A stretch of DNA of 64,000 nucleotides from Candidatus Xenobia bacterium (GTDB lineage: Bacteria; Vulcanimicrobiota; Xenobia; Xenobiales; QWHO01). Positions 1 through 64,000 of the stretch are shown here, piece by piece. A model generated the notes under the pieces. It did no database searches. It saw nothing but the letters and a program-made list of their open reading frames with translations, and was not told the DNA's origin. The position numbers were made by a program, and so were the translations under genes. Numbering within the stretch: position 1 is the first letter of the stretch; every line of letters begins with the position of its first letter. Location of the stretch: assembly GCA_045863235.1 (NCBI GenBank), contig BTUM01000007.1, positions 32,001 to 96,000 of the forward strand, given 5' to 3'.

Positions 1-2
1 AA

Positions 3-146
3 GAGGGCCTCCCGGTGGAGCAGGCGCTGACGCGCGTGGTGAAGCAGCACCTGAAGATGGAGGCTGATCCGGGCGGCGCGCTCAAAGAGAGCGAGCGCTC
101 TGTGACCATGGGCGGCGTGCAGCTACGCAAGCGGACGCGGACCTAA
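3..146 (+). CDS. 3' end of a hypothetical protein, truncated by the window edge
   Basis: Open frame EGLPVEQALTRVVKQHLKMEADPGGALKESERSVTMGGVQLRKRTRT* ending TAA at 144-146; GC-rich codon usage; GC hairpin follows. Confidence 0.6.
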   Translation, partial: EGLPVEQALTRVVKQHLKMEADPGGALKESERSVTMGGVQLRKRTRT

Positions 147-207
147 AGGGGCGGCCGGAAAGGCCGTGCCGATCAATACATGGCCGCCTGCACAATGTGC
201 GCTCCCT

Positions 208-702
208 TTAGCGACCCGGAAAACTCCACTTGCTCTTGCGCTTGCGCTCTTGCAGCTTGTCCATGTCGGTGCGCATCTTGTCCGACTCGGCTCGCAGGAA
301 CTCGACCACCTCGGCGTGCACGGCCACCTCGTCGCGCCAGGCCTGGGCCGAGTCCTGGTAGAACTCGCAGTCCTGGGCCAGCTTGTGGTTCTCCTTGCGC
401 AGCTTCTCGATCTGTGCTTTGAGCTGCTGCACTTCCTTGCGGGCCATCTCGCAGCGCAGCATGGCCTCCAGGGCGCGCTGTTGCAGGGCCTCGGAGCGGT
501 CTTTCTCCTTGCGTAGCTCGGCTCGCAGGGCGGGGTCGGCGTTCAGGGCCAGATCCAGCTTGCGCTCGCGCTCGGCCTGGTCGCTCAGGTTCGAGAATAG
601 CTCGCGCTCGAGGCGCATGAGCCGGCGCATCTCCATCGAGCGCGGCTCGGTCTCGTCGGAGAGGGAGACGATTTTTGGCTTTTTGCTGGATTCCCCCGCC
701 AA
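208..702 (-). CDS. Hypothetical coiled-coil protein
   Basis: 164-aa E/K/R/L-rich heptad-like ORF with typical codon bias; TTG start is uncertain. Confidence 0.7.
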   Translation of the reverse strand: MAGESSKKPKIVSLSDETEPRSMEMRRLMRLERELFSNLSDQAERERKLDLALNADPALRAELRKEKDRSEALQQRALEAMLRCEMARKEVQQLKAQIEKLRKENHKLAQDCEFYQDSAQAWRDEVAVHAEVVEFLRAESDKMRTDMDKLQERKRKSKWSFPGR

Positions 703-815
703 AGTCGGGACCTCTTTTCCAGGCGCAGAGTCCCCTCAGGAATAACCCGTTTTCGTCGCGCTGTCAATATCCGGTTAACATCGAGCCGGCCCGGGCCGTC
801 TGACAATGGCACGTC

Positions 816-1493
816 ATGCCCAGGCGCATCCTGATCGCGTTGCTGGTGACCCTCTCTTTGACGGCTGTGGCCCAGGAGACGGGTCTGCAGGGCTTTTTCG
901 CGGGCACCACCCCGGAGGGGGCCATCTTCCTGGCCCAGAGCCATCAGGATCTGTCCGGCTCACTGCTGATCCGGCCCGCCGGCGTGACCGTTCCCACCAA
1001 GGCGGCTAACGCCTACAACAAGTACTGCAGCCAGGTGCTGGGAGGGCGCCTGCTGACGGTGCGCATCTACGGGGCTGCGGGCCCCATCTCGAGCGGCGAG
1101 ATCACCATCGTGGCCGGCGAGAAGCGCATCAATTTCAACAAGCAGCTGCTGGCCGACGGCTACGCAACCCTGAACCGCGACGATCCGCGTTTCTCGGGTT
1201 GGGACAAGTACGAGGCCATGGGCAAGCAGCGCAAAGTGGGGGTGTGGGCGGTCGGCAAGCCGGTCTGGCCGATTCCCAAGCTGCCGACCGGCCAGACCTC
1301 GGGGGGAACCGACCGCGACCGGGTCATCGCTCAGTACGGGCAGCCCAACCACACCAACCGCACCACCGTGCCCGACAACGAGAGCATCACCAGCTATCAC
1401 ACCTACATCACCGACTTCTACTTCCAGCAAGGCCTGGTCTTCATTTACCGAGACGGCAAGCTGGTCAACAAGCAGCCGTACCGGGAGCGCTGA
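816..1493 (+). CDS. Secreted protein with a thermonuclease (SNase)-like region
   Basis: Signal peptide; FNKQLLADGYA...EAMGKQRKVGVW resembles the SNase C-terminal signature; catalytic residues not evident. Confidence 0.6.
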   Translation: MPRRILIALLVTLSLTAVAQETGLQGFFAGTTPEGAIFLAQSHQDLSGSLLIRPAGVTVPTKAANAYNKYCSQVLGGRLLTVRIYGAAGPISSGEITIVAGEKRINFNKQLLADGYATLNRDDPRFSGWDKYEAMGKQRKVGVWAVGKPVWPIPKLPTGQTSGGTDRDRVIAQYGQPNHTNRTTVPDNESITSYHTYITDFYFQQGLVFIYRDGKLVNKQPYRER

Positions 1494-2855
1494 ATGCGAA
1501 AGCTGATCCTGCTCATCTGTCTTGTCTTGGGCCTGGCCGCCACCGCGTGGGCCGACGAGCCCCAGCCCCTCATCGAGGAGGAGGATTGGACCAACGTGCG
1601 TCCGGCCGTCGATCCTTCCCTCAGCGGGCGCCCGCCGGCGCTGACCTGGTGGTGTGGGCCCTATGCCGAAGAGGTGGGCTGGGCCGTGCAGGTGGCCAAT
1701 CGCTGGAACCGGCTGCACCCCGACCAGCCCGTCGAGCTGCGCTCATTGCCGCCTCACCGGCTGGCCGAGGATGTCTTCCGCGAGGCCATCGCGGCCGGGC
1801 ACACGCCTGACCTGACCAACTTCCTGTTCCCCACCAATGCCCACGAGTTCGCCGCTCGGGGAGCGTTGCTGTCGCTCGACTCCATCCCGGGCATGACCGA
1901 GTACCTGGCCCAGCGCTGTGGCCAGGGGGCCGACCGCTCCTTCCGCTCACCCGATGGGCGCCTCTACCAGTTCCCCTGGAAAGGCAACCCGCTGATGATG
2001 CAGTACAACGCGGCCATGTTCCGCCGCTACAACCTGCGTCCCCCGCGCACCTACTCCGAGTTCCTCAAGAGCGCCAAGGTGCTGGCCGCGGCCGGCAAGG
2101 CCGAAGGCCGCCCGCTCTACCTCTGGGCGCCCAACCCCGGGCCCCAGTTCTGGCACCGCTACTACGACTTCTACCCGCTCTACCTGGCCGCCTCGGGCGG
2201 TCAAGGGCTGTTGACGCCCGAGGGCAAAGCTGCCTTCGACAATCCCGCGGGCGTTGCCGTGATGCGCTTTCTGGCCGACCTGTGGCGCGAGGGCCTGGCT
2301 CCCCGCCAGAACCTCTATCCCGACGACCTCGACCAGGTGCGCGCCTTTGCCGATGGGGGACTGGGGATGATGCTGACCGGCCCCTGGAACATCATGCAGG
2401 TGCGCGACCTTGCCGGTGAGGAGTTCCAGTTCGATTTCGCCCAGCTGCCCGTGCCCGATGGCCGCCCTGCCGCCGAGCCCGTCTACAGCTACGGCAACTA
2501 CCGCAACTTCGGCATCTTCTCCAGTTGCAAGAACCAGGCCCTGGCGGCCGAGTTCGTGCGCTTTGCCACCTCCAACGAGAGCGATCTGGGCTTTCTCTAC
2601 TCGGCCCTGCAGTTGCCCGTGCGCAACGACCTGGAGGAGGAGCCGCTCTTCGTGCTGGCCCTGCAGCAGAGCCCGGCCGCCCTGCTCAAGTTCGCCGTGC
2701 AGGGGCGCTGGGAAGAGCCGGTAGGCAACGTTCCCCACTTCAATCGGGTGCTGCAGATCCTCTCCGATGAGCTGGTACTGTGCGCGGTGGAGGGCAAGAA
2801 GACGCCCGAGCAGGCGGTGCACGACGCCGCCCGACGAATCGACGCCGGGGAATAG
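1494..2855 (+). CDS. Extracellular solute-binding protein, sugar ABC transporter family 1
   Basis: Signal peptide; DGRLYQFPW, MQYNAAMF, GMMLTGPWNI and GKKTPEQA motifs typical of SBP_bac_1. Confidence 0.85.
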   Translation: MRKLILLICLVLGLAATAWADEPQPLIEEEDWTNVRPAVDPSLSGRPPALTWWCGPYAEEVGWAVQVANRWNRLHPDQPVELRSLPPHRLAEDVFREAIAAGHTPDLTNFLFPTNAHEFAARGALLSLDSIPGMTEYLAQRCGQGADRSFRSPDGRLYQFPWKGNPLMMQYNAAMFRRYNLRPPRTYSEFLKSAKVLAAAGKAEGRPLYLWAPNPGPQFWHRYYDFYPLYLAASGGQGLLTPEGKAAFDNPAGVAVMRFLADLWREGLAPRQNLYPDDLDQVRAFADGGLGMMLTGPWNIMQVRDLAGEEFQFDFAQLPVPDGRPAAEPVYSYGNYRNFGIFSSCKNQALAAEFVRFATSNESDLGFLYSALQLPVRNDLEEEPLFVLALQQSPAALLKFAVQGRWEEPVGNVPHFNRVLQILSDELVLCAVEGKKTPEQAVHDAARRIDAGE

Positions 2856-2857
2856 GC

Positions 2858-3290
2858 TCAGATCAGCTCGCCGGCCCAGAGCTGGCGGACGAACTCGTCC
2901 AGGGGCAGGAGCTGGACCGGTCCGTGCCGGTCGGTCAGCTCCCGCGGACTCTTCTCCAGGCACACCACCATGCGCCGACCCACCGGAGCGTCGTCGCTCA
3001 AAGCGGACAGCCCCTTCAGGTCGGTCTGGTGGACCCGTCCGCTCTTGACCTCGATGGCCAGCCGGCGATCATCGAGCAGAAAGTCCACCTCAAAGCCTGA
3101 TGCCGTGCGCCAGTAGCGGATCTCAAGCTCCGGGGCGCGGTAGGCCTGATAGGCTCGCAGCTCCACGAAGACCAGTTGCTCGAAGCTCCTGCCGAACTCG
3201 GGAGTGCCCGGGGCCGGTTTTCCGCGGCCCCCACAGGAAGACCGACTGCCCGGGACGGTCGGGGAGGGTCAGCAGCCTGCTGAGATTCAT
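2858..3290 (-). pseudogene. AAA_14 ATPase / DUF4143 gene with a large internal deletion
   Basis: ATG at 3290 reads MNLSRLLTLPDRPGQSVFLWGPRKTG (Walker A start), joined out of frame near 3210 to PGTPEFGRSFEQLVFVEL...YWRTASGFEVDFLL...AIEVKSG (DUF4143 C-terminus). Confidence 0.8.
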
Positions 3291-3353
3291 GCTCTATGGT
3301 TCCGAATATCAGGAAATTTCGACCTTCCACTCCGGATTATCAGCTCCGGGGAG

Positions 3354-3455
3354 CTAGCAGAGTGTCCTCGAAGAGGGCTTTTGCATCATCCTGCGCTCAA
3401 CAGATTGTGGAGCAGGCTGATGCCCTGCACAACCGGTCTTGCATCAGCCTGTTAG
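3354..3455. mobile_element. MITE/REP-like palindromic element, copy 1
   Basis: CTAGCAGAGTG...GCATCAGCCTGTTAG; shares GGCTTTTGCATCATCCTGCGCTCAACAGATTGT with the copy at 21241; right end contains the pgi stop codon. Confidence 0.7.
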
Positions 3456-5014
3456 TGAGGCCGGTTGAAGCGAGCCTGCAGCCCGTCGCCGTCGGCCAGA
3501 ACCCCGAAACGGGCGTTGGCGGCCAGGTGGCGGCAGATGTGGAAGACCGACTCCACCCGGTCGCTGGCCTTCAGCTTCTCGGCCACCTGCTCGGCGGTCT
3601 GGGGCTCAGGGCCGAGCGCGGCCACGATCTTTCCTTGCAGCTCGAGCACCGCGGCGGCGGCCTTCTTGCCGGCCTCCACTCCGGGCTGGTGGTAGGCGTT
3701 GATGTTGACCAGGAAGCCATAAAAGCCCACCGCTCGCTCGTAAAGCGCGATCAGCGCCCCGATGGTGCGCGCTGAGACATCCGGCACGGTGATCAGGATC
3801 GACTCGCGCCCACCCTCGGTCAGGGCTTCGCGGGTGCCCTGCCACATGCCCGAAAGGTAGTCTCCCGTGGTGGCGCCGGGAGAGACCTCGATGGAGTCGC
3901 CCCGGCGGTCGTGCTCGACCACGATGAAGGTGGCGAAAAAGTTGTTCAGACCGTCGCGCAGCTGCTGCACGTAGGCGTGCTGGTCGGTGGAGCCCTTGTT
4001 GCCGTAGACGGCGATGCCCTGGTGCACCACCTGGCCGGAAAGGTCGTCCTTCTTGCCCAGCGACTCCATCACCAGCTGCTGCAGATAGCGCGAGAAGAGG
4101 GCCAGACGGTCCTTGTAAGGCAGGATCACCATGTCCTTGAGGCCTTTGCCGCCGGTGGCCGCGTACCAGGCCAGGGCCAGCAGCCCGGCCGGATTCTGGT
4201 GAGAGGATTCGGCCCGGGTCAGCCGATCCATCGCCGATGCCCCGGCCAGCATGCCCTGGATGTCGATGCCCTGCAGAGCGGCCGGCAAGAGTCCCACGGC
4301 CGAGAGCTCGGAGGTGCGTCCGCCCACCCAGTCCCACATAGGGAAGCGCTCGAGCCAGCCTTCCTTCTCGGCCAGCTGGTCCAGCTTGCTGCCAGCGCCG
4401 GTGACGGCCACCGCCTGTTTGGCGAAATCGAGCCCCGCTTTCTTGCAGGCGTTCTGGGCCTCGATCATGCCGTTGAAGGTCTCCGGCGTTCCGCCTGACT
4501 TGGAGATCACCAGGATCAGCGTGTTCTTGAGCCGCTCGCCCAGCCCGGCCAGCACCCGGTCCATCCCGTCGGGATCGGTGTTGTCAAAAAAGTGCAGAGC
4601 CATCATGTCATTGGGCCCGCCCAGGGCGTCGTGCACGAACATCGGCCCCAGGGCCGAGCCCCCGATGCCGATGGAGAGGACGTCGGTGAAGTGCCGCTCG
4701 CCGTGAATCTTCCGCGCGAAGGCCAGGATGCGCTGCAAGGTGCCCTCGATCTCCTGGCGGATGGCCGGCTCGGGCGCAAGCTCGGGGGCGCGCAGCCAGT
4801 AGTGGCCCACCATGCGATTCTCGTCCGAGTTGGCGATGGCCCCGCCTTCCAGGGCTCGCATGGCGGCGGTGGCTTTGTGCCAGGCCTCCTGCATGCCCTG
4901 CAGCTGCTCCTCGCTCAGGCTGGTGCGGCTGACATCCAGAGACACGTCCAGTCCGGGATCGTGGTAGAAGAACTGGCAAAAGCGCTCCCAACTGGTGCTG
5001 AGCAGAGTGTTCAT
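3452..5014 (-). CDS. pgi: Glucose-6-phosphate isomerase
   Basis: [39 protein letters not shown] and [10 protein letters not shown] motifs. Confidence 0.97.
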
Positions 5015-5123
5015 GCGGCCCTCCGAGCGGGTGGAATGGCCCCGGCTTCGCTTGCGGCGCGGGATTGACCTTCACTTGCCCCCATTTCGGGCATGTCCTG
5101 GACTGCTCTGAACAGGGGCGAGG

Positions 5124-5163
5124 CTAGCAGAGTGATGCAAAAGTCCTCGCATCAGCCTGCTAG
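5124..5163. mobile_element. MITE/REP-like element, minimal copy 2
   Basis: CTAGCAGAGTGATGCAAAAGTCCTCGCATCAGCCTGCTAG: imperfect inverted repeat bounded by CTAG; right end supplies the TAG stop of the TPR gene. Confidence 0.7.
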
Positions 5164-6797
5164 GTGGGGAGCGCTCCTTCCACTTCGGCCAGGCGATTCT
5201 GCAGTGACTTCTTCTGGTCCGGGCGCTGGGCCAGCTCCAGGGCCTTGCGGTAGGCCTCACGGGCCTGGGGCAGCTGGTTGCGCTTCTGGCGCAGCTCGCC
5301 CAGCGAGCTCCAGGCGGCGCAGTCGCGCGGGCTGCTCGAGACGGCCCGCTCGAGATAGCTCTGGGCGTCCTCCAGGTCGCCGCGATAGGCCAGCAGGTTG
5401 CCCAGGCCGGCCAGCAGCTCGGAGTCGCTCGGGTTGCGCTGCAGCTTCTGACGAAAGTCGCGCATGGCCTCATCGAAGAGAGGGTTGGCATCGGCCTCGC
5501 GACCCTGGCGTGCCAGCAGGTAGCCCAGGGTGGCCCGTACCGCCGGCCCGGCCTCGCCTGCCCGCAGGGCGCGCCGGTACTCGGCCTCGGCGTCATCCAG
5601 CCGACCGAGGCGCACATAGGCCTCGGCCAGGCGGCTGCGGGCCGCCGGCCGGGTCATCTCGCCCAGCAGGCCCGAGTCGGCCCGGCCCACGGCGCGCTCG
5701 AGCCAGCTGACGCAGAGCGTGTCCTCGCCCTGTAGCTCGTAAAAGCCGGCCCAGGCGAGCTGCACCAGGGGATGCTCCGGGTTCTGCTCTTGCAGGCGCT
5801 CGAGCAGGTCGCGGGCGGCTCCGAGCTGGCCCGAGGCCATCTCCAGCTCGAAGCGAGCCAGCATCAAGGAGAGATAGCGGGGGTTCTGGGAGATCTGCCG
5901 CCCGTTGCGCAGCTGCTGAGCGGCCTCCACCATCACCCGGGCCAGTGATTGCTCAAGGCTCTGGTGGGCCTCGGTGTAGCGACCGGCCCGGGTCTGGATC
6001 TCGCCCAGGGTCTGGAGAAAGAGCCCGGCCCAGGGGGGAGCGTGCCCGATCGCGTCGAGCAGGTAGCGCTCGGACTCCTCGACCCCGCGGGTGCGCTCGA
6101 GCAGCCCGGCCACGGCCACCCGGCTGTAGGCTGCCTCCAGCGAGCGAGGATCGCTCAGGATGGAGGCCTCCAGGGCCTGCACGGCCTCGTCGAGCTTGCC
6201 CTGGCGGGTGTGCAGCTGGGCTTTGGAGCGGAGCAGGTGGGCCCGCAGACGGGCCTGAGAGCGGCGAGACATTCCGAACTTGGTGCCGGCCCAGCGTGAA
6301 TCGAGCCGGTCGAGGGCCAGCCGGTACTCTTCCAGGGCTCGCTCCAGGTCGCCGGTCAGCTCGTAGAAGATGGCCCGCTGCTGGGCGTCCACCGGATGGG
6401 GTCGGCGGGGGACGCTCTCGAGCAGAGCCCGGGCCTCGTCGAGCTGGCCTTCCTGGCGCAAAAGGTGGGCTTCCAGGCGGCGCAGTGCGATCAGTCGAGG
6501 CCGCTTGCGGGCCACCGCGCGGGTAAGAGCGAGCATGGCCTGACGCACGCGCTCGGGGGGCAGGGGAGAGACCAGGCGCACGTCCAGGGCGGCCCGGTTC
6601 CAGATGGTGGTGAACTCCAGGCGGCGAGGCACCCAGGTGAGCAAGTGGTGGAAGGCCCGCTCGGCCTCCTCCAGGTGGCCCGAGGCAAGGCTGCGCTCGA
6701 GCCGGGTCAGCCAGTGCAGGCTCAAGAGGTGGAGCGCGGTGAGGGTGACCAGCATCGTGGACAGGAAGATCAGTAGAAAGTTGTAGGCAAGCTCCAC
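5160..6797 (-). CDS. Membrane-anchored tetratricopeptide repeat protein
   Basis: N-terminal hydrophobic helix; many TPR-like units such as AWSSLGELRQKRNQLPQAREAYRKALEL. Confidence 0.85.
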   Translation of the reverse strand: MELAYNFLLIFLSTMLVTLTALHLLSLHWLTRLERSLASGHLEEAERAFHHLLTWVPRRLEFTTIWNRAALDVRLVSPLPPERVRQAMLALTRAVARKRPRLIALRRLEAHLLRQEGQLDEARALLESVPRRPHPVDAQQRAIFYELTGDLERALEEYRLALDRLDSRWAGTKFGMSRRSQARLRAHLLRSKAQLHTRQGKLDEAVQALEASILSDPRSLEAAYSRVAVAGLLERTRGVEESERYLLDAIGHAPPWAGLFLQTLGEIQTRAGRYTEAHQSLEQSLARVMVEAAQQLRNGRQISQNPRYLSLMLARFELEMASGQLGAARDLLERLQEQNPEHPLVQLAWAGFYELQGEDTLCVSWLERAVGRADSGLLGEMTRPAARSRLAEAYVRLGRLDDAEAEYRRALRAGEAGPAVRATLGYLLARQGREADANPLFDEAMRDFRQKLQRNPSDSELLAGLGNLLAYRGDLEDAQSYLERAVSSSPRDCAAWSSLGELRQKRNQLPQAREAYRKALELAQRPDQKKSLQNRLAEVEGALPT

Positions 6798-6852
6798 GGG
6801 AATTAGTTTCGACGCGGGCGCGGCCGGCCCTGTGAAGGCGGGGATCTGGCCG

Positions 6853-6882
6853 TGGACAGCCGGTTGACACTCATGCTATAGT
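6853..6882 (+). promoter_or_regulatory. Probable sigma70-type promoter of the tRNA operon
   Basis: TGGACA at 6853-6858, an 18-nt spacer, then extended -10 TGcTATAGT at 6874-6882, just upstream of tRNA-Gly. Confidence 0.5.
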
Positions 6883-6893
6883 ATCATTCGCCC

Positions 6894-6968
6894 GCGGAAG
6901 TAGCTCAGCGGTAGAGCATCGGCTTCCCAAGCCGAGGGTCGCGAGTTCGAATCTCGTCTTCCGCTCCA
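6894..6968 (+). tRNA. tRNA-Gly (CCC)
   Basis: Acceptor stem GCGGAAG/CTTCCGC, anticodon loop TTCCCAA, T-loop TTCGAAT, encoded CCA. Confidence 0.97.
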
Positions 6969-6975
6969 CACATCC

Positions 6976-7049
6976 GGCGATGTGGCCGAGGGGTTAGGCA
7001 GCGGTCTGCAAAACCGCGCACCGCAGTTCGACTCTGCGCGTCGCCTCCA
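6976..7049 (+). tRNA. tRNA-Cys (GCA)
   Basis: Acceptor stem GGCGATG/CGTCGCC, anticodon loop CTGCAAA, U discriminator, CCA end. Confidence 0.95.
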
Positions 7050-7056
7050 TACACAC

Positions 7057-7133
<77 letters not shown>

Positions 7134-7136
7134 TTC

Positions 7137-7167
7137 GAGGCCTGCCATCGTGCAGGCCTCTGTCTTT
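7137..7167 (+). terminator. Rho-independent terminator after the tRNA operon
   Basis: Perfect 9-bp stem GAGGCCTGC/GCAGGCCTC followed by TGTCTTT. Confidence 0.7.
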
Positions 7168-7205
7168 GCCCTGGACTTGAGAGGGATTCAAGGACGCTGG
7201 TCCGA

Positions 7206-8426
7206 ATGCACCTGGGCATGCTGACTCTGTTTAGCCTGTCTCCTCTGGCCGACGAGTTGGAGCGTTTCGACGAATTCGGGGGCCCGACCCGGGTCGAGCA
7301 GGCGAGCGGGGTCACGGTCTTTACCAACGAGTTCTGGACCTCGCGCCAGCGGGCCGCCTCGAGCCTCCACGAGATTTCTTACCGGGCCTGTTTCAAACCC
7401 CAGCTGCCGCGTTTTTTCATCCAGCGCCTGACGCGCCCGGGCGATACCGTCTACGACCCCTTCATGGGCCGCGGCACCACGGTGCTGGAGGCGGCCCTGA
7501 TGGGTCGCGCGCCGGTGGGTTGTGATGTCAATCCACTCAGCGCTCTGCTGGTCCGGCCCCGGCTCGGGCCGCCCACTGTAGAGCAGGTCGCCGAGCGATT
7601 GAGGGCCATCGAGCTCAAGGAGTGTGCAGCTCCTGAAGAGCTGCTGGTCTTCTACCACCCCCAGACCCTGGCCGAGATTGCCTCGCTGCGCGGGTATTTT
7701 CTCGAGCGCGAGGCGGCCGGCGCGCTGGACGCGGTGGATGAATGGATCCGCATGGTGGCGGTCAATCGCCTGACCGGTCACTCGCCGGGATTTTTCTCGG
7801 TCTATACCATGCCGCCCAATCAGGCCGTCTCGGTGCAGGCCCAGCGCCGCATCAACGAACGGCGCAACCAGTCGCCCCCTCGTCGGGTGGTCCGGGAGAT
7901 CATCTTGAAGAAGACGCAATCCCTGCTGGCTGACTGCACGGATGAGGTACGCTCGCAGCTGCGCAGGGCAACTCCCCGGCTCTACACGGGCGAATGCTTC
8001 CGGGTGAAGGCCATGGCATCCGCCTCGGTGGACCTGGTGGTCACCTCGCCACCCTTCCTGGACGTGGTCGACTACCAGGGTGACAACTGGCTGCGTTGCT
8101 GGTTCTGCGGCATCGAGCCGAGCCAGGTCAAGGTGACGATACTGCGCCGGCTCGACGAGTGGGAGGCGGCCATGACAAAGGTCTTCCGCGAGCTGTTCCG
8201 GGTCGTGCGCCCGGGCGGCCACGTGGCCTTCGAGGTGGGGGAGGTGCGGGGCGGAAGGCTGGCCCTGGAGAGCAGTGTCGTCTCCTGTGGACTTTCGGCC
8301 GGGCTGGACCCTGAGCTGATCATGATCAACGCTCAGGAGTTCACCAAGACAGCCAACTGCTGGGGGGTGGCCAACGGCAGCAAGGGCACCAATACCAATC
8401 GGATCGTCTTGTTTCGGCGCTCGTGA
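7206..8426 (+). CDS. Orphan site-specific DNA amino-methyltransferase, probably N4-cytosine
   Basis: SAM-binding DPFMGRGTT precedes catalytic VTSPPF; no adjacent restriction endonuclease. Confidence 0.85.
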   Translation: MHLGMLTLFSLSPLADELERFDEFGGPTRVEQASGVTVFTNEFWTSRQRAASSLHEISYRACFKPQLPRFFIQRLTRPGDTVYDPFMGRGTTVLEAALMGRAPVGCDVNPLSALLVRPRLGPPTVEQVAERLRAIELKECAAPEELLVFYHPQTLAEIASLRGYFLEREAAGALDAVDEWIRMVAVNRLTGHSPGFFSVYTMPPNQAVSVQAQRRINERRNQSPPRRVVREIILKKTQSLLADCTDEVRSQLRRATPRLYTGECFRVKAMASASVDLVVTSPPFLDVVDYQGDNWLRCWFCGIEPSQVKVTILRRLDEWEAAMTKVFRELFRVVRPGGHVAFEVGEVRGGRLALESSVVSCGLSAGLDPELIMINAQEFTKTANCWGVANGSKGTNTNRIVLFRRS

Positions 8427-8533
8427 AGGCGGTCGGGATCCGCACCGAGGTTCTCAAGATCAAGCTCTAACCTGAAAATGGCCCAACGGCACTTCGCTGC
8501 CGCTGATCAGACCTCGGTCTGGGAAGACTCGCT

Positions 8534-8950
8534 TCAGGTCCAGGGGTCTATCAGTCTGATCCCACATCCGTGAAAGTCTCGGACGTTGCGGGTCGCGAGC
8601 GAGGCTCCCGCTGAGCGTGTTACGGCGGCGATTTGCGCGTCGAATTGCGAGATCGGCTGACCAGCGCGGCTCCGTTCGGCCGCGATCAAAGCATACAGGG
8701 GAGCTGCCTCGGTGCCGAACGAGAGAATCCGGCCGGCGAAGTCTTCGCGAAACATCGCGCCCGCAGCCTCGGTGAGCGCGGTGCGGCGGCGACCGGATGG
8801 AAGCAAGGCCAGGCCGTGCAGGATCTCGGCCTGGGTGATGCTGGTCAGAAAGAGGCTCGAGGGAGGCTGCTCGGCCATCCAACGCAGCACTGCTTGCTCG
8901 GGACGCTCGCGCATCAACTCGGAGAGGACGTTCGTATCCAGGACGATCAT
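8534..8950 (-). CDS. vapC: Type II toxin, VapC/FitB PIN-domain RNase
   Basis: MIVLDTNVLSEL..., FDAQIAA and LATRNVRDF; true start is the ATG at 8950, overlapping the antitoxin stop. Confidence 0.93.
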   Translation of the reverse strand: MIVLDTNVLSELMRERPEQAVLRWMAEQPPSSLFLTSITQAEILHGLALLPSGRRRTALTEAAGAMFREDFAGRILSFGTEAAPLYALIAAERSRAGQPISQFDAQIAAVTRSAGASLATRNVRDFHGCGIRLIDPWT

Positions 8951-9186
8951 TGCCCGGGGGGGGTTCGAATCGGCTCGCGGGGGGGCAGCTCCAAATCCAC
9001 CCCACCCAGCTCCTCGAACCTTTTCCGAATCGCATCGGCCAGATCGGGAACGGGCGACTCCTGCGCCAGCACGGCACACAGGATGTTACGGGCTTCCTCC
9101 TCCATGGAGCAATTCCGCTGGGCGGCCCTTATCTTGAGCCGGCGCTTGGTTTGTTCATCCAGGTTTCTAATGGTGATGCTGGCCAC
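8947..9186 (-). CDS. FitA-like ribbon-helix-helix antitoxin
   Basis: (M)ASITIRNLDEQTKRRLKIRAAQRNCSMEEEARNIL; GTG start at 9186 after AGGAGAG. Confidence 0.9.
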   Translation of the reverse strand: MASITIRNLDEQTKRRLKIRAAQRNCSMEEEARNILCAVLAQESPVPDLADAIRKRFEELGGVDLELPPREPIRTPPGQ

Positions 9187-9308
9187 CGTACTCTCCTGTG
9201 CAATCAATGATTTCATTTTATGCATTGCTGGTGGCCGGGTCAAGCTCATCGAATCTCATTGTCCGGAGCTCGCGGCCGCGCCACGCCGGGCCGGCCTTCC
9301 AGGCGAAC

Positions 9309-12281
9309 TCAAACAAACCTTGCCGTGCTGCCCCTCGGCCCGGGCGTGACCTCGATGCGGGTGGGCACGCGCTCGCGCATCTCGGGGAGCTGAGACACGA
9401 TGGCCACGAGCCGGCCCTCGGCGCTTAGCTCCTGGAGGGCCTGCAGGGCCAGATCCAGCGCCTCGGAGTCGAGGAAACCGAAACCCTCATCCACCCACAG
9501 GCTCTCCAACCCGCTGCGCTGCTCGCGGGCGTGCACCGCATCCGACAGGCCCAGCGCCAGGGCCAGCGAGGCCAGGAAGCTTTCGCCCCCGGAGAGCGTG
9601 GCCACCGAGCGGGTGCGCCCGGTAAAGTGATCCAGGGCGACCAGGTCGAGAGGGCTCTCCCCTCGCAAGAGCTGAAACCTGCCTTTGCTGAGCTTGCGAA
9701 GGCGAGGCTCGGTGGCCTCCAGCACCTGCTCGAGCAGGCGACCGAGCACGAAGCGGTGATACGAGGTCTTCAAGTTGTTCTCGCCGGCGGCCACCCGGGC
9801 CAGGCGGTCGAGCGCCTGGCAGCGGGACTCGAGCTCTCCCAGTTTGTCCTTCCAGTCGGCAAGCTCTTGCTCGAGCTTCTCCAACTGGTCGATCCGATCG
9901 AGCAGGCGCGCCTCCTCGCTGATGGCTGACTCCAGGCGCTTACGGCTGGTCAGGCGCTGCTCCACGTAGCCGGTCGGGTCTTCGAGCTGCATCTCGGCCG
10001 CCGTGGCCCGGGCCCGCTCCAGCCGATCGCGAGCGGCCGCCAGCTCCTCGTCGTAGCGGCGCAGGGCGCCGCTTTCTCTTTCCAGCCAGCCCGCCTCCGG
10101 CTCCTCGAAGGGGGCCACCCGGTCCAGGCCGAGCTTCTCCAACCGCCCCTTCAGCTCGCTCTGGGCCTCCTGCTGGCGGGTCAGGCAGCGCTGCAGGGCC
10201 TGCTCGGCGGCCTGCATTGCGGCCCGGGCGGCCGCGACCGCCTCAGCGGAAGCTCGGGCCGCCTTCTGGGCTCCTTCCAGCCCGCGTCGTCCCTCTTCGA
10301 GCTGGCCATGGACGAGCTCCCAGGTGTGCTCCAACTCCTCCACCGAGACGCCCAGCTCTTCCAGCTTGCGGCGCCGCTCCTCGAGCACGGCTCGAGCCTG
10401 CACCACGCGTTGCTCGGCCTGACGGCGCTGTTCCTCGACCTGCTGTTGGCGGGGCTCGAGCAGGGCACCCTTGCTGCGCAGCCGCTCCAGGTCGCCCCGC
10501 AGCTTCAGGGCTTCGGCCTGGGTCTCCTTGACCGAGTCGAGCTGGCGCTGCAGGCGGACATACTCTTCTTCCAGGCGACCCAGGTCGTATGTGCCCAGCT
10601 CGATGGTGACCTGGTCGAAGCGCGCCTGCAGCCGCTCCACCACCAGCTTCTTGTCAGAATACTCCAGGCGGGCCTGGCTCAGGAGCCGCTCGGCCTGCTC
10701 GAGCTGGTTGCTCAGTTGAGTGATGCGCTCTGCCTCGGGATGCTCGCCCTCGAACTCGGCCGGTCGAGGATGCTTCGTCGAGCCACATACCGGACACGGC
10801 TTCCCGCTCTCGAGCTGGGCTGCCAGGGAAGCCACCTGACTCTCGCCCCTTTTCTGGCGTTGCTGGGCCAGCTCGACTTTGAGCCGTTCGACCCGCTCCT
10901 CCAGATTATGCAGCCGCTCGTCTCGAATCGCCTTGCGAGCCCGGGCCAGCTGGCGCTCGAGCTCGTCAGCCTGGCGGGCCTGCTGGTAGAGCCGATAGGC
11001 CTCCCGCGTACGCAGCGAGAGCAGCTCTCGCTCTTTGCCCGAAGGGTCGATCTCGCCCAGGCGCTTCTCCTTCTGGGCCAGCGCCAGGGTCAGCTTCTGG
11101 CCGGTGCGCCGACCGGCCTCCAGAGCCTCCACCAGGCTGTCGAGAATGCTCTGGGCGGCGCTCAGCTCGCGGTCGGCCACCCGCAATTCCTCCAGCCGCT
11201 CGTGCCCCGATTCGAGCTCGAGCAAACGCCGCTCGGCCTGCTGGCGCTGGGAGGAAAGCCGGCGGGCCGCTTCCACCTCGGCTTCGGCCTGCTGCTTGTC
11301 TTCCTCCGCCCGGGACAGGGCTTGCTGAGCCTGCTCCAGGGTGCGCTGAGCGGCTTCCGAGTCGGCCAGTCGTCGGGTCACATTGGCTCGCAGGCCGGTC
11401 AGGTCGGCCAGGGCCCTGAGCTGCTCGAGCTTTGCTCGTCGCTCGGTCATTTCGCCCTCGCGCTCGGTCAGCTTGCGATAGACTGCGTGGGCGCGATCGA
11501 GCTCCAGATAACGCTCCTGGCTGCCTTCGGCCTGGCGGGCCTGATTCTCGGCTTGCTGCTCCCCCTGACGCAGGCTCGCTTGCAGCGACTCCAGCTCCTG
11601 TACCCGGGCCCGAATCTCGGCCAGCTTGTCCTCCAGTGCCTCGGGCGAATCCAGTCCCTGGCTCTCCAGAGCCCTCTGGCGCGTTTCGCGCAGCTCATCC
11701 AGCTCGCGCGCCCCTTCCAGGGCCCGCTCCTTCAGGTGCTCCTGAAAATGCTGGAAGGGCAGGGTGTGGAACAAATTGGCCAGCACCCCTTCGCGCTCGG
11801 CCGGCTCGGCCTCAAGAAAGCGGCGAAACTGGCCCTGGGGCAGCATGGCCGCCTGGCAGAACTGCTCGGCTCCAAGTCCCATCAGCGATACGACCGCTTC
11901 GTCCACGGCCGTCCAGCCCTCGGCCAGCACCCGAGTCTGCTCGCCCTCGGTGGGCTTGGAGAGGATGGCTTCGTCTGGCTGGCCCTCCAACCGGGGCCGG
12001 CGCATGACCCGGTAGAACTCGCCCTGCAACCGGAAATCGAGGGTCACTTCGGTGGGCTGGGAATCGTCGGCAAAGTGGCTTCGCATCTGAAACCCCTGTC
12101 GCTCGCCGCCCGAGGTGACCCCGTAGAGGGCGTAGCAGACACCGTCGAGCAGAGCCGTCTTGCCCGCTCCGACGGGTCCGCAGATGAGCACGAAGTTCTG
12201 GTTCTTGAGGGTGCGAAAGTCGATCAGCTGCTCGCCAGCGTAGGGTCCGAAGGCTCTCAGGCGTAACCGGTCCGGTCTCAT
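9309..12281 (-). CDS. sbcC: SbcC/Rad50-family SMC ATPase with a His-to-Gln change in the H-loop
   Basis: FGPY, GPVGAGKT, LPQGQF, zinc hook CPVCGS, LSGGE, DEGFG; long coiled coils. Confidence 0.92.
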   Translation of the reverse strand: MRPDRLRLRAFGPYAGEQLIDFRTLKNQNFVLICGPVGAGKTALLDGVCYALYGVTSGGERQGFQMRSHFADDSQPTEVTLDFRLQGEFYRVMRRPRLEGQPDEAILSKPTEGEQTRVLAEGWTAVDEAVVSLMGLGAEQFCQAAMLPQGQFRRFLEAEPAEREGVLANLFHTLPFQHFQEHLKERALEGARELDELRETRQRALESQGLDSPEALEDKLAEIRARVQELESLQASLRQGEQQAENQARQAEGSQERYLELDRAHAVYRKLTEREGEMTERRAKLEQLRALADLTGLRANVTRRLADSEAAQRTLEQAQQALSRAEEDKQQAEAEVEAARRLSSQRQQAERRLLELESGHERLEELRVADRELSAAQSILDSLVEALEAGRRTGQKLTLALAQKEKRLGEIDPSGKERELLSLRTREAYRLYQQARQADELERQLARARKAIRDERLHNLEERVERLKVELAQQRQKRGESQVASLAAQLESGKPCPVCGSTKHPRPAEFEGEHPEAERITQLSNQLEQAERLLSQARLEYSDKKLVVERLQARFDQVTIELGTYDLGRLEEEYVRLQRQLDSVKETQAEALKLRGDLERLRSKGALLEPRQQQVEEQRRQAEQRVVQARAVLEERRRKLEELGVSVEELEHTWELVHGQLEEGRRGLEGAQKAARASAEAVAAARAAMQAAEQALQRCLTRQQEAQSELKGRLEKLGLDRVAPFEEPEAGWLERESGALRRYDEELAAARDRLERARATAAEMQLEDPTGYVEQRLTSRKRLESAISEEARLLDRIDQLEKLEQELADWKDKLGELESRCQALDRLARVAAGENNLKTSYHRFVLGRLLEQVLEATEPRLRKLSKGRFQLLRGESPLDLVALDHFTGRTRSVATLSGGESFLASLALALGLSDAVHAREQRSGLESLWVDEGFGFLDSEALDLALQALQELSAEGRLVAIVSQLPEMRERVPTRIEVTPGPRGSTARFV

Positions 12282-13414
12282 GGGGCGCCCGGCTCGGCCG
12301 ACCTGTCTGCCGCTCCTGTCGCCGCTGAAAGCTCGCCGAGCAGAACCAGGTCGGTGAGCGAGGGCGCCTGGCCCGTGACCTCGCGATGGAACTCGGAGAA
12401 GAAAGCAGGGTCCTCGGGGCGTTGCAGCTCCAGTGGCAGGCTGGCCTTCATGCGCGGATGCTCCACGCTCAGAAGGTTGGGGAAGATGGCCCGCAGCCGG
12501 CCCCAGGCATCGGCCACGGGTACGTCGTCGGTGAGGCGGATCTGCAGATAATCGCCCTGGGGGATGTCGAACGAGGTGGCGATCAGGTCTTCGAGCTTGC
12601 CTTCCAGCCGGCGCAGCAGACGCCGGGGGTTGATGGGTGCCGCCTCGACCCTCAGGCGGCCGCGGTTGTCAAGGGTGATCTTGTTGACCGAGCGGGTCTG
12701 ACCGGCCTCATCGAACGAATAGGGGAGCAGCGAGCCGGCATAGACCACTTTCTTGCTGCCCACCGATTGGGGCTTGTGGAAATAGCCCAGGGCGGCCAGA
12801 TCGAAGCCCTCGAAGAGGGCCGGCTGCACCCAGGAGTGGGGCGGGATGGGGGGCTCGGAAGGGCTGGGCTGCCCGCCCACGCAGGGAGTGTGGGCTACCA
12901 CCACCGAGCGCACGCCCTCGGGGTGGGCCGCCCGGACCTTTTGAACCAGGGCGCGGGTGGCCTCGCTGGGGTGGATCAGGTCGGGGCGGTTGAGGAAGTT
13001 GCGCAGGGTGGGCAGATCGGCGCAGGGCACCGGGTAGATGCGCACCGGGCCGTGCTCGTCGATCAGCTCGACGGCCACCGACCCTGTCAGGGTGGTGCGG
13101 GCGTGGACCCCCTGGTTCTCCAGCAATCGGGCCGCGAAGCTGAGCCGGTCGGGACTGTCCTGGAAGCCGTCGATGAAGATCACCTTGACCTTGACCTCGC
13201 GGACCAGCATCGAAAGAACGTTGTCGAGCAGGGCGACGGCCTCGGGCGGCGGCACCACGCGGTCGTAGATGTCGCCTGAGATCAGGATGGCCGAAGGACG
13301 GAAGTCGGAAGCGATGTGGACCAGTTGCTCCAGAGCGTGGGCCTGATCGTCCACCAGGGAGGCCCCGCACAGGACCTTGCCCAGGTGCCAGTCAGCGGTG
13401 TGAAGAAGCCGCAT
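12278..13414 (-). CDS. sbcD: SbcD/Mre11-family phosphoesterase with degenerate motifs III and V
   Basis: HTADWHLG, SGDIYD and YAGSLLPYSFDE; coupled to sbcC by an ATGA overlap. Confidence 0.9.
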   Translation of the reverse strand: MRLLHTADWHLGKVLCGASLVDDQAHALEQLVHIASDFRPSAILISGDIYDRVVPPPEAVALLDNVLSMLVREVKVKVIFIDGFQDSPDRLSFAARLLENQGVHARTTLTGSVAVELIDEHGPVRIYPVPCADLPTLRNFLNRPDLIHPSEATRALVQKVRAAHPEGVRSVVVAHTPCVGGQPSPSEPPIPPHSWVQPALFEGFDLAALGYFHKPQSVGSKKVVYAGSLLPYSFDEAGQTRSVNKITLDNRGRLRVEAAPINPRRLLRRLEGKLEDLIATSFDIPQGDYLQIRLTDDVPVADAWGRLRAIFPNLLSVEHPRMKASLPLELQRPEDPAFFSEFHREVTGQAPSLTDLVLLGELSAATGAADRSAEPGAP

Positions 13415-13453
13415 GAAGAATTGAACTTCTTTAGAGGACCCCGGCCTTCCTGG

Positions 13454-15880
13454 CTATTCCCAGGACAAATTGGGCAGCTCGAGATAATCGCCCTTGCTGA
13501 GCGGCTCGAGCGACTTCCACGAATCGGTCTTGCGCAGCTCTTCCTGGAACTTGTTGGGCCCCAGGACCTCCTCGATGGAGGTCAGGGTGGCGTAACCCTC
13601 GGGCACGCCCTGGTCGACGCGGCGGTCGATAGCCTCGCGCACTTCCTGGCTCGAGTCCACCAGACGGCGCACCACCGCGGCGGCTTCCTTCTCGTAGTTG
13701 TAAATGCGCCGGATGGTCTCGCGCACGATGCTCGAGCGCGCCTCGGTGATGCGGTGGGGCTTGTCGGGTGAGTCGATCTCGCGCAGGCGCTCTTCGGCCA
13801 CTTTGAGCGTGTTGACCTCCACCGACTCGAAATCCCAGGTCTTGAGAAAGTCGTTGACCAGCGCCCGCTTCTGCTTCTGAGACTCGGCGTCCTGAGGATC
13901 GAAGCCGATCGAGCCCGAGAGCTCCCAGTTGTCCATCAGCCCGCGGCTGGACATGTTCGTGCTGCCCAGCACGGCCATCTTCTCGGTGATCAGGGCTTTG
14001 GCGTGCACCTTGCGGTCGTGGGTGGGGTCGGTGCGGGCGAGTAGAGCCCAGCGCACCGGGATGCCGGCGTCCTCCAGGGCCAGGTAGCCTGCTTCGTTGG
14101 GCGTTCCGCCGTCGGGATAGATGCCCGGGTCGAGCACGGCGCGAACGTCCAGGGTCTTGCCCTGGGCCTTCAGCTCTTCGTAGCGGGCCACGATGGCCCG
14201 GGCCACCACCCGCGTCATCACGAAGCTGGGGACGTAGATGAACTCCTCGGCGGTGGCGATGGTGTTCAGCATCACCGCCATGCGCTCGGTTGGCACGTTG
14301 CCGATGGCCAGGGACGACTTGCCCACCGCTTGCCCCTCGGGCAGAGTGATGTCGCTGGCTCGCTCGACGTTCTCCTCGGCCTGTACGCGCTCCACGATCT
14401 CCTTGAGTTGACGGGCCAGGAGGCGCCCTCCTTCGCGCTTGAGAGCCAGCGTGTTCGAAGGGGTATCCCCTTTCTGCAGGAAGGCCTGCAAATCCAGGCC
14501 GTCTTTGGTTTTGTCCCCGTTCTTGTCCTCGAAGTCGACGATCAGGTCGAGCCGGGTGCCGGCGGCCTCAGCCAGGGTGTGCAGCGTGTCGGCGTTCCAC
14601 GGGAGGAGCGGCTTGTCTACTCCTCGGTAATCGGTGCCGGCTGCGGCCAGCAGGAGCGAGATCAGGCCCGACGGCCCGATGTACATGTTGCCGGCCGAGA
14701 TCAGAGCCGTCTTCTCTGGATCGTAGATCTCCTCGATTTTGGCTCCTTTGGAAAGCTCGGTATCTTCAGAGAAGATCTCCACCAGCCGCCGCGCTCCCGG
14801 GCCCTGCAGCTTGACGGCCGCGTCCACGTTCTCCGAGGAGGCCGAGTTGGCGTTCATGCCCCCCAGGATGACTTCTTCCCCGACCCGGAAGAGCTTCTGG
14901 TGCATCAGGTTGGCGTCGTCGATCTCGCGCTCGACCGGGAACAACGTCATACCGATGTCGTGGCCCTGGTCGGCGGCGTCCAGGATGCAGTAGGAGGTGT
15001 AGAGCTTCTTGGCCAGCTCGTTGACGAACATGTTGCCCGAGCGGTCCTCGGTGACCCGGCCCGGGTCGAGGTTGACGCGTACTTTGCAGCCCGCTTTGGA
15101 GGCCTCCACCAGCTTGCTGAGCATGGTCCGGCTGGTCAGCTCATAGTACTGCACGTCGACTTCCGCCGCCACTCCGCCGTTCCTGGCGGTGGTGATGGCC
15201 TGGTCGAGCATCTTCATTTTGGCCGACCAGATCTGATCGCGGGTCAGCACCTGGGCCGAGTTGCCGTTGTAGACGATGGATTCGTCCCCCCGGCGGATGC
15301 GCTCCATCTCGCTCAGGGTTTCCTTCATGCTCTTCTGGGAGATGGCCGCGAAGGTGTAGAAGCCCGCGGTGGTGGGCGAGAAGGCGGGTGAGCCCTCGGA
15401 GATGCGGTCCAGCTCCTGGGTGCGGGCCTGGACCCGGTAGCGCTCGCGGGCGCCTTCCCACTGCTGCAGGAACTGGTGCACCTTGACCAGGTTTTGATTG
15501 GCCTTCTTGTCGGTGTAGTCGCTCTCGCGATAGGTGGTGTGCAGCTCGCGGTGCCAGCTCTGCACTGCCCGCACGAACTTGTCGAACTCTTTGAGCTCCA
15601 CTTTGTCAGCGGTCTGGGTCTCGCGGATGTCCTTCATCAGGTTTTCCAGACGCTTGGGGGAGAGCGACTCGTCGAGCTTGATCTGCTTGGCGAGATCGGC
15701 CACCACCGCCAGACCTTCTTCGCTGATGATGTCGCGGCCAACCCGCACTCGTCCCGGCTCGAGCTCGGGAAACTCGGGAGAGGAGTCATCCGCCTCGTCG
15801 CAGGCTTCGTCAGGCGGGGGAAGGTAGCGTCCCGGAGCCGTGCGCGCGTAAGCCGCTTGAGGGTGCGTGAAGATCTCCAT
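13454..15880 (-). CDS. Phospholipase D superfamily protein with two HxK motifs
   Basis: MHQKLFRVGEEVILGGMN and VHAKALITEKMAVLGSTN, each followed by a typical EN/NWE motif. Confidence 0.85.
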   Translation of the reverse strand: MEIFTHPQAAYARTAPGRYLPPPDEACDEADDSSPEFPELEPGRVRVGRDIISEEGLAVVADLAKQIKLDESLSPKRLENLMKDIRETQTADKVELKEFDKFVRAVQSWHRELHTTYRESDYTDKKANQNLVKVHQFLQQWEGARERYRVQARTQELDRISEGSPAFSPTTAGFYTFAAISQKSMKETLSEMERIRRGDESIVYNGNSAQVLTRDQIWSAKMKMLDQAITTARNGGVAAEVDVQYYELTSRTMLSKLVEASKAGCKVRVNLDPGRVTEDRSGNMFVNELAKKLYTSYCILDAADQGHDIGMTLFPVEREIDDANLMHQKLFRVGEEVILGGMNANSASSENVDAAVKLQGPGARRLVEIFSEDTELSKGAKIEEIYDPEKTALISAGNMYIGPSGLISLLLAAAGTDYRGVDKPLLPWNADTLHTLAEAAGTRLDLIVDFEDKNGDKTKDGLDLQAFLQKGDTPSNTLALKREGGRLLARQLKEIVERVQAEENVERASDITLPEGQAVGKSSLAIGNVPTERMAVMLNTIATAEEFIYVPSFVMTRVVARAIVARYEELKAQGKTLDVRAVLDPGIYPDGGTPNEAGYLALEDAGIPVRWALLARTDPTHDRKVHAKALITEKMAVLGSTNMSSRGLMDNWELSGSIGFDPQDAESQKQKRALVNDFLKTWDFESVEVNTLKVAEERLREIDSPDKPHRITEARSSIVRETIRRIYNYEKEAAAVVRRLVDSSQEVREAIDRRVDQGVPEGYATLTSIEEVLGPNKFQEELRKTDSWKSLEPLSKGDYLELPNLSWE

Positions 15881-15927
15881 TGAAGACAGGATACCTCAGG
15901 GATACCCCTGAGCGTGGAAACCTTTTG

Positions 15928-16476
15928 TTAAAGCCTGGACGATCCGGGCAGCACGAATCCGGGAGGGGCCTCGTAGTTGAAGCCCTCGGGCAGTTGCACG
16001 CCGGGCATGTCGGTGGGCCCTGGCATCATTCCGGGCATCATCCCCGGCACGATCGGCATGGGGGCGGAGGTATCCAGGACGGGAACACCAGGGGTGGCCA
16101 CCCGGAAGGCGGTGGTGCGCAGGCAGACTTCCTGGCCCGGGACCCGGAAGCGAAACTCGGGGGGCGCCTGTCCCATCATGACCACGGCCTGGGGGGCGGT
16201 CAAGAGCTCGACCGGGCCGGCGCTCTTCACCTGATAGGTCAGGTAGGCCACGCCCAGGCGGTGGGTGGTGACGTTCACGAAGACCTGGGCCTGGGTCAGG
16301 CCCGGCACGGGGACTGGCTGTGTGGCCCCGTTGGCCAGCTCGACCGTGGCAGCGCTGCGATTGCCCACGGAGGTGGAGCAGTCGAGCTCGAGCTGGAAGA
16401 GCACGTCCGAGAGCGCCGCCAGAGCCGGGGAGAGCAGCAGGAAGAACAGCGCCACAACGATCTTTCGCATCGCCAT
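15928..16476 (-). CDS. Hypothetical secreted protein
   Basis: Signal peptide MAMRKIVVALFFLLLSPALA; Pro/Met/Gly-rich C-terminus; the upstream extension in the ORF track overlaps the C26 gene. Confidence 0.7.
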   Translation of the reverse strand: MAMRKIVVALFFLLLSPALAALSDVLFQLELDCSTSVGNRSAATVELANGATQPVPVPGLTQAQVFVNVTTHRLGVAYLTYQVKSAGPVELLTAPQAVVMMGQAPPEFRFRVPGQEVCLRTTAFRVATPGVPVLDTSAPMPIVPGMMPGMMPGPTDMPGVQLPEGFNYEAPPGFVLPGSSRL

Positions 16477-16517
16477 GAGGGTAGCTCGCCGGGATGGTGG
16501 GTTCTGTTGCCGGGGAG

Positions 16518-17210
16518 TTAACTTCTGGCTGCTTCCACCAGGCGGTCGAACAGGCTCTGCTGCGATCGCATGTCCTCGGGGTGGAACTGGACCCCGAGCT
16601 GAAAGCCTCCCCGGCGTCGCTCGATGGCCTCCGCGGTGCCGTCGGCAGCGCTGGCCACCACCTGAAAGGGAGCGGCCAGGCGGTCGATGGCCTGGTGATG
16701 GATGGAGTTGACCCGGGGGTTGGCTCCGAGTAGTTTGCGCAACTCCGAATCCGGGGCCGTCTCCAGGCGGTGGACCGGTTCCGCGCGTAGGGCCGGGTCG
16801 TCCAGGACGCGCTCGGGGGCGTGCTCGGGGAGGTCCTGGTGCAGGCTGCCCCCCGCAGCCACGTTCATGACCTGTAAGCCGCGGCAAATGCCCAACAGGG
16901 GAAGGTCCTCACGCAGGGCTTTGCGGGCCCAGGCCAGCTGGAAGCGATCCAGCTCGAGGTCGTGCTCGGCTGGTAGCAGGGGACTCTGGCCGTAGAAGCC
17001 GGGATGCAGGTCTCCACCGCCGGGAAGAATCAGTGCCTGGGGACGGGAGAGGGGCCGGGCACCGGGCTCGAGCAGCTCGGCTTCGGCTCCAGCGCGCTGC
17101 AGGGCCTCCTGGATGAGGGGGATGGTGCGATGGGTGGGACCGTTTCCGGCTGTGGCGCGGATGGGCTTGAAATAATTCCGGGGGATCAGGATGGCAACTC
17201 GGATCAGCAT
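16518..17210 (-). CDS. Peptidase C26 / gamma-glutamyl hydrolase (PuuD-like class I glutamine amidotransferase fold)
   Basis: LPGGGD, nucleophile elbow LGICRGLQ, VNSIHHQAI and GVQFHPE triad. Confidence 0.9.
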   Translation of the reverse strand: MLIRVAILIPRNYFKPIRATAGNGPTHRTIPLIQEALQRAGAEAELLEPGARPLSRPQALILPGGGDLHPGFYGQSPLLPAEHDLELDRFQLAWARKALREDLPLLGICRGLQVMNVAAGGSLHQDLPEHAPERVLDDPALRAEPVHRLETAPDSELRKLLGANPRVNSIHHQAIDRLAAPFQVVASAADGTAEAIERRRGGFQLGVQFHPEDMRSQQSLFDRLVEAARS

Positions 17211-17251
17211 ACGTACCTCTGATTGTTGGATTGGGGCGCGAGGACTTTAGC

Positions 17252-17332
17252 TCAGCGACAACAACAACAGAGGCAACAACAACGGTACGAGGAGGCAGCG
17301 AAGAAAGGCGCGTCCTGGATGTACCGCATCAT
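17252..17332 (-). CDS. Poly-cysteine leader peptide MMRYIQDAPFFAASSYRCCCLCCCCR, putative attenuator sORF
   Basis: Read directly from the minus strand; 7 Cys in 8 consecutive codons (6 TGT, 1 TGC); ends 41 nt upstream of the C26 start. Confidence 0.8.
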   Translation of the reverse strand: MMRYIQDAPFFAASSYRCCCLCCCCR

Positions 17333-17338
17333 AGGGGT

Positions 17339-17367
17339 ATGATAACCGCTCCACTCCTTTCTGGCAA
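17339..17367 (-). promoter_or_regulatory. Sigma70-type promoter predicted to give a leaderless transcript
   Basis: TTGCCA-N17-TATCAT on the minus strand, 6 nt before the sORF ATG. Confidence 0.75.
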
Positions 17368-17484
17368 GCCCGGGATGTTACAATTCAGTTGCGGCAAAGT
17401 CGTGACGGGCATCTCCAGCCACAAGTGACCGGTACATAAGGCGCCGCACCCTTTCGGAATGGCGGGCGCCGTTCAACAGATTGT

Positions 17485-17535
17485 CTACACTCCCGCGCGT
17501 TCCAATTCTGAACAGGTCGACGCGCGGGAGTGTAG
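17485..17535. repeat. Perfect 16-bp intergenic inverted repeat
   Basis: CTACACTCCCGCGCGT (17485-17500) and ACGCGCGGGAGTGTAG (17520-17535). Confidence 0.8.
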
Positions 17536-17690
17536 CGTCAGGCAACAAACTCGGCTCGCTTGCTGAATCTCATTCCAGTCGTTTCGGCGAATATCTGTTC
17601 GCCCCCTGAGGCTCAAACTCCCGGAAGCAAAGCGCTCTGGAAAATCAGGGGATTCGAAGGGCCCGGACGGATCACGACGAAACGAAGCTC

Positions 17691-20600
17691 GTGGCACTTC
17701 AGCCTGGGCAGTTGCTTGGAGATCGCTACCGCATTTCGCGCGTCCTGACCAGCGGCGCCATGGGTGCGGTGTATCAGGCTGAGGATTCCCGGATGCAGTC
17801 TTATTGCGTCATCAAGGAGATGCTCGAGATGCAGCCGGGATCGGCTGACGACCAGGCCATCATGCGCCGCTTCGAGGAGGAGAAGGCCATTCTGGCGCGC
17901 GTCAGCCATCCCGGCCTCCCCCGTGTGCGTGATTTTGCGCTGGTCAACGGTCTGTGCTACATCGTATCGGATTTTGTCGAGGGCACCAGCCTCGAACAGC
18001 AGCTGACCGATTGTCTCAAGCAGACCGGCCGTCCCGTTCCGGGACGCGAGCTGGTGCCAACCATCCTCTCGGTGCTGGAGATCCTCGAATACCTGCACTC
18101 GCTCACTCCCCCGGTGCTCCATCGCGATGTCAAGCCGGCCAACATACTGTGCGAAGCCCGCAGCGGCAAGGTCATGCTGGTGGATCTGGGTCTGTCTCAG
18201 CCGCTGGATGCGCGACGCACCCCCTCCGGGGCCAACACTCTGGGGTATTCGCCCCTCGAGCAGATTCAGGGCCGTCCCGAGCCGCGCTCGGACCTGTACG
18301 CTCTGGGTGCAACCATGAGCCAGATGCTTTCCGGGCAGCTCCCGGTGCCTCTGGGAATCCCCCCCCTGGCGACCCTCACCTCGCTCGTCGATCCCCCCCT
18401 GGCGGCTCTGGTCGATCGGGCCTGCGCTTTCAACCTGGAGCATCGCTTCGCCAGCGCCCGAGAGATGCGTCAGGCCCTGGCTGCCTGGCTGGCCCGGGCC
18501 AGCGGAGAGCCTGTCCCGGCTGAAGAGGCGCAGTCGACCGATTCTTCCCCGCGCCGGCCGCGCCCCGCCCCGGTCTTTCCCAGCAAGTCCGGAACCGTGC
18601 CGACCGGACGACCACAGGTCGTGCCTCCGATGCCCAGTTCGTCTCCTGTCGCTCGTCGCGAGTTCGGACGTGCCGCTGGCGAGGGACCCCCCGGGGGGGC
18701 GCCCGGAGAGGCGCCGGCATCCGTCGGCTCGTCTGAGGTGCCAGCGCCGGCCCAACCGCCGGCAACACCGCCTCCCATGGCACAACCGCCCGCTCCGGCC
18801 CCCCCAGCTCCAGGACCGGTTGGAACGTCTTCGCCCCTGCCCCCGATTCAGTCCGCTCCGCCCGTCGCTGCTCCGATGCCTCCGGCTCCGCCGGTGGCCG
18901 CCCAGCCGGCCGCTCCGATGCCTCCCGCCCCGCCCGTGGCCGCCCAGCCGGCCGCTCCAATGCCTCCCGCCCAGCCCGTGGCCCAGCCGGCCGCTCCGAT
19001 GCCTCCCTCCCCGCCCGTGGCTCAGCCGGCCGCTCCGATGCCTCCAGCCCCGCCCGTGGCTCAGGCCGCCGTTCCGATGCCTCCAGCCCCGCCCGTGGCT
19101 CAGGCCGTCGCTGCGATGCCCCCGCCTGTGGCTCAGCCGGCCGCTCCGATGCCTCCCGCCCCGCCCGTGGCCCAGCCGGTCGCACCGATGCCACCCGCCC
19201 CGCCCCTGGCCCAGCCGGCCGCTCCGATGCCCCCGCCCCTGGCCCAGGCTCCCGTCCCGCCCTCGATGCCTCCGGCGCCTCTTGCTCCGCCGGGCGTGAC
19301 TCCACAGTTTGCTTCGGCCCAGCTTCCCATGGCCCAGCCTCCCGGTGCCCCACCGGTGCCCCCGATGGGGTCGGCTTTCCCCCCTGCCACGGGCCCCATG
19401 AGTCCCCCTGCAGGTGCCGCCTGGCCGCCGCCTCCCGATACCGAGTCAGCCGTGATATCGGGCCCACCTCCTGCGCAGCCGGCTCTCATCCCTCCGAGGG
19501 GCGAGGCCTTGCTCCCCCCTCTGCCCGGGTCGAGACCTGGCCCCCCGCCCATGACCGAGGGGATGGATGAGGCCCTGGATGCGCCGATGCCTCCGCCGCT
19601 TCCGCCTCTCAATCTTCCGGATAGTGCCGCCAGGCTGGAGCCGTGCGAGGTCACGCTGCCGTCCCCGAGTTCACATCTGGCGGCCCCGCGTCCGGCTCCG
19701 CCTATTCCCAGCTTGCGGCCCGATGCTCCCGAGCCCGCGCCTTTGAAGCTGGCCCTGGAGCGTCCCGACGCTGCCGGGCGGCCACCGATGAGTGCCCCGG
19801 AGCCAGAGCCCGACCTCGAGCCTCAGGCCGAGGTCAGTGAACCTGATCATGAACCCTTTGGCGGGCCAGAGACCCCGCCACCATTCGACCCGTATCTTGA
19901 GCCCGAGGAGCCTTATGCCCAGCCTTCTGCTCCGGCCGCAAAGAAGGCTGCGCCGAAAGAGAAGAAGGCAGGACGCGGACTTCCCCTTCCGGCCATCCTG
20001 GTAGCCGTGTTGCTCGTCGTGGTAGGCGGATTCTTTGCGGGACGCTACTTCAACCAGGGTCCCCAGCCTGTGGCCAGCGAGTCTCCCACGGTCACGCCCT
20101 CGGATGAGCCCTCAACAGAGCCTTCACCCACTCCGGCAGCCTCGGTGAGCCCCGAGCCTGTGGCTTCGGCCAGTCCGGAGACCTCGCCCAGTCCATCGGC
20201 CAGTCCCGAGCCGGTCGCCTCGGCCAGTCCTTCGGTCAGTCCCTCAGCCAGTCCGGAGGCTTCGCCCAGCCCGTCGGCCAGCCCCGAGCCGTTGGCCTCG
20301 GCCAGCCCGGACGCATCCCCCAGCCCGTCCGCTTCTCCCTCTGAGGTGGCCTTGCAGGACGCCGATGATGACCGGGAAACCGACCCGAAGGCTTCGTTGC
20401 CCCCTCCTCCCACCTCCAATCCCACCGCCGAGGGAGGGCTGAAAGTCGAGTCGACCGGGGCGGGCCTCTCCTTCGAGGTCCCGGCCGGGTTCGAAGTGCG
20501 CCGCAACAACTGGGGCAAGCACAGTGCCGAGCTTCATTTCCGCAAGGTGGAGCCCTGGGGAGAAATGCGCCTGCGCGTAAAAGTTCAGCTCGGACGCAGC

Positions 20601-20855
20601 GGCTCGCGCATGCTCAAGAGCTACGAGCAGGTGCTGAAGGGCGCTTGGAGCTCGGTGACCCCCAAAGGCCTGGATGAGTTCGCCCTGGTCGGGGTGGACG
20701 GCCGGGGGATGAGCTGGGTGGGGGCCCGCCGCCGCGACGACGAGCACGTGGTCTTCGCGACCGTGACTTACAGCTGGGTGGGCGCGAGCGCACCCACAAC
20801 GGGGTTCGAGGAGGCAGCTGGGGTGGTTCGCTCCAAGCTGGAGTTGCCCCGCTGA
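17691..20855 (+). CDS. Membrane-bound Hanks-type Ser/Thr kinase with a long Pro-rich linker
   Basis: GAMGAVY, VIKE, HRDVKPAN, DLG, SDLYALG; one TM helix (ILVAVLLVVVGGFFAG); Ser/Pro-rich stalk and a C-terminal domain. Confidence 0.92.
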   Translation: MALQPGQLLGDRYRISRVLTSGAMGAVYQAEDSRMQSYCVIKEMLEMQPGSADDQAIMRRFEEEKAILARVSHPGLPRVRDFALVNGLCYIVSDFVEGTSLEQQLTDCLKQTGRPVPGRELVPTILSVLEILEYLHSLTPPVLHRDVKPANILCEARSGKVMLVDLGLSQPLDARRTPSGANTLGYSPLEQIQGRPEPRSDLYALGATMSQMLSGQLPVPLGIPPLATLTSLVDPPLAALVDRACAFNLEHRFASAREMRQALAAWLARASGEPVPAEEAQSTDSSPRRPRPAPVFPSKSGTVPTGRPQVVPPMPSSSPVARREFGRAAGEGPPGGAPGEAPASVGSSEVPAPAQPPATPPPMAQPPAPAPPAPGPVGTSSPLPPIQSAPPVAAPMPPAPPVAAQPAAPMPPAPPVAAQPAAPMPPAQPVAQPAAPMPPSPPVAQPAAPMPPAPPVAQAAVPMPPAPPVAQAVAAMPPPVAQPAAPMPPAPPVAQPVAPMPPAPPLAQPAAPMPPPLAQAPVPPSMPPAPLAPPGVTPQFASAQLPMAQPPGAPPVPPMGSAFPPATGPMSPPAGAAWPPPPDTESAVISGPPPAQPALIPPRGEALLPPLPGSRPGPPPMTEGMDEALDAPMPPPLPPLNLPDSAARLEPCEVTLPSPSSHLAAPRPAPPIPSLRPDAPEPAPLKLALERPDAAGRPPMSAPEPEPDLEPQAEVSEPDHEPFGGPETPPPFDPYLEPEEPYAQPSAPAAKKAAPKEKKAGRGLPLPAILVAVLLVVVGGFFAGRYFNQGPQPVASESPTVTPSDEPSTEPSPTPAASVSPEPVASASPETSPSPSASPEPVASASPSVSPSASPEASPSPSASPEPLASASPDASPSPSASPSEVALQDADDDRETDPKASLPPPPTSNPTAEGGLKVESTGAGLSFEVPAGFEVRRNNWGKHSAELHFRKVEPWGEMRLRVKVQLGRSGSRMLKSYEQVLKGAWSSVTPKGLDEFALVGVDGRGMSWVGARRRDDEHVVFATVTYSWVGASAPTTGFEEAAGVVRSKLELPR
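18860..19250 (+). repeat. Coding tandem repeat, about 10 units of PAAPMPPAPPVAQ
   Basis: Roughly 33-42 bp degenerate units built on CAGCCGGCCGCTCCGATGCC; boundaries approximate. Confidence 0.85.
20135..20342 (+). repeat. Coding Ser/Pro repeat (SASPEP/SPSPSASP)
   Basis: Recurrent TCGGCCAGTCC/TCGGCCAGCCC units in the kinase extracellular stalk; boundaries approximate. Confidence 0.7.
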
Positions 20856-21244
20856 CCCTGCGCACTCTGTATCGCCCTGTGGGCCTCAAGGAGTGGCGAT
20901 TGATCGAAGCCTCCCAGCGGCGCGCCTTCCCGCCCAGGCTTCCCCAGCAGCCGATCTTCTACCCGGTTACCAACGAGCAGTATGCCATCTTGATCGCGCG
21001 CGACTGGAACAGCTCCGACCCCAACTCGGGATACGTCGGGTTGGTGACGGCCTTCGACCTGCCCGAGGAGTTTGTTGAGCGCTATCCGGTGCAAACGGTC
21101 GGAGGACGGGTGGCCCAGGAACTCTGGGTGCCGGCCGAGGAGCTGGCCGAGTTCAACGCCCAGATCGTGGGACCCATCCGCCTTCTGCATGTCTATTACG
21201 GTGAGGAGTACCGCGGGCCCCGCGGTCTGGGCGGATTCCCTTAG
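20852..21244 (+). CDS. Conserved small protein of the family often labelled ADP-ribosylation/crystallin J1
   Basis: TLYRPVGLKE...FPPRLPQQPIFYPV...IARDWN...ELWVPAEELAEFNAQIVGPI; conservation extends upstream of the GTG at 20879, so a CTG start at 20852 is proposed. Confidence 0.75.
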   Translation: MTLRTLYRPVGLKEWRLIEASQRRAFPPRLPQQPIFYPVTNEQYAILIARDWNSSDPNSGYVGLVTAFDLPEEFVERYPVQTVGGRVAQELWVPAEELAEFNAQIVGPIRLLHVYYGEEYRGPRGLGGFP

Positions 21245-21374
21245 CAGAGTGATGCAAAGGCTTTTGCATCATCCTGCGCTCAACAGATTGTCTAGCAGGC
21301 TGATGCCTACACAATATCTTGTGGTGGCGGAGCTATGCTTCGACACCACAACCGGTTTTGCATCAGCCTGTTAG
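21241..21374. mobile_element. MITE/REP-like composite element, copy 3
   Basis: TTAGCAGAGTGATGCAAA...TTTTGCATCAGCCTGTTAG with an internal CTAGCAGGCTGATGC and a nested hairpin TTGTGGTG...CACCACAA; both ends overlap stops of convergent genes. Confidence 0.75.
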
Positions 21375-23164
21375 GCTCGGGCTCGGGTTCGCTCGGCCAA
21401 TTCGCGGGCCAGGGCCACGTTGGCCCGGATCAGGTCACAGCCACCCTGCCAGAAGCTGGCCTGACCGATGTCGATCTCGAGCTTTTCGAGCATGCGGGTG
21501 GGGGGCAGGCTGCCGCCGCTGGCGAGAAGCTCGAAGTACTTGTCCACGAAGCTTGCTCCCTCGCGCTTGTAGCGGGCGTAGAGCGAGAGCACCAGAAGCT
21601 CGCCGAAGGCGTAGGCGTAAACATAGAACGGCGTGCTGACGATGTGGGGGATGTAGAGCCAGCTCCAGCGATGATCCTCGCCCAGAGTGAGGGCCTGCCC
21701 GAACATCTCTTGCATGCACTCTTGCCAGAGGCCATTGATGCTTTCAACGGTCAGCTCGCCCTGCTCGCGTCGGCGTTGGTGAAGCCGTTGCTCGAAGCGG
21801 TACATCGAGACCTGACGAAAGACCGTGGCAAAGGTGTCCTCGAGCTTCTCGCACAGCATGGCCAGGCGGGCCTCGTCTGATTTGAGGTCGCGCTGCAAAC
21901 GCTCGAACACCAGCAGCTCGCCGAAGGTGCTGGCGGTCTCGGCCATCGGCAGAACCGGGTGGTAGTTGAGGAGATTCTGCTTGCTGGCCAGGCGGTCATG
22001 CACCCCGTGGCCCAGCTCGTGGGCCAGGGTCATCACGTCGCGGGGCTTGCCGGTGTAGTTGAGCAACACGTAAGGATGGTGGTCGGGGGTAACACCCGCG
22101 CAGAAAGCCCCACCGCGTTTTCCATCCTTGACGACGGCGTCGATCCAGCGCTTGGAGAAAAAGGGCTCGGCCAGCTCGGCCAGCCGGGGAGAGAAGCTCC
22201 CGAAAGCCTCCAGCACGATCTCTCGGGCCTTCTGGAAATCGAGCTCGTCGCGGTCCTTGGAGATTGGGGCGTAGCGGTCGTAGTGTTTGAGGTCGCTCAG
22301 GCCCAGAAGCTCTCCCTTGAGCCGATAGTAGTCGGCCACCAGGTCGAAGTTCTGCACGCAGACGCCCACCATCGTGTCCACCATCTCCTGGGAGAGTTCG
22401 TTGTCCAGGTGCCGGTCGGCCTCGGGGCTCTCGAAGCGACGCAACTTGTCGATGACCTGCTTTTCGTGCAGCAGTGTGTTGTGGGTGAAGTTCAGCACGT
22501 GAGCGTTCTTCTCGAGCCCCTCGGCCAGAGCGAGCGCGGCAGCCTGGCGAAGGCTGCGGTCAGGCTCATACAAAAGGGCCATCAGCTGGCTCTGGTTGAG
22601 ATCCCTGGTTTCGTCGCCGTGGCGCAGGGTGTACTTCATGCCCGAGGTGATCTCGGTGAAGAGACGGCGCCAGGCCCGGCCGCGATCATTGGCGGTCTCC
22701 TCGAGGATCTTCTCTTCGGGCTCGGACAGGTAGTGGGCCGCCAGTTTGCGCTGGTGGTCGAGGTAGTGGTGGTAGTCGGCCAGCACCGGATCGTTGAGCA
22801 GCCGGGCAAACGTCTCGGGGCTGATGCGCCCGATCTCCAGGTCAAAGAAGATGAGATGGGTGGAGATCTCGCTGCCCAGCTCACGGACGCGCTGCACCAG
22901 GGCTTTGCGCGCATCGTCGGAGGTGTCGGTGGAGAAGAGCAGCTGGGCGAACGCCTGCGGTTTGGACTCGTGGCGCAAGAGCGCCTCATATTCGTCCAGG
23001 GCCCCCTTCAAGCGTTCCGCGGTCAGGCTCTCGGAGGCGATCTGGTCGCGATAGCGCCGCTCAAAGTCGCGTGCCTGGTTCAGTGACTCGCCCAGGTCAG
23101 CTTCGATGCGGGGGTCATCAACACCCGAATAGAGGTCGGACAGGTCCCAGGTGGGCAGTTCCAT
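21371..23164 (-). CDS. pepF: M3B oligoendopeptidase F
   Basis: WDLSDLY, GKRGGAFC, TLAHELGHGVH, AETASTFGE and PFYVYAYAFG. Confidence 0.93.
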   Translation of the reverse strand: MELPTWDLSDLYSGVDDPRIEADLGESLNQARDFERRYRDQIASESLTAERLKGALDEYEALLRHESKPQAFAQLLFSTDTSDDARKALVQRVRELGSEISTHLIFFDLEIGRISPETFARLLNDPVLADYHHYLDHQRKLAAHYLSEPEEKILEETANDRGRAWRRLFTEITSGMKYTLRHGDETRDLNQSQLMALLYEPDRSLRQAAALALAEGLEKNAHVLNFTHNTLLHEKQVIDKLRRFESPEADRHLDNELSQEMVDTMVGVCVQNFDLVADYYRLKGELLGLSDLKHYDRYAPISKDRDELDFQKAREIVLEAFGSFSPRLAELAEPFFSKRWIDAVVKDGKRGGAFCAGVTPDHHPYVLLNYTGKPRDVMTLAHELGHGVHDRLASKQNLLNYHPVLPMAETASTFGELLVFERLQRDLKSDEARLAMLCEKLEDTFATVFRQVSMYRFEQRLHQRRREQGELTVESINGLWQECMQEMFGQALTLGEDHRWSWLYIPHIVSTPFYVYAYAFGELLVLSLYARYKREGASFVDKYFELLASGGSLPPTRMLEKLEIDIGQASFWQGGCDLIRANVALARELAERTRARA

Positions 23165-23228
23165 TTGGATCAGGCTCCCGCTTGATGGATTTCTCAGCCC
23201 TTTCCAGCCCGGTCGCGCAGTTCCTATC

Positions 23229-25394
23229 TCAAGGCTCGTAGCGGAAGCTGGCTCTCCCCGTGGCGGCAGAGCTGTTCCCGACGTAGACCAGCACCTCGCC
23301 GGGGTCGGCCACCCAGCCCCCTTTCGGGCCCCAGTAGAGCAGGTCTTTGCGCGAGAGCGTGAAGTTGACGGTCCGCGCCTCCCCCGGGGCCAGCTCGACC
23401 CGCTCGAAGCCGCGCAGCTCGCGTACCGGACGGGTGACCCGAGCCACCGGGTCCTGGATGTAGAGCTGCACCACCTCGGCCCCGGCCCGCTTGCCGACGT
23501 TCTTGATTTCGACGCTCACCGTCAGAGGGGAAGTCGCATCCATGGTGGCGGCCGACAGGCGAGGGGCAGAGATGGCAAATCGCGTGTAGCTCAGGCCGTA
23601 GCCGAAGACGTACTGAGGCGAGTTGGGCACGTCCAGGTAGCGGGAAGCGTACTTCTCGTTCTGCTTGCCCGACCAGGGACGGCCGGTATTCTTGCTGTTG
23701 TAGTAGATGGGCACCTGGCCCAGGTTGCGCGGGAAGGTAATGGGCAGCTTGCCACTGGGGTTGACGTCGCCGAACAGCACGTCAGCGATGCCGTTGCCGG
23801 CCTCGGTGCCGGCAAACCAGGTTTCGAGGATGGCCGGGCTCTTGTCGGCGACCCAGCCCAGAGCCAGAGGACGCCCGTTCATCAGCACCACTGTGTAGGG
23901 CTTCCCGGTGGCGTGAATCGCCTGGATCAGGGCCAGCTGCGAGCCGGGCAGATCGATCGAGGTGCGCGAGGCAGCTTCGCCCGACATTTCGGCATCCTCG
24001 CCCACGGCCAGCAGGACCACATCGGCCGCCCTGGCGGCGGCCACCGCCGCCTTGAAGTCGGTCACCACCCCTTTGACGGGGCAGCCCTTCACGAAGGTGA
24101 CCCGGGCGCCCGGGAGCTTGGCTCTGACGCCGGCCAGCAGCGTGACCACGTCCCTTTTCTGGCCGTCGCCGTTCCAGGAACCCATCATGTCTTGCTGCGA
24201 ATCGCCCAGCGGACCGATGATGGCCACCGACTTCACGTTCTTGGAGTAGGGGAGAAGGTTCTTGTCGTTCTTGAGCAGTACGCAGGAGCGGGCCGCCGAC
24301 ACGCGGGCCAGCTGGCGGTGCTCCGGGATCAGGAAGTTGGCGGCTTCCGTGCCCTCGGGCACGTAGGGATCCTCGAACAGTCCGAGCCGCTTCTTCAGAC
24401 GTAACACCCGGCGCACCGACTCGTCCAGGGTGGCCTGGCTCAGCTTGCCATCTTGGATCAACTGGGCACCGTTCTTGACGTAGGTGCGGCTGACCATCTC
24501 GATGTCGACGCCCGCATTCAGGGCTGCGTCGCAGGCCTCGGCGGGGGTCCCGGCAAGGCCGTGCTTGATCAGCTCCTCCACCGAGGTGAAGTCGCTCACC
24601 ACGACGCCGTCCCACTTCCACTCGCCCCGCAGGACCTCGGTGAGGGTGAAGCGGTTGGCGCTGGCGGGTACTCCACCGATCTCGTTGAACGAGCTCATGA
24701 AGGTGCCCACGTTCGCGTCCACGGCCGCCTTGAAGGGCGGGAAGTAGACCTCGCGCAGGGTGCGCTCGGACATGTCGGCGGTGTTGTAGTCGCGGCCTGC
24801 TTCGGCCGCCCCGTAAGCCACCCAGTGCTTGGCGCAGGCGACCACCTTGCCGCTACGCTGAAATCCCTTCACCCGGGCCTCGGCCACCCGTGACCCGTAG
24901 TAGGGATCCTCGCCGGCGCCCTCAACCACCCGGCCCCAGCGAGGGTCGCGGGCGATGTCGACCATGGGCGCGAAGGTCCACTTTACCCCGTGGGCATAGG
25001 CCTCGCGCGAGGCAACGGCGGCTGTCTCCTCCATGCCCTCGAGGTCGAAACTGGCGGCCTCACCGAGCGGGACCGGGAAAATGGTCCGATAGCCGTGGAT
25101 CACGTCGAAGGCGAACAGGATCGGGATCTTGAGCCGGGTCTCGGTGACGGCTACTTTCTGGATGCGGTTGACGGTGGCTGCCCCTCGCACGCCCAGAGTG
25201 CTGCCAACCTGGCTCGCTCGCACCATCTCCATGCCGTCTTTGTCCGAGAAACCCTGGTGGTCGCCGCCGATCTGCATCAGTTGGCCGAGTTTCTCCTCGG
25301 TGGTCATCTGCTGGAGCAGGGATTCGATGTCCACCGGCTGGGCCAGGGCCGAGGCAGTCAAGAGCCCGAGAAGAGTTGGCAGGGTGAGCTTCAT
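23229..25394 (-). CDS. bglX: Secreted GH3 beta-glucosidase with Fn3-like domain
   Basis: Signal peptide; DVIHG, RDPRWGR, GEDP, CAKH, VVSDF, VLLKN, PSGKLP; start ATG at 25394. Confidence 0.93.
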   Translation of the reverse strand: MKLTLPTLLGLLTASALAQPVDIESLLQQMTTEEKLGQLMQIGGDHQGFSDKDGMEMVRASQVGSTLGVRGAATVNRIQKVAVTETRLKIPILFAFDVIHGYRTIFPVPLGEAASFDLEGMEETAAVASREAYAHGVKWTFAPMVDIARDPRWGRVVEGAGEDPYYGSRVAEARVKGFQRSGKVVACAKHWVAYGAAEAGRDYNTADMSERTLREVYFPPFKAAVDANVGTFMSSFNEIGGVPASANRFTLTEVLRGEWKWDGVVVSDFTSVEELIKHGLAGTPAEACDAALNAGVDIEMVSRTYVKNGAQLIQDGKLSQATLDESVRRVLRLKKRLGLFEDPYVPEGTEAANFLIPEHRQLARVSAARSCVLLKNDKNLLPYSKNVKSVAIIGPLGDSQQDMMGSWNGDGQKRDVVTLLAGVRAKLPGARVTFVKGCPVKGVVTDFKAAVAAARAADVVLLAVGEDAEMSGEAASRTSIDLPGSQLALIQAIHATGKPYTVVLMNGRPLALGWVADKSPAILETWFAGTEAGNGIADVLFGDVNPSGKLPITFPRNLGQVPIYYNSKNTGRPWSGKQNEKYASRYLDVPNSPQYVFGYGLSYTRFAISAPRLSAATMDATSPLTVSVEIKNVGKRAGAEVVQLYIQDPVARVTRPVRELRGFERVELAPGEARTVNFTLSRKDLLYWGPKGGWVADPGEVLVYVGNSSAATGRASFRYEP

Positions 25395-27589
25395 GATCTT
25401 TCTACCGCTCCTGTCGTCGCTGAATGATTTTCTACCGCTCCTGTCGTCGCTGATTTTTCTACCGCTCCTGTCGTCGCTGACTTCTTCTCCATGGCAAAGG
25501 TCTTGATCAGGAAGGTATAGATGTCCGCCGCCTCCTCGATCACTTTGGAGGTGGGCTTGCCACCGCCGTGGCCAGCCTTCGTTTCGACCCGGATCAAGAT
25601 GGGCGCCGGGCCGCCCTGGGCGGCCTGCAGAGCGGCAGCGAACTTCTTGGCGTGCGCCGGCACCACCCGGTCGTCGGTATCTGCCGTGGTGATCAGCAGC
25701 GGCGGGTACTTGGCGCCTTGCTTGACGTGGTGCAGTGGCGAGTAAGCATGGAGGAACTTGAACTGCTCCGGGTCGTCCGAGCTTCCGTACTCGGGGACCC
25801 AGAAGCGACCGACGGTAAACTTGTGGTAGCGCAGCATGTCGACGACGGGCACCTGGCAGACGGCTGCCCCGAAGAGGTAGGGTCGCTGGGTGACCATGGC
25901 GGCCACCAGCAGGCCACCGTTGCTGCCTCCGTTGCAGGCCAGTCGGTCGGGCCGGGTGTAGCCTTCCTTGATCAGGGTCTCGGCGCAGGCGATGAAGTCG
26001 TCGAAGACGTTCTGCTTCTTGCCCAGCATGCCGGCCTGGTGCCACTCCTCGCCATACTCGTTGCCACCGCGAAGGTTGGCCACCACCAGGACGCCCCCAT
26101 TCTCGAGCCACACCAGTCGGCTGGCCGAGAACGAAGGGGTCAGGCTGATGTTGAAGCCGCCGTAGGCGTAGAGCAGGGTCGGGTTGCTCGAATCGAGCTT
26201 GAGGTCCTTGCGAGCGGTGACGAACATCGGCACTTTGGTGCCGTCCTTGCTGGTGGCAAAGATCTGCTTCGTCTGATAGGCATCGAAGTCGAAGGCCACC
26301 CTGGGCTGTCGAAAGATGCTGAGCTGGCCGGAAGGAACTTCATAACGGTAGCTGGTCTGGGGCACCAGGAAGGAAGCGAAACCCAGGAACATCTCCCTGT
26401 CGGTGCGCTTGCCGGACATTCCGTTCACGGTCCCCAGCCCCGGCAGGGGAAGCTCGCCCAGAGACTTGCCCTCGAGGTCGTACATTTTGACCACGTGGCG
26501 CGCGTCCCGCATGGCGGCCACGAACAGCCGATTGTTCACCATGGCTACGTAGTCGATCACGTCTGAAGACTGCGGCACGATGGTGCGGGGGGGCGTTCTC
26601 TTGCTCGGGTCCATGGTGATGATGCGGCCGCGGGGCGCTTGAAGGTCGGTGTGCAGGTAGACGGTGCTGCCAACGTTGTCGATGACGTTGTAGAGAGCCT
26701 CCTCCTTGTCGACCAGCTTGATCATCGGCGAGCCCGGCTTGCTCAGGTCCTGGCAGTAGAGCATGTTCTTCGGGTCGGTACCGCGATTGACATAGAGGAA
26801 CAGGTAACGCCCGTCATCGGTGACGGCTGGCGTGAACAGCAGCTCCTTGTCCTGAGGGTAGTCGTAGATCAGTTTGTCGGTCGACTGGGGAGTGCCCAGC
26901 TTGTGAAAGAAGACTTTGTTGTAGCTGTTCTCGTCCTCTTTGGCCACCGTGCCCGGCTCGGGGAAGCGGTTGTAGTAGAACCCCTGGCTGTCAGAGGTCC
27001 AGCCCACCGAGGTGAACTTGCACCACTTGAGGGACTCGGCCAGATCGGTGCCGGTATCCACCTGGCGAACCTTGACCTCCTGTTGATCCGAGCCGGAGGC
27101 CTGAATGCCGTAAGCCATGAGCTTGCCATCGGGGCTGACCTTGTGGATCGAAGTGGAGACCGTGCCGTCGGCGCTCATCGCGTTGGGGTCGAGCACCACC
27201 CTGGGCTCGGCCGTGTCGCCGGTCAGCATATAGAGCACCGACTGGTTCTGCAGCCCATTGTTCTTGAAGTAGAAAGTGCGCCCCCCCTCACGGAAGGGAA
27301 GGCTGTAGCGCTCAAAGTTCCAGATCTCGGTCAGGCGCTTCTTGAGACGATCGAAGGTGGGCCCGGCATGCAGGTAGCTGAAGGTGAGCTGATTCTGGGC
27401 CTCGACCCAGGTGCGGGTGGCCTCCGAGTCGGGATCCTCCAACCAGCGGTAAGGGTCGCTGACGCTGGTGCCGTGATAGACATCCACCACGTCGCCCCGG
27501 GGCGATTGGGGGTACTTCCATGGCTCTTCAGAGACGCTAACGCTCGCCAGCGTCACGACCAGGGCCAGAATGGAGCAAAGGCGCTTCAA
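25391..27589 (-). CDS. Secreted prolyl oligopeptidase (S9A)
   Basis: DPYRWLED, YGGFN, RGGNEYG, catalytic GGSNGG, DDRVVP and AGHGGG. Confidence 0.95.
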   Translation of the reverse strand: MKRLCSILALVVTLASVSVSEEPWKYPQSPRGDVVDVYHGTSVSDPYRWLEDPDSEATRTWVEAQNQLTFSYLHAGPTFDRLKKRLTEIWNFERYSLPFREGGRTFYFKNNGLQNQSVLYMLTGDTAEPRVVLDPNAMSADGTVSTSIHKVSPDGKLMAYGIQASGSDQQEVKVRQVDTGTDLAESLKWCKFTSVGWTSDSQGFYYNRFPEPGTVAKEDENSYNKVFFHKLGTPQSTDKLIYDYPQDKELLFTPAVTDDGRYLFLYVNRGTDPKNMLYCQDLSKPGSPMIKLVDKEEALYNVIDNVGSTVYLHTDLQAPRGRIITMDPSKRTPPRTIVPQSSDVIDYVAMVNNRLFVAAMRDARHVVKMYDLEGKSLGELPLPGLGTVNGMSGKRTDREMFLGFASFLVPQTSYRYEVPSGQLSIFRQPRVAFDFDAYQTKQIFATSKDGTKVPMFVTARKDLKLDSSNPTLLYAYGGFNISLTPSFSASRLVWLENGGVLVVANLRGGNEYGEEWHQAGMLGKKQNVFDDFIACAETLIKEGYTRPDRLACNGGSNGGLLVAAMVTQRPYLFGAAVCQVPVVDMLRYHKFTVGRFWVPEYGSSDDPEQFKFLHAYSPLHHVKQGAKYPPLLITTADTDDRVVPAHAKKFAAALQAAQGGPAPILIRVETKAGHGGGKPTSKVIEEAADIYTFLIKTFAMEKKSATTGAVEKSATTGAVENHSATTGAVERS
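25401..25480. repeat. Three identical 23-bp direct repeats with periods of 30 and 27 bp
   Basis: TCTACCGCTCCTGTCGTCGCTGA at 25401, 25431 and 25458. Confidence 0.9.
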
Positions 27590-27719
27590 GGCAGGACCTC
27601 CTGTTTGGGGTCGCCTCCCCTTTGCGGCCCCGCCAGAGGTTCCTCGTGCCCGGGCAAGATTTTTCTCGGCTGGCCCGGGTAGCGAGGAGCGCAGCCGGAA
27701 ATCCTCTCTTACAGGTTTG

Positions 27720-28868
27720 TCAGTGCGGACTCTTGCAGGGCAAACTAGCTACTACGGCGGGGCCCGGGGTCATGAGGGCCTGGGCTGACTCCGCGATGAA
27801 GGCGTCTGTCAGGCGCATGGCCTCCTCATCGCTGAGCTGGCGGGGCGGGTGCTTCATGAAGTAGGCGCAGGGACCCTCCAGCGGACCTCCCAGCCCGCGC
27901 TGGAGGGCCAGTTTGGCGCAGCGCAGGGCATCGATCACCACTCCGGCGCTGTTGGGTGAATCTTGCACCGACAGGCGCAGCTCCAACTCCATGGGCACGT
28001 CCCCGAAACCCTGGGCCTCGAGCCGGATGAAGGCCAGTTTGTTGTCCTTCTGCCAGGGCACATAATCACTGGGTCCGATGTGGATGTCCCCCGCCTCGAG
28101 CGGTTTGCGCAGTTGCGACTGCACCGACTCGGTCTTGGAGCGCTTCTTGGACTTCAGCCGACGGCGCTCGAGCATGTTGAGGAAGTCGGTATTCCCGCCG
28201 GTATTGAGCTGGTAGGTCCGCAAGACTTTGACCCCGCGAGAGGTAAACAACCGCGCCAACTGGCGGTGCAGGATGGTTGCTCCCACCTGGCTCTTGATGT
28301 CATCGCCCACAATGGGCAGGCTGGCTTTGCGGAATCGTTCCGCCCAGGTCGGGTCGGAGGCGATGAAGACCGGAACGCAGTTCACCATGGCGACTCTTGC
28401 CTTCAGGCAGGCGCTGGCATAGTGCTCCACGGCGCGCTCGGAGCCGACCGGAAGGTAGCACAAGAGCACTTCGGCCCCGCTCGCTTGGAGCACTTCGGCC
28501 ACATCGACCGGCTCGGTGTTGGCAGGCCGGAAGGCCTCCGACTCGGGATAATCCTCCATATGGGGCGCCACGCCGTCCAGTACCGGACCCATGCAAACTC
28601 GCACTCCGCTGGCCGGGATCTGGGCCTGGAAGACCCGGGTGCAATTTGGGGGGGCGAAGATGGCCTCCTCGAGCGGCCGCCCAACCTTGCGCTGGTCCAC
28701 GTCGAAAGCGGCCACGAACTCCACATCGCCCACTCCCCACGGCCCGATCCGAGGATGCATCAGCCCGGCGTAGGAGTCGCTCTCCTTGCCACGGTAGTAC
28801 TCCACTCCCTGAACCAGAGAGCTGGCGCAGTTCCCTACCCCAGCGATGGCCACACGGATCTTCGACAT
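27720..28868 (-). CDS. ino1: myo-Inositol-1-phosphate synthase
   Basis: RVAIAGVGNCASSLVQG, GDDIKSQVGAT, QLNTGGNTDFLNM, SKTESV and DSPNSAG; start ATG at 28868. Confidence 0.96.
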   Translation of the reverse strand: MSKIRVAIAGVGNCASSLVQGVEYYRGKESDSYAGLMHPRIGPWGVGDVEFVAAFDVDQRKVGRPLEEAIFAPPNCTRVFQAQIPASGVRVCMGPVLDGVAPHMEDYPESEAFRPANTEPVDVAEVLQASGAEVLLCYLPVGSERAVEHYASACLKARVAMVNCVPVFIASDPTWAERFRKASLPIVGDDIKSQVGATILHRQLARLFTSRGVKVLRTYQLNTGGNTDFLNMLERRRLKSKKRSKTESVQSQLRKPLEAGDIHIGPSDYVPWQKDNKLAFIRLEAQGFGDVPMELELRLSVQDSPNSAGVVIDALRCAKLALQRGLGGPLEGPCAYFMKHPPRQLSDEEAMRLTDAFIAESAQALMTPGPAVVASLPCKSPH

Positions 28869-29036
28869 CGAACGGTGCTCCTTTGACTCCCCCGCGTCCC
28901 TCGCGACGAAGCATTGTGCCGGCAGTATAGCTGTTCGGCCCTGGAGAATCAATGCGTGAGGCAAGAGCCCGCGAAGGACGCATGAGTTAACCTTTCGGAT
29001 CTCGCCCAGGCTGCCCGGGTACGCTATCTTGCCCAG

Positions 29037-29546
29037 GTGCAGGTCAACCCGGCAATCGACACGGTCATGCCCGAATCGGGGCCCGGCTTTCGCACGTACA
29101 ACCGCGAGCCGGGCGGGACCGACCAGTACGGGCTCGAGACCACCATCGACTTCTTCGTGGAGTTGGGCGACGAGTGGGAAGAGCGGCATGAAGTGCCCTT
29201 TCAGGTGGGCGACATCAGCCGACGCGGAGGAGGCCCCTTCCCGCCTCACGCCACCCATCGCAACGGCAACGACGTCGACCTGCGTCCGTTTCGACGGGAC
29301 GGCGAGATGGCCCCCACCGACATCTTCGACCTGGCCTACGATCAAGACGCCACCCGTGAGTTCGTGGAGCTGGTGAAAGAGCGCAACCCTCGCGCCATCG
29401 TGCTCTTCAATGATCCGCAACTGATCCACGAAGGCCTGACGCGTTACTCGCGAGGCCATTACAACCATCTGCACGTGCATCTGCCCCTGGAGGGCTCAGA
29501 TCCGGATGATTACCTCATCTGCTCGTGTCAGCATGAGCAGCACTGA
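29037..29546 (+). CDS. LAS-type zinc peptidoglycan endopeptidase (MepA/M74-like)
   Basis: VGDISRRGGG, HATHRNGNDVD (H-x6-D) and HYNHLHV (HxH). Confidence 0.8.
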   Translation: MQVNPAIDTVMPESGPGFRTYNREPGGTDQYGLETTIDFFVELGDEWEERHEVPFQVGDISRRGGGPFPPHATHRNGNDVDLRPFRRDGEMAPTDIFDLAYDQDATREFVELVKERNPRAIVLFNDPQLIHEGLTRYSRGHYNHLHVHLPLEGSDPDDYLICSCQHEQH

Positions 29547-29611
29547 GTCAACGCGCGGGACCTCATGCAAACGTCCTCGATGGCTGATGCAATAGCCCTT
29601 ATCGTGCTAAT

Positions 29612-30127
29612 CTAGTTTCCCCCGCGACGAGCCAGCAGATCGAGCATGGCCTGGTTGCCGGCGGCCAGATCGAAGGCGCTGCGGCCCCGATTGTCGACCA
29701 GCCCCACGGCGGCTCCCCGTTGCAGGAGCAAGGCCACGACTTCGGTGTGTCCCTCCGTCACCGCCTCCATCAGCGCGGTCCGACCTCGGTGGTTGTGGGC
29801 GTTGATGAAGGCACCCCAGTCAAGCAGCAGGGCCACGACATCCCGGCGTCCCTCCTCGGCCGCCTCGATCAGGGCCGTCTCACCCTCATCGTCGTGCAGG
29901 TTGGGTCGGGCGCCCTGCTCGAGCAGCCAGCGCACCACCTCCAGATGGCCTTCCTCGGCCGCTTCCATCAAAGCGGTCTCGCCTTCATCGTCTCGACAGT
30001 CGACTCGCACGTGAATTCGGGACATGGTTTGCAGGTCACCCGCTTCGGCGGCCTCCAGGAAGCGCTCGGCGGGACTGGCCAGGGCAGGGGCCACGAGGGC
30101 CACGAGAATCAGCAGGGTGTTTCGCAT
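29612..30127 (-). CDS. Secreted ankyrin repeat protein
   Basis: Signal peptide; three G(E/R)TAL(M/I)EAxxEG repeats. Confidence 0.9.
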   Translation of the reverse strand: MRNTLLILVALVAPALASPAERFLEAAEAGDLQTMSRIHVRVDCRDDEGETALMEAAEEGHLEVVRWLLEQGARPNLHDDEGETALIEAAEEGRRDVVALLLDWGAFINAHNHRGRTALMEAVTEGHTEVVALLLQRGAAVGLVDNRGRSAFDLAAGNQAMLDLLARRGGN

Positions 30128-33100
30128 GCCTCGGGCCTTCGCGCCCCTGACTCCAGAACCTCGCGCAGAGCATTGGCCGCCAGGGATAGCTGCTCATCGC
30201 TGTGCTGGCAGGTGACGAAGAATCGCAGCCGGGTGCTTTCTTCTCCCACTGCGGGGTAGAGGATGGGCAGCGCGTGCACTCCCCGCTCGTGCAGCCCGGC
30301 GGTGGCTTCCACCGTCTCCTGCAGGGTGGGGAAGAGTACCGGGATGACGGGTGTGCCCTGGCTGGTGCCGGTGTTGCCGCCGGCCTCCTGCAGTCGCTCC
30401 AGAAGGAAAGCCGCTCGCGCTCGCAGTCGGTGGACTCGCTCCGGCTCGCGCTGCAGAATGCCCAGGGCGGCCAGGGCGGCCGCCGCCGAGGCGGGCGGCA
30501 TGCCCACGCTGTAGACAAATCCGGGAGCGGTGAGCTTGAGGTAAGTGATCAGGGCCTGCGAGCCGGCCACGTAGCCGCCGCAACTGGCCAGCGCCTTGGA
30601 GAGCGTGCCCATCCACACGTCCACGCGGCCCGGCTCCACCCCCCAGTGCTCGGCCAAGCCCCGTCCGGATGCTCCCAGCACTCCCAGCGAGTGGGCCTCA
30701 TCCACCATCAGCAGAAAGCCATGTCGCTCCTTCAGCTGTAACAGTGCCGAGAGATCCGACAGGTCGCCATCCATGCTGTAGATTCCCTCCACCACCACCA
30801 GGGCTCGCCGATGCCCGGAGCGGTGGCGCGCCAGCAGCTTGTCCAGCGCCTCCAGGTCGTTGTGGGGGAAGGCCAGCTGCCTGGCTCCGCTCAGTCGGGC
30901 TCCCTGCAGCACGCTGTCGTGGATCAGGCCGTCGTGCAGCACCAGGTCACCGGGCCCCACGAGGCAAGCCAGCAGAGATACGTTGGTGGCGTGGCCGCTG
31001 ACCAGCGTCAGGCAGGCTTCGACACCGAGGAAGGCGGCCAGCGAGCGCTCCAGCTCCTCGTGCACGGGACGCTGGCCGGACACCAGACGCGAGGCAGAGG
31101 CCGAGGTGCCCCAGCGCTCCAGAGCCTGCACGGCGGCCTGGCGAACTTCGGGATGTCCGTTCAAGCCCAGGTAGTTGTAGCTCGAGAAGCTGAGCATCCG
31201 GCGCCCCTTGACCTCGGTCCAGGGGCCGCCGTCGCAGTCGTGGGTGTGCAGGTAGGGAACCTGCCACCCCCGCTCCTCGAAGTCTGCGATGCGGTCGAGC
31301 ATCGCGAGCACCTCGGGGAATTGGCTCAGGTCGTTCTGGGCCGTCAACTGAGCCTGCTGACCCAGTTCCTCCAAGAGCTGGCCTACCGTCGGGCGGCACT
31401 TCCAGAAATCGAGCGAGGGAGCACGCCCCAGCGATGCCTGCAGCTGCGCGTGCAACTGGGTCAGCATGAGCGAGTCGAATCCCAGGTGGGTGCTCAGGCT
31501 CTGGCGGCGCGTGATCTGCTCGCGGGGAAAGCCCCCCACTCGGGCCACCAGCGCCAGCACCGTCTCGTCCGACCGGTCGGCCGAGGGAGCCGGCAGAACG
31601 GAAAACTCGACCTCGGCGAGCTCCTCGGGCGGGGGATCGATCACCCAGTAGCGCTGCCGCTCGAGGGGCACGACCGGCAGGTTCACCAGCTGTCTACCCG
31701 GATACAGCCCGCTGAGCTCGATCGGATGACCCAGGGAATGGGCCAGGCCCAGGGCCAGCAGCTCGTGGCCCGGTCGGGCCAGCGACAGGGCCAGCTCGCC
31801 CGGAGCCTCGGCCCAGACGCACTGGCACAGCCCATCGCTGGGGCCCAGCTCGAGCCAGAAGGCAGGCTGGCTCTGGAGAGCCGCGGCCAGGGCGGGATGA
31901 AAGTCGGCCGGCAGGCTGGCCTGAGGATCGGCCTCCTGAACTAGCGGCGTGTGGTAGGCGTAGCGTCGATTCAGCACCCGGTAGGGGACCTCGCGCTCCT
32001 CCAGCGTCGACACCGCCTTCTCCAGGTTCTCAGCCGCCCCGCCGATGAGCTGCAGCCGGGAGTGGCTGCTGCCGGCCCAGAAGAGCCCCAGCTTTTCGGC
32101 CAGCTGCTCGGCCTCCGAGCGGGTCAACCGCACCGAGAGCAGTCCTCCCGGCGGGGTCTGCTCCAGAGCCCGATGGCGGCTGGCCAGGAAGGCCAGCAGT
32201 TCATCACCGGTCTGCTGGCTGGTCAGGACGCGGGCCACCATCGAGCCCAGGCTGTGACCCAGCGGCTGGCCCACCAGCCCGCGCTGATTCAGCCTGGCGG
32301 CCGCGCCCAGCTGGAAGGCAGCCAGTCGCTCGCCGTAGCTCTGACCGGCCAGCCCCTCCGGCAAAACCAGCTCTTCGGCCTGGCCGGGCAACAGGAAGAT
32401 GACTTCGCGTCGCTCGCCGCGCGGTCCGAGCACCAGGCCCGGCTCGAGGTAGCTCAGCCGATCGGGAGCAACGGCCAGCTCGCAGCAGGCGGCCTGAAGC
32501 TTGCTGCGCGCCTCGTCCACGGAGGCGGCGGTGAACAGGCACAGGAACTCGTGCAACTCGCGCTGCAGGGTCTGGGTGTAGGCGGTGGCCGCCAGGGGGT
32601 AGAGGTCGAGCCGGCTCTCGAGCTCGACGAGATAGCTGCGGAGCAGGCTGGGCGAGGGGGCGCTGCAACGAAAGAGCAGTGCCTCTTGAGACTCCGAGAG
32701 CCTGGCCGCGGACGGCGCCTCGGACAGGACTGCGAACGCATTGGTTCCTCCGAAGCCGAAGGCGCTCACCCCAGCCCGGCGTTCCTCCTCCGGCCACGGT
32801 CTGGCCTCGGTCTCGATGGCGAAGCGGTCGCGGTAGCGCTCGAGCTGGGGGTGCCAGCGCGAGAAGGCGGCCTGTGGGGGAAGAACTCCGTGGTGCACGG
32901 CCAGCGCGGCGCGGATCAGCCCGGCCACTCCGGCGGCACTGATGGTGTGGCCGATGTTGGCTTTGATCGAGCCAAGCTGAACCGGTCTCGGGCAGGGCTC
33001 GATGACCTGAGAGAGCGCCTCGAGCTCGATGGGGTCGCCCACCGTCGTGGCAGTACCGTGGCACTCGATGTAGTCCAGGCGGTCGACACCCGAATCGGCC

Positions 33101-34065
33101 AGCCCCATCTGGAGCACAAGCCTTTGGCCCTCGCTGACCGGGGTCATCGGGCCGCTGCTGGCCCCATCGGCATTCCAGGCCACGCCGCGAATGACGGCGT
33201 AGATCCGGTCCTGGTCGCGCAGGGCGTGCTCGAGACGCTTGAGCACGACCATGCCGGCCCCCTCGCCCAGAATGAACCCCTCAGACCCCTCGTCGAAGGG
33301 ACGGCACTCTTCCCGGGCCAGAGCGCCCACCCGGCTGAAGGCCAGCAGGTTGTCGGGTAGCACGGCCAGGTAGACCCCTCCGACCAGGGCCACCGGAGCC
33401 GGGCCGGGGCTGTCGGAAAGCCCGCGCAGATATTGCACCGCCTGTACCAGGGCCATCAGCGAGGAGGCGCAGGCGGCATCTACCGCCAGCGAAGGCCCGC
33501 CCAGGTCGTAGAACTGGGAAACCACCCCGGCACACATGCTGAGCTGGTTGCCGGGCAAGGTGTAAATGCGGATAGGCAGACATCGGTCGGCCAGCCTTGT
33601 GGTCAGCTCGTCCGGGGCCGTCTGGCCAAAGTCGCCGTGGGAGGCCTGGCAAAAGCGAGTGTAAACGCCGCAGAGCTGGTTGTACTCGCTGATGCTGGCG
33701 CCAATGAACGTGCCAGTGCGCTGGCGATCAAACGAGCTACCTTCGAGCCCGGCATCTTGCAGAGCCTCGCGGGCCACCTCCAGGGTGAGCCGCTGCTGCG
33801 GATCCATGACTTGACCTCGCCGGGGGGCGATCTGGAAGTAGCGGCCGGGAAACAGGTCGATGTCGTCGAGATAGGCCTGGGTGCGGCTGTGGATGCTCAG
33901 AGGGTCGCGCGCGGGGCGATTGAGGAAATGCTCGTGGTGCCAGCGTCGGTGGGCGATCGGGCGAATGCTGACATGGCGCTGCAGGATGTTCTGCCACAGC
34001 GAATGGAGATCGGGAGCGTCGGGAAAGCGGACTGCCATCCCCACAATGGCGACCGGCGCGTGCAC
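30109..34065 (-). CDS. Type I PKS module fused to a PLP alpha-oxoamine synthase (KS - short AT - ACP - AOS)
   Basis: KS: MDPQQR, DAACASS, ECHGT, KANIGH, SAFGFGGTN; AT: GHSLG, YAYH; ACP: LGFDSL; AOS: SYNYLGL, EGIYSMDGD, DEAHSLG, GTLSKAL. Confidence 0.9.
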   Translation of the reverse strand: MHAPVAIVGMAVRFPDAPDLHSLWQNILQRHVSIRPIAHRRWHHEHFLNRPARDPLSIHSRTQAYLDDIDLFPGRYFQIAPRRGQVMDPQQRLTLEVAREALQDAGLEGSSFDRQRTGTFIGASISEYNQLCGVYTRFCQASHGDFGQTAPDELTTRLADRCLPIRIYTLPGNQLSMCAGVVSQFYDLGGPSLAVDAACASSLMALVQAVQYLRGLSDSPGPAPVALVGGVYLAVLPDNLLAFSRVGALAREECRPFDEGSEGFILGEGAGMVVLKRLEHALRDQDRIYAVIRGVAWNADGASSGPMTPVSEGQRLVLQMGLADSGVDRLDYIECHGTATTVGDPIELEALSQVIEPCPRPVQLGSIKANIGHTISAAGVAGLIRAALAVHHGVLPPQAAFSRWHPQLERYRDRFAIETEARPWPEEERRAGVSAFGFGGTNAFAVLSEAPSAARLSESQEALLFRCSAPSPSLLRSYLVELESRLDLYPLAATAYTQTLQRELHEFLCLFTAASVDEARSKLQAACCELAVAPDRLSYLEPGLVLGPRGERREVIFLLPGQAEELVLPEGLAGQSYGERLAAFQLGAAARLNQRGLVGQPLGHSLGSMVARVLTSQQTGDELLAFLASRHRALEQTPPGGLLSVRLTRSEAEQLAEKLGLFWAGSSHSRLQLIGGAAENLEKAVSTLEEREVPYRVLNRRYAYHTPLVQEADPQASLPADFHPALAAALQSQPAFWLELGPSDGLCQCVWAEAPGELALSLARPGHELLALGLAHSLGHPIELSGLYPGRQLVNLPVVPLERQRYWVIDPPPEELAEVEFSVLPAPSADRSDETVLALVARVGGFPREQITRRQSLSTHLGFDSLMLTQLHAQLQASLGRAPSLDFWKCRPTVGQLLEELGQQAQLTAQNDLSQFPEVLAMLDRIADFEERGWQVPYLHTHDCDGGPWTEVKGRRMLSFSSYNYLGLNGHPEVRQAAVQALERWGTSASASRLVSGQRPVHEELERSLAAFLGVEACLTLVSGHATNVSLLACLVGPGDLVLHDGLIHDSVLQGARLSGARQLAFPHNDLEALDKLLARHRSGHRRALVVVEGIYSMDGDLSDLSALLQLKERHGFLLMVDEAHSLGVLGASGRGLAEHWGVEPGRVDVWMGTLSKALASCGGYVAGSQALITYLKLTAPGFVYSVGMPPASAAAALAALGILQREPERVHRLRARAAFLLERLQEAGGNTGTSQGTPVIPVLFPTLQETVEATAGLHERGVHALPILYPAVGEESTRLRFFVTCQHSDEQLSLAANALREVLESGARRPEACETPC

Positions 34066-34146
34066 GGTGCCGGCGCTTCGTCACTCGAAGCGGGGAACCT
34101 GCGCCGGAGGGCGAACCTGGCTCGACCAAGCTCGTTGGAGGATTTC

Positions 34147-34464
34147 GTGAAGCGTGCTCTCATCCTGGTTCTTACCCTGGCTTTGATGTCCCTGGCCCTG
34201 GCCGCCGATACCGCCACCATGAAGGCGACCTTCCTGGGTATCGAGCAGGGAGACTACTTCCACCTCAACGTCAAGGACGAGAAGGGGGAGGAGCGCAGCT
34301 TCTGGATTTCCAATGACGACAGCTTCAAGCCTTTTCTGGAGAAGCCGGAGAGCTACCGGGGCAAGAAGGTCGAGGTGACCTGGCACCGGGTCAAGCGCGA
34401 GATTCCCGAGGCCGGCGGGGAGATGGAGATCGACGAAGCGGTCTCGATTCGCCTGCTGAAGTGA
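34147..34464 (+). CDS. Small secreted hypothetical protein
   Basis: GGAGG RBS, GTG start, signal peptide MKRALILVLTLALMSLALA, strong codon bias. Confidence 0.8.
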   Translation: MKRALILVLTLALMSLALAADTATMKATFLGIEQGDYFHLNVKDEKGEERSFWISNDDSFKPFLEKPESYRGKKVEVTWHRVKREIPEAGGEMEIDEAVSIRLLK

Positions 34465-35047
34465 GGATCTGCCAGGCCTGGTCCTGAGTCTGAGCGATGG
34501 TGAGCTGGCTGTTGTCCAGGGTGACCGCCCCAAGGTGGCCAGCTTCCCGACGCAAACAGGCTTCCAGGCGGGCGAACTCCTCGGGCGCGTCCAACACCAG
34601 TCGATCGCCACAATCGTTTTTTCGCCGCAGGAAGTAACGGCGCTGGCGCTCGGGTAGCGAGGCGGTCAGGTAGATCGTCTGGTCGAAGCGGGGAAAGAAT
34701 TTCGTTGCCTGGCGCAGCAGGGCGGCCAGCTCGGCGCGCCCATGCCACTCTTCCCAGGCCAGGGTACGCAGCCAGCAAGAGTCCTGCAGGTGCACCTGGC
34801 CTGGACCCGGGAGCACGAAGTGGGCCGCGTCCCACATGTGGGCGGCCACGAACAGCATGGCCGCCCGGTCAGGGTCTCGCTCCAGGTCCTGGCGAAGCCG
34901 GTCGGCCTCGCGCGCCACCGGATTGTCCGGGCACAGGCAGTTTCGTGCCAGGCGAACCTCCAGGCCTTGCTTCTCGAAGCGTCGGGCCAGCTCGGGCACC
35001 AGGCTGGACTTGCCGGCCAGGTCCAGCCCCTCCACCAGGAGCATCAT
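34391..35047 (-). CDS. Thymidylate-kinase-like P-loop nucleotide kinase
   Basis: MMLLVEGLDLAGKSS, LQDSCW in place of the usual DR motif, TIYLTAS and TLDNS; ATGA overlap with the radical SAM gene. Confidence 0.75.
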   Translation of the reverse strand: MMLLVEGLDLAGKSSLVPELARRFEKQGLEVRLARNCLCPDNPVAREADRLRQDLERDPDRAAMLFVAAHMWDAAHFVLPGPGQVHLQDSCWLRTLAWEEWHGRAELAALLRQATKFFPRFDQTIYLTASLPERQRRYFLRRKNDCGDRLVLDAPEEFARLEACLRREAGHLGAVTLDNSQLTIAQTQDQAWQILTSAGESRPLRRSPSPRRPRESRA

Positions 35048-36327
35048 GCCGCCCACGGCGAGACCTCGGGGGCAAATCCGCGGGGAGAGGTGATCATCTG
35101 CAGGAACTCGGCGTGGCTGAGGCCTGAGCGAGGGTCGTAGTAGCTCTTGCGGTCCCATCGGGTCAAGTCCATGGCGTCCAGCTCCTGAACGCTCTTGGAG
35201 CGAAGCCTCTGGAAGGGGGTGGCTCCGGTGGGTCGGGGCACGAAGCCCAGGTCGAGCAGCAGCCGGTGGGTGTAGAGCACGTCCTCGCGACGCTGGCCGG
35301 GCAGCCCCAGCTGGGTGTAGGCTTTGCCCTCCACCCCGTAGCGGGCGAAGTGAGCCGCCACCTGCTCGAGCAGTCGCTCGTCCACCTTGGGGGTCAGCCT
35401 TCGGCTCCGGTCGGCGCACAGGGTCTCGATACCAAAGCCGATGCCCTTCAAGCCAACGCTGGCCAGCTCGGCCACCAGCGCCTCGTCGGCGTAGGGGTTG
35501 ACCAGGTCCACGGATTTGAAGGGAACCTCGGGGCACAGGCGAGCTTTGTGGGCGACGAAGGCTGCGATCCAATCGCGATCCTGCACCAGCAGGGGTGAAT
35601 GAAGCTGGAACAACTGGTAGGGCTCGGGCCCGCGGGAGAGATACTCGACGGTTTGCTCCACCGGTCGTCGGCGGTCCTTGATGCCCTCTTTGCGAGGGGT
35701 GGGACACCAGGCGGCGCAGTTGATGGGGCAACCGCGCGAGATGGTGAAGCTGAGGTCGTCGGTGCGCTTCTCGCGGTGCAGTCGAGCGGTGTGGTAGCCC
35801 GCGGGGTCGATGGCCGCAAGGTCGGGGAAGGGCCACTCGGCGCCCTCCAGAGTGCGGCCCGGGGCGGTATCGTTCCAGTCGTGGCCCCAGCGGTAGCGGA
35901 CCCCGTGCTCGGGGTCGAGGCCCTGGGCCAGGCGCTCGATGGCGTCAGCCAGCACGCGCTCGGGGTCGCCCGAGAGCACGACCACGTCGAAGGGATCGCG
36001 TTGGAAGTAGTGTGGGATGTAGACCAGGCTCTCGCCCCACACCAGGATGCGGGTGGCGGGAGAGATCTCGCGGGCCAGCTCGGCCAGGGCTCGGGCTGCC
36101 GGGGCTTCCCACACCCGGGCCCACAACACCAGGAAGTCGGGCTTGCGGGCCAGGTGGCGCACGATCACCCGCTCGGGGGCTCCCGTCAGGCCGGCCGCTT
36201 CGGTGATCACCTCATGATCGGGGAAGCGGGTCTTGAGGTAGGCGCTGGTGGCCGAGAAGACGGCTTGAAAGTAGTGCAAGGTCTTGTCGAACACCGGAGA
36301 GCTGGGGGAAACGTGCAGGATCTGCAT
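35044..36327 (-). CDS. Radical SAM protein with a B12-binding-like N-terminal domain
   Basis: Rossmann-like N-terminus (ILVWGE...FDVVVLSGDPE), SRGCPINCAAWC, IGFGIET and LGLPGQ; strong RBS GGGAGG. Confidence 0.8.
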   Translation of the reverse strand: MQILHVSPSSPVFDKTLHYFQAVFSATSAYLKTRFPDHEVITEAAGLTGAPERVIVRHLARKPDFLVLWARVWEAPAARALAELAREISPATRILVWGESLVYIPHYFQRDPFDVVVLSGDPERVLADAIERLAQGLDPEHGVRYRWGHDWNDTAPGRTLEGAEWPFPDLAAIDPAGYHTARLHREKRTDDLSFTISRGCPINCAAWCPTPRKEGIKDRRRPVEQTVEYLSRGPEPYQLFQLHSPLLVQDRDWIAAFVAHKARLCPEVPFKSVDLVNPYADEALVAELASVGLKGIGFGIETLCADRSRRLTPKVDERLLEQVAAHFARYGVEGKAYTQLGLPGQRREDVLYTHRLLLDLGFVPRPTGATPFQRLRSKSVQELDAMDLTRWDRKSYYDPRSGLSHAEFLQMITSPRGFAPEVSPWAA

Positions 36328-36464
36328 CCGGACCTCCCTTCGTTGGTGGACTCAGCCTATCAGAGCATGGAAAATCCTTCCGTAAGGAAGCTCACGCTCG
36401 AGCTGTGAGCCAGTTAACAAAGCGAGGGTGGATCAAGGGCTCGGAACGCGGCATGATGGCGGCG

Positions 36465-37064
36465 ATGAACGTGGGAGCTGTGAGTCGACCCCTACCGGTT
36501 GTGTCAGCAGGCGACGAGGAGGCCAACCGCCTGCTCGACCGCATGGCGGCCGCCCCGCTGGGTTACTTCGAACGCCGGACTCTGCTCAAAGCCGCCCGCC
36601 GACTGGGCACCGAGCCTCTCCAGCGCCTGTGCGAGGCGGGGGTCAAGATCCGCATTCCCGACGATCCGAATGCTATGCGGGCGGCTTACTACCCGAGCAC
36701 CAAGACGCTCAGCATCGCCCCTCGTCGTCTGGACGTGAGTACCGTGCTGCACGAGCTGGGACACGCCCTGGACGATCTGGCCGCCCCTGACGAGGGAGAG
36801 AAGCCGGTGCTGCGATCCGAGCGCGATCCCAAGCTGCAACAGCTGCACCAGAGCTACTGCCAGCGCGTGGACGAGCTGTCCTGGTGGCAGAAGTTCTGCA
36901 GCAAGACCCTGTGGAGCGATTACGCCCGCACCAGCCCTCAGGAGTATCTGGCCGAGGGCGTGATGGATTTTACCCGCAGCCCTCACCACAATCAGCGGCT
37001 CTTGCAGGCCGACCCTGAGCTCCACGCCTACGTTCAGGGTTTGCTCGTGGACATCAGCGCCTGA
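36465..37064 (+). CDS. Zincin metallopeptidase (anthrax LF / PPEP-like)
   Basis: VLHELGHALD and YARTSPQEYLAEG; start chosen from the CATGAT-N7-ATG spacing. Confidence 0.75.
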   Translation: MNVGAVSRPLPVVSAGDEEANRLLDRMAAAPLGYFERRTLLKAARRLGTEPLQRLCEAGVKIRIPDDPNAMRAAYYPSTKTLSIAPRRLDVSTVLHELGHALDDLAAPDEGEKPVLRSERDPKLQQLHQSYCQRVDELSWWQKFCSKTLWSDYARTSPQEYLAEGVMDFTRSPHHNQRLLQADPELHAYVQGLLVDISA

Positions 37065-37106
37065 GGTCCTTCCGCTGTGCAGGACGGCAAGACCTGCGAT
37101 GCTCTC

Positions 37107-38585
37107 TCAGTCCTCGAGCCAGGCCGAGCGGCGCACCAGCCCGTCCGGGCCCAACTCGGCCGGATACAGATGCCCTCCGGCCGGACCCAGGCTGATGTCC
37201 TCGGGCCCGAGCTTGGAGAGCGCCAGGCAGGCTTCCTGGATGCGCTCGCGGGTGATGTCCTGGCGCGAGAGCCAGCTGAGCTTTCCGTCTGGACCGAAAG
37301 TCAGGGTCAGGCCGCCCTTGACCTCGCCCGCCAGGCCCTCGGCTTCCACTCGTTGGCGGGAGAGGAACTCCCAGCGCTCTCGGCCCTGTTGGTCGCGACC
37401 GGTGCGGTAGAGCTGGTAGGCCGAGGCGTCCACTCCCAGCACCTGCTGGTGGCGGCGCAAGAAGCGCACGGGATCGCTGGTCTTCTGCAGCCGGGGTAGC
37501 TCGTCGAACTGGCGCCGCCAGGCCTGCAACTCCTCGGCGCTCAGGAGCTGGCGCTCGCTAAAGACCCGGCTCAGGGTTTCCTCGTGCGCTCCCCCGTAAA
37601 GCTGGCGGTCGGCCGTCAGCATGCAGCGGGCCACCTCCGGGAGCGTGGTGGAGGAGGGGCTGAGCATGGCCACGGCGTGCAGCAACAGCCGTCCCAGCAC
37701 CTCCGCGGCGCTGGAGAGGTTCTGACCGGCGGGCCCGGCCATGGTCACCAGGCAGCGATAGAAGGCCCCGGTGAAGATCTGCCCGTAGGAGTGGTCCTGG
37801 CGGGTGAGCTCGTCCGGCGAGCCGTGCTCGGGCAACTGTTCCATCGGCACGTAGAGAAAGTTGTTGTTGGCGTTGCGCAAGAAGGATCGCTCGTCGGCCG
37901 GGTTCCAGGCCTTGCGCCAGGCCAGCCCGAACTCCTCGGCCACCCGGTTGATGGGGTTGTCGCGCAAGAGGTCGCCCCCCGTCTCGCTCAGGGCCCTCTC
38001 CACCAGGGCGGGCCGCGAGGCCGCCACCAGAATGGCCATGCAGTCGCCGAACGACTCGTGGAAGGCCCGCGAGTGCCCCCCCCAGTCGTACAGGAACTCG
38101 GGTTTGAGCCCGTCGAGCAGAGCGTGGCCGGTCTCGTGGGCCACCACGTCGGCGCACTGGGAGACCTGCACGGTCTTGTCCAGGGGCCGCGAATCGAAGG
38201 AGTAGAACTGGATCGACTCGTCCTGGCGCACGTAGTAGGCGTTCATGCCGTTGCCCTGGTGGGGGCGCACGCCCAGCGAGCGGTCCGAGAAGGCCCACTC
38301 GATGCTCTGGTCGGCCAGTCGCTCGGCCAGGTCCAGGGTCTGCTGCGCGGTCGCGAAGGAGGTGACCTGGTCGAACTGGGGGGTGGACGGCTGCTCGAGG
38401 TAGTTGCCGTCCACGTTGGGTCGGGCCCGCCGATAGAGGGGATCCTCGATCTCCAGGCGCGGCCCTTCCAGGCGGTCGCCCACCTTCTCGGCTTCCAGCG
38501 TCACACTGGTCGGCTGGCTCTCCACCCGGCTGTCTTGCAGGTAGGCGGAGAGCTGCACGGTTCTGGGGAGTGCAGCCACTTGCAT
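37107..38585 (-). CDS. M4/M36-like zinc metalloprotease
   Basis: MNAYY, DVVAHETGHALLD, FHESFGD and H-x5-FTGA. Confidence 0.85.
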   Translation of the reverse strand: MQVAALPRTVQLSAYLQDSRVESQPTSVTLEAEKVGDRLEGPRLEIEDPLYRRARPNVDGNYLEQPSTPQFDQVTSFATAQQTLDLAERLADQSIEWAFSDRSLGVRPHQGNGMNAYYVRQDESIQFYSFDSRPLDKTVQVSQCADVVAHETGHALLDGLKPEFLYDWGGHSRAFHESFGDCMAILVAASRPALVERALSETGGDLLRDNPINRVAEEFGLAWRKAWNPADERSFLRNANNNFLYVPMEQLPEHGSPDELTRQDHSYGQIFTGAFYRCLVTMAGPAGQNLSSAAEVLGRLLLHAVAMLSPSSTTLPEVARCMLTADRQLYGGAHEETLSRVFSERQLLSAEELQAWRRQFDELPRLQKTSDPVRFLRRHQQVLGVDASAYQLYRTGRDQQGRERWEFLSRQRVEAEGLAGEVKGGLTLTFGPDGKLSWLSRQDITRERIQEACLALSKLGPEDISLGPAGGHLYPAELGPDGLVRRSAWLED

Positions 38586-38685
38586 GGCTGGCATCTTAGC
38601 TTCGACTGTCCGGGTGGGGTTTGCCGGGATGTAAACCTGCGCGTTTCAGGGTTCTTTCAGGTCTGAAGTGTTCCCTGGTGCCATC

Positions 38686-39456
38686 ATGTCACGCCCGATC
38701 AGCCAGCGGTGGCGAAGCGACGTCGCCAGCCTGTGTCTGGACGGAGGAATCGGCTTGCTGGAGAGCGGTGCCGAGACGTCCCGGGTGGAGGAGACCATTG
38801 CCTACCTGGCCTGCGCCTACGGGGTGCCAGTGGAGAGCATGGTCACCCCCACCGGGCTCACGGTCTCGGTGGGGGAGGAGGAGACGACCACCCGCATCGC
38901 CCGCGTCCACCGTCGCAGCATCGACCTGGACAAGGTCACGCGCCTCAACGAGCTCTCCCGCGAGCTGGTGGTGCACAAGGTCGATCTTGAGCAGGCTCTC
39001 ACCCGGGTGGAGGACATTCGCCACGCCCCCCCCGGCTTTGGCCGCTGGACCCAGCTTCTGGCGGCGGCGCTTGGGGGCCTGGGCTACACCGCCCTGGCCG
39101 GAGGGACGGGGGCCGAGCTGCTGGCCGGGGCTCTGGCGGGCCTGCTGGTGCGGCTGCTGGGCGAGCGTTTCTCGAAGGCGTTCCCTCCCTTTGTCACCAC
39201 CTCGCTGGCGGCCTTCGTGGCCACCCTCTGGGCCACCCTGAACGTGGCCCTGCTGGGACTTGACAGCCAGAAGATCGTGCTGGGAGCCATCTTACCCCTG
39301 ATGCCTGGCCTGGCCCTGGTGGCCTCGGTGCGCGATCTGATGGCTGGCGAGCTGGTCAGCGGGTTGGCTCGAGGGGCTGAAGCCATGCTCACGGCTTCCG
39401 CCATCGCCGTGGGTGTCCTGATGGGCCTGAGCCTGCAGAGGAGCTGGGGACTGTGA
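38686..39456 (+). CDS. Threonine/serine exporter family protein (ThrE/YjjP)
   Basis: LLESGAETSRVEET, IDLDKV..LNELSR, LMPGL..VASVRDLMAG; multiple TM helices. Confidence 0.9.
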   Translation: MSRPISQRWRSDVASLCLDGGIGLLESGAETSRVEETIAYLACAYGVPVESMVTPTGLTVSVGEEETTTRIARVHRRSIDLDKVTRLNELSRELVVHKVDLEQALTRVEDIRHAPPGFGRWTQLLAAALGGLGYTALAGGTGAELLAGALAGLLVRLLGERFSKAFPPFVTTSLAAFVATLWATLNVALLGLDSQKIVLGAILPLMPGLALVASVRDLMAGELVSGLARGAEAMLTASAIAVGVLMGLSLQRSWGL

Positions 39457-39896
39457 GCCTGTGGTTGGGAACATTGCTGGGCGGGCTGTCGACGGCCATC
39501 CTGTTCAACGTGCCTCGCAGGCTCGTGCCGCTGGCCCCGCTGGCCGGCCTGGCGGGCTTGCTCGCCTTGCAGCTGGTGGAGGGCCACTATTCCAGGCCCG
39601 GGGCCCTTTTCGTGGCAGCTTTCGCGGTGGGCATGGCCTCCGAGCTCCTGGCCCGCTGGCAGGGCTGTCCCGCCCTGGTCTTTTCGGTCAACGGCATCCT
39701 GCCGCTGGTGCCCGGCGCGGTGGCCTATCGAGGGATGGCGGCCACGGTGCGAGCCGACTACCTGCTGGCGGCCGAGCTCTTGACTCTGGCCTTGCTCTCG
39801 GCCGGGGCCATCGCCACCGGGCTCTTGCTGGCCAGCGCCCTGTGGCGGTTGAGGCCGCGAGCGCGGCTCAACCGAGCAGCCTGCCCCGGAGGATGA
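39453..39896 (+). CDS. ThrE_2/YjjB family exporter subunit
   Basis: ILFNVP and GILPLVPG; hydrophobic; GTGA coupling to the preceding gene. Confidence 0.88.
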   Translation: MSLWLGTLLGGLSTAILFNVPRRLVPLAPLAGLAGLLALQLVEGHYSRPGALFVAAFAVGMASELLARWQGCPALVFSVNGILPLVPGAVAYRGMAATVRADYLLAAELLTLALLSAGAIATGLLLASALWRLRPRARLNRAACPGG

Positions 39897-39967
39897 ACAG
39901 GCCCCAGAAGGCCAGCTCGAGGGGCCAGGAGGATGAACTCCCCGACCCGCCAGAGCAGGACGACCCT

Positions 39968-40207
39968 TCAGGGAACCAGCAGAAAGAGCAGGTCGGGAAC
40001 GTGTGCCACGACGTAGAGCAGCCACTTCACGACCCTCAGCACGAAGTCCAGGCGAGAGTTCGATTCCACCTTGTCGGGCCCGAGCGCGAACAAGAGCAGG
40101 AAGGGAGTGAGCACCAGAGCGAGCACAAGGCTCAGCTTGAGCCAGGCGAGCAGGGCGGCGCATCCTACGAGGGCACGGAGCAGAACTTCCACGGGGCGAA
40201 AGAGCAC
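39968..40207 (-). CDS. Small hypothetical membrane protein
   Basis: 79-aa hydrophobic ORF with an AGGAG RBS; no family recognised. Confidence 0.4.
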   Translation of the reverse strand: MLFRPVEVLLRALVGCAALLAWLKLSLVLALVLTPFLLLFALGPDKVESNSRLDFVLRVVKWLLYVVAHVPDLLFLLVP

Positions 40208-40390
40208 GGGTGGCGTCTCCTGTCGATTGGGATCCCCTGGATCTTACCGTCCGGAGCCGCCAAGTCGCCTTCAGGCGCTGCTCGCACGCTTGGCGAGCCA
40301 CTCAAACGGTCGCTCAGGCCTCGACCTGCAGATCAGATGCGCTGCCAGGTCGAAAAGGGGCCTGCCACCTGACTGCGAATGGCGGCTGCT

Positions 40391-41602
40391 ATGCGTTTGA
40401 TCGTCCTGTTGCTGCTGCTTTTGACCCTGCCACTTTCGGCCCAGACCGATAGCCCCGAGGAGCCGCGCGACGACGGACGGCACTCGGCGGGTCGGGTTCG
40501 ACTCGGAGGGGACGAAGGATTCGGAGCCGGCACCGCCACCTCCGATCCCACCGCACTGGAGGGCCCAAGTCGGATCGAGACGGTGCTGTTCAACTCCCGT
40601 CGCTTCAACACGGTGGATCTGACGCTGCACTATCTGCGCCGACTCTCCGACAATCAGGACTTGCTGCTGGAAGTGCAGGGGGGGCCAACTTCCCTGGGGG
40701 GCGATTTCAGCTACAGTTTCAGCGACCACCTCACCGTGAACGTCTCTGGCTCATCCGGCCGCAATCCGGCTTTCGAGCAGGGCCTGACCCGTGTCTACCT
40801 GGCCAACGGCGAAGAGCCCTACTTTCGTTCCCTGGGAGGAGGACTGGAGTACTCCGACCAGCCCTGCGACGAGCTCGGCCTGGCCGCGGCGCTGAATTAT
40901 CAGGCCGTTACGGTCGGTGACAGCCTGCTCGGGCCGGTGGTGGCCCCCCCGGTCGACCAGTTGGGCAACCGGCTGACCTTTTCGCCTGGCGGCCACGACG
41001 AGCTGCTGACCCTCAACTTCGTGGGCCAGCTCAACATCCTCGACCAGATGGTCAATCCCAGTGACGGCACTCGTCTTCGTTTTCAGCTCGAGCAAGCCAT
41101 CCCGGTGGGGGACAGCCAGATCACCTCCACCACCGCGGCAGCCAACCTGGCCCAGCTCGTCCCGATGCCCGGCCCCGGAGAAGGCTCCAGCTACCTGCTG
41201 ATCAACTTGCAGGGTGGAGCCATCGGCGGCGATGTTCCCCCGTATCGGGCCTTCAACCTGGGCGGCTCCAACTCCGTGCGCGGCTATCAGCTCGGCGGCC
41301 TGAGCACGGGCTCATCCTTCCTGCAGGCCACCCTGGAGTATCGCGGTTCCCTGACGAGATTCGAGTTGCTCGGCCACGAGCTCGAGCTCAAGGGCGTGCT
41401 CTTCTTTGACTACGGATCCGACCTGGGCACGGCCGACCGGGTGCTGGGTCAGCCGGGCGTGGCCCGCCAGAAGCCGGGGGAGGGGATTGGCTACGGCGCG
41501 GGTCTCTACTTCTTCAGTGACGTCGGGTTGTTTCGGCTGGAGGCGGGTTGGAACCAGCAGGGTCAGAATCAGCTCTTCTTCACGCTGGGGGACCGCTTCT
41601 GA
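40391..41602 (+). CDS. Omp85/BamA-TamA family outer-membrane beta-barrel with no clear POTRA domain
   Basis: Signal peptide, FNLGGSNSVRGY, GYGAGL, and C-terminal FFTLGDRF. Confidence 0.85.
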   Translation: MRLIVLLLLLLTLPLSAQTDSPEEPRDDGRHSAGRVRLGGDEGFGAGTATSDPTALEGPSRIETVLFNSRRFNTVDLTLHYLRRLSDNQDLLLEVQGGPTSLGGDFSYSFSDHLTVNVSGSSGRNPAFEQGLTRVYLANGEEPYFRSLGGGLEYSDQPCDELGLAAALNYQAVTVGDSLLGPVVAPPVDQLGNRLTFSPGGHDELLTLNFVGQLNILDQMVNPSDGTRLRFQLEQAIPVGDSQITSTTAAANLAQLVPMPGPGEGSSYLLINLQGGAIGGDVPPYRAFNLGGSNSVRGYQLGGLSTGSSFLQATLEYRGSLTRFELLGHELELKGVLFFDYGSDLGTADRVLGQPGVARQKPGEGIGYGAGLYFFSDVGLFRLEAGWNQQGQNQLFFTLGDRF

Positions 41603-41805
41603 GCTTGAAAGCGAGCCAGCACATCGGCCAGTTGATGGAGGAGAATCTGGTTGTCACTGGCGGAGCGCACACCGATTCTGAGATAGAAGTGGCTGTCTCC
41701 AAACTTCGCGCTGGCGTCCTTGAGCAGCAGCGTCCTGGATGACTTCGGCATGGAGGACTTCCTGTCCGGCGTTCCCCGGCCCGCCGCCAGGATGATGGCC
41801 TTCAT
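41569..41805 (-). pseudogene. Remnant of a nucleotidyltransferase-aminotransferase (class I/II) fusion with an internal deletion
   Basis: MKAIILAAGRGT (NTP-transferase start) is followed within about 12 codons by LLLKDASAKFGDSHFYLRIGVRSASDNQILL (HisC/CobD-like aminotransferase end). Confidence 0.65.
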
Positions 41806-41868
41806 GAGCCAGGGGTTCACGAGATCTGCCCGAACTCTTGCCGCTTGGGAATTCTCTATCCCGTGACC

Positions 41869-42558
41869 ATGAGGCGGGCGCGGCCGGGCGGGCGCTATCA
41901 GGTGGCCGGTCGGGAGAGGTGTGTGCCCGAGAACCTTCTGTTTCCCCGCCCGGCTTACTTCACGTGCGAGCAGGTGCTCACAGAGTTGGCCCGTCTGCTC
42001 GAGATGGTGGGGCGGCGATTCGATGAGGCTGGAATCTGCTGGTGGGCTACTCAGGGCACCCTGGTCGGAGCCTTGCGCCATCAGGGGGTGATCCCCTGGG
42101 ACCACGACGTGGACCTGAACCTGATGCTCGAGCAACTACCGCTTTTGCTCGAGTTGGAAGCAGAGTTCGACCGGTTGGGCCTGCGCCTGAAAAAGGCGGC
42201 CGGTGGATACAAGCTCGGATACGCCCGCTGGCCACTTTTCCCTTATCTCGACCTGGTGCCGATGGCTCAGCGCGATGCCGTCTGGCAACTGGCCTTTCCT
42301 CTCGACCAGGAAGGGCGACCGACTTTCCGCAAACATCTGCAGTGGCCCCAGGAGGCTATCAGGGACCAGGATCTGTTCCCTCTCCAGCGCTGGCCGTTTG
42401 AAGGCTTTGAAGTCTGGGTGCCCGCTCGGGCTCGGGAGTTCGCCCGGCAAATGTATGGGCCGGAGTGCCTGAGCTCGATTCATTGCCCACGATTTCCATG
42501 GCTTATCAATCATTATTGGGATTCAATTCTCTTTGCTTTGCGGTTGACGAGAGGCTAG
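41869..42558 (+). CDS. LicD family phosphotransferase
   Basis: WWATQGTLVGALRHQGVIPWDHDVDL, DLFPL and FEG; start uncertain (41845 or 41869). Confidence 0.88.
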   Translation: MRRARPGGRYQVAGRERCVPENLLFPRPAYFTCEQVLTELARLLEMVGRRFDEAGICWWATQGTLVGALRHQGVIPWDHDVDLNLMLEQLPLLLELEAEFDRLGLRLKKAAGGYKLGYARWPLFPYLDLVPMAQRDAVWQLAFPLDQEGRPTFRKHLQWPQEAIRDQDLFPLQRWPFEGFEVWVPARAREFARQMYGPECLSSIHCPRFPWLINHYWDSILFALRLTRG

Positions 42559-42588
42559 CAACTCAGATGCTCGAAGGGCACTCGGGAC

Positions 42589-43491
42589 GTGAACGAGCTG
42601 GTCTATACCTGGGTGGATGGCGCCGCGGAAGGGTACGAAGAGCTTTGCCGTCGCTACACCAGCAGTCCGCAAGACTTGAATCCCGAGCGTTATCGCGATC
42701 CCTACGAGCTGCTGCGCTACAGCCTGCGCTCGGTAGAGCAGTTCGTGCCCTGGATCGAGCGGGTGCTCCTCTTTACCTGCCGTCCGCAGGTGCCGGACTG
42801 GCTCTCGTCCGAGGTTACCGTCGTTCATCACGATGAGATCATCGACTCGCGCTTTCTCCCAACCTTCAGTCCCAACGTCATCGAGAGCTATCTGCACCTT
42901 CTCCCGCTCCAGAGCCCCTTCTTTCTTTACGCCAATGACGACTTTTTCTTTGGAGCCCCGGTCGCTCGGGAGGACTTTCTGACGCCCGGGGGCAGGCTGC
43001 GCGTCTACGGCACCTTGATGGGAGAGCAACTGGCCTGGAGAATCAGGGACCGCACTCAGGTCCCCTCCTTTGGATTCCTCGAGCACACCCCCTATCCGAT
43101 TCATCGCGAGCTCTGGGGGAAGATGCTCGAGCACTACGCTCGGGACGTGGAGGCGACTCGTCGCAATCGGTTCCGCTGCAGCGAGGACTTGCGGATGGAT
43201 CGCCTCTGGCGCTACTTCCTCTTGAGCCAGCATCGAGCGCGCTGCTCGGTCGTCTCGGGTTGGGAGGTGGTGCGGGGAGCGGCCTTCCTCAAACTGCACA
43301 ACGATGCTCCTCGACTCGAGAGGCAACTGGCCAACGTCGGCAAGCGCTTTCTCTGTCTCAACGACGACCAGGGCCCCTCTCCGGCTCCCTCGGCCCAGGC
43401 CGTGGTCAGGGAGTTCCTCGAGAGGAGCTATCCCTGGCCCTCTCGATGGGAAAAGCGGCCAGCCATCGGCCTCGAAAGTGGCGGATCATGA
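42589..43491 (+). CDS. Stealth family hexose-1-phosphate transferase
   Basis: CR1 VYTWVDG; CR2 LRYSLRS...PTFS..IE...FLYANDDFF; CR4 FLCLND. Confidence 0.9.
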   Translation: MNELVYTWVDGAAEGYEELCRRYTSSPQDLNPERYRDPYELLRYSLRSVEQFVPWIERVLLFTCRPQVPDWLSSEVTVVHHDEIIDSRFLPTFSPNVIESYLHLLPLQSPFFLYANDDFFFGAPVAREDFLTPGGRLRVYGTLMGEQLAWRIRDRTQVPSFGFLEHTPYPIHRELWGKMLEHYARDVEATRRNRFRCSEDLRMDRLWRYFLLSQHRARCSVVSGWEVVRGAAFLKLHNDAPRLERQLANVGKRFLCLNDDQGPSPAPSAQAVVREFLERSYPWPSRWEKRPAIGLESGGS

Positions 43492-44410
43492 TGGTGTTGG
43501 CGCGTCGCTCGTTGTTGCCCTGGCCGGAGTTGACTCTCCCGAGCGAGGTTTGGCGGTAGAGGTCCGCCAGAATCGGGTGCTGGATCGGAAAGCGCGCAAA
43601 CGGCTCCACCCAGCGCTCCGAGCGACAGTGAGCCGAGATCCAGACGTCATCGACGTAAAACGCGGCCTCGGGAGCATGGCTGTAGTCGTGCACCTCGGGC
43701 CCGAAGTAGCCCGGCTCGACTCGATAACCCGAGAAGCCCTGCAGGACGTCGATTCTCACCGGCTTTCGCAGGCGGCTGCACTTGAGGGGAGTCGGGGGCA
43801 GGCCGGCCAGGTTGCTCCATAACGTGGTGGGTCGGTCGGTCAGGTCGGACGGGACCCGCCACCCGCTCAGACCCGTGGCTCGAGAGTCGAACCGCTCGAG
43901 ATGGGCCAGAAAGCCAGGCGGATAGAGCCGGTCGTCGTCCACAACCAGCAGCGGGGTGCGCTCGGGAAGATCGAGGGCTGGCAGAAGCTTGGTGGCTGGA
44001 CCCAGGTCCGGGCAGCGCACCAATTCGACCGAGCGCAGGCAAGTCAGCCATTCAGGAAGGCGGTAAGCGACCTGCTCACGCCGACTGTGCTCGGGAAGGT
44101 GCAGTCGGATGCGGGCCGGGACCGGATCCTGGGCCAGCAGGCTCTTCAGGGTCCAGTGCAGGTGGGGGAGTCGGCTGGGAAGGGTGGTGAGACACGCGAT
44201 GAGACTGCTCTTGCGAGCTTGGGCCCAGCGCTGGTCCAGTCTCTCGAGAGCAAGACGACGCAGGCGGTTGAGGTCGAGCAGGTCTCGAATCAGGTCCCCT
44301 CCGGTAAGATGGTTGCAGGCCGCCAATCCGGCCCAGGTGGCCAGGGCGAGCCCGGCCCAGGTGCGGTTCATGACGACGCTTGTTCTGCCCACGGTGAAAG
44401 TGGCCTTCAC
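43406..44410 (-). CDS. GT-A fold glycosyltransferase
   Basis: LTTLPSRL, SLLAQ, DLGPATKLLP, VVDDDRLY and VDDVWIS; start 44410 or 44371. Confidence 0.8.
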   Translation of the reverse strand: MKATFTVGRTSVVMNRTWAGLALATWAGLAACNHLTGGDLIRDLLDLNRLRRLALERLDQRWAQARKSSLIACLTTLPSRLPHLHWTLKSLLAQDPVPARIRLHLPEHSRREQVAYRLPEWLTCLRSVELVRCPDLGPATKLLPALDLPERTPLLVVDDDRLYPPGFLAHLERFDSRATGLSGWRVPSDLTDRPTTLWSNLAGLPPTPLKCSRLRKPVRIDVLQGFSGYRVEPGYFGPEVHDYSHAPEAAFYVDDVWISAHCRSERWVEPFARFPIQHPILADLYRQTSLGRVNSGQGNNERRANTIMIRHFRGRWLAAFPIERARDSSSRGTP

Positions 44411-44473
44411 CAGACCCTGGCGCGGAGGGTCGACCTGGCCAGGAATTCCGGTCGCGTCGGTAAACCTGGCCGG

Positions 44474-46048
44474 GTGACCAGGGCGCGAAGGCTACGGGAG
44501 ATACTGGCGGGCAGCCAGTTGGAGTTCCTGCTGGAAGCCCACAACGCTCTCGCAGCGCGGATTGTGGAAGAGTCGGGCTTTGCCGGGATCTGGGCCAGCG
44601 GATTGGCCCTTTCGTCCCAGTTTGGGGTGCGAGACTCCAATGAAGCGAGTTGGACGCAGGTGGTCGACATGGTCGAATTCATGGTTGATGCCACCAGCAT
44701 TCCCATCCTGCTCGACGGAGACACCGGTTACGGGAATTTCAACAATCTTCGTCGGCTCATTCGTAAGCTCGAGCAGCGCTCGGTGGCCGGGGTGTGTATC
44801 GAGGACAAGCTGTTTCCCAAGAGCAACAGCCTGATGGGGGAGCACCATCAACTGTGCAGCCTGGATGAGTTCTGTGGAAAGATCAAGGCGGGTAAGGACA
44901 GCCAGACAGACCCGGACTTTTGCCTGATCGCTCGAGTCGAGGCCCTGGTGGCTGGTCAGAGCCTGAGCGAGGCCCTGCTTCGTGCTGAGGCGTATCGCCA
45001 GGCCGGAGCGGACGCCATCTTGATTCATTCTTGCCGGGCCCAGCCCGACGAAGTGCTTGCATTTGCTCGCGAGTGGGCCGGAAGAGGCCCCCTGGTCATC
45101 GTTCCCACCCGCTACTCGAGCACCCCGGTCGAGGTGTTTCGCCGGGCCAACATTCAGCTGATCATCTGGGCCAACCATATGCTTCGGGCCTCCATCGCGG
45201 CCATGCAGTCGGCTGCTGGTCGGATCAAGGCTGAGGAAAGCACCCTGCAGGTCGAGGATGAGATCGCACCACTATCGGAAGTGTTTCGACTTCAGGGTGC
45301 GGATGAGCTGGTGGCGGCTGAGAAGCTTTACCTCGGACGTCCTCTTCGGGCCGTGTTGCTGGCCGCCACTCGAGGCGAGATGAACGGTCTGACCTCGGAC
45401 AGACCCAAAGGGATGATCCCCATTGCCGGCAAGCCTCTGCTGAGTTGGACGGTGGACGCCCTCAAGGCCCTGGGGGCTCATCCCATCACCGTGGTGGCCG
45501 GCTGGCAGCCGGACGCGGTGGATCTGCCGGGTGTGGAGCGGGTGGTGAACGATGCCCACGCCTCCAGCGGCGAATTGGGCTCGCTCGCCCAGGCCCGGGA
45601 GGCACTGAGCCACGATGTCCTGGTGCTGTACGGCGATCTGCTGCTTCGCAGCTACATCCTGCGTGAGCTTGCCGGGAGCACGGCCGAAGTCACGGTGGTG
45701 GTGGATTCCGACCTTGAGGGGCGCCGCAAGACGGGTCACCAGGACTACGCCCGCTGTGATCGGCCCGACGACCGCGGCGTCCTTCAACCCGTGGTGAGGC
45801 TCGTGGAGATCTCCGAGCGACCTCAGGAGGTCCACGGACGTTTCATCGGAGCGGCCAGCTTTCGAGCCGCCGGGGTCACCTGGCTGCGGGAGGCGCTGCT
45901 CGAGTTGCCTCCCAATCTTGGTCTGCCCGATCTCCTGAATCACCTGGTGGGGCGGGGCAATCCAGTGCGCGTGCTCTATATTCACGGCCACTGGTTGGAC
46001 GTCAATACCGTGGAGGATCTACCTCAGGCAGGCAGCTTCCTGGCATAA
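44474..46048 (+). CDS. pepM: Phosphoenolpyruvate mutase fused to a C-terminal cytidylyltransferase (PntC/LicC-like)
   Basis: EAHNALAA, DSNEASWT, DGDTGYG and the diagnostic EDKLFPKSNS (EDK-x5-NS); C-terminal LLAATRG..PKGM, YGDLL and WLDVN. Confidence 0.95.
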   Translation: MTRARRLREILAGSQLEFLLEAHNALAARIVEESGFAGIWASGLALSSQFGVRDSNEASWTQVVDMVEFMVDATSIPILLDGDTGYGNFNNLRRLIRKLEQRSVAGVCIEDKLFPKSNSLMGEHHQLCSLDEFCGKIKAGKDSQTDPDFCLIARVEALVAGQSLSEALLRAEAYRQAGADAILIHSCRAQPDEVLAFAREWAGRGPLVIVPTRYSSTPVEVFRRANIQLIIWANHMLRASIAAMQSAAGRIKAEESTLQVEDEIAPLSEVFRLQGADELVAAEKLYLGRPLRAVLLAATRGEMNGLTSDRPKGMIPIAGKPLLSWTVDALKALGAHPITVVAGWQPDAVDLPGVERVVNDAHASSGELGSLAQAREALSHDVLVLYGDLLLRSYILRELAGSTAEVTVVVDSDLEGRRKTGHQDYARCDRPDDRGVLQPVVRLVEISERPQEVHGRFIGAASFRAAGVTWLREALLELPPNLGLPDLLNHLVGRGNPVRVLYIHGHWLDVNTVEDLPQAGSFLA

Positions 46049-46073
46049 AAAAGCCCCCCGCGGAGCGGAGGGC
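46047..46073 (-). terminator. Rho-independent terminator of the lipoprotein gene
   Basis: Minus strand GCCCTCCGC-TCC-GCGGGGGGC followed by TTTTTT. Confidence 0.75.
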
Positions 46074-46102
46074 CTTGTTGTTGAACCGAGACCGAGCGAG
46101 TG

Positions 46103-47737
46103 TCAGCGAACGCCGATCATCAGCGCGGTTGGGAACTGCGAAGCGGCGTTGGGCCGGCCGTCCACGATTCCATGCATGACGGTCCGGTTGGGACAGAACT
46201 GACCCGAGGTGAGGTTGATCTGCAACATGTTGCCGGTGATGGTACCGTCAGCGTTGACGCTGAAACTGCCTCCCACCACCGCTCCCATGACCTCGCGGAC
46301 CAGCGGGAACGGGAAGATGGGAGTAAACGTGTCAGCATACAGCTTGGTAAACTGGAGGTTGGTGATGACCCCTCCGAGCAGGTCGACGTTGGTGATATCC
46401 ATGTCGGCGAGCAGTGACCCGTCGCCGCCGCGCAGGCCTACGTAGCGGATCTGGTTGGGCAGGTCATCGTTGCTGGACGTCTCGGTGGGCAGAGGAGCAG
46501 CATAGAAGACAAACTGCTGAAAGCCGAACTGAGCAGGAGTGGCGACTGCGGTCAGCATGACGCTGCCGTCGCCGGCCATGGTGCCCGACAGGCTGAAGTC
46601 GGAGATGCCGGGAATCGTGATCGTTCCTGTCACGTCGCCGTTGACGGCCACGTTATAGGTCCCGGTCGCGGAGTTGCCCACCACGGTACCCGTGAGATTG
46701 CCGGCTCCGTCGAATACAAGGTCGCCCGCTTGAGCCCCGGAATTGGGAGTAAAGCCGATCACGCCCGAGCCAGAGACCTTGAACGGCCCGTTCAAGCTGG
46801 CGTTGCTGAGGCCTGTCTGGGCTTTCTGCAGCTTGGCCATGCCGACCATGTAGTCGGTGGTCGGAGGATCGCCTCCAAAGAAGGTGGTGTAGATGGCGTC
46901 ACCTGCTGGCGTGACCGTGACTCGCCCGTCCCAATCGATGTCGGCGAGGCGATCGGTGATCATGTCGGCGTGAAAATTTCGGGCCGCGTCGATGGTGTAG
47001 GTACCGCCGGTGATGTTGTAGGTCGTGCTCAAGTAGGTAGCCGGCGGGCCGGCCAGCGTGCCAAACGGGTTGGATTTGAGGATCTGGCCCCCGGTGATGT
47101 TGCCATTGCCGTCCAGGGTCACATTGCCGCTGATGACCCCGCTGCCGACGGCGCCACTGGCGCCGGTGATGGTGTAAGCACCCACAGCCAGGCCATTGGT
47201 GCCGGTCAGCTGGTCGAAGAAGTCAGGGTTGTTGATGGGAAAGGTTTCATTGGCAACCAGCTGGACGAACTGGGTAAAGGTTCCCACGACGTTGGTGCCC
47301 TGGACAAACTGGACGACCAGGATGACCACGGTCGGATCGACATCTTCGATCAGGATCTGCGCCGCCAGAGGCAGGTCGGCAGTCTGGAGGAGCTGGGTTC
47401 CAGCCGCGTTGAAGCCGGTGACTCGCACGGCTGTGACCGTATTGGGGACCTGGCGGGGCTGGAGGTCGAGGTTGAGCTGGATGTCAGCCAGGTTGTTGGG
47501 TACGTTCCCCCCGTCGACGGCTCCGCCAGCGGCTGCCCCACCAGCGTTCCCTCCGGCGGCGTTCCCTCCAGCAGCGTTCCCTCCAGCGGCGTTCCCTCCG
47601 GCGGCCGCGCCACCATCATTGAACGTAAAGTCCCCCCCTGTGCCCCCACCGCTCACATCAGCGCCGCTGGTGCATCCGAAGGCGATGAGCATCGTGAGGA
47701 AGATGAAAAGAAATGCAAATTGTCTGAGCTGAACCAA
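46103..47737 (-). CDS. Surface lipoprotein with G/T/N-rich beta-strand repeats
   Basis: Lipobox-like AFGC after a hydrophobic stretch, AAGGN linker, repeated (L/F)DGxGNxTG and Y/FxVxxxG motifs; TTG start at 47737. Confidence 0.8.
   Translation of the reverse strand: MVQLRQFAFLFIFLTMLIAFGCTSGADVSGGGTGGDFTFNDGGAAAGGNAAGGNAAGGNAAGGNAGGAAAGGAVDGGNVPNNLADIQLNLDLQPRQVPNTVTAVRVTGFNAAGTQLLQTADLPLAAQILIEDVDPTVVILVVQFVQGTNVVGTFTQFVQLVANETFPINNPDFFDQLTGTNGLAVGAYTITGASGAVGSGVISGNVTLDGNGNITGGQILKSNPFGTLAGPPATYLSTTYNITGGTYTIDAARNFHADMITDRLADIDWDGRVTVTPAGDAIYTTFFGGDPPTTDYMVGMAKLQKAQTGLSNASLNGPFKVSGSGVIGFTPNSGAQAGDLVFDGAGNLTGTVVGNSATGTYNVAVNGDVTGTITIPGISDFSLSGTMAGDGSVMLTAVATPAQFGFQQFVFYAAPLPTETSSNDDLPNQIRYVGLRGGDGSLLADMDITNVDLLGGVITNLQFTKLYADTFTPIFPFPLVREVMGAVVGGSFSVNADGTITGNMLQINLTSGQFCPNRTVMHGIVDGRPNAASQFPTALMIGVR
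47544..47603. repeat. Four 15-bp coding tandem repeats (AAGGN)
   Basis: GCGTTCCCTCCRGCR repeated four times. Confidence 0.85.
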
Positions 47738-47831
47738 AGTGGATCCCTCCCTTGTCGTGAAGCCGCCTGGTTCGCAGTGTGGACGGCAATCACCTGCAGG
47801 GGCCGATTCTCCCACGCCCGAACCTGGCCGG

Positions 47832-48848
47832 ATGCCGTGGCTGTTTTTCAGCAAGCTTGGCAATCCGGCCCTCGAGGAGCTGATCAGAGCCCTGCGAGGT
47901 CTGGGGCTTGCAGTCGAGGCCGTGCATCCAGGTCTCGCCTGGTCCCCCCTTTCGCGAGCGGTCCCGGTGCTGCCGGTCGGCCCTCGATGGCTTGCACAAC
48001 TGCACGGGCCACTGCTCGAAGGACTGCGCCCCGAGGTCGTGGTCTACTCCTATCCTGACCAGGCACCGCTGGCGCGACGCTTCCCAGGCGCGAGCAAGGT
48101 TTACTACGTGCAAGACGATTTTCGAGCTTACAATTATCCGGACGCCCGGCTGCGAGCCTGGGAGGAAGAGCTCCTGCCGCGAATCGACTTGTTGGTGGTC
48201 GTCTCCGAGGCCCTGGCCGACTCGTATCGAGAGAGATACAAGTTTGAAGGCACGATTTTGGTTGCTCCACTGGCCGTCCCAGAGCGTTTCTTGCCGGCCG
48301 CTTGCCCCCCCCGCCTCTCTCGAGGCGGAAAAGTCGGGGTTCTCGGCCGGATCTCGAGCCGTCTGCGCCTGGGCTGGCTGCGACAGGCAGTGGAGCGGCT
48401 CAACTGGATGCGCCTCGAACTGGTTGGTGACGTGGAGGCCTCCGAGTTGATGGCCGAGGACCGCTACCACCTGCGCTACCTGCAGCAGTGCCCTCGCTGC
48501 CGGTTTTATGGTTGGAAGCCTTTCGCCCACCTGTTTGAGCGGGCTTCCCAGCTTGATCTGGCGCTCCTGCCGTACAGCCCTCGAAGTGTCAATCCCTGCG
48601 GCTCGGCCTATCGATTCTATATCCACCTTGCTTACGGGGCCCCCATGCTGGCCACCCCGGGCGTGGCTCAGCTTGAGGAGTATCAGCCTCTGGTTCAGAT
48701 TTGCCGCAGCAGCGATGAGTTCTTGAGCAGGTTGGACGAGCTGGCCAGGCGGGGCTTTGATGACGGCCTCCATACGCAACGTTGGGAAGCCGCTCGGGCC
48801 AATACCTGGAGTCATCGGGCCCGGGCTCTACTGGAGGCTCTGGGGTAA
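47832..48848 (+). CDS. GT-B (GT4/TuaH-like) glycosyltransferase
   Basis: VYYVQDDF, DLLVVVSEAL, DLALLPY, LAYGAPM and NTWSHRA; start uncertain. Confidence 0.8.
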   Translation: MPWLFFSKLGNPALEELIRALRGLGLAVEAVHPGLAWSPLSRAVPVLPVGPRWLAQLHGPLLEGLRPEVVVYSYPDQAPLARRFPGASKVYYVQDDFRAYNYPDARLRAWEEELLPRIDLLVVVSEALADSYRERYKFEGTILVAPLAVPERFLPAACPPRLSRGGKVGVLGRISSRLRLGWLRQAVERLNWMRLELVGDVEASELMAEDRYHLRYLQQCPRCRFYGWKPFAHLFERASQLDLALLPYSPRSVNPCGSAYRFYIHLAYGAPMLATPGVAQLEEYQPLVQICRSSDEFLSRLDELARRGFDDGLHTQRWEAARANTWSHRARALLEALG

Positions 48849-48869
48849 GAATCGCCCGCCACCAGGACC

Positions 48870-49691
48870 TCAGGGTCGGGTCGGGAGGTCGCCCTGGCCT
48901 TGAGGGGCGCGCAGCCGCCAGGCCAGCACATCCAGCCAGCGGTGCAGCCAGTAGAATGCCCGCACCAGCGGGTCGGCAGCCATCGGGATCAGGTTGCTGA
49001 CCTTGTTGCGCGTGCGCAGAAAAGGTACCGGGTCGGGCGAGCTGATGTCGAGGGCGTCCCGGGTCAAGGTAACCAGTCCGCGCTCCTGGGCATCGTAAAG
49101 CAACAGGCTCAGAAGGGCCTGCTCGAACTGGTGCACCGCCAGTCGAGCTCCCGGAGGGTTCTGGATGCAGCCATTGAGAGCCCACTGCTTCCACCGCTCC
49201 GTCAGGGCTCGAACCCATTCGCGGCGGCCATCGAAAGCGCACACTCCGCTGGCCCGGGTGCGCAGGCGGGCCAGCTCAGGGTTCACTCCCGTGAGCGTCA
49301 ACGGCCCGGGAAGCACCCGAATGGGGCCACCCCCTCCAAACGGGGTATACACCCCCGTGCGCTCCACCTCCCGGGTGATCCGGTCGAGAGGGCCAAGTAC
49401 GACGGTTGCTGAGTCCAGCCAGAGGACAGGCCCCTGATAGTGACTGACCAGGTCGGCCACGATGATAGGTTTCCAGGCGTAGGCGCCCCTTTCGAGTCGG
49501 ACGTGATCCGGATATCGGTCAAAGGGAAAGACGCGCAACTCATAGCGTTCTGACAACCACCGGCGCTGTTGGGCCGTCATGCCCAGATCGTAGAGCACCA
49601 GTTGATCAGACAGGCCAGCGCGCTCGAGGCTGAGCAGGAACTGACGCAGCGACCGATAGTAGACCCGGTCAGCCCCCGAGACGATCAGCAC
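48870..49691 (-). CDS. DUF1647-like putative glycosyltransferase
   Basis: IVSGAD..Y, LYDLGM, YAWKPII, VLWLDS and H..EQALLS; GTG start at 49691 coupled to the upstream gene. Confidence 0.7.
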   Translation of the reverse strand: MLIVSGADRVYYRSLRQFLLSLERAGLSDQLVLYDLGMTAQQRRWLSERYELRVFPFDRYPDHVRLERGAYAWKPIIVADLVSHYQGPVLWLDSATVVLGPLDRITREVERTGVYTPFGGGGPIRVLPGPLTLTGVNPELARLRTRASGVCAFDGRREWVRALTERWKQWALNGCIQNPPGARLAVHQFEQALLSLLLYDAQERGLVTLTRDALDISSPDPVPFLRTRNKVSNLIPMAADPLVRAFYWLHRWLDVLAWRLRAPQGQGDLPTRP

Positions 49692-50368
49692 AGTCTGGGA
49701 TGCAGAGCACGGGCGCGAGCCAGTTGCCTGGCATCGTCGATCTCGGCCCACAGCAGGTCCTGCACTAACGGGCACGCAATCGGGTGGGTGGGCGCGCACC
49801 CGACCATCCCGTGGCTTTCGTAGTGCTGGCCAGGTTGGCACAGGAGCTTGGAATAGAGATTCTGGCTCACCCGCGAGATACCGACTAGCTCACCGGTCAC
49901 GTTGCTCAGTCGGCTGCGGTCTTTTGACATCGATACCAGCCAGCCGTCGCGCGCCTCCACCCAGACTTCGTCGCCCGCCCCGGTGGGGCCGGACAGCAGC
50001 ACGGCGTCTGGATGAGAGAGTTGGAGCAAGACCTCGAGCGCACGCCGCTCATAGATGAGGTCCGATTCGAGCAGCAGAAAGTCGCCGGTCAAGTGTTCGC
50101 GTGCCGCCGCGAGGCTCTGCAGACTGCCGGTGCTGGCATAGTCAGCGTTGTGAACCAGGCGCACCCCCTCCAGCTCCTGGTAAAAGGAGGCAAGATGGCC
50201 CGTGACCACCACCACCTCGGTAATGCCCACCGATCGCAGCCGCTCCAACGACTCCGCCACGATGGGTAGCTCCCCCAGGCGGAGGAATCCCTTCGGGTAA
50301 GGCAGGGGCCCCAGTCGAGTCCCTTGTCCGGCGGCCAGGATGCAGGCCAGGTTCGGCATGGTGCTCAC
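49685..50368 (-). CDS. Phosphocholine/phosphonate cytidylyltransferase (LicC/PntC family)
   Basis: ILAAGQGTRL..PKG, STGSLQSL, LLESDLIYE, GELVGISR and WAEIDD. Confidence 0.88.
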   Translation of the reverse strand: MSTMPNLACILAAGQGTRLGPLPYPKGFLRLGELPIVAESLERLRSVGITEVVVVTGHLASFYQELEGVRLVHNADYASTGSLQSLAAAREHLTGDFLLLESDLIYERRALEVLLQLSHPDAVLLSGPTGAGDEVWVEARDGWLVSMSKDRSRLSNVTGELVGISRVSQNLYSKLLCQPGQHYESHGMVGCAPTHPIACPLVQDLLWAEIDDARQLARARALHPRLC

Positions 50369-52152
50369 GGCAGTCGGGCCAGCTGCTGAAACTGGGGACT
50401 GGAATAGAGCAGCTCCTGGTAGGTGCCCCTGGCTCGCACCTGGCCCTCTTCCAGCAGGTAGATCTGCTCACAGGCCTGCACTGTCGTGAGTCGATGAGCG
50501 ATGACCAGCAGCGTCTTGGAGTGGACCAGTTCGGCCAGGGCCTCCAGGAACCAGCGCTCGGTCTGATTGTCGAGCGCACTGGTGGCTTCGTCCAGGATTA
50601 AGAGCTCGGGCTCGTGATAGAGGGCGCGGGCGATGCCGATGCGCTGGCGCTCGCCCCCGCTCAGGGCCACTCCGCGCTCGCCCAGGACCGCGTCGTAGCC
50701 CTCGGGTCGGGCGGCGATGAATTCGTGCAGATGGGCTGCCCGGGCAGCCCGCTCGACAGCCAGCTCGTCGATCTCCTCGTCTGCCAGGCCGAGGGCGATG
50801 TTGCGACGGATCGTGTCGTCGGCCAGGTAAACCTCCTGGGGGACGTAACCGATGCATTGATGCCAACGTGTCAGGTCCTCGGGTCGCAGCGGTTGCCCGT
50901 CGACGAGCAAGGTGCCCTCTCCCGGCGTCAATAGCCCGGCCACCAGGTCGGCCACGGTGGTCTTACCCGAGCCGGTTCGACCCACCAGGGCCACCGAGCT
51001 GTGTCGGGGAATGGTCAGGTCGAGGTCGTGCACAGCGGGAGCGACGGCCCCCGGGTAGGTGAATGCGACGCGGCGGAGCTCGATGGCTCGGGTGAAGGGC
51101 AGGGGGGGGTCCCCTTCTGCGGGCGTCAGGGGCTCGGGGTCGGCCAGCTCGCGGTAGATTTCCTCCACCAGGGGAAGCCGGAACTGCAGGTCCACCAGGT
51201 CGTCATAAAGGCACTGCAGGCACGGCACGAGCCGCCATGTGGCCATGACGTAGGCCCCCACCAGGGGAAGGGCCGCGCGACTGGCCTGGGTGATGCAGAG
51301 GTATACAAGAACGGTGACGATAGCAGCCAGGGCCAGAATTTCGGTGCAGGGCCGGGCGACCTCGCCCAGTGTCAGTCGGTGGAGGAGCAGCCTGTTCTCG
51401 CGCTCAAAGGCGCGTCGGTAGCTCTCCAGGAAGTGGCGCCTGCGAGGCAGGGCTTTGGCCTCCCGCAGGGCCGACAGACTCTCTGCCGCGATCTTTGCCC
51501 GCTGGTATCCTGCCTTGTGGCACTCGTTGCCCAATCGGTCCAGATTTCGGTTGAAAAATCGGTAGATGGCCATGAACAGCATGCTCAGGACCAGACCGGT
51601 GGTCAAAGCCACCCGATAGTCGAGCCAGAGCAGCCCGGCACAGAGAAACAGCGAGGTCATGGCTCGCATTGCCATGGTAGCCAGGGTTCGTACCACTTTG
51701 TGGACCAGCTCATCTACCTGCTGCAGTACCACCCTCGTCAACCGACTTGTGTTCTGACCAAGATGCCAGACATGCGGACGGTGAAGGTAGCGGCGCAGCA
51801 GATTGAGCGACAGGTCGGAGCTGACCTCGGTGGTCAAACGGTAGATGAACCACCAGGTCAGCGTGTTGAGAAAGCTGGTCAGAGCGAAAAGGGTCAGGAA
51901 CAAGACTCCCAGCAGGGCAAAGAAGCTCTCGAAGCTGGCGCAACCCGACCAGGTGTAGAAGCGGTTCAGCGTAGCGTTCTGTTGGACTAAATCCGGGTCG
52001 GCGGCTACTGCGAGCAGGGGCACCAGGCCGGCCACTCCCGACAATTCAGTGCTTGCGTTGACAAGGGTGCACAGGCCAAGACTGAGGGCTTTGCGGCGCG
52101 CGGCGGGAGAAAGAATGGCTCGAACCATTCGGAATGCTTCAAACACCGCCAT
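50365..52152 (-). CDS. ABC exporter / glycolipid flippase (PglK/MsbA-like)
   Basis: TM domain plus GRTGSGKT, IGYVPQ, LSGGERQR, ILDEATSALD and IAHRL. Confidence 0.92.
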   Translation of the reverse strand: MAVFEAFRMVRAILSPAARRKALSLGLCTLVNASTELSGVAGLVPLLAVAADPDLVQQNATLNRFYTWSGCASFESFFALLGVLFLTLFALTSFLNTLTWWFIYRLTTEVSSDLSLNLLRRYLHRPHVWHLGQNTSRLTRVVLQQVDELVHKVVRTLATMAMRAMTSLFLCAGLLWLDYRVALTTGLVLSMLFMAIYRFFNRNLDRLGNECHKAGYQRAKIAAESLSALREAKALPRRRHFLESYRRAFERENRLLLHRLTLGEVARPCTEILALAAIVTVLVYLCITQASRAALPLVGAYVMATWRLVPCLQCLYDDLVDLQFRLPLVEEIYRELADPEPLTPAEGDPPLPFTRAIELRRVAFTYPGAVAPAVHDLDLTIPRHSSVALVGRTGSGKTTVADLVAGLLTPGEGTLLVDGQPLRPEDLTRWHQCIGYVPQEVYLADDTIRRNIALGLADEEIDELAVERAARAAHLHEFIAARPEGYDAVLGERGVALSGGERQRIGIARALYHEPELLILDEATSALDNQTERWFLEALAELVHSKTLLVIAHRLTTVQACEQIYLLEEGQVRARGTYQELLYSSPQFQQLARLP

Positions 52153-52193
52153 GATCGCGCGAGGTTCGACGCGGAAGGGGCGATTCCGCCTCG

Positions 52194-52799
52194 TCAGTTT
52201 CGCTGGCGGACGAAGTAGCCCGTGGCCCGGTCACGCACGGCGTCCGAGCCCAGGTATCCATAGTGGTGCTCGAGCAGCTCCCGGGGCCGGGCAGGTAGCC
52301 ACGTTTCCTGGCCCAGGAAGGTTGCGCTCTGCAAGGGGAAAACGAACTCGTCGGGAATCTTGGAGCGCTCGCCCGGAAAGGTGCCTCGCTCGAGGGGGAG
52401 GAGCCAGCTCTGCTCGGCTCGGTAGAAATAGAGGTCGGCTTCCCATCCGTCCCACTCGACGTAGAGCTTGGGGCCGAGGTGTCGCGCGCTGGTGTCCTGG
52501 AGCCGAAAGCCCGGCGGAAGACGAGAAGCGGCCTTCTTCACACGGGTGTAGTCCGACTCACGCAGTCCGAAGTCGACATCCACGTCGCCTCTGATGATCT
52601 GGCCTTCTCGATGCTGGCCGAGCAGAGTGCCGAAGGCCAGCCAGTAGTCCACCCCCGTCTCGCGCAGGAAGGCGTTGGTGGTGACGAACAGTCGGCCCAG
52701 CTGCCGGGCCACCGCCTCACGGTGGCTTGCCCCGAGCAGGAGGGGGTTGTAGCGGACGTGGCGCCAGAGCAGCCTGGCGGTTCGTGGCAGCCTGATCAT
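52194..52799 (-). CDS. LicD family phosphotransferase
   Basis: YWLAFGTLLGQHRE..IRGDVDVDFG, VFPL and HYG. Confidence 0.85.
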   Translation of the reverse strand: MIRLPRTARLLWRHVRYNPLLLGASHREAVARQLGRLFVTTNAFLRETGVDYWLAFGTLLGQHREGQIIRGDVDVDFGLRESDYTRVKKAASRLPPGFRLQDTSARHLGPKLYVEWDGWEADLYFYRAEQSWLLPLERGTFPGERSKIPDEFVFPLQSATFLGQETWLPARPRELLEHHYGYLGSDAVRDRATGYFVRQRN

Positions 52800-53575
52800 A
52801 CCCGGTAGCGATAGGTCCTGCCCGGCTCGCGCTCGCAGTCAGGAGGATAGCTCTTGCGCTTGGCAGCAAAGTATTCTTCGCGCCGATCCCCCTCGCGACG
52901 CAGGCCGTAGGTGATGTACAGGATGCGCCGTGCCTGCGAGCTGTCGTTGGGACCCGACCGGTGGGGCACGAACGAGTCGAAGAAGATGGTATCTCCCGGG
53001 GCCGCTTCCAGAGGCTGAAACTCGAGCCCCAACTCGCTCAGGGGCTCGTGCATCGGCCCGAGCAATCCTTCGCGGTGGCGCCCCGGGACGACTTCCAGGC
53101 AACCATTGCCCGGGGTGGCTCGATCGATGGCCACCATGGCCGTCAGGTGGATCGAGCCCCAGGCGTCCCAACCGGCCTGAACGTCCTGGTGGGGGGCAAA
53201 GCCGTCCCCTCCGGGAAGCTTGAAGTTCAACTTGTCCTTAAACAAGACCAGGCTCTCGCCCATGAGTTGCTCGGCGGTTTCGAGCAGCGCGCCCGTGCAG
53301 AGCTCCCGCAGATCGGGGTGGTAGGGAAGGAAGTTTTCGGCCCGGCAGAGCAAGCGTTGGTGGGGAATTCTTCGGTGAGGCTCGTAGTAGAGCATCCATT
53401 TGCCCTGGGTCTCGGGCCAGCTCTCCAACTCACCCACCCACTCTCGCAGAGGCTCGGCAGGCAAGAATCCGCTCAGGTGAAGGTAGCCGTCTCGTCGGTA
53501 ATGCTCGACCTGATCAGGGGTCAGACTCACGGCTGGAGGTTTGACGCGCCTGGGCATTTCCTGCCAGGCGCTCAT
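52796..53575 (-). CDS. Fe(II)/2-oxoglutarate dioxygenase of the PhyH family, PhnY-like
   Basis: LFKDKLNFKLPGGDGFAPHQD (HxD), NGCL, PHRSGPN..RR.LYITY and KRKSYPPD; start uncertain. Confidence 0.85.
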   Translation of the reverse strand: MSAWQEMPRRVKPPAVSLTPDQVEHYRRDGYLHLSGFLPAEPLREWVGELESWPETQGKWMLYYEPHRRIPHQRLLCRAENFLPYHPDLRELCTGALLETAEQLMGESLVLFKDKLNFKLPGGDGFAPHQDVQAGWDAWGSIHLTAMVAIDRATPGNGCLEVVPGRHREGLLGPMHEPLSELGLEFQPLEAAPGDTIFFDSFVPHRSGPNDSSQARRILYITYGLRREGDRREEYFAAKRKSYPPDCEREPGRTYRYRV

Positions 53576-54383
53576 AGAGCCCGGGTCCTACCAGGGCCCA
53601 GCCCAGAGCTACCGCCCAGCCAGCTGGCACGTCCACCAGGTAGTGGAATCGCGCGTAAACCGTGGCGAAAGCAATCGAGAGAGCGATGAAGAGATAAAGA
53701 CCGGTCAGGCCCGAGCGGGCACGCCAGGCGGCCAGCGCAGCGGCGGTGGACCAGGCGACATGACTTGAAGGAAAGGCGGCGCCGTCGACGGCTCCGTGAT
53801 CGACCAGGCGATGGCACATATGCCAGAAGAAGCCCTGGCAGGCCGGCTCGAGGGCTGGCCAGAGCGGACGGGGACCCTGCACCGGAAAGAAGACTGCCAC
53901 GAGATAGCAGGAGTAGAGCGTGGCCAGGCCCGTGAAAGTGGCCTGCTCGGCCGCTCCGGGGCGGCCCAGTTGGCGCAACCTCAGGGTCAGCAACGGGAGC
54001 AGAAGGTAGTAAAGCAGATAGCAGAGGTGCAGCCATTCGGAGAGCAGTCGATAGGGGAGCACCTGGCTCAGCCAGGCCGCCGGAGAGGCTCCAAAGAGCC
54101 GGGTCTCCCAGGCCAGCACGGTGGCGTCGTAATAAACCCCTGACAGGATGCGGTTCTGGATCTCTAATTCGCTGTACATGGGGATCAGGAGGAAGAAGGG
54201 GTAGAGTCGGACCAGTCCGCCGCCAAGACGCGGGATCAGCCAGATGACCGCCAGGTGCCACAGGATACGGAGCGTGAGCTCTGCGGTGCTATGCCCGGCC
54301 GGCGGGTGGAACAGGCCCAGGGCCAGAAAGCCGGCAGTCAGGGCCAGGTAGGCCCGCACCAGCAGATCGACCGGATCGCTCAT
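53514..54383 (-). CDS. PAP2-superfamily membrane phosphotransferase (Aur1/IPC-synthase-like)
   Basis: Multi-TM; FFPVQGPR, AAFPSSHVA and ATVYARFHYLVD. Confidence 0.82.
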   Translation of the reverse strand: MSDPVDLLVRAYLALTAGFLALGLFHPPAGHSTAELTLRILWHLAVIWLIPRLGGGLVRLYPFFLLIPMYSELEIQNRILSGVYYDATVLAWETRLFGASPAAWLSQVLPYRLLSEWLHLCYLLYYLLLPLLTLRLRQLGRPGAAEQATFTGLATLYSCYLVAVFFPVQGPRPLWPALEPACQGFFWHMCHRLVDHGAVDGAAFPSSHVAWSTAAALAAWRARSGLTGLYLFIALSIAFATVYARFHYLVDVPAGWAVALGWALVGPGLYERLAGNAQARQTSSRESDP

Positions 54384-55417
54384 CGCTTTCGCACCAGGAA
54401 GAAGGGGTCGTGGACGATTCGGCGGGCATCGATGAGGACCAGGTCATCCTCCACCACCAGATGGTGCAGCCCGTCGGGATAGGGCCAGCACTTCCGGGGA
54501 GAGAGCCGCAGCACGGGCTTCTCGTGAAAGGTCTCTGGAGTCAGCTCGAGCACCTCGTTGATCACTACGGCGTCGCCATAGCTCGAGGAGCAATCCTGGG
54601 CCGGGCGATAGAGGCGGCCGTCGAGCCGAAAAGGCTTGCCGGCCGAGCGCGTGGAGCGGATGTCCTGTTTGAGCGGGCTCTGAGCATGGGGCTGAAAAGG
54701 GCCCAGCGGGGTCGCTGCAAAGGCAGCTTTGAGCCGGTAAGCGCCATGCCGGCTGGGACCGGTGTAGAGCAGCCACCAGCGGCCTTGATGCTCGAACAAC
54801 ACCGGATCCACGACTTGCGCGTCCTCGAGCAGAACCCGTTCCAGGATCAGGCCGTCTTGCACCCGATAGAGCTTGAGTCGCTGCTCGGCCAGGCTCTCCG
54901 GCAGGCAGTAGAGCTGGTCGTTCCAGGTGAGCAGGTAGGGGAATGAATGGTGCGAGCCTTCCAGGCGGGGAATGCGCTGGTTGTTCTCCGTAATCTCGAC
55001 CAGTCGGGCCGGCCTTCCGTGACGGTGCTCCTCGACCATCAGGTGCCAGGCGTGATCTTGTCGGAAAGCGAAGGGGTCGGCCTCATAGGTGAGCGGAGCG
55101 AGCTCGGGGCGCCAGGCCCACTTGAGGTGAGGGAGCTCGGAGAGGCTCTGAAGGCGATGGAGGGCGTAGCCAACTGCCCAGATGTCGTAAGTGAAAGCTT
55201 CGCGATAGAGATACTCGAGCCCGCGTCGTGCCTCGAACAGGGCTGTGAGGAATCGCTGGGGCCAGCTGATTCGAGCCGCCGGTTGAGCTCGGTGGAACTG
55301 CCCGGCCGCGCGCCGCAGAGTGCCCTGGTAGCTCCAGTGGGGGCGGAACCAGGCCTCGAACCCGTCCTCGCGCACGACCTTGATGGGCTTTCGTCGCCAG
55401 TACTCTTGAATGGTCAC
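54380..55417 (-). CDS. GINT1-N-like five-bladed beta-propeller (glucosamine inositolphosphorylceramide transferase family)
   Basis: ADPF, HHSFPYL..YCLPES, VVDP, RSAG and LYRPAQDCS..YG; GTG start at 55417 overlaps the upstream stop. Confidence 0.75.
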   Translation of the reverse strand: MTIQEYWRRKPIKVVREDGFEAWFRPHWSYQGTLRRAAGQFHRAQPAARISWPQRFLTALFEARRGLEYLYREAFTYDIWAVGYALHRLQSLSELPHLKWAWRPELAPLTYEADPFAFRQDHAWHLMVEEHRHGRPARLVEITENNQRIPRLEGSHHSFPYLLTWNDQLYCLPESLAEQRLKLYRVQDGLILERVLLEDAQVVDPVLFEHQGRWWLLYTGPSRHGAYRLKAAFAATPLGPFQPHAQSPLKQDIRSTRSAGKPFRLDGRLYRPAQDCSSSYGDAVVINEVLELTPETFHEKPVLRLSPRKCWPYPDGLHHLVVEDDLVLIDARRIVHDPFFLVRKR

Positions 55418-56481
55418 GCCCGCTCCAGCAGGCGGTAGGTCTTCTCGCGCCGAGCTCCCAGGGCGTTCAGCATGGCCTGCATGGGGCGGTTGTCGGCCAG
55501 CACCCAGGAAGCCTCCAGTCGCTCCCACGGGATGCGCGCGTCCAGTTTTACCAGCGCCTCGATCATGGCCCCAGCTACGTCAAGCTGTCGAGCCTCGCGC
55601 ACGATCCCGATGGCATAGGCTCGATAGTTGCGGATCCAGCTGCGGCGCGTGAGGTAGTCGTAGAGAAGGCGAAGGGTCAATCGTCCCTGGCTTCGGGTCA
55701 GCATGGGGTTGAGATCGGGCAGGGTGATGAGAGCGCCCACCGTGGCGCCCTGATGCTCGGCGAACAGCACGGTCTCCGGGCGGATCAAGAGCAAGCTGAG
55801 GACCACGAACTCCCGCATCATGGGCTCGTCGAATTCTTCGAAGCCCCAGTTGTCGGCCAGCGCGTTGTTGAAGACACTTGCCAGCCTGCGGGTGTCGCGA
55901 ACCCGGTGCCAGGGATCCATGGATCGCACCGTCACCCCCTGCTCGGCCGCCCGGCGGGCCCGGCCTCGCATCAGGTCTTGCCTGACCTCGCCCCGCTGGA
56001 AGCTGTAGGTATGCATCTCCTGCAGACTGCGAAAGCCGGCTTGCTCGAGCAACTCGGCGTAGTAGGGTGGGTGGTAGGCCAGCAAGAAGCTAGGCGGGGT
56101 GTCGAAGCCATCGACCAGCAGGCCCGGGTAGGGGTCCTCCTGGCGAAAATGGTAGGGGCCCCGCAGGGGCAGTCCGGGAAAAGTCTCGCAGGCCTGCTTG
56201 AAGAGTTCGTTCAGAGCCTGGTGCTGCCCCGGCAGGCACTCCAGAAAGCCGAAGTGGAGAGCTTGCTGATGGCGCTTGACGCCCAGGTGAGCCACCGGCT
56301 CGCCGTTATGCCAGGCCACGTAGAAGGCGCGCTCGGGGTCGTCGAGCCCACCCATCAGCTGTCGGTAGTGCTGCCAGAGCGGAGGCACCCAGGCCGGATG
56401 GCGGCCCGGGTAGATGGCTCGCGCGAGGCTCCAGAAAGCCAGACGCTCGCGCTCGGTGCGCACGCGGGTGATGCTCGTCAA
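55414..56481 (-). CDS. YghO / bacterial ceramide synthase (bCerS)-like GNAT N-acyltransferase
   Basis: IY...WVPPL, FGFLEC, GLLVDGFD.PP...YHPPYY, NWGF, LPDLN, SWVLADN and KTYR. Confidence 0.78.
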   Translation of the reverse strand: MTSITRVRTERERLAFWSLARAIYPGRHPAWVPPLWQHYRQLMGGLDDPERAFYVAWHNGEPVAHLGVKRHQQALHFGFLECLPGQHQALNELFKQACETFPGLPLRGPYHFRQEDPYPGLLVDGFDTPPSFLLAYHPPYYAELLEQAGFRSLQEMHTYSFQRGEVRQDLMRGRARRAAEQGVTVRSMDPWHRVRDTRRLASVFNNALADNWGFEEFDEPMMREFVVLSLLLIRPETVLFAEHQGATVGALITLPDLNPMLTRSQGRLTLRLLYDYLTRRSWIRNYRAYAIGIVREARQLDVAGAMIEALVKLDARIPWERLEASWVLADNRPMQAMLNALGARREKTYRLLERA

Positions 56482-56518
56482 GGCCAGGTTTGTTCTGAAC
56501 CGGCCGGGATGGGCCCTC

Positions 56519-57448
56519 TCAGGCCGAGCGGGTCAAGGGCTCCAATCGACGCATGTAGCGGGCCAGGGTCTGGATGGTGGGACCGTAGCCCTTGTGATAG
56601 ATCGCGTACTCGAGCTCGTAGCCAAGCTTGCCGGCGCTCTCGAGCCGCTCGTTCGGATCGGGGGCCAGGCAACGATCGAGGGTTGCGGCCAGCATCGGGG
56701 TCAGGCCCGGGGGACTGCTCAGCCGGGTGCTCAGAAGCCGGGTGAGGGTTTCGCTCAAGCTCTCTCCCTCCACCAGGAAGGGATTCCGGCCCGTCAACAG
56801 CTCGTAGTAGACGACACCCAGGCTGAAGAGGTCGCTGCGACCGTCGGTGACCTGGCAGCTGGCCTGCTCGGGCGCCATGTACTCTACCCGGCCATAGACC
56901 TGCTCGCCTTCTTTTGACTCGAGGTAGTGGGCCGCCTTGGCCACCCCGAAGTCTGCCAGCTTGACCTCGCCTTCGCCGGAAATCAGGATATTGTTGGGCG
57001 ACACGTCACGATGGACCAGACCCAGGGGCTGGCCCTGCTCGTCGGTGCGCTCGTGAGCATACTCCAGGGCCCGGGCCAGCCGGCTGACGATGAAGGTGGC
57101 CAGCTCGACCGGCACGGTCTTTCCAGCGTGCAGATCGAGAAAGTGCCTCAGGCTCATCCCCTCGATCAGCTCCATGGCGATATAGGCTCCAAAGTCCGCC
57201 CGGCCCAGCTGGTAAATTTGCACGATGTTGGGGTGGATCAGGTTGGCCACCAGACGAGCTTCCCCCACGAACATCTGGCTGAACTCGCTCGACTCGCTCA
57301 ACCAGGGGTGCAACACCTTGAGGGCAACCCGCTTGGAGAAGCCGTCGGCTCCCAGTTGCTGAGCCTCGTAAACGGTGCCCATGCCTCCCGAAGCGAGCTC
57401 GCGGATGATCCGGTAGCGAGTTTCTTGAACGAAATACTGAGGAGTCAC
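56519..57448 (-). CDS. Cytoplasmic Ser/Thr protein kinase
   Basis: GGMGTVY, VALK, HRDVSPNN, DFG, YMAPE and SDLFSLG. Confidence 0.93.
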   Translation of the reverse strand: MTPQYFVQETRYRIIRELASGGMGTVYEAQQLGADGFSKRVALKVLHPWLSESSEFSQMFVGEARLVANLIHPNIVQIYQLGRADFGAYIAMELIEGMSLRHFLDLHAGKTVPVELATFIVSRLARALEYAHERTDEQGQPLGLVHRDVSPNNILISGEGEVKLADFGVAKAAHYLESKEGEQVYGRVEYMAPEQASCQVTDGRSDLFSLGVVYYELLTGRNPFLVEGESLSETLTRLLSTRLSSPPGLTPMLAATLDRCLAPDPNERLESAGKLGYELEYAIYHKGYGPTIQTLARYMRRLEPLTRSA

Positions 57449-57530
57449 GACAGAGCTTGACTTCGATTCAAGCGCTCGCGGTCCTTCTTTTCGGGTTTCC
57501 TTCAGGCAGGCAGGCTAGTCTGATGTCAAC

Positions 57531-58676
57531 ATGCGCATTCTGGTTACCCATAGCTCCTCCACCGGACACGGCCACCGGATGGCCGCCGAGGCCCTGGTCA
57601 GCGCCCTGCGCGAGCATCCGGGTGTGGAGGCCGAGTCGTTCGACATGCTCAGCGTCTGCCCGCCCGAGGTGCGCGAAGCCCAGAAGAAGAGCGTGCAGGC
57701 CTTCGAAAGCCGCGAGAAGCTGGCTCGCTGGAGCTACGAGCTGGCCCTGGCCGGCAACCCTGTCATCGGCACCGTGCAGTGGGCCATCAACCACTACAAG
57801 GCATGGATGGCCCCGGAAGCTCTGCAGTACATCAAAGACTACCAGCCTGACCTGATCGTCAGCACCCACGAGCAGGCCAGCGGCCTGGTGGACATCTGGA
57901 AAGATAGCGGCGAGCTGACCGCCCCGCTGGTCAACGTGCACACCGACCACCTGGCCGACATGCGCTGGGTGCAGCCCCAGGTGCAGCACTACTTCGTCGC
58001 CAACGAGCTCATGCGCGAGGATCTCGCCCGCCTGGGGGTCGAGCCCGAGAAGGTGAGCGTCACCGGAATTCCCATTCGTCCGGAGTTTGGCCAGCCCGCC
58101 CCGGCCGATCTGGATCAGAAGCTGGGCCTCGACCCGACCTTGCCCACCGTGCTCATCATGGGCGGCGGGCTGGGCCTGCAGCCCTTCAATCGCCAGGTGG
58201 AGGCGCTCGAGCGCCAGCCGTATCCGATGCAGATCGTGTGCGTGTGCGGCACCAACCAGGCTGCCTACGACGAGCTGAAGGCCCGCCAGGGTGGCAATCA
58301 CCCGTTGCATGTGCTGGGCTCGGTCAAGAATATGCCCGAGCTGTTGAAGGCGGCCGACGTGGTGGTCAGCAAGGCGGGGGGGTTGACCACCTCGGAGATC
58401 CTGGCCACCGGCAAGCCGATGATTCTGTACAATCCGCGTCTGGGTCTGTCGGTGCACCAGTCCAATCGGCTCGAGTCCATCGGGGTCGCCAGCATCGCCC
58501 GCAGTGGCGACGAGATGGCCGGCCAGGTGGTGGGCTACCTGAGCGACGAGACTCGCAAGGAGCAGGTAGCCCAGGCCATGGCCCGGGCCAGCAAGCCCGA
58601 CTCCAGTCGCGCCATCGCCTCCGAGCTGGTCCAGATGGCAGCCCGGCACCAGAACACCCTGAACGTCTCAGCCTGA
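57531..58676 (+). CDS. MGDG synthase / UgtP-like glycolipid glycosyltransferase (GT28)
   Basis: GHGHRMAA, PDLIVSTH, TDH, TGIPIR, MGGGLG and SKAGGLTTSE. Confidence 0.88.
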   Translation: MRILVTHSSSTGHGHRMAAEALVSALREHPGVEAESFDMLSVCPPEVREAQKKSVQAFESREKLARWSYELALAGNPVIGTVQWAINHYKAWMAPEALQYIKDYQPDLIVSTHEQASGLVDIWKDSGELTAPLVNVHTDHLADMRWVQPQVQHYFVANELMREDLARLGVEPEKVSVTGIPIRPEFGQPAPADLDQKLGLDPTLPTVLIMGGGLGLQPFNRQVEALERQPYPMQIVCVCGTNQAAYDELKARQGGNHPLHVLGSVKNMPELLKAADVVVSKAGGLTTSEILATGKPMILYNPRLGLSVHQSNRLESIGVASIARSGDEMAGQVVGYLSDETRKEQVAQAMARASKPDSSRAIASELVQMAARHQNTLNVSA

Positions 58677-58746
58677 CTTCGTCTATAGCGATGTTGAGAG
58701 GGTCTTGCCCTGTTCTTGGGGGAAAGCTGCTGCAGAGGCTCCGCGC

Positions 58747-61224
58747 TCAGATCTTGTTCAACAGGTCGTACTTGCGCGTGACAGGAGCGACCGCGGTCAG
58801 TCCGGTGTGCAATCCCTCCACCGTCACCGATGACACGCGGGTGCGCCAGGGACGAACCGAGTGGATCAGCCCGCCCCAGCTCTCCATACCGGTATCTTTC
58901 CGATATTGCCCGGGGAAGAAGATGGGGTCGGGCATCTGGATGGAAAGCCCGCTGGCTGCTCCCAGCGACGCCTCGTTGCGATTCACCACCACCGCCTCCT
59001 GCAAAAGCGCCTGGCAGCGGGCGGCCAGCTGGGCCACCTCGGCATCGGGACAGCCCTGCTGCAGCTTTTCCAGAAAGCTCCCAAGGTCGCCGTAGCCCGG
59101 GAAGTTCACGAAGCGCTTGAGCCCCAGCCACAAGTTCTCCAGTGTTCCTCGCCAGCCCGGGGCGGTGGACTTCTCCTCGCGAGGGAAATGGCGCGTCTGG
59201 GCGGCCGCTTGCTGGAAGTGCTCGCCGACCACGGGTAGCTTCTCTTGCACTATGGCCGCCAGCTCTTCCACCGAGGCGGTCAGGGCCGGCAGCTTCTCCA
59301 GGTCCACCAGCGAGAGCGTGGGCACCACCTCGTTGCCGCCATGGCGTTTCACCAGCATTTCGCCGAAGGTCTTGGGGTCCTTGTCGATCTCTCCCAGTCG
59401 GGGCAGGATATAGGTCCAGGGCAGACCTGCTTCCCACAGGCTGTCCTGGCTGACCACTGCGTAGCGGGCGTGCTGGCCCAGGTCCTTGAGCGCTTCCAGG
59501 TTGGCCATCTCGCAGGCTTCCATGATCAGCACGTCAACCTTTTTGCCCGTCTGGGCGTGGGTCAGCTCCAGGGCTTTGCTCACGTCGGCCATCTTCATGC
59601 CGGCCAGGCGCTTGTAGCCCAGGCCATGGCCTTCGAGCAGCACGGCAGTGTGCTCGGAAGGGTAACGTTTCATCGAGCGCACCCACAGGTTGCTCAGGGC
59701 TTCGGGGCTGGGCGCGTCGGTGCTGGAGCTGCGCTCGACCGTGTGGGTCTGGATGGTGTTGCGGCCGGGAGTGTGCACGCCCCCGGCAGCCAGTTCGTAG
59801 GTGCGGGTGCCCGACCAGCTGGCCTCCTCGTGAGCCTCAGCCACCCGGCCGGCGGTCCGGCGGTCCTTGATACCCTGATAGATGGAGAAAGCCGCCCCCT
59901 GAGCCAGCTGGCTTCCCACCAGCAGGGCCGGGATTCCGGCCAGACCGAACAGTCCGAAAGCTGCTGCGCCTGCCGCCACGGCCAGGGCCGGCAGAGCATA
60001 GATCTTGAAAGTCGCGCTGCGCTTTAAAGACTCCACGTCTTTGCCCTCGCGTCGCAACTGCAGCACCACGTGGGCATCCGGATGGGGGTTGCGCTCGAAG
60101 TCGATCACCTGACGGGTGCGCATCGGCTCGAGCTCACTGGCAGTGGCGTCCAGGTGCCCGACGATGGTCCAGGGGCGGGAAGCGGCCATCGGCACCATCG
60201 GCAGGGACTCCCTGACACTGGTTGGAGTTTCCACCTGGCAACCGCATCCGCAGCCGACCGGGTGGCGATGGCTCTCGCCCTGCCCGTCCACCAGATCGCG
60301 GGTGAGGTTGCGTCCCAGCACTCGCCCGCCGTGCCAGCCCTCGATGGCGCCCAGTTTGAGTCCTTTGCCCAGCCCGACCGCGAGGCCGGCCACAAAACCC
60401 GCCGGGCCCAGCACGGCCGAGGCGGCCAGACTGCCAACGGCTCTTGCCATGCTTTCGTGCCAACCGGCCAGCGTTTTGTCCAGCTTCGAGCCTTCCGCCG
60501 AGGGGCCGTATCTCTTGGTCCAGCTCGCTTCCAGGCTGGCGTTTTGACCGAGCCCCGAGTTGACTCCCCGGAAGGCCCCGTAGCTGGCTCCCACCAGTCC
60601 GAAGGCGCACAGTCCGGTCAGGCCGCCCAGCACTCCACCCACCACCGAGCCGGTGGCGGTGGCCGCTCCGGCCAGCGGGCCCAGTTTTTTCTTATCGGGC
60701 TGCACCCAGGGCCGGTTGTGAATGATCTTGAAGCGCGGGGGAGCGGTCGGATCGTGGTCGGGATGCTCCACGACCAGCACCCGCAGCTCGTCCTTGAGGA
60801 TCTTGACCCACTCTTCATTGAGGGCTTTCGCCTCGCTGGCCCGCCCGGCTTTCAGCTCGGACTGCATCCGGCCCAGAATCTGGTGCACATCCGCCAGACG
60901 CTCGAGCGCAGCCTGGTCTTCCACCGCAAAGCGCGTTCCCACCTGATCGGGTGGTGTCGTGGCCAGCTGTACCACAAACTGTTTCAAGCGCTCCTCATAC
61001 TGGTCGGACGAGCAACGCTTGAGGCGCATCAACCCCGAGAAGGCCCCCTGGACCATGCCATCCTGCTCGACGGCTTCCTTCATGAAAGCACTGCAGGACG
61101 GGGTGTACATGCAGTGAGCGCCCCGCTCGCCGTTGTAGTCGGCCGAGATGTAGTCCTGGTAAAGGCTGACCACCTTGTGAGCGGCGCCTGCCACGACCTG
61201 GCGAGGGATCTGGGTCACCTTCAT
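58747..61224 (-). CDS. YidD-like domain + Gly-rich hydrophobic segments + clostripain (C11) protease
   Basis: YQDYIS...CMYTPSCSAF...G...G...RLKRC (YidD); EGHGLGY, MEACEMANLE, TLSLVDL and GLSI (C11). Confidence 0.82.
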   Translation of the reverse strand: MKVTQIPRQVVAGAAHKVVSLYQDYISADYNGERGAHCMYTPSCSAFMKEAVEQDGMVQGAFSGLMRLKRCSSDQYEERLKQFVVQLATTPPDQVGTRFAVEDQAALERLADVHQILGRMQSELKAGRASEAKALNEEWVKILKDELRVLVVEHPDHDPTAPPRFKIIHNRPWVQPDKKKLGPLAGAATATGSVVGGVLGGLTGLCAFGLVGASYGAFRGVNSGLGQNASLEASWTKRYGPSAEGSKLDKTLAGWHESMARAVGSLAASAVLGPAGFVAGLAVGLGKGLKLGAIEGWHGGRVLGRNLTRDLVDGQGESHRHPVGCGCGCQVETPTSVRESLPMVPMAASRPWTIVGHLDATASELEPMRTRQVIDFERNPHPDAHVVLQLRREGKDVESLKRSATFKIYALPALAVAAGAAAFGLFGLAGIPALLVGSQLAQGAAFSIYQGIKDRRTAGRVAEAHEEASWSGTRTYELAAGGVHTPGRNTIQTHTVERSSSTDAPSPEALSNLWVRSMKRYPSEHTAVLLEGHGLGYKRLAGMKMADVSKALELTHAQTGKKVDVLIMEACEMANLEALKDLGQHARYAVVSQDSLWEAGLPWTYILPRLGEIDKDPKTFGEMLVKRHGGNEVVPTLSLVDLEKLPALTASVEELAAIVQEKLPVVGEHFQQAAAQTRHFPREEKSTAPGWRGTLENLWLGLKRFVNFPGYGDLGSFLEKLQQGCPDAEVAQLAARCQALLQEAVVVNRNEASLGAASGLSIQMPDPIFFPGQYRKDTGMESWGGLIHSVRPWRTRVSSVTVEGLHTGLTAVAPVTRKYDLLNKI

Positions 61225-61249
61225 AGCTCGATTATCCCGCCATGAACTG

Positions 61250-61283
61250 AAAGAAGCCTGACGAGCATTCTCGCCAGGCTTCT
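61250..61283 (-). terminator. Probable terminator hairpin after the small ORF
   Basis: Stem AGAAGCCTG..GAG / CTC..CAGGCTTCT with a short T run on the minus strand. Confidence 0.55.
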
Positions 61284-61302
61284 CGAGGGTGCTACGCGTG
61301 GA

Positions 61303-61578
61303 TCAGCCGCGCTGGTTCTGACCGTTGGAGCAGCAGACGCTGAAGACTACCAGGGCGCAGACACCGGCGGCCACCAGGGTGAGGAAGTCGGTCTCCATGT
61401 TGGCGGCCTTGCTGTTGGGCGCGGCGGTTTCGGCGTAAGCGACCTTGGGGGAGACGGCTTCGTCCGAGACGCTGCCGGCGTAGCCGTCCTGGCTGCCGGA
61501 CGCGGCCTGCGGCTGGGAGCCGGAGGCGCGGGTCGCCTGGGTGTAGCCGGCGACGGCGGGGTTGATGGTGCTGATCAT
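61303..61578 (-). CDS. Small hypothetical protein with a C-terminal TM helix
   Basis: Strong GGGAGG RBS, strong codon bias, own terminator. Confidence 0.75.
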   Translation of the reverse strand: MISTINPAVAGYTQATRASGSQPQAASGSQDGYAGSVSDEAVSPKVAYAETAAPNSKAANMETDFLTLVAAGVCALVVFSVCCSNGQNQRG

Positions 61579-61704
61579 GGTGGTCCTCCCGTGTTTGTGA
61601 TTTGGTCCCTTGTCTGTGACGATTTGCGTCGAGACTACCCAGGTGGCCTGAAAATCTTCTGAAGCGGCAGGAACCGTGCGCTCGGCCGCACAGAATCAGA
61701 CCGC

Positions 61705-62610
61705 ATGGCACGTATTGCTCGCAAAGGACGCGACGGGGCGCTCTATATCGGCTACCGAGAAGAAGACGGCGGGATCTTGATCCCCGACGAGCGCATGAAG
61801 GGGCCGGCCGGCAGCACGCGCACCGGGGATATCGTGGGCCACGAGTTTCGCTCGGAGATTCTCGGCGATGAGCGCATCATCATGGTCTATCGGCCGCCCG
61901 GCTATTCGCCCATGAATCCCTGGCGCTACCCGGTGCTCTACCTCAACGACGGACAGAACATGTTCGATGCCGCCACTTCGGCCTTCGGTGTCGAATGGCA
62001 GGTGGACGAGACGCTCGAGCGCCTCATCTCTGAGCGAGCCATTCAGCCGATTCTGGCGGTAGCGGTCTACAACTCGGCGGAGCGTTTCGACGAATACACC
62101 CCCGCGCCCGATCCCGAGCATGGGGGCGGTGGAGCCGACCGCTACGGGATGTTCCTGGCCAACGAGTTGCAGCCATTCATCAACCGCGAGTATCGCACCA
62201 ACACCGATCAGACCGCCTTGATGGGCTCCAGCCTGGGGGGTCTTTGCTCATTGTACCTGGGCTGGCAGTATCCGCGTTGCTTCAACCTGGTGGCCGCCCT
62301 CTCGCCCTCCCTCTGGTGGGCAGGGCGGGAGCTGACCAGAGCCATTGCCGAGTCTCCCCGCACGTGTGACGACGGGCCGGAGAAGATCTGGCTCGACATG
62401 GGAACGAAGGAAGACAAGGACGACGACCTGATCGCTGACATTCGCGCCCTGCGCAAGGTTCTGGTGAGCAAGGGATACGTGGTGGGGGAGAACCTGTTTT
62501 ATCGCGAGGTCAAGGGGGCCTATCACACCGAGTCTTCCTGGGCCAAGCGGGTGGGGGACGTCTTGCAGGCGTTGTTCCCTCCCGGTCGAGGCTACTTTAC
62601 GGCCGACTGA
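61705..62610 (+). CDS. Alpha/beta hydrolase-fold esterase (IroE/Fes-like)
   Basis: YPVLYLNDGQN, GSSLGG, SPSLWW and HTESSW. Confidence 0.9.
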   Translation: MARIARKGRDGALYIGYREEDGGILIPDERMKGPAGSTRTGDIVGHEFRSEILGDERIIMVYRPPGYSPMNPWRYPVLYLNDGQNMFDAATSAFGVEWQVDETLERLISERAIQPILAVAVYNSAERFDEYTPAPDPEHGGGGADRYGMFLANELQPFINREYRTNTDQTALMGSSLGGLCSLYLGWQYPRCFNLVAALSPSLWWAGRELTRAIAESPRTCDDGPEKIWLDMGTKEDKDDDLIADIRALRKVLVSKGYVVGENLFYREVKGAYHTESSWAKRVGDVLQALFPPGRGYFTAD

Positions 62611-62699
62611 CCTGCGTTTTCAATTTCGTGGTGGCTGTCTGGAAGGAGTCCCCCTCGGATGCCGAATCATGCGGCTGGATTTTTTTTCAAGGAGCTTCG

Positions 62700-64000
62700 A
62701 TGCGTTTAAGAACCAGCCTCTACTTGCTAGCTTTGCTCTTCCTGTTCGGCTGTTCCGGCGGGGGGTCGAGTTCCGCCGGCGGCGGCGTGCCCGCCCCGCC
62801 TCCAGGCCCCCAGCTGGTGAGCATGAAACTCGATGTCGAGGTCCTCGACCAGGCTCAGCGGTCCATCCAGGGCCGTTCGGGGGTCATCGAGGTGGTCGCC
62901 GAGGTGGTGGACCGCAATACTCTCGATACCGGCACTCTCAGCGGCCGCAAGGTCATCTCGCGAGGGGCGGCCACGGTGGGGGACACCGACCGAGTCGTCA
63001 AGATCTTGCTGGACATCATTCCGGGCATCTGGGATATCTACATCTTCGGCCTGGACTCCGAGGGCAAGGTGGTGGCACTTTCCACCATCGATCAGCTGAC
63101 CATCACTCCGGGAGTGGTGCTCGAGCAGCGGGTCAGCCTGCAGTCCCAGAGTCGCTCGGTGTTCGTCAATCCGTCCAATGCGGCTATCCAGGTCGGACAG
63201 CAGCAGCAATTCTCCGCCCTCGTCTTCCTCCCCACCGGGAACAGCACCAGCGTGAACTGGGCCTCGGACAACCCGGCCGTCGCTACGGTAGACGCTAACG
63301 GCCTGGCGACCGGGTTGGCGGCCGGTGTCACCACCATCCGGGCGACTTCCACGGTGGACAACAGCCTGCAGGGCTCCGCCCAATTGACCGTGGCTGCCGA
63401 CAACAATGCCCGCCTTGTTGGCCTTTACACCGTGGCCCTGGCGGGAACGAGCGCGGACGGCCTGGATGTCTTCTCGGTTCTGTCCAACCTGAATTTGGAC
63501 GGAGCGGGAGGAGTTACTGATGCCGGCTCCGGTCTCTTCGAGGATGGAGTGCCCGGTCTGCAGCCAGTGACTCTGGGCCTCGTGCAGTACAGCGTCGCCA
63601 ATGACGGGACGGTCACCTTTACCGGGAATGCCACCGCCAGTACCGGCGTGGGCCCCCTCTCGGCGGACAATCTGACCATTCCTCTGACCTTCGCGGGACC
63701 GGCGGGGAGCGGCGAGGGGTTTGCCGTTCGCCAGGAGGCGGGCGGGGTGACCCCTGCCTCCATCGCAGGGAACTGGACGGGGGCGCTTCTGAGGAGTACG
63801 GGGGTTCCGTTCGCGCCCGGTACCACGGCGACCGTGACGATCAATGGCAATGGCACGCTCAGTGGAGCCATTCAGGAGCCTGGCCTGCCCGACGTGACCT
63901 TTGCCGGAAACTTCACCGTGACCGCAACTGGCCTGCTGCAGGCAAACGTGGTCGATGGCTTCGGAGATCCCATCGTCATCAACGGCCAGGTCGGGGCCAA
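62700..64000 (+). CDS. Lipoprotein with a bacterial Ig-like (Big_2) domain, running off the window end
   Basis: AAGGAG RBS; MRLRTSLYLLALLFLFGC lipobox; VNWASDNPAVATVDANGLATG; no stop seen before 64000, which explains its absence from the ORF track. Confidence 0.85.
   Translation, partial: MRLRTSLYLLALLFLFGCSGGGSSSAGGGVPAPPPGPQLVSMKLDVEVLDQAQRSIQGRSGVIEVVAEVVDRNTLDTGTLSGRKVISRGAATVGDTDRVVKILLDIIPGIWDIYIFGLDSEGKVVALSTIDQLTITPGVVLEQRVSLQSQSRSVFVNPSNAAIQVGQQQQFSALVFLPTGNSTSVNWASDNPAVATVDANGLATGLAAGVTTIRATSTVDNSLQGSAQLTVAADNNARLVGLYTVALAGTSADGLDVFSVLSNLNLDGAGGVTDAGSGLFEDGVPGLQPVTLGLVQYSVANDGTVTFTGNATASTGVGPLSADNLTIPLTFAGPAGSGEGFAVRQEAGGVTPASIAGNWTGALLRSTGVPFAPGTTATVTINGNGTLSGAIQEPGLPDVTFAGNFTVTATGLLQANVVDGFGDPIVINGQVGA

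Follow-up and report, generated by a model that had tools for sequence, protein, structure and literature searches.

A short open reading frame (sORF) that ends in a run of cysteine codons lies directly upstream of a peptidase C26 gene in a Candidatus Xenobia bacterium, and this raises the question of whether the sORF could sense cysteine and control the gene behind it. The locus was examined within a 64,000 nucleotide stretch of contig BTUM01000007.1 (positions 32,001 to 96,000), referred to here as the window. A sequence-only reading had proposed a leaderless, cysteine-sensing attenuator that could mask a gamma-glutamyl hydrolase's ribosome binding site. The attenuator interpretation is supported by the comparative and folding evidence, and the element at the source locus would be a Cys-sensing translational attenuator of the Ms5788A type with a probability of about 0.75, as judged from sequence comparison and RNA modelling. 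The element itself is real and conserved.

The features of the source locus are listed in Table 1. The promoter TTGCCA-N17-TATCAT, placed 6 nt before the ATG of the sORF by the sequence-only reading, was verified at all of its minus strand coordinates, and was the sole sigma-70-like match in the region 16400-17800 (10/12, with a shuffle mean of 0.2). The leader ORF ends in CCCLCCCCR and a gap of 41 nt separates it from the C26 start codon at 17210. Transcription is predicted from the sequence to start at or adjoining the A of the sORF ATG (17332). No terminator-like hairpin was found between the sORF and the C26 gene at this locus. Nothing in the leader matched an Rfam covariance model at E <= 5, and the two matches elsewhere in 16000-18500 were at chance level.

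Table 1. Coordinates of the leader and the regulated gene at the source locus, numbered along the window.
Feature	Coordinates	Strand	Remarks
-35 hexamer TTGCCA	17362..17367	-	sigma-70-type promoter
-10 hexamer TATCAT	17339..17344	-	17-nt spacer after -35; ATG 6 nt later
26-codon leader ORF MMRYIQDAPFFAASSYRCCCLCCCCR	17252..17332	-	ATG at 17332; stop ends 17252
Putative sensor tract, 7 Cys codons (6 TGT, 1 TGC) with one Leu in between	17258..17281	-
5' hairpin within sORF	17282..17327	-	arms 17327-17321 and 17288-17282
Putative anti-SD strand, Cys-Leu-Cys-Cys codons	17262..17273	-	pairs with 17228-17216
Predicted repressing helix, 3' strand	17216..17228	-	contains SD core GAGG 17219-17216 of C26 gene
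Partner strand of alternative register	17212..17217	-	with 17289-17284
Predicted target gene, encoding a putative gamma-glutamyl amide hydrolase of 230 aa (peptidase C26 / class I glutamine amidotransferase-like)	16518..17210	-	ATG 17210

Four of six RNA runs were used, all as contigs, which give neither a transcription start nor an expression level. A contig from run X1 spans the promoter (16951-17494), with DNA or read-through as its possible source. A contig of a relative from run X5 extends over the Cys run and the C26 gene into the gene that follows; its end lies at 17292, and it carries an in-frame gap of 3 nt inside the Cys run. Just 5' of the promoter, window positions 17440-17535 hold a dispersed palindromic repeat with two hairpins, to which approximately 47 places in the genome align over at least 60 nt and which was found in other contexts in RNA contigs. 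This repeat is REP- or MITE-like and lies outside the attenuator. Two further minus strand features of the window were noted by eye: a 1054-aa Ser/Thr kinase-like protein (17691-20855) that has a membrane segment at its C terminus and a long linker of Pro-Ala-rich repeats, and tandem antitoxin-like and PIN-domain-like ORFs resembling a FitAB/VapBC-type pair (8534-9249).

A Cys run by itself is common in the source genome (65.8% GC), where 540 stop-terminated frames passed a loose filter, and a loose poly-Cys pattern run over 46 genomes returned mostly off-frame runs within genes (30 loci checked). When a promoter and a near-leaderless ORF were both demanded, the source genome gave 113 candidates, with CCC in five rows (four places); no triple of W, H, F, T, L, I, M, Y or K was present among them and VVV was present in one. 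The source leader stands above chance because of its promoter, its reading frame, its TGT bias and its conservation in 19 loci.

The conservation was examined across relatives of the source organism. A promoter, an in-frame Cys-run ORF and a stop were found before 19 of the 22 members of one C26 clade of the Vulcanimicrobiota, the 19 loci being kin from three genera rather than independent samples. The remaining three members are second copies that have no Cys leader; these copies (L012:2324, L196 and L197) belong to three genus-g2 genomes, and one of them is situated directly 3' of the led copy. A C26 match was obtained in 39 of 61 genomes searched, and the best per-genome matches (E <= 1e-53) were preceded by the leader in 17/17 cases, with an upstream ORF ending in 6-10 Cys; the 17 led genomes are 5, 6 and 6 from three genera of two families. 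A metagenome scan of 80 loci contained two orthologues, both led, and a promoter-led Cys ORF was found at none of the other 78. At 93 more distant C26 loci no stop-terminated frame upstream held over 4 Cys. A search of 201 genomes of the phylum with a promoter-plus-Cys pattern, which covered the 17-nt spacer only, turned up no leader at the 15 loci that were inspected from outside the class, so that a leader there is "not found" rather than "absent".

A quick tree built from 71 proteins placed all 19 led copies in one 22-row branch (SH-aLRT 97), which nests among other C26 proteins of the phylum and apart from the actinobacterial rows sampled. The lineage had been described from the letters as apparently non-actinobacterial, and this was upheld: by the depositors' labels, four of the eight close genome matches are Vulcanimicrobiota/Eremiobacterota, two are only "bacterium" and two are "uncultured Burkholderiales". 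The neighbouring genes differ between genera, and only the leader and the C26 gene stay together. Within the genus of the source organism a gene for a protein of approximately 180 aa with a signal-peptide-like start (window 15928-16476, minus strand) follows the C26 gene in four of five genomes; its product had no match in a Pfam and NCBIfam scan, and it is followed by a PLD-like gene and then by sbcD and sbcC. In several genus-g4 genomes a conserved 238-aa protein, for which no Pfam match was found, adjoins the C26 gene (L037:4758-5471, also L035, L036 and L038).

The promoters of the led loci are similar in layout, a TTG-led -35 hexamer with a spacer of 17-18 nt being present at 19/19 in a pattern search, and the weakest are those of L009-L011 with 6-7 of 12. 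The term leaderless, taken from the sequence-only reading, fits the predicted geometry of the source locus and of four others, but at the other 14 of 19 loci the distance from the -10 hexamer to the ATG is longer. This distance is 6 nt in 5/19, 9-10 nt in 6/19 and 14-26 nt in 8/19 loci.

The folding of the source leader gave a minimum free energy (MFE) of -41.5 kcal/mol with z = -2.4, and 3 of 200 shuffles folded as well. The 5' hairpin was present in the MFE structure of the free RNA with an ensemble probability of 1.00, and similar hairpins were seen in L002, L004 and L005; in the model it would keep the 5' half of the sORF from competing with the repressing helix. The complementarity between the Leu-Cys-Cys stretch of the sORF and the strand containing the SD of the C26 gene, which the sequence-only reading had pointed out, was verified with one bulged base, and at the source locus the SD core was paired to the sORF with a probability of 1.0. 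The 16S anti-SD of the source organism is assumed, no 16S 3' end having been recognised. Whole-leader alignment with MAFFT failed to align the helix, and the pairs were taken from the folding ensemble of each locus separately. Both the poly-Cys sORF and the pairing proved to be kept before orthologues, as had been suggested for checking: the computed probability that the sORF pairs with the SD core was at least 0.73 at 17 of the 19 led loci, the values for L006 and L009 being 0.37 and 0.53.

The anti-SD strand, a CCUC-like motif, is placed at or beside the first Cys codons and occurs in three codon phases, encoding Cys/Thr/Ser-Leu, Pro-Cys or Pro-Leu, and Ser-Cys. The residues differ by genus with matching changes in the spacer. 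The use of three codon phases therefore indicates selection on the RNA pairing that is separate from selection on the peptide. At 12/19 loci the native sequence did better, at the 5% level, than uniform synonymous recodings (60 recodings per locus; 30 for L017, L221 and L222). GU-rich tracts pair promiscuously, and when the cognate duplex was compared with 1500 other RBS regions it ranked in the best 10% in just 9/17 loci, a test that is weakly discriminating. Spacer shuffles were beaten at the 5% level in just 6/16 loci.

The effect of a translating ribosome was modelled with an assumed footprint of -15 to +14 around the A site. Placing the ribosome on the second Cys codon lowered the cost of opening the SD by at least 3 kcal/mol in 14/19 loci, and from 12.7 to 2.9 kcal/mol at the source locus; at L006, L007, L009, L010 and L013 the drop was below 3 kcal/mol or there was none. 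The opening cost climbed again at several loci with the ribosome at the stop codon, for example 12.7/2.1/12.7 at L016. In the equilibrium model of the source locus the ribosome freed the SD core only in part, the unpaired probability being 0.54 for a ribosome on the first Cys and 0.01-0.15 for one on Cys 22-25. An alternative register, also put forward in the sequence-only reading, is present as the complementary segments CGTACC and GGTACG but was rejected as the main state, since its probability was 0.000 in the free RNA and reached 0.97 only with the ribosome at codon 26 or at the stop. From the model it is possible that this register re-closes the helix while the ribosome terminates. By eye, 4-6 pairs of it can be formed in four leaders of the same genus.

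These results are best explained by a mechanism whose transcription start, sORF translation, ribosome stall, response to cysteine and enzyme substrate are all predicted. Transcription would begin at or just before the start codon of the sORF. When Cys-tRNA is plentiful, ribosomes would clear the Cys run, the RNA of the Cys run would pair with the C26 SD located 36-59 nt downstream, and this pairing would block C26 initiation. When Cys-tRNA is scarce, a ribosome would wait at the UGU codons and cover the anti-SD strand, leaving the SD free. The hydrolase would then be made and would release cysteine from a gamma-glutamyl store.

The same Cys-stalling sensor could instead be coupled to Rho-dependent termination or mRNA decay, with the stalled ribosome shielding the spacer and the SD pairing being secondary. 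The spacer between the sORF stop and the C26 gene is C-rich and G-poor in 19/19 loci (C 10-18, G 1-5), Rho is present in 5/5 genomes tested, and the SD pairing is weak in several genus-g4 loci. A spacer of just 36-59 nt is however short for a Rho loading site, its C and A richness is equally needed for pairing with UGU repeats, and the anti-SD is kept in all three codon phases. Rho control has been proposed for actinobacterial cys leaders and is described as "weak" by its authors (Seliverstov et al., PMC1262725), whereas the control of Ms5788A was shown to be translational (10.1101/834739). Termination or decay as the output is considered unlikely.

The coding signal in the leaders bears on whether the peptide is read by the ribosome or has a function of its own. 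Consecutive Cys codons are located near the 3' end of the 5'-most short ORF in 19/19 led loci, and in all 19 the ATG nearest the promoter shares the frame of the Cys run; at L005, L009 and L010 the second ATG, which is the one that follows the promoter, was taken as the start. The leader ORFs have 11 different lengths between 24 and 39 codons, and the stop follows 0-2 codons past the last Cys, with TGA, TAG and TAA all in use. The observation that six of the seven Cys codons at the source locus are TGT, unexpected at this GC content, was confirmed and extended: TGT makes up 120/156 (77%) and TGC 36/156 of the Cys codons in the 19 leaders, against a TGT background of 3568/20006 (17.8%) in a crude gene set from the source genome only. 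A single tRNA-Cys(GCA) was found in the source genome, along with one tRNA-Sec and one tmRNA. UGU is read by wobble with the tRNA-Cys anticodon GCA, and this wobble reading may sharpen the sensing; UGU is also required by the SD helix.

A peptide that is itself functional, as a thiol-rich metal-binding or redox peptide, or a nascent chain whose arrest senses a signal other than Cys-tRNA, would account for the 6-10 Cys per 24-39 residues and for the strong promoter directly 5' of the ORF. The N-terminal halves are however unrelated between genera and the Cys spacing varies freely, the strong TGT bias is needless for peptide function, the pairing with the SD of the next gene is conserved, and similar ORFs precede the terminators of cys operons, leaving this explanation improbable. 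Slightly less credible again is constitutive coupling or a plain inhibitory hairpin, in which (UGU)n would be the pairing strand and Cys reading a by-product: the helix does require a UGUUGU-like sequence, consistent with the 77% TGT, and in the model it is opened by a ribosome on the tract whether stalled or not, but although Val or Leu reading would be possible the ATG and stop are in the Cys frame in 19/19 leaders of differing length, the TGC substitutions preserve Cys, the Cys tract reaches past the paired part, and sulfur operons unrelated to this one are also preceded by Cys ORFs, there with another RNA structure.

These other operons make the C26 locus one of several Cys-led operons in the lineage, a point absent from the sequence-only reading. 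A survey of 20 cysK regions from relatives and the 6 cysK-like genes of the source genome revealed a Cys leader before a cysK and cysE-like gene pair of the source genome (G000:C69 26758-26590, minus strand; L331). Leaders of this type were also found before cysK in G001, G002 and G015 and before cysI in G004 and G005, the one in G004 being visible only in a longer upstream stretch, giving six genomes with the source. They share a TTGACA promoter, an ATG 7 nt past the -10 hexamer, and a hairpin followed by a U-rich run, and an intrinsic terminator is present at the cysK leader of the source genome. The terminator-type loci, L331 with L154, L156, L193, L194 and L146, lie before cysK-cysE or cysI-cysG-cysH-cysK and also have a possible antiterminator.

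The six cysK/cysI leaders could be aligned, three of them being near-identical. Pairing between a segment ending at the leader stop and the 5' arm of the terminator has an energy of -19 to -24 kcal/mol. The cognate combination of segment and arm was the best of its row in five of six cases, with G015 as the exception. In transcripts cut at the terminator loop the upstream pairing of the 5' arm was 0.50-0.85 with the ribosome on the third Cys and 0.39-0.46 with the ribosome at the stop, a shift in the direction expected of an attenuator, the margin being small in G005 and G015. The cysK-cysE and cysI leaders are thus, on modelling, candidate classical transcription attenuators for cysteine. The C26 leader (17262-17273) and the cysK leader of the source genome have a common Leu-Cys-Cys-Cys core sequence, which would serve as anti-SD in the former and as segment 1 in the latter, and a common origin of the two leaders is possible.

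A third type of Cys leader precedes mtnB in 3/11 loci, all of genus g4 (L203:1230, L204:2294 on the minus strand, and L205:1237). In these leaders a local hairpin covers the SD, and the control of mtnB is probably indirect. The mtnB promoter of G019 (L206) is kept and the Cys ORF is absent, and in G023 mtnB is followed by a UPF0047 gene and a HAD hydrolase gene. The motif is tied to sulfur metabolism because Cys leaders precede cysK-cysE, cysK/cysI operons and mtnB, and together with the C26 leaders they point to a Cys ribulon in the lineage.

The sulfur gene content of the genomes was examined in the same way. CysI was found in 2/44 genomes of the class, with both copies Cys-led, and no CysI match was obtained in the source genome. 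CysK-family genes are present in 43/46 genomes and gamma-glutamyl transpeptidase (GGT) in 27/44. A gshB-like gene was found in 10/44 genomes and not in that of the source, GCS2-family ligases in 3/5 genomes including the source, and an E. coli-type GshA in 0/5 genomes tested. The source genome contains two GGT genes and two GCS2-family genes.

The product of the regulated gene scores 153.7 bits against Pfam PF07722, with a cut-off of 20.5, so that the C26 part of the earlier label gamma-glutamyl hydrolase holds; the match to the PuuD equivalog (PRK11366) is below the NCBIfam cut-off (74.9 vs 266 bits), and the name is to be taken as a family label. Cys109, His210 and Glu212 are invariant in 12/12 aligned orthologues and presumably form the catalytic triad of class I glutamine amidotransferases (GATases). 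A structure model had a pLDDT of 89.6, and its best fold matches were lin1909, PuuD and SpuA with TM 0.74-0.82. PuuD and SpuA share the class I GATase-like fold and the triad (TM 0.74-0.79), while the structural alignments gave 26-28% identity and the clade has its own N-terminal motif. Approximately 110 protein clusters matched the family profile at E < 1e-78, after which the score dropped; the named organisms among them are Vulcanimicrobiota/Eremiobacterota, and the database labels for the clade are GABA-pathway enzymes or putative amidotransferases.

The neighbours gave no clue to the substrate, as the gene neighbourhood is not conserved across genera, and no polyamine genes were recognised near the C26 gene among neighbours that are partly annotated. 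Release of cysteine from a gamma-glutamyl store is plausible because the gene would be switched on at cysteine shortage and CysI is mostly absent. We infer, at a little under even odds, that the substrate is a gamma-glutamyl store of cysteine such as gamma-glutamyl-cysteine or glutathione. Plant GGP1 is a class I GATase. It is absent among the fold matches listed for the C26 model and would by analogy be a precedent for the chemistry alone. GGP1 is reported to be a gamma-glutamyl peptidase able to degrade glutathione for sulfur reallocation (PMC9804317). A literature search gave no report of a bacterial C26 glutathione hydrolase.

The closest known systems are the mycobacterial polycysteine leaderless sORF attenuators Ms5788A and Rv0815A of the "Cys ribulon" (Canestrari et al., 10.1101/834739), and the claim that such sORFs act as cysteine attenuators in mycobacteria agrees with that report, where the same layout was demonstrated by mutation for Ms5788A. 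As described there, Ms5788A has a short 5' ORF of approximately 30 codons ending in consecutive Cys codons, a Cys tract pairing with the following gene's SD region and no intrinsic terminator, and several operons per genome are Cys-led, as in the present lineage. One difference is the phylum, the regulated gene showing no sign of actinobacterial origin in the quick tree among the rows sampled. Another is the target, since a C26 hydrolase was not seen named in the text of 10.1101/834739 that was examined. The spacer is 36-59 nt here and 97 nt in Ms5788A, most leaders of the C26 clade have a short 5' leader, and the sister leaders use an intrinsic terminator.

The actinobacterial cys/cbs leaders predicted by Seliverstov et al. 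(PMC1262725) likewise have a pyrimidine-rich spacer, and their Cys runs fall close to the stop codon of a short ORF that precedes sulfur genes. No conserved hairpins are reported for them there, and Rho is suggested, in contrast to the conserved SD-sequestering helix found here and to the conserved terminators of the present cysK/cysI leaders. The trpL/hisL attenuators, as summarised in 10.1101/834739, resemble the present element in that a ribosome reading tandem end-product codons switches the RNA structure; the C26 locus differs from them in having no terminator, while the cysK/cysI leaders of the lineage do match that type. A literature search that covered few subscription journals turned up neither a Cys leader outside Actinobacteria nor a terminator-type Cys attenuator, and no Cys leader element in this phylum. 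Ribosome-read cysteine sensing is, in the searchable literature, proven in mycobacteria and predicted in Actinobacteria only. Comparative surveys of attenuation have reportedly been made by the Lyubetsky group.

The C26 element is very probably a cysteine-sensing attenuator; its mechanism is a known one, the phylum and the target are new, and the sister elements are wired differently. A wider and more tentative proposal, less secure than that for the substrate, is that this order of the Vulcanimicrobiota may have evolved its own two-way cysteine ribulon. In it an SD switch would control a hitherto undescribed bacterial gamma-glutamyl-cysteine/glutathione hydrolase, a functional counterpart of GGP1, scavenging cysteine in cells that mostly have no CysI sulfite reductase, classical terminator/antiterminator switches would act on cysK-cysE and cysI, and a third Cys leader would couple methionine salvage to a lack of cysteine. 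What appears to be a second and independent system, in an uncultured lineage, suggests that reading Cys codons may be a general solution for cysteine sensing. The sister leaders offer a natural comparison between translational and terminator output from the same sensor in one genome. For the C26 family, the regulatory signal gives a testable role to an orphan clade of approximately 110 clusters, and points to a cytoplasmic route by which cysteine could be recovered from gamma-glutamyl thiols.
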